Part shown: piece after piece, positions 1-48,512 of the stretch | Numbering within the stretch: position 1 is the first letter of the stretch | Layout: every line of letters begins with the position of its first letter | Source of the DNA: an uncultured Leptospirales bacterium | Lineage (GTDB): Bacteria; Spirochaetota; UBA4802; UBA5550 | Length of the DNA: 48,512 nucleotides | NCBI GenBank assembly: GCA_964514165.1 | Contig: CAZEPS010000004.1 | Location: 1-48,512 of the forward strand | Direction: 5' to 3' | Position numbers and translations under genes: made by a program | The notes under the pieces: model-generated | The model's database searches: none | Told to the model about the DNA's origin: nothing | Seen by the model: the letters and a program-made list of their open reading frames with translations, nothing else

Positions 1-667
1 TTATGTTTACGGCATTTTCCTCGTCCCTGGCCTCTATGGCGCCGGTCAGCATGACATGAAAAGAAAATACCTCCTCTGCGAAAAGAGGGTTCTGGAAGAA
101 CTTCCCGGAGAGGCTGGTGTACACGTTCTTAAATGAATTAATCATCAGGGGATAGACCGTGTTGCCGGTGGCAATGGCAACCAGCAGGTGAAACTCGAAG
201 TCGAGGGCGGTCACCTCGGCGGTATCAGAGACATCAATTATTCTCTCCCTCTCGAGGAGTTCTCTCAGTTCATCAAGATTTTCGTCGGTCCGGTTCAGGG
301 CTGCCATGCGGGCGAACTCGACTTCGAGGAGCATGCGCATATCCAGGAGACTGGTAAAGAGTCCCGGTTCCAGGCTGCTTTCATGGTAGTTGATAAGGGA
401 TGAGAGCACCTCGATGGACCCCTCCCGGCGGTAGTCGTTCACCACGGCACCCACCCTGGGTATCATGGTCACCAGGCCCTTGGAAGCGAGGTCCACAAGC
501 CCCTCGTGGACAACGGGCCTGCTGACCCCGAGCTCCATGGCGAGTTCCCTCTCAGACAGCAGCTTCTGGCCGATTTTGATCTTTCCTGAGAGGATAAGGT
601 CCTCAAACCGGGACACGAAAACATCCTTCAGGCTGTCCGCTTTCAGTGGCTCAAGTAGTGAATGCAT
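1..667 (-). CDS. FadR/GntR-family transcriptional regulator (3'-truncated by window edge; not in ORF track)
   Basis: Manual translation from ATG at 667: MHSLLEPLKADSLKDVFVSRFEDLILSGKIKIGQKLLSERELAMELGVSRPVVHEGLVDLASKGLV, a GntR wHTH. The downstream DFEFH segment fits an FCD domain. The frame stays open to position 1. Confidence 0.9.
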   Translation of the reverse strand, partial: MHSLLEPLKADSLKDVFVSRFEDLILSGKIKIGQKLLSERELAMELGVSRPVVHEGLVDLASKGLVTMIPRVGAVVNDYRREGSIEVLSSLINYHESSLEPGLFTSLLDMRMLLEVEFARMAALNRTDENLDELRELLERERIIDVSDTAEVTALDFEFHLLVAIATGNTVYPLMINSFKNVYTSLSGKFFQNPLFAEEVFSFHVMLTGAIEARDEENAVNI

Positions 668-682
668 AATCCTAACTTAGTG

Positions 683-700
683 GCTGGTGGTATTACCAGC
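683..700. promoter_or_regulatory. Putative FadR-subfamily operator (TGGT-N3-ACCA)
   Basis: Imperfect palindrome GCTGGTGGTATTACCAGC with core TGGTATTACCA at 688-698, about 20 bp upstream of the regulator's own start codon. Confidence 0.55.
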
Positions 701-788
701 TACAATCTACTCTCAATTGAATACTATGTCAAATTATTTTTTACAAATTGGCCTGAAACAATTCCCTGTTCCCTGAACATTCAAGTTG

Positions 789-816
789 TTGACAGGATGG
801 TGTTCAATACTAGAAT
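789..816 (+). promoter_or_regulatory. Sigma70-type promoter for the 859 gene
   Basis: TTGACA (789-794), 16-nt spacer, TAGAAT (811-816). Confidence 0.55.
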
Positions 817-858
817 TAGTTCGGTTCGATACAAAAAAAGAAACACAACAAATCCGAC

Positions 859-2001
859 ATGACCCATCTGCGAGAACTCCATAACGACTTCTTTTCAAAC
901 AGTTACCTGAGAATTATCATAACCCTGGTAATGATAACCGCCTTTTCATTCGGCTTCATGGATCTCTTCATCAAGGGTAATTTCGAAAGGCTGCACATTT
1001 TTTTATTCAACCTTACCACCGGCGGTTCAATTATTATCTACTTCACAGAAAACAGAAGATTCCCTTCCCTGAGGAACATCTTCTTCTTTCTACTGAGTAT
1101 CGTGTACGCGGTGGCGGCCTTTCTCCATTACTACCATATCGCGGTTGCCATTACTCTGATCCTCTTTGTGACTGTTGAATCGATTCGTATACAGCGCTTC
1201 TCATTTTTCCCGTGGATTTTCTTCAGGGTTCAAGGAAAAACCTCTGAAAAATTCCACCAGGCATCGGTACTCTGCCTCTCCATGGCCCTGTTAATCGCGT
1301 CCATTGTCATACTGAATGAAAAATTTTATCACTGGTTCCACTATGAAAAACTGACTCTCAACGTTTTTTTTCTCGGATTTTCCTTTCCCGTTTCACTGAT
1401 AACCATGTCAGTCATGTTCTCATTCTTCCAGGAGGAGGAAAAGAAGCGGAGACGCCACCTCATTGAGCATCTGATTTTCTGGATCATCAACCTCGGGGTC
1501 ATCACGTTTTTCGTATTCATTATACTGAAGATTTTCGTACTCGAGTTTGCCATAGCTTCCATACTCGCTCTGGCGGTCATCACCACTTTCTTTTTTTTCT
1601 TCCGCCACGGGATCAACATCCAGCCAAAAAAGTTTCTGGTGTCGGGGATTTCCTTTCTCATGATGACCGCCATAACAGGAATCCTGTACATACCCCTGAA
1701 AAGGCTTCCCGAGGCTTACGAATCGGGCAGGGTCTTCCTGCTGATGATGCATTCATACCTTTCACTCTATGGATGGAACCTCAGCGGTCTCCTGGTCATC
1801 ATGAGATGGAAGGATTTCCCCATCAGGCTTAACTCCCTGGCGTTTATACTCTTTCACTGGCTTATAATTTTTCTTATCGCCCCCCTCGGCCACAGCTACC
1901 GGGGGTTCGCTGTCTTGGCTGTAATCGCCTACAGCCTCTTTCTCATATTCTTCTTCATCAGCAAAAAGGACGACGCCATACTAGACCACCAACAGTTTTA
2001 A
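859..2001 (+). CDS. Hypothetical polytopic membrane protein (about 12 TM)
   Basis: 380-aa ORF made almost entirely of hydrophobic segments, with several His residues in or next to the helices. Confidence 0.85.
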   Translation: MTHLRELHNDFFSNSYLRIIITLVMITAFSFGFMDLFIKGNFERLHIFLFNLTTGGSIIIYFTENRRFPSLRNIFFFLLSIVYAVAAFLHYYHIAVAITLILFVTVESIRIQRFSFFPWIFFRVQGKTSEKFHQASVLCLSMALLIASIVILNEKFYHWFHYEKLTLNVFFLGFSFPVSLITMSVMFSFFQEEEKKRRRHLIEHLIFWIINLGVITFFVFIILKIFVLEFAIASILALAVITTFFFFFRHGINIQPKKFLVSGISFLMMTAITGILYIPLKRLPEAYESGRVFLLMMHSYLSLYGWNLSGLLVIMRWKDFPIRLNSLAFILFHWLIIFLIAPLGHSYRGFAVLAVIAYSLFLIFFFISKKDDAILDHQQF

Positions 2002-2066
2002 CCAGCACAGGTTTTCCCGCAGTGTTTTCCATCATTTCCCGGCACTACAAAACCGACAATTTCGGC

Positions 2067-2095
2067 TTGACTTAAATGTTCCGGCGGTGTAACCT
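2067..2095 (+). promoter_or_regulatory. Sigma70-type promoter for the PP2C gene
   Basis: TTGACT, 17-nt spacer, TAACCT. Confidence 0.4.
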
Positions 2096-2115
2096 TATCT
2101 CCGGTTGATTCTGCG

Positions 2116-4758
2116 ATGTCCATAACCAGCACATTTTACCAGAACTTTTATTCAGTCTGTTCGCTGATACCGGTAACCTTTAACCTTTCACTGGCAGTGA
2201 TATTCCTGTCCATCAGGAATAAATCTAAAGCGACGATTCATTTCGGCGTTACGTTCCTTTTTCTAACTATTTTCAACGCCGGCTACTTTTTTGCCTCTAT
2301 GGCATACCATCCCCTTGCCGCCTATCACCGGTACCTGACCCTCGGTTTTATCCTTTTTCCCTTTATTCATTTCACCCTTTTCTTATTTTACTACCCGGAT
2401 GAAGTCTATAAAAAGATCCCGTGGATAATCGGCCCTCTCCTCTATGTGGTATCCATTATTCTTACCGCGATCTTTGTTGTCATAACCAAGGAGAGCGGCA
2501 TCGTTTTTCATTTTGACGGCCACTATTTTGATTTTGACGCTGACGAATACAGCAGGACTTTCGGAATAGTAATACTCGCCTACCTTGCAATATTCTTCAT
2601 TACCGGGATATGGCGGACCATCATCACAAAAACAGCCGAACGCTGGGCGGTACTTTCCATTACCCTGGTCATGTTCGCGAGCATTCTCGTCCCCGGGATG
2701 ACCAATACCCTGAGCAGGGAGGGCGCGGTCGGAAGGGACCTGTACCAGATAACCCTTGATCTGTTCGTGATTTTCGGATTTTTTATCGTTGCCATCATAT
2801 ACATTAACACAACCAGGGACAGGACGAATTTCATAACCAAGATAATCGCGATCACCCTGGCCACCATGCTCCTGGTTTTTCAGGGTCTCAGTTACTTCTC
2901 ACTTCAAGATCTGGAACAGGCCTATGACGCCGGTAGAAAGAGGGACCTTCTCCTGGCGACCAGAACCGGCTTTGTTCCTGACGGATTGAAATACGCTGCA
3001 TCATACTCCCTGAGCGAAAACAGCTTTCTCGACAACGGTAACCAGCTGTCTGATATTCTCACCAGGGAAACTGAGCAGCAAATGAGAAATACCTTTTTCT
3101 ATGAGCTCCTTCGTTCTTCCACCAGGGAAGACTACTATTCCCTGATGGAAGAAAAAAATACCATCACCGGAATTTTCTTTGAAGGATACCGGAGAACGAT
3201 TACGGACATTTTAAACGCGGTTCCTGTCGACCATCCGAATCCAGCCGAACTGGTCCTCGTTAAAATCAGTGAACTTGAGCGTCCGATTCGCTACGCCAGG
3301 AAAAAAATTAGACAGCTTCCGGAGAAAAATTTTTCAATGAACCTCAGGGAATACCTGCCGGGGATGAGCGGTGATCTCCGCCATTTCCGGGACGTCATTT
3401 CAGAATATACGGAAGAGAACGTAGAAACCGATCCAGATCTCAAGAAATCGATTCTATCCTTTTTCGCTCCCATGGAACCGGAGTTTACGAGGATATACAG
3501 AACCGGTGACCGTCATACCCATTATGTGTCCTACATGGATGCTGACCTCGAAAACGACACTGTTCATGAAGCTGGTTTTACCTACGTGTCATATCGTGAG
3601 TATATCCATCCTACCTCGATGAAACTGATAATCATGCTCGGCATAATCATTGCGGTAATATTTATCGGATTCAGGCTGTTCTTCATCGGTGCCTTTGTAC
3701 GGCCCCTGCGGTCCATACTCTCAGCCATGGATCTTATCCGGGCAGGTGACACGAAAGTACAGGTTCCGGTCAGGGTCGAGGATGAAATCGGTGTAATAAC
3801 CCATAATTTCAACCGCATGGCATATTCAATCAGAACGGCAAGCAAAGGTCTGGACTACTACGCCGAACACCTGGAAGAGATGGTGGACGAGCGAACAAAG
3901 GAACTCACCAGGACAAACCAGGAACTTGAAGCCGCCATGTCCATAATGGAGGCGATGAACGAGGACCTGGTAACGACAAACAGGGAACTGAAAGAGGCGC
4001 AGCGAATAGCCTTCCTTGACATGCAGATGGCCATAAACGTGCAGTCCAGTTTCTTTCCGAAGATCCCACCCCGGACCAGGGACTGGGACATAGCCTACGT
4101 GTTCATCCCGATGGCTGGTGTATCCGGGGACATGTATGATTTTTACATACGGGACGGGAAACTGGACGGCATTTCACTCTTTGACGTCTCGGGTCATGGT
4201 ATCGCCTCTGGACTCATAACCATGATCGCCAAGAGCATTGTCTTCAGGGTTTTTTACGAGAATTACGATCTTAAGCTGAACAGGATTATCGAGAAGGTAA
4301 ACGATGAGATAACGAAGGAAATAGGTAATGTGGACAATTATCTGACCGGATGCATTCTCCGTTTCAAGGAGGATGTCATAGAGTACGTAAATGCCGGGCA
4401 TACTGACCCGGTTTACATGGGACACAGAACCGGACACACGAAACTCGTGTACGTGAAGGAAAAAACAGCAAAAGGGATGTTCCTCGGCATCGAAGACATG
4501 AAGGACAGCTTCACGGTTATTAATTTCTTTATGGAACAGGGGGACTACCTTCTTCTTTATTCAGACGGCCTCCTCGAGGCAAAAAGTCCCGGTGACGAGG
4601 AGTACGGCATTGAGAGGGTCATGAACTCAATCAAGGAAGCGAGGGGCAGGCCGGCGAAAACCGTTCTTGAAAAGGTCATACAAGACATGTACAGGCATGC
4701 CGAAACTGACAGGCTACAGGACGATCTTACCGCGATTCTTCTCCGCAGACTTACCTGA
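2116..4758 (+). CDS. Membrane-bound SpoIIE/RsbU-type PP2C phosphatase with N-terminal multi-TM sensor and HAMP domain
   Basis: Motifs VSGDMYD, FDVSGHG, NAGH, LYSDGLLE and QDDLT; HAMP segment EDEIGVITHNFNRM; coiled-coil linker. Confidence 0.93.
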   Translation: MSITSTFYQNFYSVCSLIPVTFNLSLAVIFLSIRNKSKATIHFGVTFLFLTIFNAGYFFASMAYHPLAAYHRYLTLGFILFPFIHFTLFLFYYPDEVYKKIPWIIGPLLYVVSIILTAIFVVITKESGIVFHFDGHYFDFDADEYSRTFGIVILAYLAIFFITGIWRTIITKTAERWAVLSITLVMFASILVPGMTNTLSREGAVGRDLYQITLDLFVIFGFFIVAIIYINTTRDRTNFITKIIAITLATMLLVFQGLSYFSLQDLEQAYDAGRKRDLLLATRTGFVPDGLKYAASYSLSENSFLDNGNQLSDILTRETEQQMRNTFFYELLRSSTREDYYSLMEEKNTITGIFFEGYRRTITDILNAVPVDHPNPAELVLVKISELERPIRYARKKIRQLPEKNFSMNLREYLPGMSGDLRHFRDVISEYTEENVETDPDLKKSILSFFAPMEPEFTRIYRTGDRHTHYVSYMDADLENDTVHEAGFTYVSYREYIHPTSMKLIIMLGIIIAVIFIGFRLFFIGAFVRPLRSILSAMDLIRAGDTKVQVPVRVEDEIGVITHNFNRMAYSIRTASKGLDYYAEHLEEMVDERTKELTRTNQELEAAMSIMEAMNEDLVTTNRELKEAQRIAFLDMQMAINVQSSFFPKIPPRTRDWDIAYVFIPMAGVSGDMYDFYIRDGKLDGISLFDVSGHGIASGLITMIAKSIVFRVFYENYDLKLNRIIEKVNDEITKEIGNVDNYLTGCILRFKEDVIEYVNAGHTDPVYMGHRTGHTKLVYVKEKTAKGMFLGIEDMKDSFTVINFFMEQGDYLLLYSDGLLEAKSPGDEEYGIERVMNSIKEARGRPAKTVLEKVIQDMYRHAETDRLQDDLTAILLRRLT

Positions 4759-4919
4759 AATACTTCATCATCTATTCAAAAATCCATTATGTAAAGGGCG
4801 CATGTTCAGCATTAATAATTTTTTTTTAGGATTTTTTAATAATTATTCTTGACAGGATTACGTTTCTATAAATAGTAACACTTGTTTCTATTTATAATAA
4901 CACTTTGATCGTGACTGAA

Positions 4920-4952
4920 ATGAATTTCGATAAAAATCACTGGCGCACGTAA
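4920..4952 (+). CDS. trpL: Putative trp operon leader peptide MNFDKNHWRT
   Basis: ATG AAT TTC GAT AAA AAT CAC TGG CGC ACG TAA, upstream of a terminator hairpin and trpE. The W-R-T ending resembles E. coli TrpL (WWRTS). Confidence 0.65.
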   Translation: MNFDKNHWRT

Positions 4953-4983
4953 ACGTAACAGAACGCCCGGCTTATGTCCCTGG

Positions 4984-5008
4984 AAACACGGCTGAAGCCG
5001 TGTTTTTT
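4984..5008 (+). terminator. Intrinsic terminator (attenuator) in the trp leader
   Basis: AAACACGGC-TGAA-GCCGTGTTT stem-loop running into a T6 tract, 31 nt upstream of the trpE ATG. Confidence 0.8.
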
Positions 5009-5039
5009 GCCACAAAACTGTTTCTACAAGGAGAAACAT

Positions 5040-6518
5040 ATGCTTTTCCCTGAAATTGAAAAATTTAAAGAACTGGCGCAAAACAACAGGAGGGCCGTTG
5101 TCTACCGCGAGATAGCAGGCGACTGCGTTACCCCCATATCACTTCTCATGAGCTTTTCCGATGAGAAATCACTGTTTCTCCTGGAGAGCGCCAACATCGA
5201 CAAGAGTTTTTCGCGGTACACCTATTTCGGCATAAAGCCCAGAAAATCCGTCAGCTTCAGGAATAAAACCCTGACGGTTGAATCGAGCGAAAGGGGAATT
5301 GAATACCCGCCTGGAAATCCTGTCGATTACATCAATTCACTGATTTCACAGGCATCCTCCAACAGGGAAACAACCCTCGGGGATTTCTGCGGTGGGCTCG
5401 TAGGGTACATGGGCTACGATATGGTTAATTACATGAATATCCTCCGAAGGCCGGTCAAGGAGGATGCGGAAAACAGCATCATGCTCTTTTTTCAGATCGA
5501 CGAATTCTACGTTTTCGACAACAAGATGGGAAAATTTTACGCCGCCTGTTCAGTGGAAATTAACGGTACTGCTGAAGAATCCTATGGGCGCGGTGCCGAG
5601 CGCACCATGGAGATGGCGTCAGAGATACTTCACCTCCACAGGCGCCAGTTTAACGGCAACGAGGTCTTCCAGAGGACTGAGGATTTCAACAAGCGTTCAT
5701 TCATGAAAACGGTCAACGATCTGAAGAATGAAATCGTCAACGGCGAGTGCATACAAACCGTGCTCTCGAACAGATACGAGATCGAATGCAGCATCAATCC
5801 AATCAACCTGTATAGAACACTGAGAAACATCAACCCTTCGCCCTACATGTTCTACATCAAGCACGGTGACGAAATCCTCTGCGGGACATCCCCCGAGGTG
5901 CACCTCAAGCTCTCTGACAACACAGCCGTATTGAGACCGATAGCCGGCACCTACCGCGCGAACGGACATGATACCGAAGAAGTAAAGCAGCGTCTCCTCG
6001 AGGACGAGAAAGAGCGGGCTGAGCACCTGATGCTCCTCGACCTGGCAAGGAACGATCTCTACAGCGGGTGCAGAACTGAAACCGTTGCGGTGACGAAATC
6101 CTTTACCGCCGAAGTCTACTCCCACCTCATTCATATCGTGTCCGAGGTGCAGGGAAGGAAAAGGGACGACACTACCCCCATGGGCCTCTTCTGTAAAACC
6201 TTCCCGGCCGGAACCGTTACCGGCGCTCCAAAGGTCCGGGCTATGGAACTCATCGACGAGCACGAAATCTCTCCCCGGGGGTTTTACGCGGGATGCGCCG
6301 GCTATTTCTCCTACAGCCAGGACATGGATACCTGCATAATCATCAGAAGCGCCATGATAAAAAATGACCGGGTTATACTGAGGGCCGGCGCCGGAATCGT
6401 CTACGACAGCGTACCGGACAAAGAATACGACGAAGTGGGTGTCAAGCTCGGCGCCCTCAACGATTCACTTGAACAATTAAACATACTGGAGAAGAAAAAT
6501 GTTTTTATTGATAGATAA
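5040..6518 (+). CDS. trpE: Anthranilate synthase component I
   Basis: Motifs LLESA, NPSPYM, RPIAGT, AEHLMLLDLARND and FPAGTVTGAPK. Start placed at ATG 5040 after the AAGGAG SD, not at 4974. Confidence 0.96.
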   Translation: MLFPEIEKFKELAQNNRRAVVYREIAGDCVTPISLLMSFSDEKSLFLLESANIDKSFSRYTYFGIKPRKSVSFRNKTLTVESSERGIEYPPGNPVDYINSLISQASSNRETTLGDFCGGLVGYMGYDMVNYMNILRRPVKEDAENSIMLFFQIDEFYVFDNKMGKFYAACSVEINGTAEESYGRGAERTMEMASEILHLHRRQFNGNEVFQRTEDFNKRSFMKTVNDLKNEIVNGECIQTVLSNRYEIECSINPINLYRTLRNINPSPYMFYIKHGDEILCGTSPEVHLKLSDNTAVLRPIAGTYRANGHDTEEVKQRLLEDEKERAEHLMLLDLARNDLYSGCRTETVAVTKSFTAEVYSHLIHIVSEVQGRKRDDTTPMGLFCKTFPAGTVTGAPKVRAMELIDEHEISPRGFYAGCAGYFSYSQDMDTCIIIRSAMIKNDRVILRAGAGIVYDSVPDKEYDEVGVKLGALNDSLEQLNILEKKNVFIDR

Positions 6519-8118
6519 CTACGACTCGTTCACCTACAACCTCTACGCCCTGTTCAGGAGCTGCGGCGCCGCCTGTGACGTGATAAAAAACGACACCTAT
6601 GTTCCTGCTGACGACTATGACGGAATCATCCTTTCCCCCGGGCCCTCCTCCCCGGAGAACGCTGGTACGACACTTGAATACCTGAAAAACTACACGGGAA
6701 AGATGCCGATCTTCGGTGTCTGCCTCGGGATGCAGTGCATCGCCTATTCACGGAATTACGCGATCCGGAAGGCGTCCACGGTAAAGCACGGCAAGGTTGA
6801 CTCTGTTTCCATAACCAGGGACTCGGTCCTCTTTACCGGCCTTCCCCGAAACTTCAAGGTGGTGCGGTACCACTCCCTCGCTGCCGACCTGGACGATACC
6901 ACGGCCACCTCCCGGTCATTGAGCGACAATACACCCATGTCATACGAGGATTTCGAAAACAGGCTCTTCGGTGTCCAGTTCCACCCCGAATCCATCATGG
7001 GTGAACACGGGGAGGCAATCGTGAACAACTTTCTCCGATATATCGAATACCCGGCATCAAAAAGCAGAAAAACCGCCGGCCCCATTACTGAAAAAGAATC
7101 AACCGTCAATTCGGAAGTTACGGGTAGCGGGAGAAAAAAGATGTCATCGCCCGCAGGCAGGCCCGGTTTGTACGGACAAGAGGTATTCGACGATATGTTA
7201 ACCGGGAAATTATCAGACGTCGAAACAGCCTCTATACTCCTGGCCATGAAACACCGGGGGGAAACACCTGAAGAACTCGCGGCCCTCGCAACAGTGCTCA
7301 ACCGGCACAAGAAGATCTTTGACGCGGGGGACAAACCCTGTGTCGACTCCTGCGGAACCGGGGGTGACGGAAAATCAACGATCAACGTCTCAACCGCGGT
7401 CAGTATCATCCTCGCCTCGATGAAACAGAACGTGGTAAAGCACGGCAATTCGGCCCAGAGCGGAAGGGTCGGATCAGCTGACATCCTTACTGAACTCGGC
7501 TTTGATTTCACCTATCCGGGCACTTCGCCTGAAGAATTCTTCGAGCGGAACAATTACGTCTTCATGATGGCCCCGCACTATCACCCGGCCCTGAAAAACA
7601 TCGGCAGGATACGGAAAGAGCTGAAGGTGCCGACCATTTTCAATTTCGCGGGGCCCCTGGTGAATCCCGCTGACCCTGACTTCCAGGTTATCGGGATAAA
7701 CAGCCGTGATCGAATCGATCTCTTCGCGGAGACCCTCACCATGCTGGGAAAGAACAACGTAACCGTGTATTCTTCCCATGACGGGTTCGACGAGATCTCC
7801 TCCATGGACAGAACCGAATGCGTCACGGTCCGGGACGGAAATCTCATACGCTTTACCCTTGACCCCGCAGATTTTTTTACTCCCTTTGACATGCCCGTCG
7901 TCGAGGACACGGCCCGGGCCCGGGACTGTTTCATCTCTGGAATCAGCGGTTCCAGCGGGAACATGACAAACCTCCTGGCCCTGAATACCGCCCTGGCACT
8001 CCATACCATGAACGGTGAAGATATTCACGGCATTTTCCTCACTGCCAGGGAACACATACTGAGCGGAGCGGCCATGGAAAAACTTGCCGCCTTGACAGGA
8101 AAGGCCCATGTATCTTGA
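6499..8118 (+). CDS. trpGD: Bifunctional anthranilate synthase component II / anthranilate phosphoribosyltransferase (TrpG-TrpD fusion)
   Basis: N-terminal GATase motifs (IDNYDSFTYN, GVCLGMQ, QFHPES) and C-terminal TrpD motifs (CGTGGDG, TINVST, KHGN, GSAD). Confidence 0.95.
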   Translation: MFLLIDNYDSFTYNLYALFRSCGAACDVIKNDTYVPADDYDGIILSPGPSSPENAGTTLEYLKNYTGKMPIFGVCLGMQCIAYSRNYAIRKASTVKHGKVDSVSITRDSVLFTGLPRNFKVVRYHSLAADLDDTTATSRSLSDNTPMSYEDFENRLFGVQFHPESIMGEHGEAIVNNFLRYIEYPASKSRKTAGPITEKESTVNSEVTGSGRKKMSSPAGRPGLYGQEVFDDMLTGKLSDVETASILLAMKHRGETPEELAALATVLNRHKKIFDAGDKPCVDSCGTGGDGKSTINVSTAVSIILASMKQNVVKHGNSAQSGRVGSADILTELGFDFTYPGTSPEEFFERNNYVFMMAPHYHPALKNIGRIRKELKVPTIFNFAGPLVNPADPDFQVIGINSRDRIDLFAETLTMLGKNNVTVYSSHDGFDEISSMDRTECVTVRDGNLIRFTLDPADFFTPFDMPVVEDTARARDCFISGISGSSGNMTNLLALNTALALHTMNGEDIHGIFLTAREHILSGAAMEKLAALTGKAHVS

Positions 8119-8857
8119 TACAATCATACATCACAAGAGACGGGAGATCGCGTCCCTGCCGCGTTTTCCGGGTAAAAGGACCAGGGAGATCCATGACCCG
8201 GCAGGTTTTCTGGAAAAAAAACCGGTCATCGCCGAGATAAAAAAGTCGTCTCCTTCGGAAGGGGTTATACAAAGTGACCCCGACATTATTGGAATCACAC
8301 GGCAGTACCAGGCTGCCGGTGCCGGGGCCATAAGCGTGCTCACCGACCGCCGGTTCTTCAGCGGGGACATCAGCGACATCAAACTCATCGCAGAACATAT
8401 CGAGATACCGATCCTCTGCAAGGACTTCATCCTCGACGAGGTCCAGATCCTGAACGCCTTTACCGCCGGGGCGGACATGGTACTCCTCGTAGCAGCAGCC
8501 CTCGGCAGGGAGGAACTGAAACGCCTGTCATACAGGGCCCGTTCCCTCGGGCTCACGGTCCTGTACGAGATTCACACCCTGGAGGAATTCGAGAAAATAG
8601 AAAACCTCAACCCCCGCCTGGTCGGGGTCAATTCCCGTAATCTCAGAACATTCAGGATAGACATGAACGGGGCTGCCGAAATCCTGTCCAGCCTCAGGGG
8701 AAATTTTCTCAGGGTTGCCGAGAGCGGGATATCCGGCCCCGAAGACATCGCGTTTCTGAAAAGGGCCGGTGCCGAGGCCTTCCTCGTCGGGACCCTCCTC
8801 ATGAGGTCTGCTGACCCTGAAGCCCTCATTGCTGAACTGACCGGGGCCGCGCTGTGA
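8108..8857 (+). CDS. trpC: Indole-3-glycerol phosphate synthase
   Basis: IAEIKKSSPSEG, LCKDFI, GVNSRNL, VAESGI. Confidence 0.96.
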   Translation: MYLDTIIHHKRREIASLPRFPGKRTREIHDPAGFLEKKPVIAEIKKSSPSEGVIQSDPDIIGITRQYQAAGAGAISVLTDRRFFSGDISDIKLIAEHIEIPILCKDFILDEVQILNAFTAGADMVLLVAAALGREELKRLSYRARSLGLTVLYEIHTLEEFEKIENLNPRLVGVNSRNLRTFRIDMNGAAEILSSLRGNFLRVAESGISGPEDIAFLKRAGAEAFLVGTLLMRSADPEALIAELTGAAL

Positions 8858-9420
8858 ACAGGGGCACATCCTTCATAAAAATCTGCGGCATGACCGAAAA
8901 GCGCCAGATAGACTGGGCAGTGGAGCTCGGGTACACGGCCGTGGGATTCGTACTGTATGAAAAGAGCCCCCGGTACGTTGCCGTCGAAGAAGCGAAAGCC
9001 CTGGCCCGGCATGCCGGTGATCGCATAAAGACCGTCGCGGTTTCTCTCCGGTTCAATGAACTGGCTGAGGTAGCCCCGTACACGGATTATATCCAGCTCT
9101 ACGAATTCGCGGAAATGGAAAATCTCATCTATGCCGGAGAATCATTCCAGGACTGTGCAAATGCGGATAACATTAAGTACCTGCTCTATGATGCGAGCAG
9201 GGGGAGCGGTTCCTGCCAGAAATTTCCCGGATGGCTCGAAGAGATCCGCGACCGTCTTATACTCTCGGGGGGCCTGACACCGGATAATGTCCGAGATGTC
9301 ATAAAAAAACACCCCTGCGCCGGCATAGACGTGTCAAGCGGGGTGGAAATAAAAAGGGGCGTAAAAGACCATGCCCTTATGAAACAGTTTATCAACGAGG
9401 TGAAACGTGCAGCAGAGTAA
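8854..9420 (+). CDS. trpF: Phosphoribosylanthranilate isomerase
   Basis: IKICGM, SPRYV, LSGGLTPDNV, IDVSSGVE. Confidence 0.95.
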   Translation: MNRGTSFIKICGMTEKRQIDWAVELGYTAVGFVLYEKSPRYVAVEEAKALARHAGDRIKTVAVSLRFNELAEVAPYTDYIQLYEFAEMENLIYAGESFQDCANADNIKYLLYDASRGSGSCQKFPGWLEEIRDRLILSGGLTPDNVRDVIKKHPCAGIDVSSGVEIKRGVKDHALMKQFINEVKRAAE

Positions 9421-10615
9421 CGGTTTTTACGGGGAATATGGCGGGCAGTTCGTTGCCGAAACCCTGATTCCCGCCCTGGACGAACTTGAAGAAGCCTTTC
9501 GGCAATTCACCACTGATCAGGCCATGAAAGATCAGCTCAGGTCATATCTTGAAGAATACGCGGGACGGCCGACCCCGGTCTACTACGCCAAAAACCTGTC
9601 AGAAAAATACGGCATCCGCCTTTTTCTGAAGCGGGAGGACCTTCTCCATACCGGTGCCCACAAAATTAACAACACCATCGGCCAGGCCCTCCTGGCGGGG
9701 TACATGAACAAGAAGCGGGTCATCGCCGAGACCGGCGCCGGGCAGCACGGGGTCGCCACCGCCACCACCGCGGCCCTCTTCAACCTGGAGTGCACGGTCT
9801 ACATGGGTGAGCTCGACATGGAGAGGCAGATGCCGAACGTAAAGAAGATGCAATACCTGGGGGCAGAGGTCGTTCCGGTCGCCTGGGGCCAGAGGACACT
9901 CAAGGACGCGGTGAACGCCTCCATGAAGGACTGGCTGGCGAACATCGAACACACCCATTACCTCCTTGGATCGGTCATGGGGCCCCACCCCTTTCCAGAA
10001 ATCGTTTCAACCTTTCAGTCAGTCATCGGAAGGGAAGCTCGGGATTATTTCTTATCACGGGGATTTCAACCAGACCAAATCATTGCCTGCGTCGGGGGCG
10101 GGAGCAACGCAATCGGCATGTTCGGCCCTTTCCTGAACGATGAGAGCATCCAACTTATCGGCGTGGAAGCGGGTGGGAGATCCGACAACAGTGGGGACCA
10201 CGCGGCAACCCTCACCCGTGGAAAAAAGGGAATCTTCCAGGGGAACCTGACCTACCTTTTGCAGAATGACAACTACCAGGTCGAAGACGTGCACTCCGTT
10301 TCAGCCGGCCTGGATTACGCCGGGGTCGGTCCCCAGCACGCGTACCTGAGGGACAGCGGCAGGGTCCGGTACGAGACCGTGACCGATACTGAAACCCTTG
10401 CCGCCTTCCGGGAACTGGTGCGGCTCGAAGGGATAATCCCCGCCCTGGAGTCGTCCCACGCCCTGGCCCATGCCCTGAAGACCGCCGGTTCCCTGGCGGG
10501 GAAAAAAATCCTGGTCAACCTCTCCGGCAGGGGTGACAAGGACATGGACATCATAGAACACTACAATTTTGTTTTTCATGAAAGGCGCGATGCACCTCTC
10601 ATGCAGAAACCATAA
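9407..10615 (+). CDS. trpB: Tryptophan synthase beta chain (C-terminal tail supplied by an inserted repeat)
   Basis: KREDLLHTGAHKINN (PLP lysine), AETGAGQHG, SAGLDYAGVGP, NLSGRGDKD. Confidence 0.97.
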   Translation: MQQSNGFYGEYGGQFVAETLIPALDELEEAFRQFTTDQAMKDQLRSYLEEYAGRPTPVYYAKNLSEKYGIRLFLKREDLLHTGAHKINNTIGQALLAGYMNKKRVIAETGAGQHGVATATTAALFNLECTVYMGELDMERQMPNVKKMQYLGAEVVPVAWGQRTLKDAVNASMKDWLANIEHTHYLLGSVMGPHPFPEIVSTFQSVIGREARDYFLSRGFQPDQIIACVGGGSNAIGMFGPFLNDESIQLIGVEAGGRSDNSGDHAATLTRGKKGIFQGNLTYLLQNDNYQVEDVHSVSAGLDYAGVGPQHAYLRDSGRVRYETVTDTETLAAFRELVRLEGIIPALESSHALAHALKTAGSLAGKKILVNLSGRGDKDMDIIEHYNFVFHERRDAPLMQKP

Positions 10616-10644
10616 AAATGCATACTCATGCATTTTTATGTTAG
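10568..10644. mobile_element. 73-bp double-hairpin dispersed element, copy 1 (inside trpB 3' end)
   Basis: 71/77 nt identical to 30098-30174; bounded by TTTG and TTAG; contains two stem-loops. Confidence 0.8.
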
Positions 10645-10666
10645 AAGAACTCGAAGGAATACTGTT

Positions 10667-11380
10667 ATGAAAGGAATCTATATCGTGGGCGGGTACCCGT
10701 CCAGGAAAAAATTCATCGACCGGGCCGGGCTTATCCAGGACTCCGGTTTCGATTTTCTCGAGATCGGAATCCCCTTTAACGATTCGGTGGCCGACGGCCC
10801 GGTTATAACGGACACCATGAACAGGGTGCTCGTGAGCGGGGTAACCACCGGCGATATCCTGGATGATATCGCGTCACTCGGTGAACTGCCGATAAAAAAA
10901 TTCATCATGACCTACGTGAATATCCCCTTCTCATACGGGTACGACGATTTCGTTATGAGGATGAAAAATCACATAGACGGATTAATCATCGCCGATCTTC
11001 CGAACAGGATGGTCCCGGCACTGGCCGGTGAAACCTCCCGAATCCCTGTTGTACCCTTCGCCACCCTGGAGACCCGGGACAGGGACATGGATGTGATAAA
11101 AAAATCCGGGGCAGAATTCGTCTACTTCGTCGGCCTCCGGGGCACGACCGGATCCAACGCGAATCTCACGTCCCCCGAAATCATCAGCGGAATAAAAAAG
11201 GTCAGGGAGCAAACCGGTAAAAAGGTCATCATCGGCTTCGGCATCAAGACCCCCCGGGACGCCGAAACAGCCACTGAGATTGCTGACGGTTACGTCATCG
11301 GTACCGAGGCGGTGCGGCGACAGGACGACCGGAAAGAATTCACCCGGTTCCTGACTGAAATACAGGGAAATTACAACTGA
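10667..11380 (+). CDS. trpA: Tryptophan synthase alpha chain
   Basis: LEIGIPFNDSVADGPVI (catalytic Glu/Asp), GTTG, GFGI. Start at ATG 10667 after GAAGGA. Confidence 0.93.
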   Translation: MKGIYIVGGYPSRKKFIDRAGLIQDSGFDFLEIGIPFNDSVADGPVITDTMNRVLVSGVTTGDILDDIASLGELPIKKFIMTYVNIPFSYGYDDFVMRMKNHIDGLIIADLPNRMVPALAGETSRIPVVPFATLETRDRDMDVIKKSGAEFVYFVGLRGTTGSNANLTSPEIISGIKKVREQTGKKVIIGFGIKTPRDAETATEIADGYVIGTEAVRRQDDRKEFTRFLTEIQGNYN

Positions 11381-12660
11381 CCCAGCGCCTGGTCCAGGTC
11401 ATCGATAATATCCTCGATATTCTCGATACCGATTGAGAGCCTCACCATGTCTTCGGTGATGCCCGCCTTCGTTAGATCTTCCTTCCCGAGCTGGGAATGG
11501 GTCGTGGTAGCCGGGTGAATCGCCAGGCTCTTGGCGTCACCGACGTTGGCCAGGTGGGAGAAGATCTCCAGGCTCTCTATGAATTTACGCCCGGACTCAA
11601 GGCCCCCCTTCACCCCGAACACGACCATTCCCCCGCAGCCCTTCCGGAAATATTTTTTCGCGTTTTCGTAGGCGGGATCAGACTTCAGCCCCGGGTACCT
11701 CACCCACGCCACCTTATCATGGTTTTTAAGAAACTCCGTCACCGCCAGGGCGTTTCTGGAATGGCGTTCCATTCGCAAAGCAAGGGTCTCTACACCCTGA
11801 AGAAAGATCCATGCGTTATCAGGAGAAATGCACCCGCCCAGGTTTCTAAGCGGTACGAGCCGCATTCTCAGGATAAAGGCGAGGTGATTCATGTCCCCCA
11901 GGTCATGGGCGAACCTGAGATTGTGGTACCCGGTGTCCGGGGTATTGAAGAGGGAGAACTTTTCATTTTTCCAGTTGAACTTCCCTGAGTCTATGACTAA
12001 CCCCCCTATGCCGGTGCCGTGGCCCCCAATCCACTTCGTCAGGGAGTGAACAACAATGTCGGCACCGTGTTCTAACGGCCTGAAGAGGAAGGGGGTGGTG
12101 AAGGTTGAATCAACGATGAGGGGAACCTCGTGCTTTCGCGCTGCATCTGCGATAGTCTCAAAATCAGGGACATCGAGAGAGGGATTCCCGATTGACTCGA
12201 TAAACACCGCCCTGGTCCTGTCAGTGAAGGCACCCTGCAGGGAATCGAAGTTGTCCGGATCAAAAAACCTGACCGTAATGTTGAACTGCGTGAGGATGTC
12301 CTTGAACATGGTGTATGTACCGCCGTAGAGGTTTGACGAGGAGACCACTTCGTCGCCTGCGGTGCATATATTGATGATGGAATAAAAAATCGCGTTTGTG
12401 CCGGATGCGAGGGCCAGACCCGCGGCACCCCCCTCGAGAAGGGCAAGGCGCTCCTCCAGGACCCCCTGTGTCGGGTTGCCTATCCTGGTGTAAATATACC
12501 CTGCATCACGAAGGCTGAAGAGATCGGCTGCGTGCTCGGTGCTCTTGAACACGTAGGAACTTGTCCGGTGAACCGGCACCGAACGGGCAAAGGTGTCTGA
12601 ATCGACAGTGTGCCCGGAGTGGAGGGCGACGGTCTCGAATTTCAATCCCTTTTTATTCAT
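11371..12660 (-). CDS. metY: O-acetylhomoserine aminocarboxypropyltransferase (sulfhydrylase)
   Basis: [21 protein letters not shown] (PLP lysine), [20 protein letters not shown]. Start [10 protein letters not shown] after GAGG. Confidence 0.93.
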
Positions 12661-12782
12661 CTGAAAAACCTCACGGAAACTGTATATAGTACGAGTGCGG
12701 CATCCCGAAATCTGCAAGTGCTTGACGTAACCTGTGCCACCTGCTACACTCAAATTTCAATAACAGCACTGACAGTAATTTC

Positions 12783-12891
12783 AGGGAACATCTATTAATG
12801 AAACAAGAGGTTCCCTTTGGGGTACGTATTTTGGTTTCAATTTTATTTAGCCTTGATTAATCAAGGCTAAATAAAATTGTTAGATGTACCC
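12783..12891. repeat. Bipartite inverted-repeat element, locus A, with perfect 42-bp palindrome (12838-12879)
   Basis: GGGAACATCT...AGAGGTTCCC mini-module followed by a GGGTAC...AGATGTACCC module; about 85% identical to 40686-40792. Confidence 0.85.
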
Positions 12892-12952
12892 TTTATTCTT
12901 AGCGTTAAGATAATTTTTTTGCCGAAAAAAACAACCAATAAAAACCAGGAAC

Positions 12953-14344
12953 ATGAAAAACAGAAAAAAAGCACTGAATGAACTCGCCCAAATACTGGGA
13001 AAAGAAAAGATTCTCGCCGATCCCGATATTCTCTCCGCCTATGCAGCGGATGAGACATCAGATCTCTCCCACATGCCGGATCTACTGATTCGTGCCGAAT
13101 CAACTGATGACGTCAGCAAAGTCATGGCCATCTGCTCGAAGCACAAAATTCCGGTAACCCCCCGGGGAGGGGGGAGCGGTGTTACGGGGGGTGCTGTTCC
13201 CACCAGCGGCGGCGTCCTTCTTTCACTGGAAAAGATGAACCGCATCCTGGAAATCGACACGGCAAACATGGTCGCGGTAGTTGAACCAGGGGTCATCACC
13301 GGCGATCTTCAGCGGGCGGCCCGTGAGGAGGGGCTCTTCTATCCGCCGGACCCGTCGAGCATGGACATCTGTTCCATCGGTGGCAACGTGGCCGAGATTG
13401 CCGGGGGGCCGGGGGCGGTCAAATACGGAACCACAAAGGACTATGTCCTCGGCCTGGAATTCGTCCTTCCCGATGGGAGCGTCATCGAGACCGGCGGAAA
13501 ATTCGTGAAAAACGCCACCGGGTATAACCTCATCGGCATCCTCGTCGGGTCCGAAGGAACCCTGGCGGTGATTACGAAAATCTACTGCAGATTAATCCCC
13601 GCTCCGAAATACACCCTTGATCTCCTGGTACCGTTCCCTTCCCTGGAACAGGCCGTGGATTCGGTAACCGCAATACTCCGGAACAGGGTAATCCCCTCCA
13701 CCATAGAATTTATGGAGGAGGACGCCATACAGCTGGTAGCAAAACACTATGGGAGCGAGATCCCCCACCCGGAGGCCAGGGCCCATCTCCTCATACAGAT
13801 AGACGGCATCTCGGAAGAGAGGATTCATGAGGAGCTGGAAAGTATCGTCAGCACCGTTGACGCGGACCCCGATTCCATCCTAGTGGCCGAGTCGCCGATT
13901 CATCACGAGCGGCTCTGGAAGGCCCGGCGTTCGATCAGGGACGCTATTCACGAAGAGAGCCCGGTGTTCCTCGCAGAAGACTGCGTTGTGCCACGCTCCG
14001 AAATCCCCTCTTTCCTGAAGGAAATTAAACGTTATCTCGGAGAAAAAAATCTCCGTTCCATCATGTTCGGGCACGCCGGGGACGGCAATGTCCATATCGA
14101 CGTGCTCAAGGACGACATCAGCTATGAAGACTGGATGAATCTTGTTCCAAAACTCAAAAGAGAGATCTACACCAGGGCCATTGCGGCCGGTGGCAACATA
14201 ACCGGCGAGCACGGCATCGGCTATACCCGGAAGGAGTATCTCTCCATGGCCCTTTCAAGGAATGAAATCGATCTCCTGAAAAGGATTAAGGGTGCCTTTG
14301 ATCCATTCAATATTCTGAATCCGGGCAAGGTGCTTGCGGATTAA
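12953..14344 (+). CDS. FAD-linked oxidoreductase, GlcD / D-lactate dehydrogenase family
   Basis: PRGGGSGVTGGAVP, YPPDPSS, GSEGTL, GHAGDGNVH, GEHGIG, NILNPGK. Confidence 0.92.
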   Translation: MKNRKKALNELAQILGKEKILADPDILSAYAADETSDLSHMPDLLIRAESTDDVSKVMAICSKHKIPVTPRGGGSGVTGGAVPTSGGVLLSLEKMNRILEIDTANMVAVVEPGVITGDLQRAAREEGLFYPPDPSSMDICSIGGNVAEIAGGPGAVKYGTTKDYVLGLEFVLPDGSVIETGGKFVKNATGYNLIGILVGSEGTLAVITKIYCRLIPAPKYTLDLLVPFPSLEQAVDSVTAILRNRVIPSTIEFMEEDAIQLVAKHYGSEIPHPEARAHLLIQIDGISEERIHEELESIVSTVDADPDSILVAESPIHHERLWKARRSIRDAIHEESPVFLAEDCVVPRSEIPSFLKEIKRYLGEKNLRSIMFGHAGDGNVHIDVLKDDISYEDWMNLVPKLKREIYTRAIAAGGNITGEHGIGYTRKEYLSMALSRNEIDLLKRIKGAFDPFNILNPGKVLAD

Positions 14345-14404
14345 AATTATCCTTGCAAAAACCCGACGGTTCCCGTTTACAGGAAGAAAAAAAAGGATGG
14401 AAAT

Positions 14405-15265
14405 GTGGAACAAGTAACCAGTGCCTTTATCGGCGGAACCGGCCTCTATGAAATGGAAGAGGCAACGGTCATTGACGAAGTAACCATGGAGACCCCGTGG
14501 GGTGAACCATCGGATTCCATCATAATTGCGGAAATCGAAGGCACCAGGGCCGCCTTTCTTCCGCGGCACGGCAGGGGGCACCGGCTCCTCCCGGGGGAGG
14601 TGAATTCACGGGCCAACATAGCAGCACTGAAGATGCTCGGGGTTGAGGAGATTGTCGCATTCTCGGCAGTAGGGAGCCTCAAGCAGGAGATCAAACCCCT
14701 GGATTTTGTCCTTCCCGACCAGGTCATAGACAGGACCAGGATGCGGAAAAACACCTTCTTCGGCAACGGGGTTGCGGCTCATGTCCCCTTCGGGAACCCC
14801 TTTTGCGGCAGGCTCCAGGAGATCATCATTCCCCTGGCTGAAAAAGCGGGGCTGGTTATGCACACCGGCGAGACCCTCATATGCATGGAAGGGCCGGCCT
14901 TTTCCACCAGGGCGGAAAGCAACCTCTACCGGTCGTGGGGGGCCGGTATTATCAACATGAGCACCCTCCCCGAGGCGAAACTCGCCCGGGAAGCTGAGAT
15001 CTGCTACACTGTGATCTGCATGAGCACCGATTATGACTGCTGGCACGAGGACGAGGCCCACGTGACCATTGACATGGTGATAAAAAACCTGACGACCAAT
15101 TCAAAGCACGCCAAGAATCTGCTCACTGCCATAATTGACCATCTCGGCAGGGAACGCACCTGCGAATGCGGAGAGGCCGCCAGATACGCCATAGTAACAT
15201 CAGAGGACAAGAGGAACCCTGAACAGGTCAAAAAGCTGAAAACACTCTTCCCTGAATATTTCTAG
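14405..15265 (+). CDS. mtnP: S-methyl-5'-thioadenosine phosphorylase
   Basis: IGGTGLY, PRHGRGH, MEGPAFSTRAES, NMSTLPEAKLAREAE, STDYDCWH. Confidence 0.93.
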   Translation: MEQVTSAFIGGTGLYEMEEATVIDEVTMETPWGEPSDSIIIAEIEGTRAAFLPRHGRGHRLLPGEVNSRANIAALKMLGVEEIVAFSAVGSLKQEIKPLDFVLPDQVIDRTRMRKNTFFGNGVAAHVPFGNPFCGRLQEIIIPLAEKAGLVMHTGETLICMEGPAFSTRAESNLYRSWGAGIINMSTLPEAKLAREAEICYTVICMSTDYDCWHEDEAHVTIDMVIKNLTTNSKHAKNLLTAIIDHLGRERTCECGEAARYAIVTSEDKRNPEQVKKLKTLFPEYF

Positions 15266-15328
15266 TGCCATGACTGCACAGGTATGGCTCAGGGGAAAGG
15301 TGCTGGTTCCTTTATTGCGGATTATGCA

Positions 15329-16345
15329 TCAAAGGTGTTCTGAAATATATTTATTCAGAACCTTCTCACCCACCTCTGACATCTCCTGGAACCTGACCGC
15401 GTAATAGAAAATTGCACCGTCTTCTATGGTCCTGTTCGCAATGACCCGAACCGATGACTTGATCTGAAATTCCATAAGTTCAAATTCCATCTCATAGTTA
15501 CTATTGTACTCAAGCTTTTTAGAAATGCGGAGGACAGCTTCGTAGTCGTTCAGTTTTACCAGGGTTGACTGGATACTGGCGTCAGGATCATGTTCCGTGG
15601 CCCCTGGTTTTTTCAGCACAGCCGATACCAAGACATCAATAAAGGGATGACGGAGCTCCTTCTCCCTGGTGAAATCCTCCGGAGTGTGAATCTCCATATC
15701 ATTACCCGTAAAGCTTGATATCCTGGCAACAAATTCATATTCAGCGTCACCGATCCTCCAGATAAACACCTGTATTTCCTGGTCCTTTTTTAGAACAGCA
15801 CAATACCTGGGGCTGCAGAATACATGGGCCTTCAGGGAATCCCCTGTAACAGACAGTATTTTACCGAGAAATACTGAGTCATCCTCAGCGGAGAAGTACA
15901 GAAACTGGCCTCTTTCCACCTCATTAATGCTTTTCAAAGGCTTCTTATACCGCGACGGAGAATAGATCTTATCATAGGTAATGGTAATATCCTTTGATAT
16001 TGACTCGAGTGATTCAGTACTCTCGTTTCTCCTCTTGAGAAAATCGATGAATTTCACCACCGCCCTTTCAAAGAGTTCCGATTTATCAAAAATCAGGTTC
16101 GGGTTTGAGAGATTAAGAGTCTGGACCATGTTGTTTAGTATTTTTATCTGAAAGTTTGACAGCCCTGTTCTTTTCATCTTGAAGAGAAACAGTTGCTGGT
16201 CATGTATCTTCCGGTCCCTCAGGTACTGAAGAGACCTCAGTATCACTAACAATAGAATTACCGCCAGCAGGATCCCAATGATAATTAAAATCTCGGGATA
16301 TGACGCAAGACGCCACTTTACGCCGAATACGGTTTCAATATCCAC
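15329..16345 (-). CDS. Membrane-anchored protein with YcgR/PilZ-like C-terminal region (degenerate motifs)
   Basis: Single N-terminal TM, then a beta-rich region ending YAVRFQEMSEVGEKVLNKYI, typical of PilZ C-termini. Confidence 0.6.
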   Translation of the reverse strand: MDIETVFGVKWRLASYPEILIIIGILLAVILLLVILRSLQYLRDRKIHDQQLFLFKMKRTGLSNFQIKILNNMVQTLNLSNPNLIFDKSELFERAVVKFIDFLKRRNESTESLESISKDITITYDKIYSPSRYKKPLKSINEVERGQFLYFSAEDDSVFLGKILSVTGDSLKAHVFCSPRYCAVLKKDQEIQVFIWRIGDAEYEFVARISSFTGNDMEIHTPEDFTREKELRHPFIDVLVSAVLKKPGATEHDPDASIQSTLVKLNDYEAVLRISKKLEYNSNYEMEFELMEFQIKSSVRVIANRTIEDGAIFYYAVRFQEMSEVGEKVLNKYISEHL

Positions 16346-16488
16346 TTCAATGCCTCCAGTTCTGCAAAAAAACTCTTATAAATCCACCAACATTAATATA
16401 CACAAAACGGATAACATGAAAAATAATTCTTCTAACAAAATAGTAAAAATAACTTGCCCGGAATTTTTTTACCGCCTATCTGTTGACC

Positions 16489-17358
16489 ATGATCCTGGAT
16501 TTTCACACCCATATATTTTCTTCCGATGTCAGGGAAGACCGCACCGACGCCCTGAAGGACGGGAATTTTAACATTATATACAGACATCCGAAAAGCAGAA
16601 TAATCACTCACGAAGAACTTGCCGCCACTATGAAAGACGAGGGTGTTCACGCGTCCGTGGCCATGGGTTTCCCCTGGTTCAGCAAATCTCACTGCGAAAG
16701 CCAGAACAGGTACCTCAGGGGAGTGATGAAAATCAATGACAGTATATTGCCATTCGGTTCTGTCCCCCTTGATTTTCATGACAACAGGGAAGAAATCGAC
16801 GGGTATGTTGCCTGTCTGAAAGATGAAGGATTCATTGGTATCGGTGAGATCGGATTCTACCATGACGGTTTTATAGACAGGCACGTTACCTATCTGTCAT
16901 TGGTCCTTGATGCCGCGAACCGCTATTCCATGCCAGTCTGCATTCACGTCAATGAACCGGTCGGCCATCCCTATTCGGGAAAATGCGATTCCCGGTTCGC
17001 CGATCTCTACCGTGTCCTGTCGGAGCATCCTGACGTAACGGTCATACTGTCACACTGGGGTGGCGGGCTCCTCTTTTATGAACTGATGCCGGAGGTTCAT
17101 GAGGCCTTCACGAACGTCTACTATGATACGGCCGCATCACCGTACCTGTACAAAGACACGATTTATCGGGCCGCGGTAGATATAACCGGTCCTGAAAAGA
17201 TCCTCTTCGGTAGCGACTTCCCCCTGATCAGGCCCTCCCGGTATGTAAATGCAGTTGTGGAAAGGCTCAGGGGGCGGGAACAGAAAATGATACTCGGGGA
17301 AAACGCCCAGGAAATTCTCGGCATTACAGGAAAAGGGCTGTCCCGAACAAGAGGATAG
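16489..17358 (+). CDS. Amidohydrolase_2 family metal-dependent hydrolase
   Basis: DFHTH, GIGE, LSHWGGG, YYDTAASP, KILFGSDFP. Confidence 0.9.
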   Translation: MILDFHTHIFSSDVREDRTDALKDGNFNIIYRHPKSRIITHEELAATMKDEGVHASVAMGFPWFSKSHCESQNRYLRGVMKINDSILPFGSVPLDFHDNREEIDGYVACLKDEGFIGIGEIGFYHDGFIDRHVTYLSLVLDAANRYSMPVCIHVNEPVGHPYSGKCDSRFADLYRVLSEHPDVTVILSHWGGGLLFYELMPEVHEAFTNVYYDTAASPYLYKDTIYRAAVDITGPEKILFGSDFPLIRPSRYVNAVVERLRGREQKMILGENAQEILGITGKGLSRTRG

Positions 17359-18466
17359 CAGACAGTATACCGAAAAGAATGAGAAGGGCATTTCGGTTGA
17401 TAGACCTGCCAGGATTTGTCCCCATTATATGAACGGCAACCGTCGACAGGGACTGGACCAGGTTTATGCCCAGGGAGAGGACAAACAGAAAAAAAAGATA
17501 AAAGGTCAGCCCAATGAGAACCATGCCAGACCACTCGAAGGGAACATCAGCCCCTGCGGTACCAACCCCCATCAGCAGTTCCCGTAATCTCATGATCGTT
17601 TCAACACCACCGGTAAAATACGACGAAGCAGCAAAGCCGGTAATGAAAGCGGCGGTAAATAATACCGCGGAAAGAAGTATAATCATGATGAAACCATGAA
17701 TGATAGCAGTAATTATTGATATGATAACACCATACACCGCGATGTTGATATTCTCAACCCTGAAGAAACGAACGATGCCCGCCAGGGTATTCTTCATGTC
17801 CCTCTGCCTGTGGGCGATGTAAGCAAGTATAATGTTTTTGAATACCTGGACAACTAGAATACCAGCCATGAGAAGAATGAGCACGGGACTGATGAACCCG
17901 CCGTATACGAAACCGAGCCGTTCCATCGGATAAACGGGGAGCAGGAGTATAAAAAAAAGCAGCAGGGAACCGGCCGAGATGAGGATGACAGCAAGGGAAT
18001 CAATGTATATATCATGTGAATTCGCAGAGTAGTCTATATTCATGCCGTAGTGTATCCGATTGAAGATATTCCTGGAGAGCATATAGAGATGGATGTCAAA
18101 AACAGATAAAAGGAGCAGAAAGAGCAAAACGAGAAATATAACGAAAGAAGCGGGATAGGAGGTAAAATAGGACATATTTTCCCTGCCGATAAAGGAAAAC
18201 AGGGCCATTATGAGCGAGTAGATTATGAGCAGTATAAAAGTAAAAAGGATATTCTTCCAGTTGAATGAGAGAAATATTCCTTCGAAAAGATCCTGAACAT
18301 GAAGAACCGATTCTTCAAAAAACCGATAGGAAAACCAGCTCTCCCGTTTTCTGTCCACGACGATCCTGTTGCTGCACCGTTCGCAGAAAAAATAAATGCG
18401 CTTGTCTTCGACGCGGCTGTCTGGTATGCGGTACTTCTGACTGCATGAATTACATACTATTTCCAT
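17324..18466 (-). CDS. Zinc-ribbon (MJ0042-like) N-terminal domain membrane protein
   Basis: MEIVCNSCSQKYRIPD...CERC followed by multiple TM helices. Confidence 0.8.
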   Translation of the reverse strand: MEIVCNSCSQKYRIPDSRVEDKRIYFFCERCSNRIVVDRKRESWFSYRFFEESVLHVQDLFEGIFLSFNWKNILFTFILLIIYSLIMALFSFIGRENMSYFTSYPASFVIFLVLLFLLLLSVFDIHLYMLSRNIFNRIHYGMNIDYSANSHDIYIDSLAVILISAGSLLLFFILLLPVYPMERLGFVYGGFISPVLILLMAGILVVQVFKNIILAYIAHRQRDMKNTLAGIVRFFRVENINIAVYGVIISIITAIIHGFIMIILLSAVLFTAAFITGFAASSYFTGGVETIMRLRELLMGVGTAGADVPFEWSGMVLIGLTFYLFFLFVLSLGINLVQSLSTVAVHIMGTNPGRSINRNALLILFGILSAILLFGTALFL

Positions 18467-18542
18467 GATTCAACGCTGTATTTTTTTTCTGCAAAACCGG
18501 AAATGAAAGGTTACTTTTTCAGCTTGAACAACAGTAAGCCTT

Positions 18543-18827
18543 CTATTCAAATTCCTCTTTCCCTTTCAGGCGCAGCTCCCCGAGCTTTTCACGGAGCTGA
18601 GGATCTTTTTCAACCTTTTCGTAAAAATCCTTATACTGCTGATAGGAATAACCGTATTTCGTAACAACGTTCTCAACCCTTTCAGGATCGATCTCAGGAT
18701 CGGGAAGGTTAATCTCCATCTCAATTTTGGAGAAATCCTCCAGGGTCATCTCTTTCTTTTCCGGCTTGCACGATACTGCCATGACAGAAACGAGTACCGC
18801 TATTAACAGGCATGTGAGGTTTCGCAT
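18543..18827 (-). CDS. Hypothetical lipoprotein
   Basis: Signal peptide ending MAVS-C; GGAGGT SD upstream. Confidence 0.8.
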   Translation of the reverse strand: MRNLTCLLIAVLVSVMAVSCKPEKKEMTLEDFSKIEMEINLPDPEIDPERVENVVTKYGYSYQQYKDFYEKVEKDPQLREKLGELRLKGKEEFE

Positions 18828-18942
18828 ATCACCTCCAGGCGCTCAGGATTAAGAGTCACAAGGATACGGCATAATTTTATCATGTCAAGAATAAAACTCC
18901 ATTGCCAATAATCCCGGTAAGGGGAGTCCACTGAATAGAACG

Positions 18943-20217
18943 CTAACCGGAATAAACAAGATTTCCGTTGCAGATGGTATATTTAACCGCGCCGTAGAGT
19001 TCCCTTCCCATGAAGGGGGTATTTTTGCATTTCGATATGATGAAGGATTCGTTTATCACGACCTTTTCGTCAGGGTTGATAATGACAATGTCGGCAATTC
19101 CTCCCTTTTTCAGTTCACCCCGATCGAGCCGCAGTATGCGGGCAGGATTTATGGTCACCTTGTCGAATGCCTCGAAAAAGGAGAAGCCGTGTTCCTTAAT
19201 CAGCATCGTCACGATGAGGGGTACCGCTGTCTCCAGCCCGATAATGCCGAAGGGCGCGTATTCAATCTCCTGCATTTTTTCGTTTATCGAATGGGGGGCG
19301 TGATCTGTCGCAATCACGTCTATATCGCCGCTTCTCAGGCCTTCGATGATGGCGACCCTGTCGGCTTCGGTCCTCAGGGGCGGTTTCATTTTTGCCATGG
19401 AAAGGTGTTCCGCGATAGCGTCATCGGTCAGAGAAAAATAGTGGGGAGCGGTCTCGCAGGTAACCCGAACACCCTCCTTTTTCGCGTTTCTGATAATTGA
19501 TACCGATCCCCCGGAGGAGAGATGGCATACGTGCATCCTGCTCTTCGTGAGCCTCGTCAGGAGAACATCCCGGGCGATCATTACCTCTTCAGCCTCGTTG
19601 GGAATACCCCTCATGCCAAGGAGGATGGAGTTTTCTCCTTCGTTCATGAGCCCGTCATCGGTGAGTTCAAGATCTTCTGCATGAGTGACTATCGCCACGT
19701 CGAACATCCGGGCGTATTCCAGGGCCCTCCTCATGAGAAGGGAACTCATCACCGGTATTCCGTCATCGGAAAATGCCACGGCCCCGGCCTTGATGAGCTC
19801 CCCCATCTCGGTGATCTCTTCTCCCCTGGCGCCCTTGGTAACGTTGGCAACAGGGAAAACGTTAATCGGCCCCTTCTCAGCCTCAAGCTTGATGAATCTT
19901 ACCAGTGCCTGATTGTCGATGACCGGGCTGGTGTTCGGCATGGTGCAGACCGATGTGAACCCGCTCCGGGCCGCTACCCTGCTTCCCCCGATAATGGTCT
20001 CCACATTTTCACGGCCCGGTTCCCGAAAGTGAACATGCATGTCAATGAGACCGGGAAGGACCACGCATTCCGACGCGTCTATGATCCCGTCTCCGTTGTT
20101 GACGGGAATGTCCCCGGATATCCCTGTGATCCTGTCATCTTCTATGAGAAGATCCAGCGATGCGTCCGTTCCAGAAGCCGGATCAATTACCCTGCCATTT
20201 TTAATAACGAATCTCAT
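18943..20217 (-). CDS. pyrC: Dihydroorotase
   Basis: DMHVHFREPG, MPNT, FSDDG, PPLR, IATDHAPH. Confidence 0.96.
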   Translation of the reverse strand: MRFVIKNGRVIDPASGTDASLDLLIEDDRITGISGDIPVNNGDGIIDASECVVLPGLIDMHVHFREPGRENVETIIGGSRVAARSGFTSVCTMPNTSPVIDNQALVRFIKLEAEKGPINVFPVANVTKGARGEEITEMGELIKAGAVAFSDDGIPVMSSLLMRRALEYARMFDVAIVTHAEDLELTDDGLMNEGENSILLGMRGIPNEAEEVMIARDVLLTRLTKSRMHVCHLSSGGSVSIIRNAKKEGVRVTCETAPHYFSLTDDAIAEHLSMAKMKPPLRTEADRVAIIEGLRSGDIDVIATDHAPHSINEKMQEIEYAPFGIIGLETAVPLIVTMLIKEHGFSFFEAFDKVTINPARILRLDRGELKKGGIADIVIINPDEKVVINESFIISKCKNTPFMGRELYGAVKYTICNGNLVYSG

Positions 20218-21170
20218 AGCTGCTTGTCCTCTTTTATTTCATCGAGAGGGGCTCCCCCGACCAGGAGGTAAAATATCGACATCCTCACGGCAACCCCGTT
20301 GGTGACCTGTTCATTTATTATGGTGTTCGGAAGGTTAACAATCGAATCGTCAATCTCTATTCCCCTGTTTATGGGTCCGGGGTGCATGATGAGTACATCG
20401 CTTCTGCACCGTTCGAACCGTTCGCCGGTCATGGCAAAAAGCCGGTGGTATTCCCTCAGGGAAGGATAAAAGGACCCCTGCTGACGCTCACGCTGCATCC
20501 TGAGCAGGTTGATAACGTCAAGCTCCGGCAGGAGCTCGTCAATGTTATAAGTGATATCTACGCCGTAAATCCTGAATTCATCCGGAACCAGGGTCGGGGG
20601 GCCGCACAGGGTGACTTTTGCACCGAGCTTCAAAAAGGCCTCGATATCGGAACGGGCGACCCGGGAATGACGCAGATCCCCGATTATGCCGATATGAAGC
20701 CCTTTGAGACTTCCCCGTACCTCGAGAATGGAATAGGTATCGAGGAGGGCCTGGGTCGGATGGGCATGGAAACCATCACCGGCATTGATGACCGATGCTT
20801 CTATATTTTGAGATAAAAAATGCGGCGCCAGAGACGCCGCATGCCTTATTACGATATAGTCAGCCTTCATGGCCTCAAGGGTGTGGACAGTGTCGATGAG
20901 GGACTCTCCCTTGACGACGCTGGACGTCGCCACTGAAAAATTTATCAGGTCAGCTGACAATCTCTTGGCGGCGAGTTCAAAGCTGATCCTGGTCCTGGTG
21001 GACGGTTCGTAGAAAAGGGTACAGACGGTCTTACCACGCAAAACAGGAACACTCTTTACGTTCCGGGTGAATACGTCTTTAAAATATTTCGCTGTTCTGC
21101 AGATGAGAGATATTTCTTCAGCAGTGAGGGACTGTATATCCAGGAGATCTTTACTTCTGAGGGAGCCCAT
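20214..21170 (-). CDS. pyrB: Aspartate carbamoyltransferase catalytic subunit
   Basis: FYEPSTRTRISF, NAGDG, HPTQALLD, MHPGPINRG. Confidence 0.97.
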   Translation of the reverse strand: MGSLRSKDLLDIQSLTAEEISLICRTAKYFKDVFTRNVKSVPVLRGKTVCTLFYEPSTRTRISFELAAKRLSADLINFSVATSSVVKGESLIDTVHTLEAMKADYIVIRHAASLAPHFLSQNIEASVINAGDGFHAHPTQALLDTYSILEVRGSLKGLHIGIIGDLRHSRVARSDIEAFLKLGAKVTLCGPPTLVPDEFRIYGVDITYNIDELLPELDVINLLRMQRERQQGSFYPSLREYHRLFAMTGERFERCRSDVLIMHPGPINRGIEIDDSIVNLPNTIINEQVTNGVAVRMSIFYLLVGGAPLDEIKEDKQL

Positions 21171-21353
21171 ATCAGATAAATATTATTTAACAAATCGGAA
21201 AAATGTCAAACCAAATATTCATATAATTCTATTTTTTAAATGTGGTTGACTTTAAAGGCACTCTCATATATCGTATTCATTCACTTTTTTGACTGTAAAA
21301 TTTTCAAAAAATCTGGAGTATGCTCTCTTCTGGTTTAAACTGGTTTGTACACA

Positions 21354-21842
21354 ATGTATGATCATTCACCGATAAAACTGAAAATACAGCCGGCCTGGAA
21401 CCTGATAAACTCGATACAGGAACAGGCGGTAGAGTACATGAATTCAAAGGGTTTCTCCAGGGATATAACCGAGGCTACCATGATGTGCGCAACCGAACTC
21501 ATTGAAAACGCCATAAAATACAGCTCTGAAAAAGCGGGAAACGATACCATAGATTTTAATCTCTTCGCCGACTGTGGAACTATAACAATAATTATTACCA
21601 ATAGAATCAGATCGGCTAAGGATCTCGATAACGTCAAAAAACATATTAAAAATTTACAGAAAGCGGAAAAACCGGCAGAGCTGTATACCGACCGTCTCGT
21701 TGAATTTATAAAGTACCAGAAACCAGGTGGCAGCAAACTCGGTTTATACAGGATTGCCTATGAGGGTGATTTCACGCTCTCCTACTCCTTTGAGGACAGC
21801 TTTTTAACCATACGAGCGGAAAGAAATATTAATAAAAATTGA
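21354..21842 (+). CDS. HATPase-fold / anti-sigma-factor-like ATP-binding protein (slr1658/SiaB-like)
   Basis: N-box ELIENAIKY and G-box GGSKLGLYRIAYE. Confidence 0.75.
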   Translation: MYDHSPIKLKIQPAWNLINSIQEQAVEYMNSKGFSRDITEATMMCATELIENAIKYSSEKAGNDTIDFNLFADCGTITIIITNRIRSAKDLDNVKKHIKNLQKAEKPAELYTDRLVEFIKYQKPGGSKLGLYRIAYEGDFTLSYSFEDSFLTIRAERNINKN

Positions 21843-21980
21843 ATCATCTCTCATCATTCATGACATCAGCTCACCTGCCTTAACGTCACCCGGTATCTAC
21901 TGAAACCCTGTAAACCCGTTTTTCTGGTTGTGGATTCTCCGTGAATAATCAAATCATTATCAATCAAAAGAAAAGGCTTT

Positions 21981-22754
21981 CTAACTGAATATCCAGGTTA
22001 TGCCTTTGTAAATATAGAAAGTCCCGATAATAATAATACCGATGCCGAAAATCGTTTTAACTGTCCTTTCCGGCATGTATTTCGACACATACGGCCCGAT
22101 CTGCCCACCGATAATGACCCCGGGAACGGTAAAAATCAGTATATCTATTATGATATGACCGGCCTGGAGATTCAGTATGGTAATGACCCAGTCCGCCGTT
22201 GCCTCAACCAGGATTGCCGTGGCGTTTGCCCTCTTTGTTTTCACGTTGAGTCCCTTCTCAAGTACCGGCTGCGCCATCTCGCATATACCGGTGCCTGTCG
22301 TGGCCGAGAAGAAACCCCCTATCGGAGGAATCCACATGTAGCTGTAGATATCCTCAACCGGTATGTTTTCTCTGGTCCCGAAATTTTTCCTGGCTGCGCT
22401 GAAAAGCTGGAGGGTGGCTATGCCCATAATGACAATCCCAAGGACGAGTTTCACCAGGTTCTCGTTCACTATCATCAGGGCGTGATTGCCGATAACCACA
22501 CCCGGAATTGTCAGCAATATCATCGTCACCCCGATACGGAGCTCAGTCATGTTGTACCAGAGATACCGTATCGTTCCGCTGGTCATTCCTGCGGTTTCCG
22601 TGGCGATACCGGTCGCGACCGCGTTCTGAATCGGGATGTTCAAGAAAAGGTTGTAAATAGGCTGAAACAGAACACCCCCTGAAAAACCGGACGAATTGCA
22701 GATGATTGCGATAGCTATCGATATGGGAAACATGTACCAGTATTCGAAACTCAT
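21981..22754 (-). CDS. TauE/SafE family sulfite-exporter-like membrane protein
   Basis: GFSGGVLFQP, AVATG and GVIIGGQIGP motifs; about 8 TM; start at MSFEYW after GAGGG. Confidence 0.88.
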   Translation of the reverse strand: MSFEYWYMFPISIAIAIICNSSGFSGGVLFQPIYNLFLNIPIQNAVATGIATETAGMTSGTIRYLWYNMTELRIGVTMILLTIPGVVIGNHALMIVNENLVKLVLGIVIMGIATLQLFSAARKNFGTRENIPVEDIYSYMWIPPIGGFFSATTGTGICEMAQPVLEKGLNVKTKRANATAILVEATADWVITILNLQAGHIIIDILIFTVPGVIIGGQIGPYVSKYMPERTVKTIFGIGIIIIGTFYIYKGITWIFS

Positions 22755-22764
22755 CTGCACCCTC

Positions 22765-23550
22765 TTACTCGGATTGTTCAGTATCGGCAAAATTTTTCAT
22801 CGCGCTGTAGATCTCATTCTGTGTGACTTCAGTATGAGGCTGATAGGTCTTGTACATGTTAACAAACTTCTGAAGGGCGAATAGTTCTTCGCTCATCCGT
22901 TCAAGGATATATACAATATCCTTGCTGAAGGTTATTATTCTTTTGAAATCCGACATTTTCATTTTCTTATTGTCAAGGATCTCTCCGGTAAGTTTCTCAT
23001 TAGTGAAATCAGATATCGTGTACGAGGCCTTGATTATCTGCTCCATGTGACTGTTTATTTCCTGGCGAATCTGCATGATCATGTCCTGGAGATTGATATT
23101 CATATCATTTATCAGGCTCGCGACAAGACCGATCTCATCTTCCGACATTACTGGAACGGTTACCGTGAGATCACCATCCGCGATCTTTTTTGTCGCTTCA
23201 ACCATCTCGTCCATCGGAGATACTATATCCTTGGTGAACATATACAGGGCGACGATAATGCACCCGGTGACCACGATGAGGAGAAGTATCATCCTTCCGA
23301 TAAATTCCCTGACCGGCTGGAATATTTCCCTCATATCCGCATTTTGCCGAATCACACCAAGGGTTTCAGTATCCACATAACTGCCGGTGTGGGACAGGAA
23401 ATTATCCATGATGGAATTCTGGAGGCGCCATGAGCTGACCTCAAATATTATTTCGGCGCTTACCGAAACGGATACTATGGAGATCAGGATAAAATACAGA
23501 AGAAGCTTCTTCCTCAACCTGGACATTTTTTTCTGCGTTTGGAATAACAT
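22765..23550 (-). CDS. Two-TM HAMP-domain protein without a recognisable output domain
   Basis: TM-periplasmic-TM layout, then HAMP (IADGDLTVTVPVMSEDEIGLVASLINDM) and a short coiled-coil tail. Confidence 0.8.
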   Translation of the reverse strand: MLFQTQKKMSRLRKKLLLYFILISIVSVSVSAEIIFEVSSWRLQNSIMDNFLSHTGSYVDTETLGVIRQNADMREIFQPVREFIGRMILLLIVVTGCIIVALYMFTKDIVSPMDEMVEATKKIADGDLTVTVPVMSEDEIGLVASLINDMNINLQDMIMQIRQEINSHMEQIIKASYTISDFTNEKLTGEILDNKKMKMSDFKRIITFSKDIVYILERMSEELFALQKFVNMYKTYQPHTEVTQNEIYSAMKNFADTEQSE

Positions 23551-23664
23551 ATTGTATCCTTATCGTATGATAATAATCATCTTCCCCATCTTCCCGGCAG
23601 AAAAAAGATTGTTAATACTACACGCACACTTATTTACCGGCTACAATATAACAGGCTTCTGTGG

Positions 23665-24318
23665 TTATAACTTGCCCTTCACCGCGGTAATTGCTCCGTT
23701 TATTTTAACCTGGACATATCTTCCCTTGCGAAAAGTGCCAGAATTAGCAACTATCAACCCGTCAATTGTCTTAATCCCGTAGGCTTCGTGAATATGCCCG
23801 CATAGACAGAGATTAACGTCATGATTTTCAAGAAATCTTCTCACCGCTGAACTCCCGGCATGGAGGCCGAGAAATGTCCTGTCCTTGATTCCCTTGGGTG
23901 GGACATGGGAAATACAGATTCGGGTATCTGCGTCTCTGATCTTATCATATCCCTTTTCCAGAAACTCGTAGAGTTTGTCGTCGTCATACTCAGTCGGGGT
24001 GTCCATTGGAGTCTTGTTCGATCCCCCTGCTCCGAAAAACCCGACACCATTAATAGTCCTGCCGTCTGAATGTATACTGTAATCTCTTTCGATAAGCAAA
24101 TCGAGAACATCTCTTCTATCCCAGTTTCCATGTACCGCCAGAATATTCCGGTTATACTTTCCCAGGGAGTTGATAATTCTTTCAGCGCTGTTCCTCTGCC
24201 CGGAACGGCCTGATATATCTCCCGCGATAATGACAAGATCTGATCCTCTAATAATATCCGCCGCCCTGTCAATAAAAACGGACTCCCCATGCAAATCACT
24301 GATGGCAAAAACCTTCAT
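23665..24318 (-). CDS. Calcineurin-like metallophosphoesterase
   Basis: SDLHG, AGD, GNWD, SHVPP, CGHIHE. Confidence 0.92.
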   Translation of the reverse strand: MKVFAISDLHGESVFIDRAADIIRGSDLVIIAGDISGRSGQRNSAERIINSLGKYNRNILAVHGNWDRRDVLDLLIERDYSIHSDGRTINGVGFFGAGGSNKTPMDTPTEYDDDKLYEFLEKGYDKIRDADTRICISHVPPKGIKDRTFLGLHAGSSAVRRFLENHDVNLCLCGHIHEAYGIKTIDGLIVANSGTFRKGRYVQVKINGAITAVKGKL

Positions 24319-24466
24319 ATTTTTCCTCGTGGTTTATACAGGATTATTCATGATTGATATATTCCGCAAAAAAAACAATAATATTATACCTGTACCATCG
24401 CCATATTGCAAAATTTTTCTTGATAACCTGGCATATTTCATATCCTTAACACAGGGGTAACAGGTC

Positions 24467-25249
24467 ATGTTAATCGATTCACACACGCATTACGATCTCA
24501 TTCTGAAAAAGGGACAACTGTCGGAAGAAGAACTACTGGACGATTGCTCCGCTGCCGGAATAGAAAAGAGTGTGCAGATAGCCATAGATATTGAATCATG
24601 CAGGTGGTCCCGAGATTTCGCACGCCGCCACGGCGACAAAAACGTCCTTTTCTCCCTCGGCATTCATCCTTCTTCTGAAGCAGCTGCTCATGATCTCCAT
24701 ACACTCGACGAACTTGTCCGTGACATAATTAATTCCAGCGAAATAAAATCCCTCTTTGGCATCGGGGAATGCGGCCTCGATTTTTACCGGATGCGGCAGC
24801 AAAAAGAAGCGCAGATTATTTCTTTTGAAACCCAGGTGGATCTCGCCATTGATCATAATCTCCCGTTAATAGTTCACTCCAGGGACGCGATGAACGAGAC
24901 AATCAGCATCCTGAAATCCAGAAAACCGGGCAAGGGAATCATGCACTGCTTCTCTGGTGACACTAAATCGGCGAGAAAAGTGCTCGATCTCGGATTTTAT
25001 ATCTCCTTTGCCGGGAATATCACCTATAAAAACGCCCATGAACTCCGGGAATCGGCCTCGTTTGCACCCCTGGACAGGTTACTCCTCGAAACCGACGCCC
25101 CCTTTCTCAGCCCCGTACCGGTTCGCGGGAAAATTAACAGGCCCGCTTTTATTTTACATACCTATGCTTTTCTGGCAGAATTAAAGAAGGTCTCCCTGGA
25201 TACGGTTGAAGAACAGATACGAGAAAATTTTAACGCCCTGAGCCGGTGA
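24467..25249 (+). CDS. tatD: TatD family hydrolase
   Basis: DSHTH, GIHP, IGECGLDFY, HSRDA, HCFSG, LLETDAPFL. Confidence 0.94.
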   Translation: MLIDSHTHYDLILKKGQLSEEELLDDCSAAGIEKSVQIAIDIESCRWSRDFARRHGDKNVLFSLGIHPSSEAAAHDLHTLDELVRDIINSSEIKSLFGIGECGLDFYRMRQQKEAQIISFETQVDLAIDHNLPLIVHSRDAMNETISILKSRKPGKGIMHCFSGDTKSARKVLDLGFYISFAGNITYKNAHELRESASFAPLDRLLLETDAPFLSPVPVRGKINRPAFILHTYAFLAELKKVSLDTVEEQIRENFNALSR

Positions 25250-25269
25250 TCACCGTGTAAAAAAACTTC

Positions 25270-25406
25270 AGGGGACTTCTAAAAACTATGTTTTTGAAGA
25301 ACCCTTGCGTGCATCTCGAACCCATATACTATATAATGGAATCGGGAATAAAACCAGCATTTACAATTATAAGGATAATTGTACATGCTGGTTTTTAGAT
25401 GTGCCC
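25270..25406. repeat. Bipartite inverted-repeat element, locus B (divergent member) with 21-bp-stem hairpin
   Basis: AGGGGACTTCTAAAAAC-TAT-GTTTTTGAAGAACCCT mini-module, then GCGTGCATCT ... hairpin 25350-25395 ... AGATGTGCCC. Confidence 0.6.
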
Positions 25407-25648
25407 GTCATATAATTTTCTTATTTTTTACTATATTTATCAGTATACATTCAATACAGAAACATTACAAAAATCAGTATTCCTGTTTGCTGATACGTGT
25501 TTTTATGAAAGAATGTTTATCGTTAACCGATATTTGTCAGTAAATGAAGATTTTTTGACATTTTTCTCCACGGCAGGGAATGTACAGTCCTGTTGACATA
25601 TTTTTTAATAGTATGTAATGGTAATCGTTCAGTGCCAGGCGGTTTATT

Positions 25649-27337
25649 ATGAATACCCAGACCTATACTTCAGATTTTCTTGTCATTGGAACCGGGATAG
25701 CGGGTCTGACATTCGCTATAAAGGCGTCCAGTCTCGGTACCGTTCATATCGTAACCAAAAAAAAGGATTCTGATTCCAATACAAATTATGCCCAGGGTGG
25801 CATCGCCTCTGTTCTCTCCCCCGATGATTCCTTCGAGAAACACAAAGAGGACACCCTGACAGCCGGCGCCGGGCTCTGCGATGAAAAAGCGGTTGATGTC
25901 CTCGTGAATGAAGGCCCCGAAAGGATCCGCGAACTCATGGAATGGGGAGTGCAATTTTCATTTCACAGGAACGAACAGGGAAAACTTGAACTGGACCTGG
26001 GACGGGAAGGGGGACATACCCATAACCGGATTGTGCACGCTACCGATTTGACCGGGCAGGAAATCGAACGTGCCCTCATCCACAAAATAACAGAGATAGA
26101 AAACATACGCCTATTTGAAAATCATACTGCCGTTGACCTGCTTACCGAGCACCAGCTCCGTCTCAACGGGCGGCTGGAAAGCCCAAAAAGCGACAAGGCC
26201 ACCTGTTACGGGGCATATATACTCAATAATGAAACCGGCATGGTGAACACCTTCCAGGCAAAGACCACCTTCCTGGCATCCGGTGGTGTCGGACAGGTCT
26301 ACCTCCATACGACAAACCCCGATATCGCCACAGGGGACGGAATCGCCATGGCCTACCGGGCCGGGGTCCTGATAGCTGACATGGAATTTATCCAGTTTCA
26401 CCCCACGTCCCTCTATACGGAAAAAAAAGCCGGGCCGTCGTTTCTCATCAGCGAGGCTGTTCGGGGTGAAGGAGGGATCCTTCACAACGTGCGGGGCGAA
26501 CGGTTCATGGAGGAGATTCACCCGATGAAGGACCTGGCCCCCAGAGATATCGTGGCCCGGTCTATAGACTACCAGCTCAAGAAGCACGGGGACCCCTTTG
26601 TCTATCTCGACATCTCGTTTCGAAGCAGGAAATTCCTGAAATCACGGTTCCCGAACATCTTCCAACACTGCCTGGAACTGGGGATAAACATCTCATCAGA
26701 CCCGATTCCGGTCGTTCCGGCGGCACATTACCTCTGTGGGGGAATCATCACCGATGTCAACGGGATGACGAATATCAGAAATCTCTATGTCTCCGGGGAG
26801 TCTTCCCGCACGGGGGTCCACGGGGCGAACCGCCTGGCGAGCAATTCCCTCCTCGAAGGGGTCGTATTTTCCCACCGTGCAGCAGCCTGTATAGCGGAAC
26901 AGTATGAAAGAAATATCAGGAACACTACAATACCAGAATACCCGAACTGGGACAAGACCGGCACCTTTGACCTGGAGGAATGGGTACTTATACAGCATAA
27001 CATCCAGGACGTAAAGAGACTCATGTGGGACTATGTCGGCATTGTTCGCTCGGACATGCGCCTCGAGAGAGCCGAAAAAAGGATAGTTATGCTGGCCGAT
27101 GAAATCCATAACTATTACAAAAAGACGACCATTTCACCGAGCATAGTGGAACTGAGAAACCTGGCTACGGTAGCGAAACTCATAATAAAAGGGGCCAGGA
27201 ACAGAAAAAACAGCATTGGACTGCATTATAATACAGATCACCCGGAATCGGGGAGGAGTAAATCGAGCATTGTCATTCAATCCGAAAAAAGTCCCCGAAA
27301 AATGGACCTGACAAAATTAATGCTGCCCAGGGATTAA
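25649..27337 (+). CDS. nadB: L-aspartate oxidase
   Basis: GTGIAGL, AQGGIA, EGGH, QFHPT, LISEAVRGEG, LAPRDIVAR, GVHGANRLASNSLLE. Confidence 0.96.
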   Translation: MNTQTYTSDFLVIGTGIAGLTFAIKASSLGTVHIVTKKKDSDSNTNYAQGGIASVLSPDDSFEKHKEDTLTAGAGLCDEKAVDVLVNEGPERIRELMEWGVQFSFHRNEQGKLELDLGREGGHTHNRIVHATDLTGQEIERALIHKITEIENIRLFENHTAVDLLTEHQLRLNGRLESPKSDKATCYGAYILNNETGMVNTFQAKTTFLASGGVGQVYLHTTNPDIATGDGIAMAYRAGVLIADMEFIQFHPTSLYTEKKAGPSFLISEAVRGEGGILHNVRGERFMEEIHPMKDLAPRDIVARSIDYQLKKHGDPFVYLDISFRSRKFLKSRFPNIFQHCLELGINISSDPIPVVPAAHYLCGGIITDVNGMTNIRNLYVSGESSRTGVHGANRLASNSLLEGVVFSHRAAACIAEQYERNIRNTTIPEYPNWDKTGTFDLEEWVLIQHNIQDVKRLMWDYVGIVRSDMRLERAEKRIVMLADEIHNYYKKTTISPSIVELRNLATVAKLIIKGARNRKNSIGLHYNTDHPESGRSKSSIVIQSEKSPRKMDLTKLMLPRD

Positions 27338-27393
27338 TCTGCTTTACAAAAACAGCAATACGATCTCATGGAGACTTATTCAAGGTTGTCGAT

Positions 27394-28593
27394 ATGGCTA
27401 AAAAAACAAATCTGTCACTGGTAAAAAATTCATCCATCGAAGATCTGCTTTCCGAAACCGGAAAGGGGATCCCGCCGTCAGGAATACGTGAGTTTTTCGA
27501 TATCGTGTACTCCACACCGGACTGCATATCCCTCGGGGTCGGCGAACCTGATTTCTCCACCCCGTGGCGCATGACCGAAAGCGCCATAAACGCGGCGAAA
27601 AACGGGTTCACCCATTACACCCCGAACCGGGGTCTTCCTGAACTCTGCCGGCTCATCTCGGAGTATCTTAGCCGGGATATTTCTGTACAATATGACCCGG
27701 AAACGGAGATAATCATATCACTGGGGGTAAGCCAGGGCCTTGATATTGCCCTCAGAAGCATCATTAATCCCGGCGACGAAATAATCATGTTCGAGCCGTG
27801 CTATGTATCCTATGCCCCCAACATCAGGCTCCTCTACGGGAAACCGGTTGTTATTTCAACAAGAGCCGCTGATAATTTCACAATCGATATAGACGAAATT
27901 AAAAATTCGATAACCCCGAAGACAAAAGGCATTCTCCTCAACTATCCTTCAAACCCGACCGGGGCGACCATCGACAAAAAGACCCTGGAAGAGATCGCGA
28001 AACTCGCCATGTCCCACAACCTGGTAGTGATTGCTGACGAGATATATTCCCAGCTAACTTATGAAAAGGAACACTTCTCAATCGTTTCCATACCGGGAAT
28101 GAAGGAGCGGACAATCTACCTTAACGGTTTTTCCAAAGCCTACGCGATGACCGGTTGGCGAATCGGCTATATAGCGGGACCCGTGTCCATCATAAACGTC
28201 ATGCTGAAAATCCACCAGTACACGGCCCTCTGCGCCTCGTCAGTGGCGCAGTATGCCGCTGTCGAGGCCCTTTTGAAGGGCGAAAAAGATGTTAAAATAA
28301 TGAAAAAGGAATTTCACCGGAGAAAAAATTTCGCGGTGGGCCGCCTCAATGATATCGGTCTCCCATGTTACGATCCTGACGGCGCCATATATGTCTTTCC
28401 CGATATCAGTTCCACCGGTTTGAATTCAAGGGACTTCGCCATCGGCCTCTTGAACCGGAAAAAGGTAGCCGTTGTCCCCGGTATGGCCTTTGGCGAGGCC
28501 GGGACGAACCACGTGAGATGCTCATTCGCGACATCAATGGAGAATCTCAGGGAATCTTTCCTGAGAATCGAGGAATACGTGAAAAGTTTATAA
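27394..28593 (+). CDS. Class I/II PLP-dependent aminotransferase
   Basis: GEPDF, NYPSNPTG, DEIY, FSKAYAMTGWRIGY. Confidence 0.93.
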   Translation: MAKKTNLSLVKNSSIEDLLSETGKGIPPSGIREFFDIVYSTPDCISLGVGEPDFSTPWRMTESAINAAKNGFTHYTPNRGLPELCRLISEYLSRDISVQYDPETEIIISLGVSQGLDIALRSIINPGDEIIMFEPCYVSYAPNIRLLYGKPVVISTRAADNFTIDIDEIKNSITPKTKGILLNYPSNPTGATIDKKTLEEIAKLAMSHNLVVIADEIYSQLTYEKEHFSIVSIPGMKERTIYLNGFSKAYAMTGWRIGYIAGPVSIINVMLKIHQYTALCASSVAQYAAVEALLKGEKDVKIMKKEFHRRKNFAVGRLNDIGLPCYDPDGAIYVFPDISSTGLNSRDFAIGLLNRKKVAVVPGMAFGEAGTNHVRCSFATSMENLRESFLRIEEYVKSL

Positions 28594-28594
28594 C

Positions 28595-29089
28595 ATGGCG
28601 ATTCTCATAGACGGTTTCAACCTCATCTACAAGTTCCCCCATCTCGAGGAAAAGATGTACCGTGGCAAACTGAACGAGGCCAGGGACGGTCTCCTTGATA
28701 TTCTGAAAGAATACCGGAAGATAAAAAAACAGCATATACGGGTCGTCTTTGACGGAAAAAAGGCCCCCTCTCACGATCTCCGCAGTGAAAAAATAGGCAC
28801 CATTGATGTGTACTATTCACTCGATTACTCCGCTGACTTTCTAATCAAGGAATTCATAAAAAAGGACCCGAATCCAAAAATGGCTACGGTGGTAACCTCG
28901 GACAACGATATTATCTTCTTCGTGAACCGTTTTAAAACACGGGTAATAAAAAGCGAGAAATTCGCCGTGCTGGTTACCGAGGCGATCGAGGAACAGCACG
29001 CTGAAACCGTCCAGGAAAAGGAAGATGACCCGGTTCTTACCAAAGACGACATTTCATTCTGGGAAAAAAACTTTAAAAGAAAGAGATAA
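28595..29089 (+). CDS. NYN (YacP/Rae1-like) PIN-fold RNase
   Basis: LIDGFNL, VVFDG, SAD, VVTSD. Confidence 0.85.
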   Translation: MAILIDGFNLIYKFPHLEEKMYRGKLNEARDGLLDILKEYRKIKKQHIRVVFDGKKAPSHDLRSEKIGTIDVYYSLDYSADFLIKEFIKKDPNPKMATVVTSDNDIIFFVNRFKTRVIKSEKFAVLVTEAIEEQHAETVQEKEDDPVLTKDDISFWEKNFKRKR

Positions 29090-29132
29090 AGACAGCTTCA
29101 TACCGGCCCGGGCCAGGAACTCCACAAGTATA

Positions 29133-30017
29133 CTATTTCTTCAGTTCAGTGTCAAAAAATTCCATCATGTCGCGTATTATCGTACCCCAGAAATTCCAGT
29201 TATGGGCACGGTGCTTTTTCAGGATGAAAATAACCCTGTTCCGGTGATTTTCCCCCTTAATCTGCTTCAACCGGATGGCCATTCCGATGGAATGCCATTT
29301 CGGTATAACCGGGTCGTGGTCGCCGTGCGCGAGAAATACCGGCATCTGTTTCAGTTTAGACGCCCGGTTCAGGATACTCGCGTCCTTTTCCCACCGTTTC
29401 GGGAACTTTTCGTATTCACCGTACACTGAGGTAATGAGCCAGTCCTTTTTCACCAGTACGGGATCATAATCCCCTGACAATCCAGCAACAGCCCCGAAAC
29501 TTGAACTGAACTCCGCGGCAACCATAAGGGCGCCCCTCGCTCCTGTTGAAAGTCCGAAAATGCCGGTTTGTGTGCTGCTGGTCCCCAGGTTAAAGTTTTT
29601 TCTGATATAGCCCATCAGGTTCTTCGCGATAAAAACACCTCCGGGAATGCCGCCCCATTTGACGTTTGTTTCCGGGTAAAACTTCAATTCGTACAGGGTT
29701 TTTCCCATGTCAGGGCATACAACAGCGAAGTTATATCTGTCGGCAAGCGTCTCAATCTGTGAATATCTCCCCCAGTCGCCCATGGACCCGTTATACCCAT
29801 GAAGGGCGACGAGGGTTCTCATCTTCTCTCCCCGCTTGTACCCTTCAGGAAAATATATCTGAAGACCGGTGCTGTAAGTTTCTCCCCCTGCCGAACAGGT
29901 AATCGTGAGATCCTTCAGCCAGGCCCCCGGGGTTATGTCCCCCTTGTACCGCATTCCCGCATCGGAAACGGCAGGATAGATAAAGAGTATAAGCAGCAGT
30001 AGAATTATTTTCTTCAT
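29133..30017 (-). CDS. Secreted alpha/beta-hydrolase (esterase family)
   Basis: Signal peptide, LHG, nucleophile GLSTG, HGDHD, HNW. Confidence 0.88.
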   Translation of the reverse strand: MKKIILLLLILFIYPAVSDAGMRYKGDITPGAWLKDLTITCSAGGETYSTGLQIYFPEGYKRGEKMRTLVALHGYNGSMGDWGRYSQIETLADRYNFAVVCPDMGKTLYELKFYPETNVKWGGIPGGVFIAKNLMGYIRKNFNLGTSSTQTGIFGLSTGARGALMVAAEFSSSFGAVAGLSGDYDPVLVKKDWLITSVYGEYEKFPKRWEKDASILNRASKLKQMPVFLAHGDHDPVIPKWHSIGMAIRLKQIKGENHRNRVIFILKKHRAHNWNFWGTIIRDMMEFFDTELKK

Positions 30018-30097
30018 GCTTTCCTCGATCGCGATTTCAATCAGGTTATCCGGTAAAGAAATAATCCGAAGGGGTTTTTTTCAAGAAATATTTTTAT

Positions 30098-30174
30098 TTA
30101 GTTTTTCATGAGAGGCGCGATGCACCTCTCATTCAGAAACCATAAAAATGCATACCCATGTATTTTCATGTTAG
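30098..30174. mobile_element. 73-bp double-hairpin dispersed element, copy 2, with perfect TTAG direct repeats
   Basis: TTAG at 30098-30101 and 30171-30174; 71/77 nt identical to 10568-10644. Confidence 0.8.
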
Positions 30175-30186
30175 CTCTTATGACTT

Positions 30187-30885
30187 TCATGCGGGCACAT
30201 ATCCCTCTTCTCTCATGCTCAGGTAGGATGTGTCGGTTATGATGACATGGTCCATAAGGGGGATCCCGATTATCTTTCCGCATTCCGCTATCCTGGCGGT
30301 GGTCTGGATATCCTCCCGTGACGGTGACGCAACCCCCGAAGGGTGATTGTGTGCTATGATTATTCCGGACCCCCCTTCTCTGATCGCGTCGCGGAACACC
30401 TCCCTCGGGTGGACAATCGATTCGGAAATCGTACCGACACTGACGAGGCATTTCTTTAAAAGATGGTTCTTGTTGTTCAATATGAGAACCCTGAACTCTT
30501 CCCTGCACAGGCCGGCCATCTCGCCGAGGAGGAGTTCCCATACGAGCCTGGGGGAGTCTATCCGTGCCGGGTGTTCCCGGGAACTGATAATCCTCCTCCC
30601 CATCTCGAGGGCAGCGTGTATCCTGATCGCTTTTTTTAACCCGATACCCTTGACCATTGATAATTCACGAATACCTGACCGGAACAGGCCGTGCAGACCT
30701 CCAAACTCGCTCAGGACACAGGTCGACAGGCCGAGGACACTGTTGTTCTTGAAACCCGTGTTGAGAACGATGGCGAGGAGTTCAATGTCAGAGAGTTTTT
30801 TAACATCTTCACCACCCAGGCATTTCTGAACCGGTAGAATGCTCCTGCCCGTATCGTTCACGACTGTTGATTGTAATTCTTCCAT
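30187..30885 (-). CDS. radC: RadC family protein (HhH + JAB domain)
   Basis: LSDIELLAIVL, KGIG, VHPREVF, HNHPSG, DHVII. Confidence 0.94.
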   Translation of the reverse strand: MEELQSTVVNDTGRSILPVQKCLGGEDVKKLSDIELLAIVLNTGFKNNSVLGLSTCVLSEFGGLHGLFRSGIRELSMVKGIGLKKAIRIHAALEMGRRIISSREHPARIDSPRLVWELLLGEMAGLCREEFRVLILNNKNHLLKKCLVSVGTISESIVHPREVFRDAIREGGSGIIIAHNHPSGVASPSREDIQTTARIAECGKIIGIPLMDHVIITDTSYLSMREEGYVPA

Positions 30886-30998
30886 ATGAAGTAATACGAT
30901 TGAGAACCGGGTTTTTTATAAAATTTTTCTTGAAGATATACTTTTTTTAATAAATAATCCCGTTTCATAGATGTATGTTTTTATAAAAAGTAAACCGA

Positions 30999-32837
30999 AT
31001 GAAAAATAAGTATATCATTCCATCTCTTCTTCTTGCATTTTTCTTGCTGCACGGGTCCCCTCTTTCAGCCGGGGATTCTCTCTTCGAGAAGAATTATTTT
31101 CATCATAAGTCATCGGGAAATTACCGGGAAGGGGTAAACATCCTTACCGAATGGACCCTCAAAACCAGGGATCCCGCAACCGCGGAGATTAACCTTTTCC
31201 GCGTCTCTGAGCTCTGCCGGTATCCGGAACTGTACGGGCTTGCTGCAGCATCTCTGAAAAAAATACGGTCATCTCAACTGGTTAATGAACATCCCTTCCT
31301 TCTTGCACGTACTGATCAGCTCATTGCCCGCGCACTCCTGAAAACCGGGGATGCTGCCGGGGCCGAAAATCAGATCAAACAGCTCTATTTTTCGGATTTC
31401 TTCCTCATCGGCCCCTTCCCTCATGCCGGTATCCGGGACTTTAATTCGGAAGGGCCGATAGAAAAAACCGCGATTCACGAAAAGCGATACCGGGGTACTC
31501 ATCATACTGTAACATGGTTCAGGGTAAAACCTGATCCTGACGGATCAATTCATTTTTCCGATCTCTACCCCAATCCGGTCCAGGGGATCTATTACCTGAA
31601 ACGAAATTTCCATCTGCCAGAGGGTGGAATCCATACCCTGATCATGGGAAAATCGGGATTCACTGACGTATGGCTTGACGGGAAAAATGTTTTCAGCAAC
31701 AGGGCCGAGCACCACTTTCATAACGACCAGTATATGATAACCCTCTTGATTCCTGCCGGGGATCATACGATCCTGATTAAAACCGGTTGTTTGAAGGCTG
31801 ATCCCGCCATCTCATTTCGCCTGGCCGATAAAAATGGGAATCCGGTTCAGCTGAATCCCGGGGGTTTTAATCCATCCCTTAACACATGGAAAAAGCAAAA
31901 TTCGCTAATAGGGCACACGGTAGCTTTTTCCGGTTCCCTGGAAGAACTTGTCACCAAAAAGAATCATACTGACAGATCACTTTTTCTCTCAGCATACCTT
32001 TCTTACATGACCGGATCCGGAATGAACAGAAACGGTTTCTCCCTCTCCCTTTTTTCGGGCATTGATGAGCAGAGTAAATACTTTGAACCGGCCAGGTATT
32101 ACGCGGGAATAATCGCATCGTCACCGGAAGATAAAGACAGGTTCTTCACAGATGCCTTTGAGGCCGGGAAGAAAAACATCGAAGCCATGACAGAACTGAT
32201 ACTCCTCAAGATCAGGCATGGCTTTCTTCATGAGTCTGAGAAATTATCAGCAGCCCTGGAGGAGATCAACAGTATCCACCCCATGAACGATTACCTTAAG
32301 GCGGTAATATATAGTAAAAGGAACTGGTCTTTTGAATCTCATGCACTCTCCACGGGTTTAAAGAAGTCCAGGTATCCCTCCCTCGGATACCTGGTGAGTT
32401 ATCGTTTTCACATGGCCATGAATAATTACAGCGAGGCGGCGAATGACCTGGAACAGCTGGTCAGGCTGGATCCGGACAATTTCACCTGCCGGGAGCACCT
32501 GGTCCAGGTGTTTGTTTCAACCGGCAGGTTCAGGGAAGCCCTGAATGTTCTTCAGGAGTCCCTTCAGCTTCATCCGGGCAGGGTTTCGATAAAACTGCGC
32601 ATGGCTGAGATCGCCGAACAACTCGACGGGATTCAGGCCTCGCTCCCCTACCTTGCATCTGCGCTGCATGCATCTCCGGAAAACCCCGAGGTCCTGGAAG
32701 CAACAGGGAGGGCCTATATCCGGATAAATAAACGTGAAACAGGGTTATACTATCTCATGCAGTCCCTGTACAAGAATCCGGGAAACAGTATCCTGAAAGA
32801 ATACCTGGAAGTTATCAGGAACAGAAAATCACCGTAA
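30999..32837 (+). CDS. Exported TPR protein with internal beta-sandwich domain
   Basis: Signal peptide; IGPF...WLDGK beta-rich region; C-terminal TPR-like repeats (LDPDN, LHPGR, ASPEN, KNPGN). Confidence 0.8.
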   Translation: MKNKYIIPSLLLAFFLLHGSPLSAGDSLFEKNYFHHKSSGNYREGVNILTEWTLKTRDPATAEINLFRVSELCRYPELYGLAAASLKKIRSSQLVNEHPFLLARTDQLIARALLKTGDAAGAENQIKQLYFSDFFLIGPFPHAGIRDFNSEGPIEKTAIHEKRYRGTHHTVTWFRVKPDPDGSIHFSDLYPNPVQGIYYLKRNFHLPEGGIHTLIMGKSGFTDVWLDGKNVFSNRAEHHFHNDQYMITLLIPAGDHTILIKTGCLKADPAISFRLADKNGNPVQLNPGGFNPSLNTWKKQNSLIGHTVAFSGSLEELVTKKNHTDRSLFLSAYLSYMTGSGMNRNGFSLSLFSGIDEQSKYFEPARYYAGIIASSPEDKDRFFTDAFEAGKKNIEAMTELILLKIRHGFLHESEKLSAALEEINSIHPMNDYLKAVIYSKRNWSFESHALSTGLKKSRYPSLGYLVSYRFHMAMNNYSEAANDLEQLVRLDPDNFTCREHLVQVFVSTGRFREALNVLQESLQLHPGRVSIKLRMAEIAEQLDGIQASLPYLASALHASPENPEVLEATGRAYIRINKRETGLYYLMQSLYKNPGNSILKEYLEVIRNRKSP

Positions 32838-32839
32838 TA

Positions 32840-33268
32840 CTAGAATTCCTCATCGAAAAGAATACCCTCTCCCTCTTCAATCTCATTAATTATATCAGAG
32901 AATTCCTCGCGGGTAATATCCTTCCGTATCACGTTAACCACCTCTCCGTAGGCATTCATCCTGATAAGTTTTAAATAAATTTTTTCATCCTGGCGAAGAA
33001 TCTCAAAGCGAACCGGAGTTCCCGCACGGTTCATCTTATCATTAGCAATATCAACCGTTGATTTCAGGCTCTCATAATGGTCTTTTGCTTCATCTTTTTC
33101 TTTTCCGTTTTGCTGCGATTCCCTGTATGTATCCCTGTACTCTTCACTGTCGATGCGAAGCCTGTCGAGCTCTGCCCTGTCCACCGTATCAACAGGGCTT
33201 GCCCGTTCACTCTCCCTTTTATTCGATTTAAAGTGATTAATTATCTTTATGAAGGGTAAGAGTTTCAT
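32840..33268 (-). CDS. Hypothetical protein, FlaG-like
   Basis: ANDKMNRAGTPVRFEI...GEVVNVIRK...GILFDEEF resembles FlaG family patterning. Confidence 0.55.
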   Translation of the reverse strand: MKLLPFIKIINHFKSNKRESERASPVDTVDRAELDRLRIDSEEYRDTYRESQQNGKEKDEAKDHYESLKSTVDIANDKMNRAGTPVRFEILRQDEKIYLKLIRMNAYGEVVNVIRKDITREEFSDIINEIEEGEGILFDEEF

Positions 33269-33485
33269 TTATCCAGAAACCTGTCAGGTTTTCGCCATGG
33301 AACTGATACTGTTCTCATTACCATGTCTTTCAGCAGCACCTTGATAGAGCTCCAGTCTTTATATCGGCTGATCTGTATCAATAAAAGCACATAATGCCAG
33401 AATTCCTATAATATGCCGGTGACTTTTTACAAAACAACTTGACTGTTTAGTATACTCTGTTAAACCGATAATCGATGAGGATATC

Positions 33486-34034
33486 ATGGCCACGGATGAT
33501 TCAGCGAAACAATACTTCGATAAACTGAATATAGTCGAAAAATTCTGTGACGGCGATATCGAGACTGCTAAAAGCGTTGTAAAGGGTGAATACAACGATA
33601 TTATTGCCATAAAATCCCGCTTCAAGGATTCTAAAGATTTTTATTTCGGTATTTTCATCATCCTGTTAAGCAGGATAACTAAAAATGTTCTCGCTTCTTT
33701 CTGCGTTGTTTCCGAGAGTATCTCAGCTTATAACCATAAGCCCTTTGACGATATTAAGACCTTTTTATCAAAAATTAACAAGGAACGCGATGACGGTGTC
33801 TTTGATATTCACAAGACAAATCTGCTGACAGGGGTGCTCAGGCGTTTTGATGAATTGAAGGTATATCAAAATATATTTGTATTCGTGAACAACAATGATA
33901 TTCAGAGCCTGACTGAAAAATTTGAATTATTATTACAAAAGACACTTAAAGTAGAAAAGTGCCTGGTTACCATCGATTTCCAGGACACGAACTCGCTCTA
34001 CATTCACGACGAACTAGGTATTGATCCAAAATAA
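33486..34034 (+). CDS. Hypothetical protein
   Basis: 182-aa ORF with GAGGA SD, ending at the bidirectional terminator. Confidence 0.8.
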   Translation: MATDDSAKQYFDKLNIVEKFCDGDIETAKSVVKGEYNDIIAIKSRFKDSKDFYFGIFIILLSRITKNVLASFCVVSESISAYNHKPFDDIKTFLSKINKERDDGVFDIHKTNLLTGVLRRFDELKVYQNIFVFVNNNDIQSLTEKFELLLQKTLKVEKCLVTIDFQDTNSLYIHDELGIDPK

Positions 34035-34075
34035 AAAAAACACCCCTCTGGCGATGCCTGAGGGGTGTTTTTTTT
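34033..34075. terminator. Bidirectional intrinsic terminator
   Basis: A8-CACCCCTC...GAGGGGTG-T8 between the convergent CDS and tRNAs. Confidence 0.9.
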
Positions 34076-34077
34076 AA

Positions 34078-34150
<73 letters not shown>

Positions 34151-34155
34151 ACTTG

Positions 34156-34228
34156 TGAGCCGCCTGAGGCTCGAACTCAGGACCCACGGCTTAAAAGGCC
34201 GTTGCTCTACCGACTGAGCTAGCGGCTC
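34156..34228 (-). tRNA. tRNA-Lys (TTT)
   Basis: GAGCCGC acceptor stem, TAGCTCAGTCGGTAGAGC D-arm, ACGGC-CTTTTAA-GCCGT anticodon arm, GTTCGAG T-loop. Confidence 0.96.
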
Positions 34229-34336
34229 TGCACAGTAGAAATACCGATTACTGAAAAGGGTATCTACTGTCAATAAAAAATTTATTAAATCCGCTTAATT
34301 ACAGAAATATCTTTCAAATTTTCGACTACTGTGGCC

Positions 34337-35602
34337 CTACCTTACGATGGTACTGTGCCGTGAAGGGCCGACCGAAACATGGGAGATGTGAACACCAGTT
34401 TTTTCCTCAAGAAATTCGATATATTTTTTCGCGTTTTTCGGCAAATCCTCATACGTCTCACATTTTCCGATATTTTCGTCCCAGCCGTCCAGTTCCTCGT
34501 AAATCGGGGTGACGTTGTCAAGCTGAGAAACCGGGCAGTACTCCATCTCCTTCCCGTTTGAGATATACCCCACCGAAACCTTTATCTTCTTAAAATCCTT
34601 GAGTATATCGAGTTTCGTCAGGGCTATGCTGGTAAGCCCGTTTATCATGGCGGACTGTTTCATCAGTGCCACATCGAACCAGCCGCAGCGGCGCGGCCTC
34701 CCGGTGGTGGATCCGAATTCTTTCCCGTTTACCCTCAGACGCTCACCGTCATCGGTGAAATCCTCTGTGGGAAAGGGGCCCTCTCCGACCCTGGTCACGT
34801 AAGCCTTGGCGATACCGACCACCTCCCTGATATTCGAAGCGTTCAGGCCGGTTCCGAGCAGGGCCCCCCCTATCGTCGGATTCGAAGAGGTGACATAGGG
34901 GTATGTCCCGTGATCGATGTCCAGTCCGAAACCCTGGGCCCCCTCCAGGAGAATGTTTTTCCCCTCTTTCAGAGAAGCGTGGAGATACTCCTGGGTATTT
35001 CGAATCATGTCACTGCAGGTGTCCCTGAACATGTTAATGATATCCATGATCTCATCTTTGTTGACTGGCGGCCTTTCATAGATCCGTTCAAACTGAATAT
35101 TTTTGAAATTCAGGGCAAAATCGACACGCTGTTCAATCCTCTCCATGTCAAAAATATCACCGACCCTTATGCCAATACGAAGACACTTATCGGAATAACT
35201 GGGGCCAATTCCACGAATCGTGGTGCCCAGTTTCTTGTTCCTGTATTCCTCCATAGCCTCGTCCATGGCCTTGTGGTACGGCAGGATAAGATGTGCCGAA
35301 TCCGATATCATGAGCCTGTTTTCGGTGATTATACCCTCATCATACAGTGACTTGAGTTCGTCTATAAGCTGGACCGGATCAAGGACCACCCCGTTTCCGA
35401 TTACGCAGATCTTGTCCTCATGGAGAATTCCTGAAGGGACCAGATGAAATATATACTTTTTTTTGTTAACGACAACAGTGTGTCCGGCATTGGCACCGCC
35501 CTGATATCGGACGACTATATCCGAATCCTTGGTGAAAAAATCAATCATCTTTGCTTTCCCTTCGTCACCCCACTGGGAACCAATCGCAACACGACACCCC
35601 AT
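34337..35602 (-). CDS. purA: Adenylosuccinate synthetase
   Basis: QWGDEGK, GGANAGHT, EGAQG, GTYPYVTSS, TTGRPRRCGWFD. Confidence 0.98.
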   Translation of the reverse strand: MGCRVAIGSQWGDEGKAKMIDFFTKDSDIVVRYQGGANAGHTVVVNKKKYIFHLVPSGILHEDKICVIGNGVVLDPVQLIDELKSLYDEGIITENRLMISDSAHLILPYHKAMDEAMEEYRNKKLGTTIRGIGPSYSDKCLRIGIRVGDIFDMERIEQRVDFALNFKNIQFERIYERPPVNKDEIMDIINMFRDTCSDMIRNTQEYLHASLKEGKNILLEGAQGFGLDIDHGTYPYVTSSNPTIGGALLGTGLNASNIREVVGIAKAYVTRVGEGPFPTEDFTDDGERLRVNGKEFGSTTGRPRRCGWFDVALMKQSAMINGLTSIALTKLDILKDFKKIKVSVGYISNGKEMEYCPVSQLDNVTPIYEELDGWDENIGKCETYEDLPKNAKKYIEFLEEKTGVHISHVSVGPSRHSTIVR

Positions 35603-35729
35603 AAAAACTCCTTTTCAATCTTACTGATATCGATATAATTGGCTGTCATAATAAAACTATAAATAAAAATAACAAGCATTTTTCACGAGCTGATTATTGA
35701 TAAAATCATGACAGAAATATCGCTTTTTA

Positions 35730-35758
35730 TTGACATAATTACAGAGCAACCTTTTAAT
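35730..35758 (+). promoter_or_regulatory. Sigma70-type promoter for nikR
   Basis: TTGACA, 17-nt spacer, TTTAAT. Confidence 0.5.
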
Positions 35759-35794
35759 ACAAAAAGGCTACGATACTTTGATTTGAGGTAATCG

Positions 35795-36229
35795 ATGGGA
35801 AACATTATTCGTTTCGGGGTTTCCATTGACGAGAAACTCCTGAACTGGTTTGATACAATAATTACAGAAAAGGGTTACGTGAACCGATCCGAAGCAATCA
35901 GGGACCTGATCCGTGACATGAAGGTCACCGAGGAAACATCTGACCCTGATTCCGAAATATTCGGCACCCTTACCATTATTTACAGCCATGATGTCAGGGA
36001 AATTTCCGATAAGCTGAATGAAATCCAGCATCATTACTTTAAAACTATCGTAACCTCCACCCATATACATCTGGATGAGCATAACTGTCTGGAGGTCCTG
36101 ATCCTGAGAGGGAAGGCTGTAGACGTGAACAGCATAGCGGACAAAATACTGTCCGTGAAAAATGTCCGCCACGGCAAGCTCACGGTTACCTCAATCGGAA
36201 CCCTGGAACATGACCATAACCACGAATAA
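35795..36229 (+). CDS. nikR: Nickel-responsive transcriptional regulator
   Basis: RFGVSI...NRSEAIRDLIR ribbon-helix-helix; HIHLDEHNCLEV nickel site. Confidence 0.95.
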   Translation: MGNIIRFGVSIDEKLLNWFDTIITEKGYVNRSEAIRDLIRDMKVTEETSDPDSEIFGTLTIIYSHDVREISDKLNEIQHHYFKTIVTSTHIHLDEHNCLEVLILRGKAVDVNSIADKILSVKNVRHGKLTVTSIGTLEHDHNHE

Positions 36230-36432
36230 ATCAGAAGTATCAGGTTTTACATATATAATATGAAATCAGTTCATTGTACCGATCATCCAGGGCTTCCCGT
36301 GATAATTCATGTCATGAATATGCAGCTGTAAAAAAAAAATTTGAAAAGTCCTAAACTATAAAGCGATTATTACCGATAGAAAGAATATGGGAAGATCTCG
36401 CCTGATTCTTCTCTTTTTACATTTTTTGGTGA

Positions 36433-37344
36433 GTGAAAGTGATAACACGGATGGCATACTTTCACCGCTGTGTCATGGCCCTCGCGGTATTAACTTTTCT
36501 GCCGCATTATTCCGGGGCCGAAACCAATGCCAGGGACGGCATGAGACACGGCAGTGACGAAACCTATTCCTGGAGCGACGAGGAATACCATTCAATCTAT
36601 GTCAGGGAAAAAAATGAAAAGACAAAACCGGTTCATGCATCCTATGAAGACTATCTCCATCTGCGAAACAGGTATAATCAGAACAGCAGCCCCGCACCTG
36701 ATCCCCTAGAGAAAAAAAGTCCACCCTCCGTAAAACCTGCAATTCAGACAAATAAATTCTCCAGGTTGAAGAACTACCGGGTACAGGACAATGACACCCT
36801 CTACAGCATAGCCAGGAAGTTCAACGTACCGATCCAGGTCATAATGGACATCAACAAATTGAAAAACCGGAACAGGATATTCAAGGGCACGGTATTGAAA
36901 ATACCTGAAACCGGCGATATTGAAAAAAAAACGACTCCTGAAAAAGAAAAATCTCCAAAGAAACCAAACCATGACAAAAGCCCCCGGTTTACATGGCCGA
37001 TTAAAACCATTGACAGCGTCAAGCGGGACGGGAGTGACGGGGTGAAATCCATCGGACTGATCATAAAATCAAAACCGGGATCACCGGTTCTTTCTGCTGC
37101 CGGCGGAATAGTAAAAAAAATCGGCTACATGCGCGGATTCGGCAACTATGTGGTCCTAGTTCATCAAAATCGGTACGCAACCGTGTATGCAAACCTGGAT
37201 GAAATATTCGTTAACCTGGGACAAAAAATCGATTCCGGCAGGCCAATAGGAAAAATTCAATCAGTCATCCCTTCTCTGCACTTTCAGATCGATTACGGGG
37301 GCAAACCCCAGAACCCCCTGAATTTTCTACCAAAAAGGGGGTAG
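36433..37344 (+). CDS. LysM + M23 (NlpD-like, degenerate) protein
   Basis: LysM YRVQDNDTLYSIARKF; M23-like FTWP...GFGNYVVLVH...YANL...LHFQI...NPL. Confidence 0.9.
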   Translation: MKVITRMAYFHRCVMALAVLTFLPHYSGAETNARDGMRHGSDETYSWSDEEYHSIYVREKNEKTKPVHASYEDYLHLRNRYNQNSSPAPDPLEKKSPPSVKPAIQTNKFSRLKNYRVQDNDTLYSIARKFNVPIQVIMDINKLKNRNRIFKGTVLKIPETGDIEKKTTPEKEKSPKKPNHDKSPRFTWPIKTIDSVKRDGSDGVKSIGLIIKSKPGSPVLSAAGGIVKKIGYMRGFGNYVVLVHQNRYATVYANLDEIFVNLGQKIDSGRPIGKIQSVIPSLHFQIDYGGKPQNPLNFLPKRG

Positions 37345-37438
37345 TGGGCTCTATAATTATATTTTTTTTGATTGAAAAGATCTAATAATTTTCTATTATT
37401 GTCGTAAAAGCACTATTTTATAATAGCAGGGGATCGTT

Positions 37439-37723
37439 ATGGATCCGAAAAAAGTAACAATAAACAGGCTCAAGGAAATTTTCGAAGAAATACAAAATGG
37501 ATCTGAAGAAGCAATCGGCAATTATCTCTTTAAAGGCCTTCGTATTCAGGTCAGCAAATATCAGTCATCGGGTACTGAAAGATACATGAGGCTGTATAAC
37601 AACCGGCGCAAGGATGGCCTCTGCGTACGATGCGGCGAAAAGGTCAAAAAAAAGAACCCCCGCACCGGAAAACTCTACCGCCTGTGCGAATATCACCGGG
37701 AAATTACCGATATCAAGAACTGA
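37439..37723 (+). CDS. Small basic protein with CxxC...CxxH zinc-finger motif (resembles a conserved Leptospira hypothetical, from memory)
   Basis: GLCVRCG...LYRLCEYHR; Lys/Arg-rich. Confidence 0.8.
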   Translation: MDPKKVTINRLKEIFEEIQNGSEEAIGNYLFKGLRIQVSKYQSSGTERYMRLYNNRRKDGLCVRCGEKVKKKNPRTGKLYRLCEYHREITDIKN

Positions 37724-38563
37724 TCAGAGTATGTCCATGGACAGGTCAAATGCCGTTACTGAATGGGTAAGAACACCGATGGAGATATAGTCAATATCAA
37801 ACTCCCTGAGCCTCTTGATACGCTCTTCGTTGACATTCCCTGACACTTCCACCTTCATCTTCTTTTTAATGATACCAAGGGCAGTTAGAATGTCCTGATC
37901 ATCCATATTATCGAGCATGATGATGTCAGCATCGGTTCTACAAACGGTTTCGACTTCTTCCAGCGAGCCGGCTTCGACTTCCACCAAAAAAGCTTTTCCG
38001 TATTTCTTTCGAACCAGTTCCACTGCGGGGATTATCCCGCCCGCGGCCCTGATATGATTATCCTTTATCATTACCATGTCAAAAAGGCCCTGCCGATGGT
38101 TTTCGCCCCCCCCGGCCTTTACCGAGTACTTGTCAAGCTGGCGAAACCCGGGAACGGTTTTTCTCGTGTCGAGAATTTGTATCCTTGAATTATCAAGGAG
38201 TTTCACGATGCGGTTCGTTCTTGTGGCTATGCCGGACATGCGCTGCATGAAATTAAGGGCCGTTCTCTCTCCGGCAAGGATCGATTTGACCGGTCCTTCA
38301 ACCCCCACCGCCGCAACGGGAAACGATATTTCCTCACCGTCATTCAGAAGAACCTTGACCCGGACCGCCGGGTCCAGGGACTGATACACATGGCGGACCA
38401 TGTCGCAGCCGCAGACGATTCCGTTTTCCTTTGCTTTTATCACCCCGGTTCCCTCTCGGCCATCAACAAATATCGCTTCCGATGTTATATCACCCCCCCT
38501 TATGTCTTCTTCGATGGCGAGATCTACCAGGACCCTGACATCTTCATATTTTATTCTGTCCAT
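37724..38563 (-). CDS. nadC: Quinolinate phosphoribosyltransferase
   Basis: ERTALN, DTRKT, NHR, IKDNH, IMLDN, SGNV. Confidence 0.96.
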   Translation of the reverse strand: MDRIKYEDVRVLVDLAIEEDIRGGDITSEAIFVDGREGTGVIKAKENGIVCGCDMVRHVYQSLDPAVRVKVLLNDGEEISFPVAAVGVEGPVKSILAGERTALNFMQRMSGIATRTNRIVKLLDNSRIQILDTRKTVPGFRQLDKYSVKAGGGENHRQGLFDMVMIKDNHIRAAGGIIPAVELVRKKYGKAFLVEVEAGSLEEVETVCRTDADIIMLDNMDDQDILTALGIIKKKMKVEVSGNVNEERIKRLREFDIDYISIGVLTHSVTAFDLSMDIL

Positions 38564-38566
38564 GGT

Positions 38567-40579
38567 TTACTTCTTCCTGACCTTTTCCTTGATCTCGATT
38601 TTTCTTTCCACGTCCAGCATCTGATCCCGGAGTACCGCGGCCCGTTCAAAATCAAGATCATCGGCCGCCTTCATCATGTCATCCTTCAGCCTCGCCGCCA
38701 GTTCTTTCATGTCATTGACATCGCTGCTCCTGTATTCCGAGGTATAATCGGCTGCCAGGCTGAGGAACTTATTATCATTCAGGTACTGCCGTTCAATGAT
38801 ATCAACGACGTCCTTCTTAATCGATTCAGGATGTATCCCGTGCTTCACATTGTATTCATCCTGGATAACCCGCCGGCGTTCTGTTTCCTTGAGGGCGGCC
38901 CGGATCGAATCGGTCATGACGTCGGCGTACATGATGACGGTCCCGTTTATGTTCCGTGCTGCCCGCCCGGCAGTCTGTATCAGTGATCGTGTCGACCGGA
39001 GGAACCCCTCCTTGTCAGCGTCCAGTATCGCAACCAGCGACACCTCGGGGATGTCGAGTCCCTCCCGGAGGAGATTTATCCCGATGAGGCAGTCGAAATC
39101 CCCCTTCCTGAGATCGCGAATTATCTCCACCCTCTCGATGGTGTCAATCTCGGAGTGAAGGTACCGGGCCTTGATCCCCACCTCATCGAAATACTCGGTG
39201 AGATCCTCAGCCATCTTCTTGGTCAGGGTCGTGACCAGGACCCGTTCCTTCAGCTGGGCCCGGAGATTCACCTCCTTGATGAGATCGTCAACCTGGTGCT
39301 CGGCCGGCCGCACCTCGATGACCGGGTCCAGTAGGCCGGTGGGACGGATGACCTGTTCCACGACACTGGAACTTTTTTCGAGTTCGTATTCGCCTGGGGT
39401 TGCTGACACGAAGACCGCCTGGTCAATGATATTTTCGAACTCTTTGAAATAGAGGGGCCTGTTGTCAAGGGCGGAAGGGAGGCGGAATCCGTATTCAACC
39501 AGGTTCATCTTGCGGGAACGGTCGCCCTCGTACATTCCCCGCACCTGGGGAAGGGTCACGTGGGACTCGTCCACGAACATCATGTAGTTGCCCTTGAAAT
39601 AATCGAGGAGGCACGCCGGCCGGTCGCCCTCTTTTCTCCTGCTGATTATCCTCGAATAGTTTTCTATGCCGCTGCAGTACCCAACCTCCATCAGCATTTC
39701 CATGTCATATCGGGTCCTGGATTCGAGTCTCTGGGCCTCGACAAGCTTGTTTTCCTTTTTCAAAATTTCCAGCCGCTCCTCGAGTTCCTTCTCGATCATT
39801 TCAACGGTCGTTTTCATCTCTTCCGGTGAGAATATAAAATGTTTTGCCGGATAAATGAGGCAGCTCCTTACTTCGCCAATACTATTGCTTGTCATCGGGT
39901 TAATCACGGATATCCGGTCTATCTCGTCGCCGAAAAATTCTATCCTGAAGGCGATATCGCTCTGGTATGCGGGAAACACCTCCACCACGTCTCCCCGCAC
40001 CCGTATGGTTCCTCTTATGAAAGAAATATCGTTCCGCTCGTAATATATCGAGACAAGTTTCCTCAAAAGGCCGTCGCGGTCCAGTGTATCGCCGGTCTTA
40101 ATCAGGATATGGGACTTCTCAAAGTTCTCCGGGCTCCCCAGGCCGTAGATGCAGGACACTGATGATACGACGATAACGTCATTTCGGTCAAGGATGGATG
40201 AGGTCGCCTTGAGCCTGAGACGGTCTATCTCATCGTTTATCGTCGCGTCCTTTTCAATATACAAATCAGAAGAGATAACATACGCCTCAGGCTGGTAGTA
40301 ATCGTAATAGGAGACGAAGTATTCGACGGCGTTCTCCGGGAAGAAATCCTTGAATTCACGGTAGAGCTGGGCAGCCAGTGTCTTGTTATGGGTCAGAACC
40401 AGGGACGGTTTCTGGACCCTTTCAATGACCTTCGCCATGGTATAGGTTTTCCCTGAGCCGGTGACACCGAGGAGGGTCTGGAACCGCTCCCCTTTCTGAA
40501 TACCATCTGCGAGACTGGCAATGGCGTTATCCTGATCCCCGGATGGTTTGAATTGTGATATGACTTTAAATTTCGGCAT
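38567..40579 (-). CDS. uvrB: Excinuclease ABC subunit B
   Basis: [36 protein letters not shown]-terminal UVR domain. Confidence 0.98.
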
Positions 40580-40685
40580 GTCGTTACCTGTTATATCCTG
40601 ATAATCCGGCAGAGGTTGCCGGTCAAATATTTTATCCTGATTCTAATGAATAATTCCGTAGAACCAATATAAACGCAAACCTCAA

Positions 40686-40792
40686 GGTAACCTCTATTAA
40701 TTATACAAGAGGTCCCCTTTGAGTACGTATTATGGCTTAAATTTGATTCAGCCTTGATTAATCAAGGCTGAATCAAATTGTTAGCTGCACCC
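40686..40792. repeat. Bipartite inverted-repeat element, locus C, with perfect 40-bp palindrome (40740-40779)
   Basis: About 85% identical to 12783-12891; palindrome AATTTGATTCAGCCTTGATTAATCAAGGCTGAATCAAATT. Confidence 0.85.
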
Positions 40793-40901
40793 GTATTTTT
40801 AACCATAACCCGTTATCAAAATATTGACACAATGGTATGATTAATAAAACTGTTGAAAAAAAAAGCTCGAGTTAGTAAAAGATTGTAAAGGATCATGAAT
40901 C

Positions 40902-41555
40902 ATGAAAGAATTAATCGGTATCCTCACGGAAAACAGTGAATTGCTCGAAGACTTCAAATCTAATTACGCGGGTTCAGCTGTTGTCAGCTTCAAGTCTTTT
41001 GATTCAATCAGAAGGGATGATTTCACCCTCTTTGCCATAGACAGTGAACTATTTGATTCCGTTGATCTCATCCAGTTCTATTTGTCAAAAATCAGAAAAA
41101 AAATACAGGACACACCGGTAATACTGATCCTGAAGATAAACATACTCAATGAATTGAAATGGGACTGGTTTTTCGACGACTTCATCCTCTACCCATTCCG
41201 AAAAGGAGAACTATCCTCCAGAATACAAAAACTGCATATCGAGAAGGGCATCAGCGGGGATAACATCCTGATTATTGGACATCTGAAACTTAATCTCAGT
41301 GAATACACTGCGTACCATAAAAATACCAGGCTCGAATTAACCTACAAGGAATTCGAACTCCTCAGGCTTCTTATACAGAACAGGGGGGTCGTCTTCTCGC
41401 GGAAAGATCTCCTGAACAAGATATGGGGCATGGAGTACATCGGCGGCACCCGGACCGTCGACGTACATATACGGCGGCTCAGGGGAAAACTCGGCGATGA
41501 ATTCAACTCAATTATCGAAACGGTCCGAAATGTCGGGTACCGTTGCATAGAATAA
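40902..41555 (+). CDS. OmpR/PhoB-family regulator with atypical receiver domain
   Basis: C-terminal wHTH LTYKEFELL...RTVDVHIRRLRGKL...TVRNVGY; degenerate N-terminal receiver. Confidence 0.9.
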   Translation: MKELIGILTENSELLEDFKSNYAGSAVVSFKSFDSIRRDDFTLFAIDSELFDSVDLIQFYLSKIRKKIQDTPVILILKINILNELKWDWFFDDFILYPFRKGELSSRIQKLHIEKGISGDNILIIGHLKLNLSEYTAYHKNTRLELTYKEFELLRLLIQNRGVVFSRKDLLNKIWGMEYIGGTRTVDVHIRRLRGKLGDEFNSIIETVRNVGYRCIE

Positions 41556-41669
41556 TGCGCAATGAAAATTACTTGCTATTTTACTCTGCAATTCTTATTG
41601 TTGTACGCTACTTCTTACGAAGAATACCCCCTTCCATTACAAAAAAATTGAATCTTTGAGAGGACTCGA

Positions 41670-42152
41670 ATGAGCAAGGAAAAGAAAATCGAACGGATTC
41701 TTGAAGTGGCCCTGAATGACGAACTGGAAGAATATGAACTGCTTGTGAAGCAATTAAAGAAACAACTCCCCCTTTTCAACGGCGCCAAGAGGATTGCCGC
41801 GGCGGTCATGAAAGAATACCTCGGCGATATATCCAGACTTGACACCAGCGGAATTACCAAACAAAAGAAAGAAAAGGGCACGGTTGTTTTCGAGGATGTC
41901 AAGGACGGCAGAGTTCGCCTATTCATCAATATCGGGAAAAATCACAATATATCGACAGGTGACCTCATACGGGAAATTGTAAAAAAATCCGGTATAGACG
42001 GGAAGCTCATCGGAAAAATCGACATTCACCCGACCTACTCATTCTTTGAGATTCCGGAGCAGTACGGGGAACTGGTCCTCCATTCCTTTGAAAACGCCCG
42101 GATGAAGGGGATAATCGTCGTGGTGGAACCGGCAAAACGGAAGAAAAAATAG
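41670..42152 (+). CDS. Stand-alone DbpA RNA-binding-domain protein
   Basis: RLFINIGK...IGKIDIHPTYSFFEIP matches the DeaD/DbpA C-terminal RRM; no helicase core. Confidence 0.85.
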   Translation: MSKEKKIERILEVALNDELEEYELLVKQLKKQLPLFNGAKRIAAAVMKEYLGDISRLDTSGITKQKKEKGTVVFEDVKDGRVRLFINIGKNHNISTGDLIREIVKKSGIDGKLIGKIDIHPTYSFFEIPEQYGELVLHSFENARMKGIIVVVEPAKRKKK

Positions 42153-42170
42153 AATCTCAATACAATACTG

Positions 42171-42995
42171 ATGACGCCCCTGAACGAATGCCCATTCTGC
42201 AAAACCGAACGGCATTCCGTTGCCATAACCGGCAAACTGAAATACTGCACTACCTGCCATATCGTATATAACACTGATCCTGACATTCTCAAATATAATG
42301 ACTCCTATTTTCTCGACGAATACCGGGAACAGTACGGTAAGACCTACCAGGAGGATTTTGATACGATCTACGGGTTAGCCGGAGAGAGGCTTTTCCGTAT
42401 TATTAACATTCTCGGAAGAGATTTTGCCGTTTCTGAAATATCGCTTCTTGATGTCGGTTCCGCTTTGGGATTTTTCCTGAAAAGCGCCATGGATTCCGGT
42501 ATACGAAACGTGACAGGAATCGAGATTTCTGAATATGCGGCCGATTACACCGAAAAGAACTACAACATTCACGTTATCAATGAGCCGTTCAATTCGAATC
42601 TGCTGGCCCCCTCTTTTTCGGTCATAACCGCCTGGTATTTCATCGAACACCTGACGGATCCCCTTGAGGCAATTCAGTCCATATATCATCACCTGGAAGC
42701 AGGGGGTGTCTTCGCGTGCTCCGTTCCAGCACTCGGCCCCCTGTACCACTGCGATCAAGATGACTGGATATCCTCCCGGCCCGGGGATCACCGGACAGAT
42801 TTCACCCGGAAGGGGATAAAAAAGATTCTAAAAAAAGCCGGCTTTAAAAAAATTATCGTCAGGGCGGCGGGGTTTCACCCGGAGCGGATTCTGAATACAA
42901 CGAATCCGTTTTTTCCGGTATTCGTCCCCCTCTACAGGCTCTTCACCCGCCTGACCGCCTATTCAGATACCATCGAGGTGTACGCAAAGAAATGA
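42171..42995 (+). CDS. Class I SAM-dependent methyltransferase with N-terminal Cys motifs
   Basis: LLDVGSALG, GIEIS, FIEHL; CPFC...CTTC. Confidence 0.9.
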   Translation: MTPLNECPFCKTERHSVAITGKLKYCTTCHIVYNTDPDILKYNDSYFLDEYREQYGKTYQEDFDTIYGLAGERLFRIINILGRDFAVSEISLLDVGSALGFFLKSAMDSGIRNVTGIEISEYAADYTEKNYNIHVINEPFNSNLLAPSFSVITAWYFIEHLTDPLEAIQSIYHHLEAGGVFACSVPALGPLYHCDQDDWISSRPGDHRTDFTRKGIKKILKKAGFKKIIVRAAGFHPERILNTTNPFFPVFVPLYRLFTRLTAYSDTIEVYAKK

Positions 42996-43582
42996 TTATC
43001 CCCGAATACTACTCCATCCTCGGCGTGGGGCCGGACTCGTCCCCGGAGGAGGTCCGGCGAGCGTATCACACACTGGCAAAGGAAAACCACCCCGACCTCT
43101 TCCCGGAAGAAGAACGGCCTGTCCAGCACCTTCGGATGATGAAAATCAACGAGGCCTATATCGGACTGGCCTCCGCCAGGGAACAGTTCAGGGAACAGGG
43201 GGCAGATGTTGATACCGCCCCTGTGCCCCCCGGTGAGAGTGACGAACCGTCGTTCAGGGTCGGAAGCCCAACGGATCAGGCAAACGTTTATTACAGGCAG
43301 GGATTCGACTACTACATGACCGGGCAAAGGGTGTTTCACAAGCGGTTTTCCATACAGGAACCGGACCGGATACGAAACATCCTGAATTACCGGAAGGGAA
43401 TTCTCAACCTGGCAGTAACGGCCCTGCAGAATTTTTCCCGGTCCTATTCCTGCTTTCTCCAGGTGGTCAACGAGTTCCCGGACAGCATGTGGGCGGATGA
43501 CGCCAGGGAGAAACTGGGTACCCTGGAAAAGTTCAACCAGGTTTACCAGAAGATCTGCGAAAATCTCGGCGGAAATGATTAG
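42992..43582 (+). CDS. J-domain (DnaJ-like) protein
   Basis: YYSILGV...RRAYHTLAKENHPD...INEAY; helical C-terminus. Confidence 0.88.
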   Translation: MIIPEYYSILGVGPDSSPEEVRRAYHTLAKENHPDLFPEEERPVQHLRMMKINEAYIGLASAREQFREQGADVDTAPVPPGESDEPSFRVGSPTDQANVYYRQGFDYYMTGQRVFHKRFSIQEPDRIRNILNYRKGILNLAVTALQNFSRSYSCFLQVVNEFPDSMWADDAREKLGTLEKFNQVYQKICENLGGND

Positions 43583-43585
43583 AAG

Positions 43586-46012
43586 CTATATGTAAATATC
43601 CCGGGGCTTGCTCCCCTGCTGGGGTCCCACATACCCGAGCTCCTCCATCTGCTCGATAATCCTGGCGGCCCGGTTGTACCCGATGCTCAGTCTCCGCTGA
43701 AGGTACGACGCCGAGGCCTTCCGCGTCTCCTCCACGATTTTAAGGGCCTCGGTGAAGAGCTCATCCCCGTTGCCGTCGACGCCGTTTTCACCCTCGTCAT
43801 TGAAGAGGCTCTCCTCGATATCGATGTAGTCGGGTTCCGCGTACTGGCTGCAGTGCTTCACCACCTGAATGATCTCATCCTCCGAAATGTATGCCCCCTG
43901 GATACGGATCGGGTATGAGCTCGACGGGGAGAGGTAGAGCATGTCCCCTTTGCCGAGGAGCTTCTCCGCCCCGTTCTGATCGATGATCGTCCGGGAATCG
44001 GTTTTCTGGGCCACCTGGAATGCGATGCGGGCCGGGAAGTTCGCCTTGATGATGCCGGTGATGATGTCCACTGAGGGCCGCTGGGTCGCGATGACCAGGT
44101 GTATCCCCACTGCCCGGGCCTTCTGGGCTATGCGGGTAATGTATCCTTCAATCTCCTTGGAGGCTACCATCATCAGGTCCGCGAGCTCGTCGATGATGAT
44201 TACGATGAAGGGGAGCTTCTCGATATCTTTGGAAATCAGATCAGCCTTTTCGTTGTACCGGTCGATGTCCCTGGTGTTCATCCGGGAGAGGAGCCGGTAC
44301 CGCCGGTCCATCTCGTACATGGCCCATTTCAGGGCATTCGGCGCCACCGAGGGTTCGATGATGACCGGGGTAAGGAGGTGGGGGAGCCCGTTATAGAGCT
44401 GGAGCTCCACCATCTTCGGATCCACCATGATGAACCTGACATAGTTCGGGTCGTAGTTGTAAATCAGGCTGGTGATAATGCCATTCACGCACACGGACTT
44501 TCCCGCGCCGGTGGCCCCGGCGATCAGAAGATGGGGAAGTTTTTTCAGATCGAGCATGATCGGGGTGCCGAGGATGTCCTTGCCGAGGCCGACCTTCAGT
44601 TTTCCCAGGTGAGACTGGTAGGAGCTGTTCATGATGATGTCACCCAGAGTGACCGACTCACGCTCGCTGTTCGGTATCTCCACCCCGATGGCGGATTTCC
44701 CCGGTATGGGGGCGACTATCCTGACCCGGTAGGCTGCCAGGGCCATGGCGATGTCATCGGCGAGTCCCACTATCCGGTTCACCTTGATGCCCGGGGCAAT
44801 CTGCACCTCGTAGAGGGTGACCACCGGCCCCCGGTTCACGTTCACGACCTTTGATTCAATGCCGAAATCGGCCAGGGTATTCACAAGGAGTATGGAATTC
44901 TTTTTGATTTCACTCTTCCAGCTTTCTGCGTCCACGGTCTTTGACACGTAAAGAAATGAAACCGGTATGATATATTCCTCGTTAATCGGAATTTCCGTGT
45001 ACAGGGTCTCCAGTTCGTCATCCTCCTGTTCACTGACCGCTTCCACCTCGATAAAGTTTTCCTCCTCGTCGTCGCTCAGATCGACGACCTCTTCCTTTCG
45101 CCTGGCAGCACCGTGAACCGGTCCCGGCGTATCCCCGTCGTTATCAATGATATCCTCCTCCGTATCAATGTCATCAAAACCGGAATCATCAAGGTGAGTA
45201 TCGCAACCAGGCTCCTCGTAGCCGATGTATTCACTGCTTTCCTTCCGGTCATAGGGGAGCTGGTCCTGTTCCCCGGCTCCATTACCGTCATGCTCCAGGG
45301 CCAGCTGCAGGTATTCCCGTGCGCTCCGGGTATTGTCAAGGGGGACCTCTGATTCATAGATCAGTATCCTTTTCTTCTCTATCCAGGGGAGTCTGTTGTT
45401 TCTTTTTTTCTCAGTCTTAATCAGGCTCTCTTCTATTGTATTAAGGGGCGTCTTTTTACCGAAAAATTTTTCCCGAAGATTCTTCATTCCGACCAGCACT
45501 CCTCCCGCGTCTTTTGTCCTGTCAAGTAGAGTATTGATGGAGACGATACCGAGGAGTATCATCCCGATGACATTTACCATTATGATTACCAGGTATGCCC
45601 CGACCCCGCCGAAAAGGGAAAGGCTCAAAGAAAGAATATAGTGCCCGACGATTCCTCCTGACCGCTGGTACACGTCCTGGCTGAGCCCGGCCGCCAGGGC
45701 GGACAGGGTTAACAGTAAAAACAACAGGGCGATCACCTGGCCGGTTATCTCGTCTCTCCCGGTTCCCCGGATAATTGAAATTCCAAGAAACAGAAAAATT
45801 AATGAAAACAGGTACGACACCATGCCGAAACCGGCCCTGCCGTAATGGCTTACCAGCGCGCCGAATGAACCGATGAGATTATGGATCTTGCTTCCCTGGA
45901 ACAGCCTGGCAAAATCGCTGTCAGTATAGCTGATAATCGCGAGAAAGAGGATAATCGACAGGAGAAAGAGTACTACCCCCGAGACCTCGCGATATTGTAT
46001 TTTCCTGAACAA
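43586..46012 (-). CDS. ftsK: DNA translocase FtsK/SpoIIIE
   Basis: 4TM N-terminus, acidic linker, GATGAGKS, IIDELADLM, ATQRPS, gamma domain LQRRLSIGYNRAAR. Confidence 0.97.
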   Translation of the reverse strand: MFRKIQYREVSGVVLFLLSIILFLAIISYTDSDFARLFQGSKIHNLIGSFGALVSHYGRAGFGMVSYLFSLIFLFLGISIIRGTGRDEITGQVIALLFLLLTLSALAAGLSQDVYQRSGGIVGHYILSLSLSLFGGVGAYLVIIMVNVIGMILLGIVSINTLLDRTKDAGGVLVGMKNLREKFFGKKTPLNTIEESLIKTEKKRNNRLPWIEKKRILIYESEVPLDNTRSAREYLQLALEHDGNGAGEQDQLPYDRKESSEYIGYEEPGCDTHLDDSGFDDIDTEEDIIDNDGDTPGPVHGAARRKEEVVDLSDDEEENFIEVEAVSEQEDDELETLYTEIPINEEYIIPVSFLYVSKTVDAESWKSEIKKNSILLVNTLADFGIESKVVNVNRGPVVTLYEVQIAPGIKVNRIVGLADDIAMALAAYRVRIVAPIPGKSAIGVEIPNSERESVTLGDIIMNSSYQSHLGKLKVGLGKDILGTPIMLDLKKLPHLLIAGATGAGKSVCVNGIITSLIYNYDPNYVRFIMVDPKMVELQLYNGLPHLLTPVIIEPSVAPNALKWAMYEMDRRYRLLSRMNTRDIDRYNEKADLISKDIEKLPFIVIIIDELADLMMVASKEIEGYITRIAQKARAVGIHLVIATQRPSVDIITGIIKANFPARIAFQVAQKTDSRTIIDQNGAEKLLGKGDMLYLSPSSSYPIRIQGAYISEDEIIQVVKHCSQYAEPDYIDIEESLFNDEGENGVDGNGDELFTEALKIVEETRKASASYLQRRLSIGYNRAARIIEQMEELGYVGPQQGSKPRDIYI

Positions 46013-46058
46013 GCTGTTCTCCTGAAAGTCAATGAAATGACAGGGCAGTCAGAGCGGT

Positions 46059-46892
46059 TTAGAAGAGAAACAGTATTCCCAGGCCGATCAACCCGAGGAG
46101 AATCGTGTATATCCCGAACAGGTGTATCCGGTGAACCAGGAGCATCAGTACCTTAATAGCAACCAGTGCAACCAGAACCGTAAAAATCATTCCCAGGGCC
46201 AGGGGTGCCATGAGTTCGGCCGGGAAAACGGTCCTGCTCGCCTTAACCCCTTCGAAAAGCCCGGCACCGAAAATCACCGGCACCGCCATGAGAAAGGAAA
46301 ACCGCGCCGCTTCAACCGGCACCAGCCTGTTAAACATTCCCCCCGCTATGGTCGACCCTGATCGGGAAATTCCGGGCATGATAGCCAGGGCCTGGAAAAA
46401 ACCTATCGTTATCACTCTGAGTAGACCCGTCTCTTCTATATTTCGGTCTCCCGGGGGTATTTTTTTAGTAGCAAGAAGGATAAATCCGTTTATTATCAGC
46501 ATAATGAACGCGGAAGCGGCCGAATTGAACATTTCCACGAAAAAATCGTGCAAGATAAACCCGATAACCGCGGCCGGTATCGAGGCAACGATGATGTACA
46601 GGGCAATCCTGAATTCCTTTAACCTGAAATTCCATTGAACCAGGCCGGTAAAAAATCCGGCTGTCAGGCTGACAATGTCCCGAAAAAAATAGATAACCAC
46701 CGCGGCCAGGGTCGCCATGTGAAGCGCCACGTTTATGAAGAGGTTCATGCTCTCCCCGAGGCGGGAGAGTTCACCCTTGATAAAGGGGATCTGCTCGAGA
46801 ATCACCAGGTGCCCTGAAGAGGAAATCGGCAGGAATTCCGTTACCCCCTGTACCCCGCCCAGAAGAAGTAAAATCCAGTAGAGATTATTCAT
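46059..46892 (-). CDS. uppP: Undecaprenyl-diphosphate phosphatase
   Basis: QGVTEFLPISSSGH, PGISRSG, ARFSFL. Confidence 0.96.
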   Translation of the reverse strand: MNNLYWILLLLGGVQGVTEFLPISSSGHLVILEQIPFIKGELSRLGESMNLFINVALHMATLAAVVIYFFRDIVSLTAGFFTGLVQWNFRLKEFRIALYIIVASIPAAVIGFILHDFFVEMFNSAASAFIMLIINGFILLATKKIPPGDRNIEETGLLRVITIGFFQALAIMPGISRSGSTIAGGMFNRLVPVEAARFSFLMAVPVIFGAGLFEGVKASRTVFPAELMAPLALGMIFTVLVALVAIKVLMLLVHRIHLFGIYTILLGLIGLGILFLF

Positions 46893-46895
46893 TTT

Positions 46896-48512
46896 TTATA
46901 CCCTGAGAACCTGCACATCCACCAGGGGATAGCGTTTAATCTGCCGCGATACGAGGTTTTTCACGCCCCGGGCAATTTCATTTCGTATCGTGTCAACGTC
47001 ACTGTTATTGCCGAGCATCTTGTTTATCCTCTCCTCCACGTCCCTGGTAATGTTTCTGATGATCGTATCGTCGCTTCCGACAAAACCCCGGGAGAACACC
47101 TCCGGCTGCCGCATGAGCATCCCTTCTGCGATAACGATAGTGACGATAACTATCCCGTCCGATGACATGGTATGGCGATCCTTGATAACGCTACTCTCGA
47201 TGTCCCCGGTTTCGGTTCCGTCCACGTATATCTGGGAGAGTTCCAGCTCCCCGACCTTCTTTAGATTCATTTTCGTCAACTCGATGATATCACCCTCGGC
47301 CGCTATGAGGATACGGGATGGTTTTATGTTCAGGGACTCGGCTATGTTTGCGTGGGCCTTGAGGTGCTTGTACTCTCCGTGTATCGGTATGAAAAACTTC
47401 GGCCTGGTCATGGTAATCATCAGTTTCAGCTCCTTGGCGGAGCCGTGGCCGGACACGTGGATTTCGTCTTCCTGGTCATAATGGACTTCGGCCCCGAGGC
47501 TCATGAGGGTGTTGACCACGTTGGTAACCAGGCGTTCGTTCCCGGGGATGACCGACGCGGTGATGATGACCAAGTCCCCCTTCTCGATGATGAAATGGCG
47601 GTGGGTGCCGTTGGCCATCCTGGACAGGGCGGACATCGGTTCCCCCTGGCTCCCGGTGCCGATAACCACGAGTTTCTTGTTCGGCAGGGAGTTCGCCTTC
47701 GGGATGTCCACGATGAGGTCTTTCTTGTAGGTGAGGTACCCGAGTTGTGTGGCCATATCGATGTTCTTCTGCATGGTCAGGCCCGATATGACCACCTTCC
47801 GGTTGAAACGGCCTGCGATATCGAGAATCTGCTGTATCCGGTGAATATTGGACGCGAAACTGGCAACGATGATCCTTCCTTTTGACGCGGAAAAAATCGC
47901 TATCAGCTTGTCAAGGAGCGTGGACTCGGACCTGGTGAAGCCCTCCCGTTCAGCGTTGGTGCTGTCCGACATGAGGAGAAGCACACCCTCCTCACCGTAC
48001 TTCGCGAACCGGTAGATGTCGGTAACCTCGCCGTCCACCGGGGAAAAATCTATCTTGAAATCCCCGGTGTAAATGACCGTGCCTATCTCCGTGGTTATCG
48101 CCAGTGCGGTGCCGTCGCTGATCGAATGGTTCACCTGGAGAAACTCTATAGTGAACGGGCCGATCTCCACCACGTCCCGGGATTGAATCTCGACAAAGTC
48201 TGGCTTTGACCCCGTGGGGCGCTCTTCGAGCCGGTTTTTTATCAGGCCCAGGGTCAGCTTTGTCGCGTATACCGGGACATTGACCTCTTTCAGTAAAAAG
48301 GGTATGGCGCCGATATGGTCCTCATGTCCGTGGGTGACGACTATACCCCGGATTCGGGACCTGTTTTTACGCACGTAGGTCAAATCAGGAATGATGAAAT
48401 CTATCCCCGGTGTCAGCTCATTCGGAAACTTTATACCGCAGTCAATGATGATAATGTCATCACCGAATTCAAAGATAGTCATGTTCTTCCCGATGGCCCC
48501 GAGGCCCCCGAT
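46896..48512 (-). CDS. rnj: Ribonuclease J (5'-truncated by window edge)
   Basis: IGGLGAIGKNM at the window edge, THGHEDHIG, GSQGEP, HVSGH, PIHGE. Confidence 0.96.
   Translation of the reverse strand: MGGLGAIGKNMTIFEFGDDIIIIDCGIKFPNELTPGIDFIIPDLTYVRKNRSRIRGIVVTHGHEDHIGAIPFLLKEVNVPVYATKLTLGLIKNRLEERPTGSKPDFVEIQSRDVVEIGPFTIEFLQVNHSISDGTALAITTEIGTVIYTGDFKIDFSPVDGEVTDIYRFAKYGEEGVLLLMSDSTNAEREGFTRSESTLLDKLIAIFSASKGRIIVASFASNIHRIQQILDIAGRFNRKVVISGLTMQKNIDMATQLGYLTYKKDLIVDIPKANSLPNKKLVVIGTGSQGEPMSALSRMANGTHRHFIIEKGDLVIITASVIPGNERLVTNVVNTLMSLGAEVHYDQEDEIHVSGHGSAKELKLMITMTRPKFFIPIHGEYKHLKAHANIAESLNIKPSRILIAAEGDIIELTKMNLKKVGELELSQIYVDGTETGDIESSVIKDRHTMSSDGIVIVTIVIAEGMLMRQPEVFSRGFVGSDDTIIRNITRDVEERINKMLGNNSDVDTIRNEIARGVKNLVSRQIKRYPLVDVQVLRV

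Follow-up and report, generated by a model that had tools for sequence, protein, structure and literature searches.

The repeat discussed here most resembles the REP/BIME elements or the hairpin elements derived from IS200/IS605. ORFs beside GTAG-tagged REPs are described as often taking their TAG stop from the REP terminus, and dimers of REPs lie in some cases within target palindromes (PMC3733652). REP-type elements are also described as affecting mRNA turnover and gene expression (PMC8266576, PMC3733652). Elements of the IS200/IS605 group are described as having no inverted repeats and making no duplications, and with the help of their end hairpins they go in on the 3' side of a tetra- or pentanucleotide (PMC7290912). 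In Coxiella burnetii the insertions of QMITEs in functional genes are given as limited to 3' ends (PMC5896051), and the Rickettsia palindromic elements (RPE) are cited as protein-coding palindromes (PMC3733652).

The window, by which we mean the whole stretch of DNA analysed, is 48,512 nt of contig CAZEPS010000004.1 in assembly GCA_964514165.1, from an uncultured Leptospirales bacterium, a spirochaete. The genome is a fragmented MAG of 4.46 Mb in 399 contigs, 95% complete. Pfam searches identify trpE, trpG-D, trpC, trpF, trpB and trpA in the operon, and the trpB gene in the window is the sole canonical trpB of the genome. As now read, trpB is at 9407..10615 on the + strand, as are all the trp features below, and encodes 402 aa if the longest start is taken; the C-terminus is EHYNFVFHERRDAPLMQKP and the stop is the TAA at 10613-10615. 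The trpA gene is at 10667..11380 (237 aa; Pfam Trp_syntA, E = 1.3e-43), with the ATG at 10667 supported by relatives in which TrpA starts at a homologous MKGIY. The two genes are now 51 nt apart and the spacer holds a 13-bp hairpin. The statement in the initial annotation that all other trp junctions overlap is correct if the longest ORFs are taken, the starts being predicted by that choice, with overlaps of 4-20 nt (trpE/trpGD 20, trpGD/trpC 11, trpC/trpF 4 and trpF/trpB 14).

We consider it very probable that trpB has taken up a copy of a repeat near its 3' end, directly behind the codon for Asn-387, the insertion following a T-rich site that resembles xTAG (TTTG or TTAG). The initial annotation had the TrpB tail read from a repeat with a second copy in the window, and indeed 10566-10644 and 30096-30174 are 92% identical over 79 nt (BLAST E = 4e-27). 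The second copy (30096..30174, + strand) is intergenic: one minus-strand ORF (30187-30885) stops on one side of it, and the minus-strand ORF that follows (29133-30017) starts on the other. Removal in silico of 73 nt, in any register from 10568-10640 to 10572-10644, gives a TrpB ending in EHYN(L or F)EELEGILL, with a stop that ends at 10670 and overlaps the trpA ATG at 10667 as ATGA, and this reproduces the LEELEGILL-type tail and the overlap that excision of 73 bp had been said to restore. We place the inserted 73-nt element at 10572..10644, the register that assumes no duplication, from family alignments and the flank profile (covariance model score 103 bits); the 10568-10640 register is of the same length. 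The stranded remnant of the old trpB 3' end, recognised from the in silico removal and from the tails of relatives, is at 10641..10670 (LEELEGILL plus TGA) and is now untranslated spacer, with the old last codons and the ATGA overlap left downstream of the new trpB stop. It is an unusually clean filled site, in which the pre-insertion sequence is legible from the flanks and can be checked in relatives.

The closest relatives by TrpA identity are at 54% in the genome sets, 52% among genome contigs and 51% among metagenome contigs, and comparison of trpB-trpA junctions in relatives bears out the proposed insertion. The 11 closest loci, with TrpA identities of 42% or more, all lack the element and have trpB and trpA overlapping by ATGA, and in five of them TrpB ends N-(L/M/R)-E-(E/D)-(L/I) before the stop. 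At a metagenome locus (L075) TrpB ends NLEEL. A point against the reconstruction is that the restored tail outruns that of every relative by 5 residues (EGILL). The FVFHERR tail, which on the insertion reading should not be conserved in TrpB homologues, was at the TrpB end of no relative compared. An FHERR match in locus L042 was out of frame and not at the TrpB end, and was rejected as a chance match. It is because these relatives lack the element and have the overlap and similar tails that we interpret the trpB junction as an insertion.

Without an insertion, the hairpin spacer would be ancestral and lost in the relatives, or an assembly artefact would have joined trpB and trpA through the repeat. 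Fragmentation of the MAG, with several repeat copies at contig ends, would suit the artefact, and trpB-trpA spacers of 16-87 nt in four distant loci and two further lineages (L072/L076; L073) mean that overlap is not universal in the wider clade. However the flanks join in frame to give the LEEL tail of relatives and ATGA, which a chimeric join would not do, there are about 55 copies of the element elsewhere in the genome, and contigs separately assembled from run X1, which is possibly the source sample of the MAG, cross both element borders, one going from trpB through the whole element (10100-10644) and another from hairpin 2 into trpA (10615-10849). We find both forms of this alternative barely credible. 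Contig depth in run X1 is about 460 over the element as against about 6 in the flanks. No join that skips the element was found among contigs from three runs of one microbial-mat study, a search at contig level and low depth that does not imply absence of an empty allele. Among the runs listed for the locus there was no RNA run.

The repeat is present in the genome as 53 copies by BLAST (at least 60 nt), 55 near-full copies by nhmmer and 73 covariance-model matches, with a mean identity to the consensus of 91.5% for the 49 ungapped copies. Of the near-full copies 32 of 55 overlap no stop-to-stop frame of 120 aa or more, and most of the other overlaps are at the start side of the frame. There are also copies of hairpin 1 only or hairpin 2 only, and these are not the ends of a longer unit. 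BLAST did not find the element in 63 other genomes of the same family, the covariance model gave one weak match in 40 relatives, and a 26-mer of hairpin 1 had no exact match in the metagenome contigs or the viral contigs. With Rfam the whole window has no family at the gathering score except two tRNAs, and 10500-10720 gives only chance-level matches. The best explanation is a small, non-coding, lineage-specific mobile repeat.

The element consists of two abutting hairpins that share a CATGA...TCATG foot and are flanked by xTAG on each side, with five T residues between the left xTAG and the hairpin 1 stem. Hairpin 1 (10571..10610) has an imperfect stem on this foot and folds, with 95.2% of cells paired in helix 1. 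Hairpin 2 (10611..10640) is the perfect 13-bp hairpin ahead of trpA of the initial annotation, and folding agrees, with a 4-nt loop and the trpB TAA in the 5' arm. The 116-nt region folds better than 200 of 200 shuffles (z = -3.2 as RNA and -4.25 as DNA), with an RNA fold energy of -28.5 kcal/mol. Two positions of the hairpin 2 stem show compensatory change (6 cells where 0.7 are expected, a count that 0 of 500 shuffles reached). Inheritance within a subfamily (the window copy, C346 and one C7 copy) accounts for part of this, so that the changes are not independent events.

With regard to the two genes, the element has stop codons in the incoming frames, so that translation of trpB goes 15 codons into it and ends at the TAA in the 5' arm of hairpin 2. 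The element-derived part of trpB is thus the last 15 codons (10569-10613) and the stop. The Pfam PALP domain of TrpB is residues 52-374, and homology to solved TrpB chains (best match E = 2.5e-153) stops at query residue 382-389, so only the extreme tail has been replaced. A Shine-Dalgarno-like motif, GAAGGAA, can be read at 10651..10657, 9 nt 5' of the trpA ATG and intact after the insertion; relatives have GGAGG at the corresponding position. Judging from the sequence, the insertion has spared both reading frames, the catalytic domain of TrpB and the ribosome-binding motif of trpA, so the operon probably still works. Termination and reinitiation would no longer couple trpA to trpB, and trpA would depend on its own ribosome-binding site. 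The site illustrates how the C-terminus of a protein can be rewritten, and the stop/start overlap in a textbook coupled operon broken, by a small hairpin repeat with neither gene destroyed. There are two pitfalls for annotation, as the ATG with which the longest trpA ORF begins (10628) belongs to the element, and the current trpB tail is homologous to no TrpB. A promoter scan of 10300-10900 gave three weak promoter-like sites.

It could be argued that the trpB-trpA copy has been co-opted and is kept because, as an intercistronic hairpin in the RNA, it fixes how much TrpB is made relative to TrpA. It might do so by stabilising the mRNA upstream, as an RNase site, or by slowing termination at the trpB stop within the stem. 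The position of the trpB stop in a perfect 13-bp stem, the strength of the RNA fold and the effects of REP-type elements mentioned above are all in keeping with this. However we see no sign of selection specific to this copy, which differs from the family consensus by 5 changes, as do other copies. The element is found in many unrelated contexts, and no intrinsic terminator is predicted in 10300-10900. We regard co-option as quite improbable.

In the case of the target site, the tetramers on the left of the 53 copies include TTAG 22 times, ATAG 11 and GTAG 4 (TAG in 37 of 53), and those on the right TTAG 26 times, GTAG 11 and ATAG once (TAG in 38 of 53). The 3' end of the element is (T/G)TAG and its location is 3' of (T/A)TAG. 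At trpB the left tetramer is TTTG (10568..10571), where most copies have TTAG, ATAG or GTAG; this is the target itself or else the left-hand member of a duplication no longer than 3 bp. The right TTAG (10641..10644) is part of the element, or at most its TAG is duplicated; information content falls sharply after it and the hairpin-2-only copies keep it. The initial annotation had proposed a 4-bp TTAG duplication with the left copy drifted to TTTG, a proposal to which the family gives no support. Among the 27 copies that have TAG at each end, 10 do not carry the same base in front of the two TAGs. In three copies that lie within a 32-nt host repeat, the left tetramer is the ATAG of the host and the right one is TTAG or GTAG. 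On these sequences the duplication is at most the 3-bp TAG, or there may be none; if there is none, TTTG may simply be the target as it originally was, and drift need not be invoked. The host repeat is a 32-nt hairpin with at least 116 copies, mostly empty, and four copies of the element lie at one same TAG in its loop, all in the same orientation. CTA flanks are found in 0 of 53 copies, so the orientation of the element is fixed relative to the target strand.

The same insertion could have been made by a MITE of the conventional sort, mobilised by a DDE-type transposase with duplication of the 3-bp target TAG, the element proper then being 70 nt. The presence of TAG on both sides in 27 of 53 copies fits this, as does the addition of 73 nt at trpB (70 + 3), and the left/right TAG mismatches in about one third of copies are compatible with a family divergence of about 8%. 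Against it, terminal inverted repeats are absent, the 5' end of the consensus being mismatched with the reverse complement of the 3' end and only the CATGA feet alike. The strict orientation by TAG strand is also unusual for cut-and-paste by a DDE enzyme at a non-palindromic site, and no parent IS or full-length element carrying these ends turned up in the assembly, which is fragmented and 95% complete. We think a DDE-type MITE unlikely.

Several of the TAGs are stop codons. In seven copies an ORF of at least 250 aa ends in frame at the left TAG, and in four an ORF on the opposite strand takes its TAA stop from the complement of the right TTAG. Pfam domains are present in 9 of 12 such stop-sharing ORFs, several extending to the C-terminus. 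Stop-codon TAGs make up 7 of 55 targets as against 4.8% expected (one-sided p = 0.016) on a crude null in which ORFs of at least 200 aa stand for genes, and the enrichment is only suggestive. Orientation was concordant with local GC skew in 32 of 55 copies (p = 0.28), and with so weak a skew the comparison is uninformative. One can imagine a single-strand element that seeks stop codons, with the (T/A)TAG target and the stops in every incoming frame allowing it to land at gene ends, or a little way inside them, at low cost, and with the trpB copy retained as a functional uncoupler that gives TrpB:TrpA other than 1:1, and we give this little chance. The family, strictly oriented beside TAG and often lending that TAG to a neighbour as its stop, provides a spirochaete addition to the descriptions of tagged REPs.

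For mobilisation, our tentative preference, to which we would give a little less than an even chance, is that the element moves as single-stranded hairpin DNA by means of an HUH/Y1-type enzyme acting in trans, in the manner of REP/BIME with RAYT or of ends-only derivatives of IS200/IS605. No cognate transposase or other mobilising gene was found linked to the element in the genome. Y1/HUH genes were found only as 4 partial, RAYT-like copies, each of them at the end of a contig and with its 3' side unassembled; the truncated ORF scores 64 bits against NCBIfam REP_Tyr_transpos, for which the cut-off is 80 bits, and the genes are preceded by a different repeat. The TnpB families PF07282 and PF01385 have no match in the genome. 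The behaviour of the repeat family hints at an HUH-type mechanism in a lineage without a characterised element of this sort.

Comparison with REP/BIME and RAYT, as described in PMC3733652, PMC8266576 and PMC3333891, gives many points of likeness. There are short hairpin repeats in high copy number, mostly extragenic, with xTAG beside the hairpin, the termini give neighbours TAG stops, copies lie inside other palindromes, there are mosaic units, and RAYT-like genes are in the genome. However the tag here is mainly TTAG or ATAG and not GTAG. The two hairpins of the element are unlike and in direct order, its left and right TAG are on one strand, and the arrangement is not that of a REP plus inverted REP with a linker. 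There is also a difference from a REPtron, as the RAYT-like genes have, on their assembled 5' sides, a repeat other than the trpB element.

The ends-only derivatives of IS200/IS605 (PATE, as described in PMC7290912) share the absence of terminal inverted repeats, a hairpin at each end and oriented insertion 3' of a short sequence. Our data can be explained without duplication, a 3-bp TAG duplication and a TAG borne by the element being indistinguishable. A difference from the PATEs is that the search of the genome gave no tnpA/tnpB element whose ends match. The hairpins of this element probably lie nearer its ends than do those of IS608. Classical MITEs, which derive by deletion from a DDE insertion sequence and have terminal inverted repeats and a duplication of fixed length, differ in that our element has no terminal inverted repeats and a duplication, if any, of 3 bp or less.

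With regard to the effect on the gene, the palindromic repeats of the RPE group also end up in ORFs and are translated. RPEs are typically in frame and internal and add a peptide segment, whereas the trpB element truncates the gene and swaps its tail. QMITE1 and QMITE2 of Coxiella burnetii are small repeats that overlap functional genes at their 3' ends, the final residues and stop codon then coming from the repeat. They differ in having inverted or direct terminal repeats and unrelated sequence, and the account of their insertions in PMC5896051 to which we refer reports no broken translational overlap within an operon. The event at trpB is a clean instance of a kind already known.

The trp operon (4974-11380) consists, on Pfam assignments, of trpE, a trpG-trpD fusion, trpC, trpF, trpB and trpA, and when the longest ORFs are taken all of its junctions overlap except that of trpB and trpA. 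The trpB gene (9407-10615) encodes a protein ending in GRGDKDMDIIEHYN-FVFHERRDAPLMQKP, and its TAA stop (10613-10615) lies within the 5' arm of the 13-bp stem of hairpin 2 of the inserted element. The trpA start is the ATG at 10667, with an intact GAAGGAA motif 9 nt ahead of it, and no terminator is predicted at the junction. There is also an in-frame ATG at 10628, inside hairpin 2, which makes the longest trpA ORF (10628-11380) begin 13 codons early; relatives' TrpA proteins start with MKGIY, corresponding to 10667, and automatic annotation could choose the 10628 ATG. At the other end of the operon, the region upstream of trpE (4920-5009) contains an ORF of 10 codons, MNFDKNHWRT, one of them for Trp, followed by a hairpin with a T-run at about 4984-5009, just 5' of where trpE probably starts (5040). 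This region could be a leader-peptide attenuator; the hairpin and T-run were not flagged in a consensus terminator scan, and the fold is no better than that of shuffled sequences (z = -1.1).

Removal of 73 nt restores the overlap of trpB and trpA, as the initial annotation had proposed: all registers from 10568-10640 to 10572-10644 yield a TrpB ending EHYN(L/F)EELEGILL, with the TGA ending at 10670 and in an ATGA arrangement with the trpA ATG. No genome of the same genus was found, and the nearest relatives, uncultured Spirochaetota, have TrpB 64-70% and TrpA 42-54% identical. The 11 of their loci in which TrpA identity is 42% or higher all lack the element and overlap by 4 nt (ATGA). Of these 11 TrpB proteins, 5 end in N-L/M/R-E-E/D-L/I, one in LAEEL, one in LLEDK and four differ. 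In 14 more distant loci TrpB ends 2-8 nt before the projected first residue of TrpA, the DNA there again reading ATGA, while in four distant ones the genes are separated by 16-47 nt. Public collections gave seven further loci, four of which duplicate counted loci or one another. In one (L075) TrpB ends in NLEEL and the overlap is present, and two spirochaete lineages (L072/L076 and L073) are without the overlap and have spacers of 62 and 87 nt respectively. The L073 spacer has its own strong hairpin (-27.8 kcal/mol; L073:1900-2005, the L072 region being 1930-2000), and the junction may have been struck independently by other inserts in other lineages. Contigs from three runs of one microbial-mat study showed no empty allele (flank depth about 6 in one of them, X1). 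Since the flanks rebuild the tail and overlap of the nearest relatives, and the genome carries about 55 copies elsewhere, insertion is the only reasonable reading of the sequence at trpB. The restored tail (10650-10680) is longer than that of any relative by 5 residues, EGILL, and these extra 15 nt resemble the first trpA codons just downstream, which suggests an older small duplication that kept the ATGA overlap.

As a consequence TrpB has a new tail of 15 residues and the spacer is now 51 nt, and termination-reinitiation coupling of trpB and trpA has presumably been lost. TrpB homology to solved structures stops at residue 382-389, and thus only the extreme C-terminus has been replaced; there is no second canonical trpB in the genome.

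The element folds into a hairpin at 10571-10610 and, directly adjoining it, a second with a perfect 13-bp stem at 10611-10640; the stretch 10566-10644 is 92% identical to that at 30096-30174. BLAST within its own genome (4.46 Mb in 399 contigs, 95% complete) gave 53 copies that are 60 nt or longer, a profile search gave 102 matches, of which 55 are near-full copies and the others partial or opposite-strand echoes of the palindromes, and a covariance model gave 73. Mean identity to the consensus is 91.5% (49 ungapped copies), and among the three mat runs X1 has a summed contig depth of about 460 for the element against about 6 for the flanks. In 30 aligned copies 96% of cells are paired. Two positions of hairpin 2 have changes on both sides, in 6 cells against 0.7 in shuffles (none of 500 shuffles reaches 6), these being partly inherited in one subfamily that includes the window copy and one on C346.

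With regard to the target, conservation on the left rises towards (A/T)TTTAG, and on the right drops sharply past (T/G)TAG. Both flanks are readable in 53 copies, with left tetramers TTAG (22), ATAG (11) and GTAG (4), and right tetramers TTAG (26), GTAG (11) and ATAG (1); none has CTA flanks. TAG is present on both sides in 27 of the 53, and in 10 of these 27 the preceding base differs. Four copies lie inside the loop of a 32-nt hairpin repeat, where the left side is the host ATAG (GTAG in one) and the right ends are TTAG, TTAG, GTAG and GTAG. The tetramer counts and the nested copies thus give no support to the 4-bp TTAG duplication of the initial annotation. Either TAG alone would be duplicated, or there would be no duplication and the element would carry its own (T/G)TAG. 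Copies with hairpin 2 only retain TTAG, and those with hairpin 1 only retain the left xTAG or TTTG. The left TTTG at trpB may be the original target, with an ancestral Phe, or alternatively a mutated TTAG, with an ancestral Leu like that of relatives. One copy (C254:4757-4836) has ATAG on both sides; the 10-nt motif GTTATCGGTA lies 22 nt before it and again immediately after it, which is either a local duplication or a coincidence.

The 32-nt hairpin repeat (12784-12815 and 40686-40717) has GGGAACC...GGTTCCC arms and an AT-rich loop ending in TAG, and this TAG is a recurrent landing site of the trpB-type element. It has at least 116 genomic copies with no more than 6 substitutions, the consensus including TTAATAG followed by AGGTTCCC. 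It abuts an 80-nt repeat (12812-12891 and 40713-40792, 85% identical) that is built round a long palindrome of 41 nt and ends in GTTAG. In two contigs (C147 and C162) hairpin 1 of the trpB-type element takes the place of the centre of the 80-nt repeat, so that these repeat families form mosaics.

Of the three frames on the element strand, the first is closed by the left TAG, the second by a TGA at +7 and the third by a TGA or TAA at +41. In 7 copies the left TAG terminates, in frame, an ORF of 250 aa or more, and in one more copy a TGA overlaps the tag. In 4 copies an ORF on the opposite strand takes its TAA stop from the complement of the right TTAG. In two cases (C51:10952-11032 and C237:5121-5201) the element exactly spans the gap between the stops of convergent long ORFs, with TAG at its left and TAA on the complement of its right end. 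Pfam domains are present in 9 of the 12 ORFs ending at the element, and in those for a fumarate-reductase-type flavoprotein and S-adenosylmethionine synthetase they reach the last residue or come close to it. Because trpB runs into the element in the third frame, it gained 15 residues; one further long ORF, of 631 aa, runs in through the second. Stop codons make up 7 of 55 target TAGs against 4.8% (p = 0.016 with a crude null), an enrichment that is only suggestive.

On how the element moves, we tentatively put single-strand mobilisation of HUH/Y1 type first, at somewhat short of an even chance. The likeness to IS200/IS605 (PMC7290912) and REP-RAYT systems (PMC8266576), as outlined there, is in strictly oriented insertion on the 3' side of a short site that is not a palindrome, in two terminal hairpins sharing one foot (CATGA...TCATG in both), in no need for duplication, and in the lack of inverted termini, as the 5' end has nothing but the foot in common with the reverse complement of the 3' end. 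Orientation of the copies showed no bias with respect to local GC skew, which is weak (32 of 55 concordant, p = 0.28). A DDE element duplicating its TAG target is in our view unlikely, and some other mechanism takes the remaining probability. These weights set the matching features against the lack of a linked full-length element, of a TnpB hit in the assembly, and of a Y1 gene seen with the same repeat; no longer unit bounded by hairpins 1 and 2 was seen. There are at least four partial RAYT-like Y1 genes, all cut by contig ends (C361:2974-3273, C2:66243-66416, C34:11-184 and C217:7248-7406), the best NCBIfam match being REP-associated tyrosine transposase at 64 bits on a truncated ORF, below the cut-off. 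Each is preceded by a repeat other than the trpB-type element, an A-run plus GGCTCTGACCC, a 13-mer of which occurs 174 times at no more than 1 substitution.

In 63 other genomes from the same taxonomic family BLAST gave no match to the element, no Rfam family matches it, and an exact 26-mer is absent from the metagenome and viral contigs scanned. The covariance model gave a single weak match in 40 relatives (L078:1501-1576 in genome G007; 34.7 bits, E = 0.002), a TTAG-tagged two-hairpin stretch just upstream of an apparent 23S rRNA 5' end, with a second stem nearly the same as hairpin 2. The element is lineage-specific and new, but of a kind already known, and the trpB event is a neat, unsurprising case of a gene's 3' end being reshaped by a small repeat. 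Coxiella QMITEs are described as small repeats overlapping the 3' ends of functional genes (PMC5896051), and tagged REPs, in the account of PMC3733652, have termini that supply TAG stops and include dimers located within target palindromes; our element likewise supplies TAG stops and nests in a palindromic repeat.

Follow-up and report, generated by a model that had tools for sequence, protein, structure and literature searches.

Among described mobile elements, IS91 and IS608 offer geometries with which the repeat considered here can be compared. In the account of PMC13181058, IS91 elements produce no target-site duplication, have a target tetramer beside oriIS, and carry a palindrome that adjoins the terIS cleavage tetramer. 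As set out in PMC3201880 and PMC5934647, IS608 integrates on the 3' side of TTAC and has TCAA as its terminal tetranucleotide; these two sites lie 19 and 10 nt from its hairpins, and guide sequences stand at the hairpin feet. The repeat is 73 bp long and occurs twice in the window, by which we mean the whole stretch of 48,512 nucleotides that was analysed. Its features and their neighbours are summarized in Table 1.

Table 1. Coordinates of the 73-bp element and of neighbouring features in the window
Feature	Position	Strand	Remarks	Basis
trpB	9407..10615	+	runs into the element and stops inside it	TIGR00263, residues 6-386; translation
Left tetramer of copy 1	10568..10571	+	TTTG	
73-bp element, copy 1	10572..10644	+	within the last trpB codons	removal of 73 nt restores the frame, with a stop overlapping the trpA start
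trpA	10667..11380	+	likely start 10667	TIGR00262; junctions of 11 relatives
Left tetramer of copy 2	30098..30101	+	TTAG; host target site, element directly 3'	no left/right co-variation; paralogous empty sites; host stop codons
73-bp element, copy 2	30102..30174	+	intergenic, 12 nt beyond the radC stop	copy conservation begins and ends at these boundaries; ORF map
Hairpin 1	30108..30132	+	stem of 8 bp, then a C.A mismatch, 2 further bp and a 3-nt loop; left junction 5-6 nt away	fold
Linker	30133..30140	+	conserved GAAA; AAAC able to pair back to the left-end T-run	alignments; fold
Hairpin 2	30141..30170	+	13-bp stem, 4-nt loop	fold; pairs with two-sided changes
Right tetramer	30171..30174	+	(T/G)TAG, the element's terminal tetranucleotide, at the foot of hairpin 2	first-base composition; empty paralogues
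radC-family gene	30187..30885	-	mere neighbour of copy 2	NF000642, TIGR00608

The + strand opens at 30098 with TTAG and five T, continues with hairpin 1, a linker of 8 nt and hairpin 2, and closes at 30174 with TTAG. The first-pass annotation of this DNA had reported TTAG repeats spaced 73 bp apart, a second copy differing at 6 of 77 nt, two adjacent stem-loops, and ends in direct orientation with no terminal inverted repeat, and the anatomy bears all of this out. The repeats lie at 30098-30101 and 30171-30174, copy 2 is 92.2% identical to the copy at 10568-10644, none of 200 shuffles folds as stably as the + strand (z -4.3), and neither consensus nor alignment shows a terminal inverted repeat. 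TTAG on both flanks of the trpB copy was not confirmed, the left tetramer there being TTTG. Two-sided changes were found in 18 cells of hairpin 1 against 7.2 in shuffled data (three genera) and at 5 of the 13 pairs of hairpin 2, both measures being inflated by related rows. The two hairpins have a common foot, CATGA, and the predicted junction has a short inverted pair of CATGA on its two sides. A 147-codon ORF on the - strand (30098-30541), which overlaps radC and ends at the element's left TTAG, is probably spurious.

The source assembly (G000) comprises 4.46 Mb in 399 contigs, is 94.9% complete and is broken at repeats. A profile search of its contigs recovered 67 distinct loci, 55 full and 12 partial, and a second round added three right-end fragments (E<0.005), for a total of about 70 element loci; the expectation of many more copies genome-wide is thereby confirmed. 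The median divergence of copies from the consensus is 5%, and one of the 67 loci lies entirely within a called ORF. Copies in G000 are not enriched between convergent genes, and their orientation follows contig GC skew in 26 of 49 cases, which gives no strand bias, the skews being weak. The matching sequencing runs are microbial-mat metagenomes from one study; in run X1 contig depth sums to 578 over the element and to about 6 in other places, which fits many copies and is not a count. Rfam returned merely a chance PreQ1 match (E 0.58). The element is a real, mobile, multi-copy, non-autonomous family that lacks terminal inverted repeats. Hairpin 1 is perfectly symmetrical in copies on G000 contigs C37, C28, C7, C76 and C15 and on contig C75 of the relative G037 (L337), and one symmetrised copy has an inverted loop. 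The pattern is typical of template switching, by which these copies may have arisen.

Whether the flanking tetramers are a duplication was examined in the full copies, 49 of which are ungapped 77-mers; seven of these with symmetrised left arms or shifted ends were left out, and the 42 in register were used. TTAG is the commonest boundary and stands on both sides in 15 of the 42. Left and right tetramers are identical in 16, compared with a shuffled expectation of 14.1 (p=0.23). On the left, the tetramer begins with T in 28, A in 10 and G in 4 copies, and on the right with T in 29, G in 12 and A in 1. Among the 20 copies whose left end is not TTAG, one has an identical right end, and none of the eight changed left TAGs is mirrored on the right. 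The best-kept part of the boundary is AG, with A retained in 40 (left) and 41 (right) and G in 40 and 39 of the 42 copies. Young copies show 8 changes at TAG positions, whereas internal decay predicts 3.5 (p=0.026).

Natural empty sites are available because the element has inserted into another abundant repeat. Among 54 copies put to this comparison, 16 had spanning hits, many of them self hits or weak. Three insertions into a hairpin of the other repeat are decisive: all have ATAG on the left and TTAG, GTAG and TTAG, respectively, on the right, and the corresponding empty paralogues carry ATAG in 73 of 94, 6 of 6 and 83 of 108 hits. Two copies are contrary, C254:4758 with the identical non-TTAG tetramers ATAG/ATAG, and the deleted copy C28:4447 with GTAG/GTAG while its paralogues mostly have ATAG. 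In 7 of the 55 full copies, the stop codon of a same-strand gene falls within the left tetramer. The left tetramer belongs to the host, and in the right one the first base, at least, comes from the element. Because of the empty paralogues, the stop codons and the trpB frame, the element is seen to add 73 nt ending in (T/G)TAG behind a host tetramer. The last two or three letters of the right end may be either encoded by the element or part of a shared core of 2-3 nt (AG or TAG). The earlier expectation of TTAG boundaries on other copies thus stands as regards the commonest boundary, and the apparent 4-bp duplication has to be given up, since the tetramers match no more often than by chance and the empty sites assign the left one to the host. 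Among the joints listed for four runs of one study, which cover assembled contigs, no empty-site or circle joint was seen. No relative close enough to provide intergenic empty sites was found, the best having about 70% DNA identity and 46-51% protein identity. An integron attC reading with a G/TT crossover was rejected, as it predicts a host-derived right tetramer, the opposite of the empty-paralogue result.

The insertion site is specified beyond the tetramer. Measured against a background of 7317 intergenic sites, the 42 in-register G000 copies are enriched in T at -11, -10, -5 and -4 from the junction and in A at -6 and +2. T is found at -10 in 28, at -5 in 26 and at -4 in 28 of the copies, and C at +2 in none. 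The preference lies mostly 5' of the junction, over about 11 nt, and barely 3' of it. The target is therefore longer than four bases, and it resembles the element's own right end. The second position of the tetramer is T in 37 of the 42 G000 copies; in the sister family of G114 and G037 it is A in 12 of 14.

Copy 1 shows what an insertion may do to a gene. It gives TrpB a new tail of 15 residues. When the 73 nt are taken out, the trpB frame ends in a TGA overlapping the trpA ATG, as it does in 10 of 11 relatives, and one relative's TrpB ends in YNLEEL, like the restored frame. The TTTG at the left boundary is probably a mutated TTAG of the Leu-Glu codons of trpB. Through the insertion the translational overlap of trpB and trpA has been lost (window 10572-10666). 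Insertions of this element are thus able to alter gene ends and to uncouple operons.

In BLAST-type searches at the DNA level, neither 40 relatives nor 63 genomes of the family yielded a copy. Only a covariance model, built from 22 copies, reached the relatives; scoring 39 candidates in each of 122 genomes of the order, it had matches in 9, one of them G000. The proposed spread to relatives accordingly fails by BLAST-type search and holds by covariance model. By eye, the anatomy is common to hits in G053, G065, G062, G007, G063 (partial), G037 and G114; the G078 hit and a second hit in G007 are doubtful. About seven other genomes of the order carry diverged sister families. The exact linker pattern occurs in 3 of 401 genomes of the phylum. 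Pattern scans of metagenome contigs, plasmids and phages gave no match, those of viral contigs gave one match in all, which is not a hairpin, and that of genome contigs gave 71 loci, none with the two-hairpin anatomy. A family member lies just upstream of an apparent 23S rRNA gene at the same place in L206 (G062) and L207 (G007), which suggests an old common insertion in the rRNA spacer.

Sister copies are about 70-300 bp long. G114 has 21 to 25 copies by end motif, and the interior of hairpin 2 there spans 30-200 nt, often filled by other palindromic repeats. In all genera seen, hairpin 2 ends at the terminal tetramer. The junctions captured in G114 and G037, 14 left and 16 right, represent about 60% of motif hits. 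On the left, 12 of the 14 read TAAG, with CGTG in front of it in 8, like the right end of that family. The right tetramers are more varied, comprising TTAG (6), CCAG, TTGG, CTGG and TAAG (2 each), and TGAG and TTAC (1 each), so that AG ends 11 of the 16. Four head-to-tail junctions were found on three G114 contigs, each passing through one single tetramer. The tandem units differ inside, and the arrays are therefore read as successive insertions behind an older right end. In G000 the tandem-junction pattern gave a single hit, which is due to chance.

Several other repeats and genes were met alongside. A second repeat, more abundant and modular, occupies 12812-12891, 40713-40792 and approximately 25274-25406 of the window and more than 100 loci genome-wide; it begins with a first hairpin, followed by a core with exchangeable inner hairpins that each end just before (A/T)TAG. 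Several insertions of the 73-bp element lie within this second repeat. A repeat of about 140 bp lies downstream of the IS91-like Y2 gene of contig C64 and is met again at intervals of 1-5 kb, its orientation unchanged, in the manner of gene-cassette arrays (contigs C64, C66, C78, C182, C129 and C44 of G000; L040). Its downstream motif also follows Y2 genes of about 420 aa in many relatives, and we found no obvious description of it in the literature. Genes for small ribbon-helix-helix-like proteins are multi-copy in G000 (C218:841-1299, C201:922-1203 and several contig ends), and this family has a promoter-like motif common to the Y1 and Y2 genes. We take these proteins to be akin to Leptospira DUF1564.

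The element is too short to encode a transposase of its own. G000 has four Y1 matches, all RAYT-like and beside a different repeat. They are multi-copy at contig ends (C361, C2, C34 and C217; L001-L004), and a GGCTCTGACCC repeat precedes each. G000 also has three matches to IS91-like Y2 genes, and such Y2 genes occur in G114 and G037. TnpB has no match in G000, and IS110 (PF02371) has none in G000 or in the carriers G053, G065, G062, G007 and G037. Y1, Y2 and IS110 loci of relatives were scanned with the profile or with model R2, taking 30 loci per family search, a fraction of the matches. None of the 30 Y1 loci scanned, out of about 290 Y1 matches in the family, has element ends. The Y2 loci examined have different ends and none is enclosed by those of the element; model R2 gave no match in 27 loci. 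No element ends surround an IS110 gene among 33 loci scanned, the IS110 loci of G114 and others being without them. Many genomes that lack the element have the Y2 clade as well, and in two carriers, G065 and G007, the clade was not detected. Among 120 ORFs neighbouring element copies, none looks transposase-like by eye. Y1 genes of 110 aa (L123-L133, mostly from genus g8) lie between long perfect palindromes that have GGGTTTAAACCC or GGGATTAATCCC at their centre. No long transposase-bearing copy was found in the assembled contigs of G000, G114, G037 and the g8 genomes, with some of the G114 copies running off contig ends, and the predicted longer elements with the same ends around a transposase or recombinase were found in no carrier. 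Several other multi-copy elements are collapsed where G000 contigs break off, and an autonomous partner may therefore be unassembled or lost.

On the + strand the order is target tetramer, junction, hairpin 1, linker, hairpin 2 and terminal tetramer. A host tetramer on the 5' side, a look-alike tetramer on the 3' side and hairpins on one strand make up the layout of an HUH single-strand transposon. The first-pass annotation considered that the element fits neither known class cleanly, a view we do not share, as this layout is the ordinary one of IS91 and IS200/IS605 in the accounts of PMC13181058 and PMC3201880; its suggestion of an HUH or IS110-like enzyme acting in trans survives in our leading reading and in the main rival to it. 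The leading reading, for which the chances are about even, is that the element is non-autonomous and travels as single-stranded DNA, served in trans by an HUH-type transposase, with a geometry most like that of IS91. We infer all the catalytic steps from sequence. The enzyme would nick behind each of the two tetramers, target and terminal, a single-strand circle would be released or copied out, and its 5' end would be joined to the 3'-OH of the target; the right end, which resembles the target, would itself become a target and so give rise to tandem arrays. The enzyme has perhaps been lost or left unassembled. Against this reading count the absence of element ends from every Y1 and Y2 locus examined, the mismatched distribution of the Y2 clade, and the sister target, whose second position is A whereas IS91 keeps T. 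The possible shared core of 2-3 nt, the two copies with identical non-TTAG tetramers, the lack of strand bias against the weak GC skews and the lack of a circle or empty-site joint among those listed count on the same side. The main rival, somewhat unlikely, is a gene-less IS110/IS1111 derivative, in which a double-strand circle would recombine at a 2-nt AG core and a bridge RNA from elsewhere would pick the target. Such a derivative agrees with AG as the best-kept letters of both boundaries, with ISPpu9, described in PMC12288879 as having an AG core, an inverted repeat at the left end and a gene-less derivative, and with the 11-bp target of IS621, read in PMC11208160 by guides of 9 and 4 bases, which is as lopsided as the preference of the element. 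A changeable guide would permit the target to differ between lineages as it does, the CATGA inverted pair surrounds the predicted junction, and in one case, by eye, a symmetrised left end in G037 abuts an IS110-like fragment. Yet PF02371 has no match in G000 or in five carriers, the IS110 loci of G114 and others lack element ends, three unspecified positions of the G000 target fall inside the would-be guide window, the right end of the sister family is variable where donor and core would have to lie, and the two-sided changes that preserve the stems speak for a folded single strand.

Three other known kinds of repeat and one undescribed system have lower probabilities. It is clearly unlikely that the element is a passenger of an undescribed single-strand integrase or transposase. 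The target of such an enzyme would be a mimic of the element's right end and might be recognised through base pairing to the 5' arm of hairpin 2, a natural long DNA guide; cargo would be tolerated in hairpin 2 and units chained head to tail like cassettes, in the manner seen in G114. A true PATE is quite improbable; it would consist of fused IS200/IS605 ends that a Y1 TnpA mobilises by way of DNA guides at the feet of the hairpins. The foot CATGA common to both hairpins would suit it, and AAAC at the foot of hairpin 2 in G000 would select TTAG, analogous to AAAG and TTAC in IS608, a guide and target with a fourth-base pair. However, the foot of hairpin 1 has no fitting guide, relatives with TTAG, TCAG or TAAG boundaries have AAAT or AAAG at the foot of hairpin 2, the cleavage sites would lie 5 and 0 nt from the stems rather than the 19 and 10 of IS608, and G000 has no TnpB match and RAYT-like Y1 matches only. 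An IS608-type guide was consequently rejected, as AAAC fits only hairpin 2 of G000 and foot and boundary do not co-vary in relatives; the four descriptive PATE features that the element has (PMC3119063, Table 4) are the other side of the case. A REPIN- or BIME-like repeat, disseminated by a RAYT with cleavage at CT (AG on the + strand), is very improbable. RAYT-like genes are present in G000, and both boundaries start on the - strand with CT, the cleavage dinucleotide of TnpAREP according to PMC8266576, but that strand has no GTAG or GGAG foot 5' of a stem, the units are direct and not inverted, none of 120 neighbouring ORFs looks by eye like a transposase, and the suggested RAYT link falls on the different repeat that those genes adjoin. 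Scarcely credible, and largely refuted, is a MITE mobilised by a DDE enzyme that duplicates TTAG or TAG. The copies with TTAG on both sides speak for it, and a 3-nt TAG duplication is conceivable; terminal inverted repeats are absent, a 4-bp duplication fails both the co-variation and the empty-site comparison, and none of the eight changed left TAGs recurs on the right.

As it stands the significance of the family is modest, one more lineage-restricted gene-less mobile repeat. It would grow should the mobiliser come to light: the 73-nt element, which has exact boundaries, a known preference for its target and natural variants with cargo, could then serve directly as a test substrate, and a gene-less miniature of an IS91-type or unknown single-strand enzyme with a target of 8-11 nt would be of interest for site-specific insertion. 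In the literature searched we found no description of a 73-bp two-hairpin family and, by title, none of a gene-less IS91 miniature. The family is real, new and restricted to its lineage; it is of a known general kind, has an unusual target that looks like its right end, and its enzyme was not found.

Compared with known systems, the element has no terminal inverted repeats and no 4-bp target-site duplication, and is thus not a classical MITE. It resembles the REP/REPIN repeats described with RAYTs in PMC8266576 and PMC6006769 in being a short intergenic hairpin repeat of high copy number; unlike them, it has direct orientation and fixed boundaries, and neither a 5' GTAG foot nor an adjacent RAYT. 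With ISPpu9 and MITEPpu9 of the IS110 family, as described in PMC12288879, it shares AG at both ends, an inverted repeat near the left end, a gene-less form and insertion into palindromic repeats, but there is no IS110 gene in G000, and the element is much shorter, with a partly specified target and a variable right end. Like IS608 in PMC3201880 and PMC5934647, it has two similar subterminal hairpins on one strand, inserts 3' of a tetranucleotide and retains the host tetramer on its 5' side; its distances of 5 and 0 nt and the lack of co-varying guides set it apart. It is also like the PATEs of Haloquadratum walsbyi (PMC3119063) and the PATE-like elements of Geobacillus (PMC10055086) as there described: gene-less, free of terminal inverted repeats, with palindromes near the termini, too short for a transposase at 73 bp, present in many copies, inserted into other mobile repeats and making no target duplication (the 4-bp one is rejected, a core of 2-3 nt is possible). 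Unlike PATEs, it shows no link to IS605-type ends, the guide rule and spacing fail, its target is longer and mimics the right end, and it forms tandem arrays in a relative. As it has the four descriptive features while no link to IS605-type ends was found in the loci scanned, we do not file it as a PATE proper. Finally, with IS91, IS801 and IS1294 as portrayed in PMC13181058, it has in common a target tetramer kept 5', a similar tetramer after a palindrome, degeneracy of these tetramers and no target-site duplication. It differs in its length of 73 bp, in having no transposase, in its TTAG/TAAG rather than CTTG/GTTC, and in showing no sequence likeness to the Y2 loci examined. By analogy, the geometry of IS91 would seem to fit the element better than that of IS608, and the family may best be described as one with PATE-like anatomy and IS91-like geometry.
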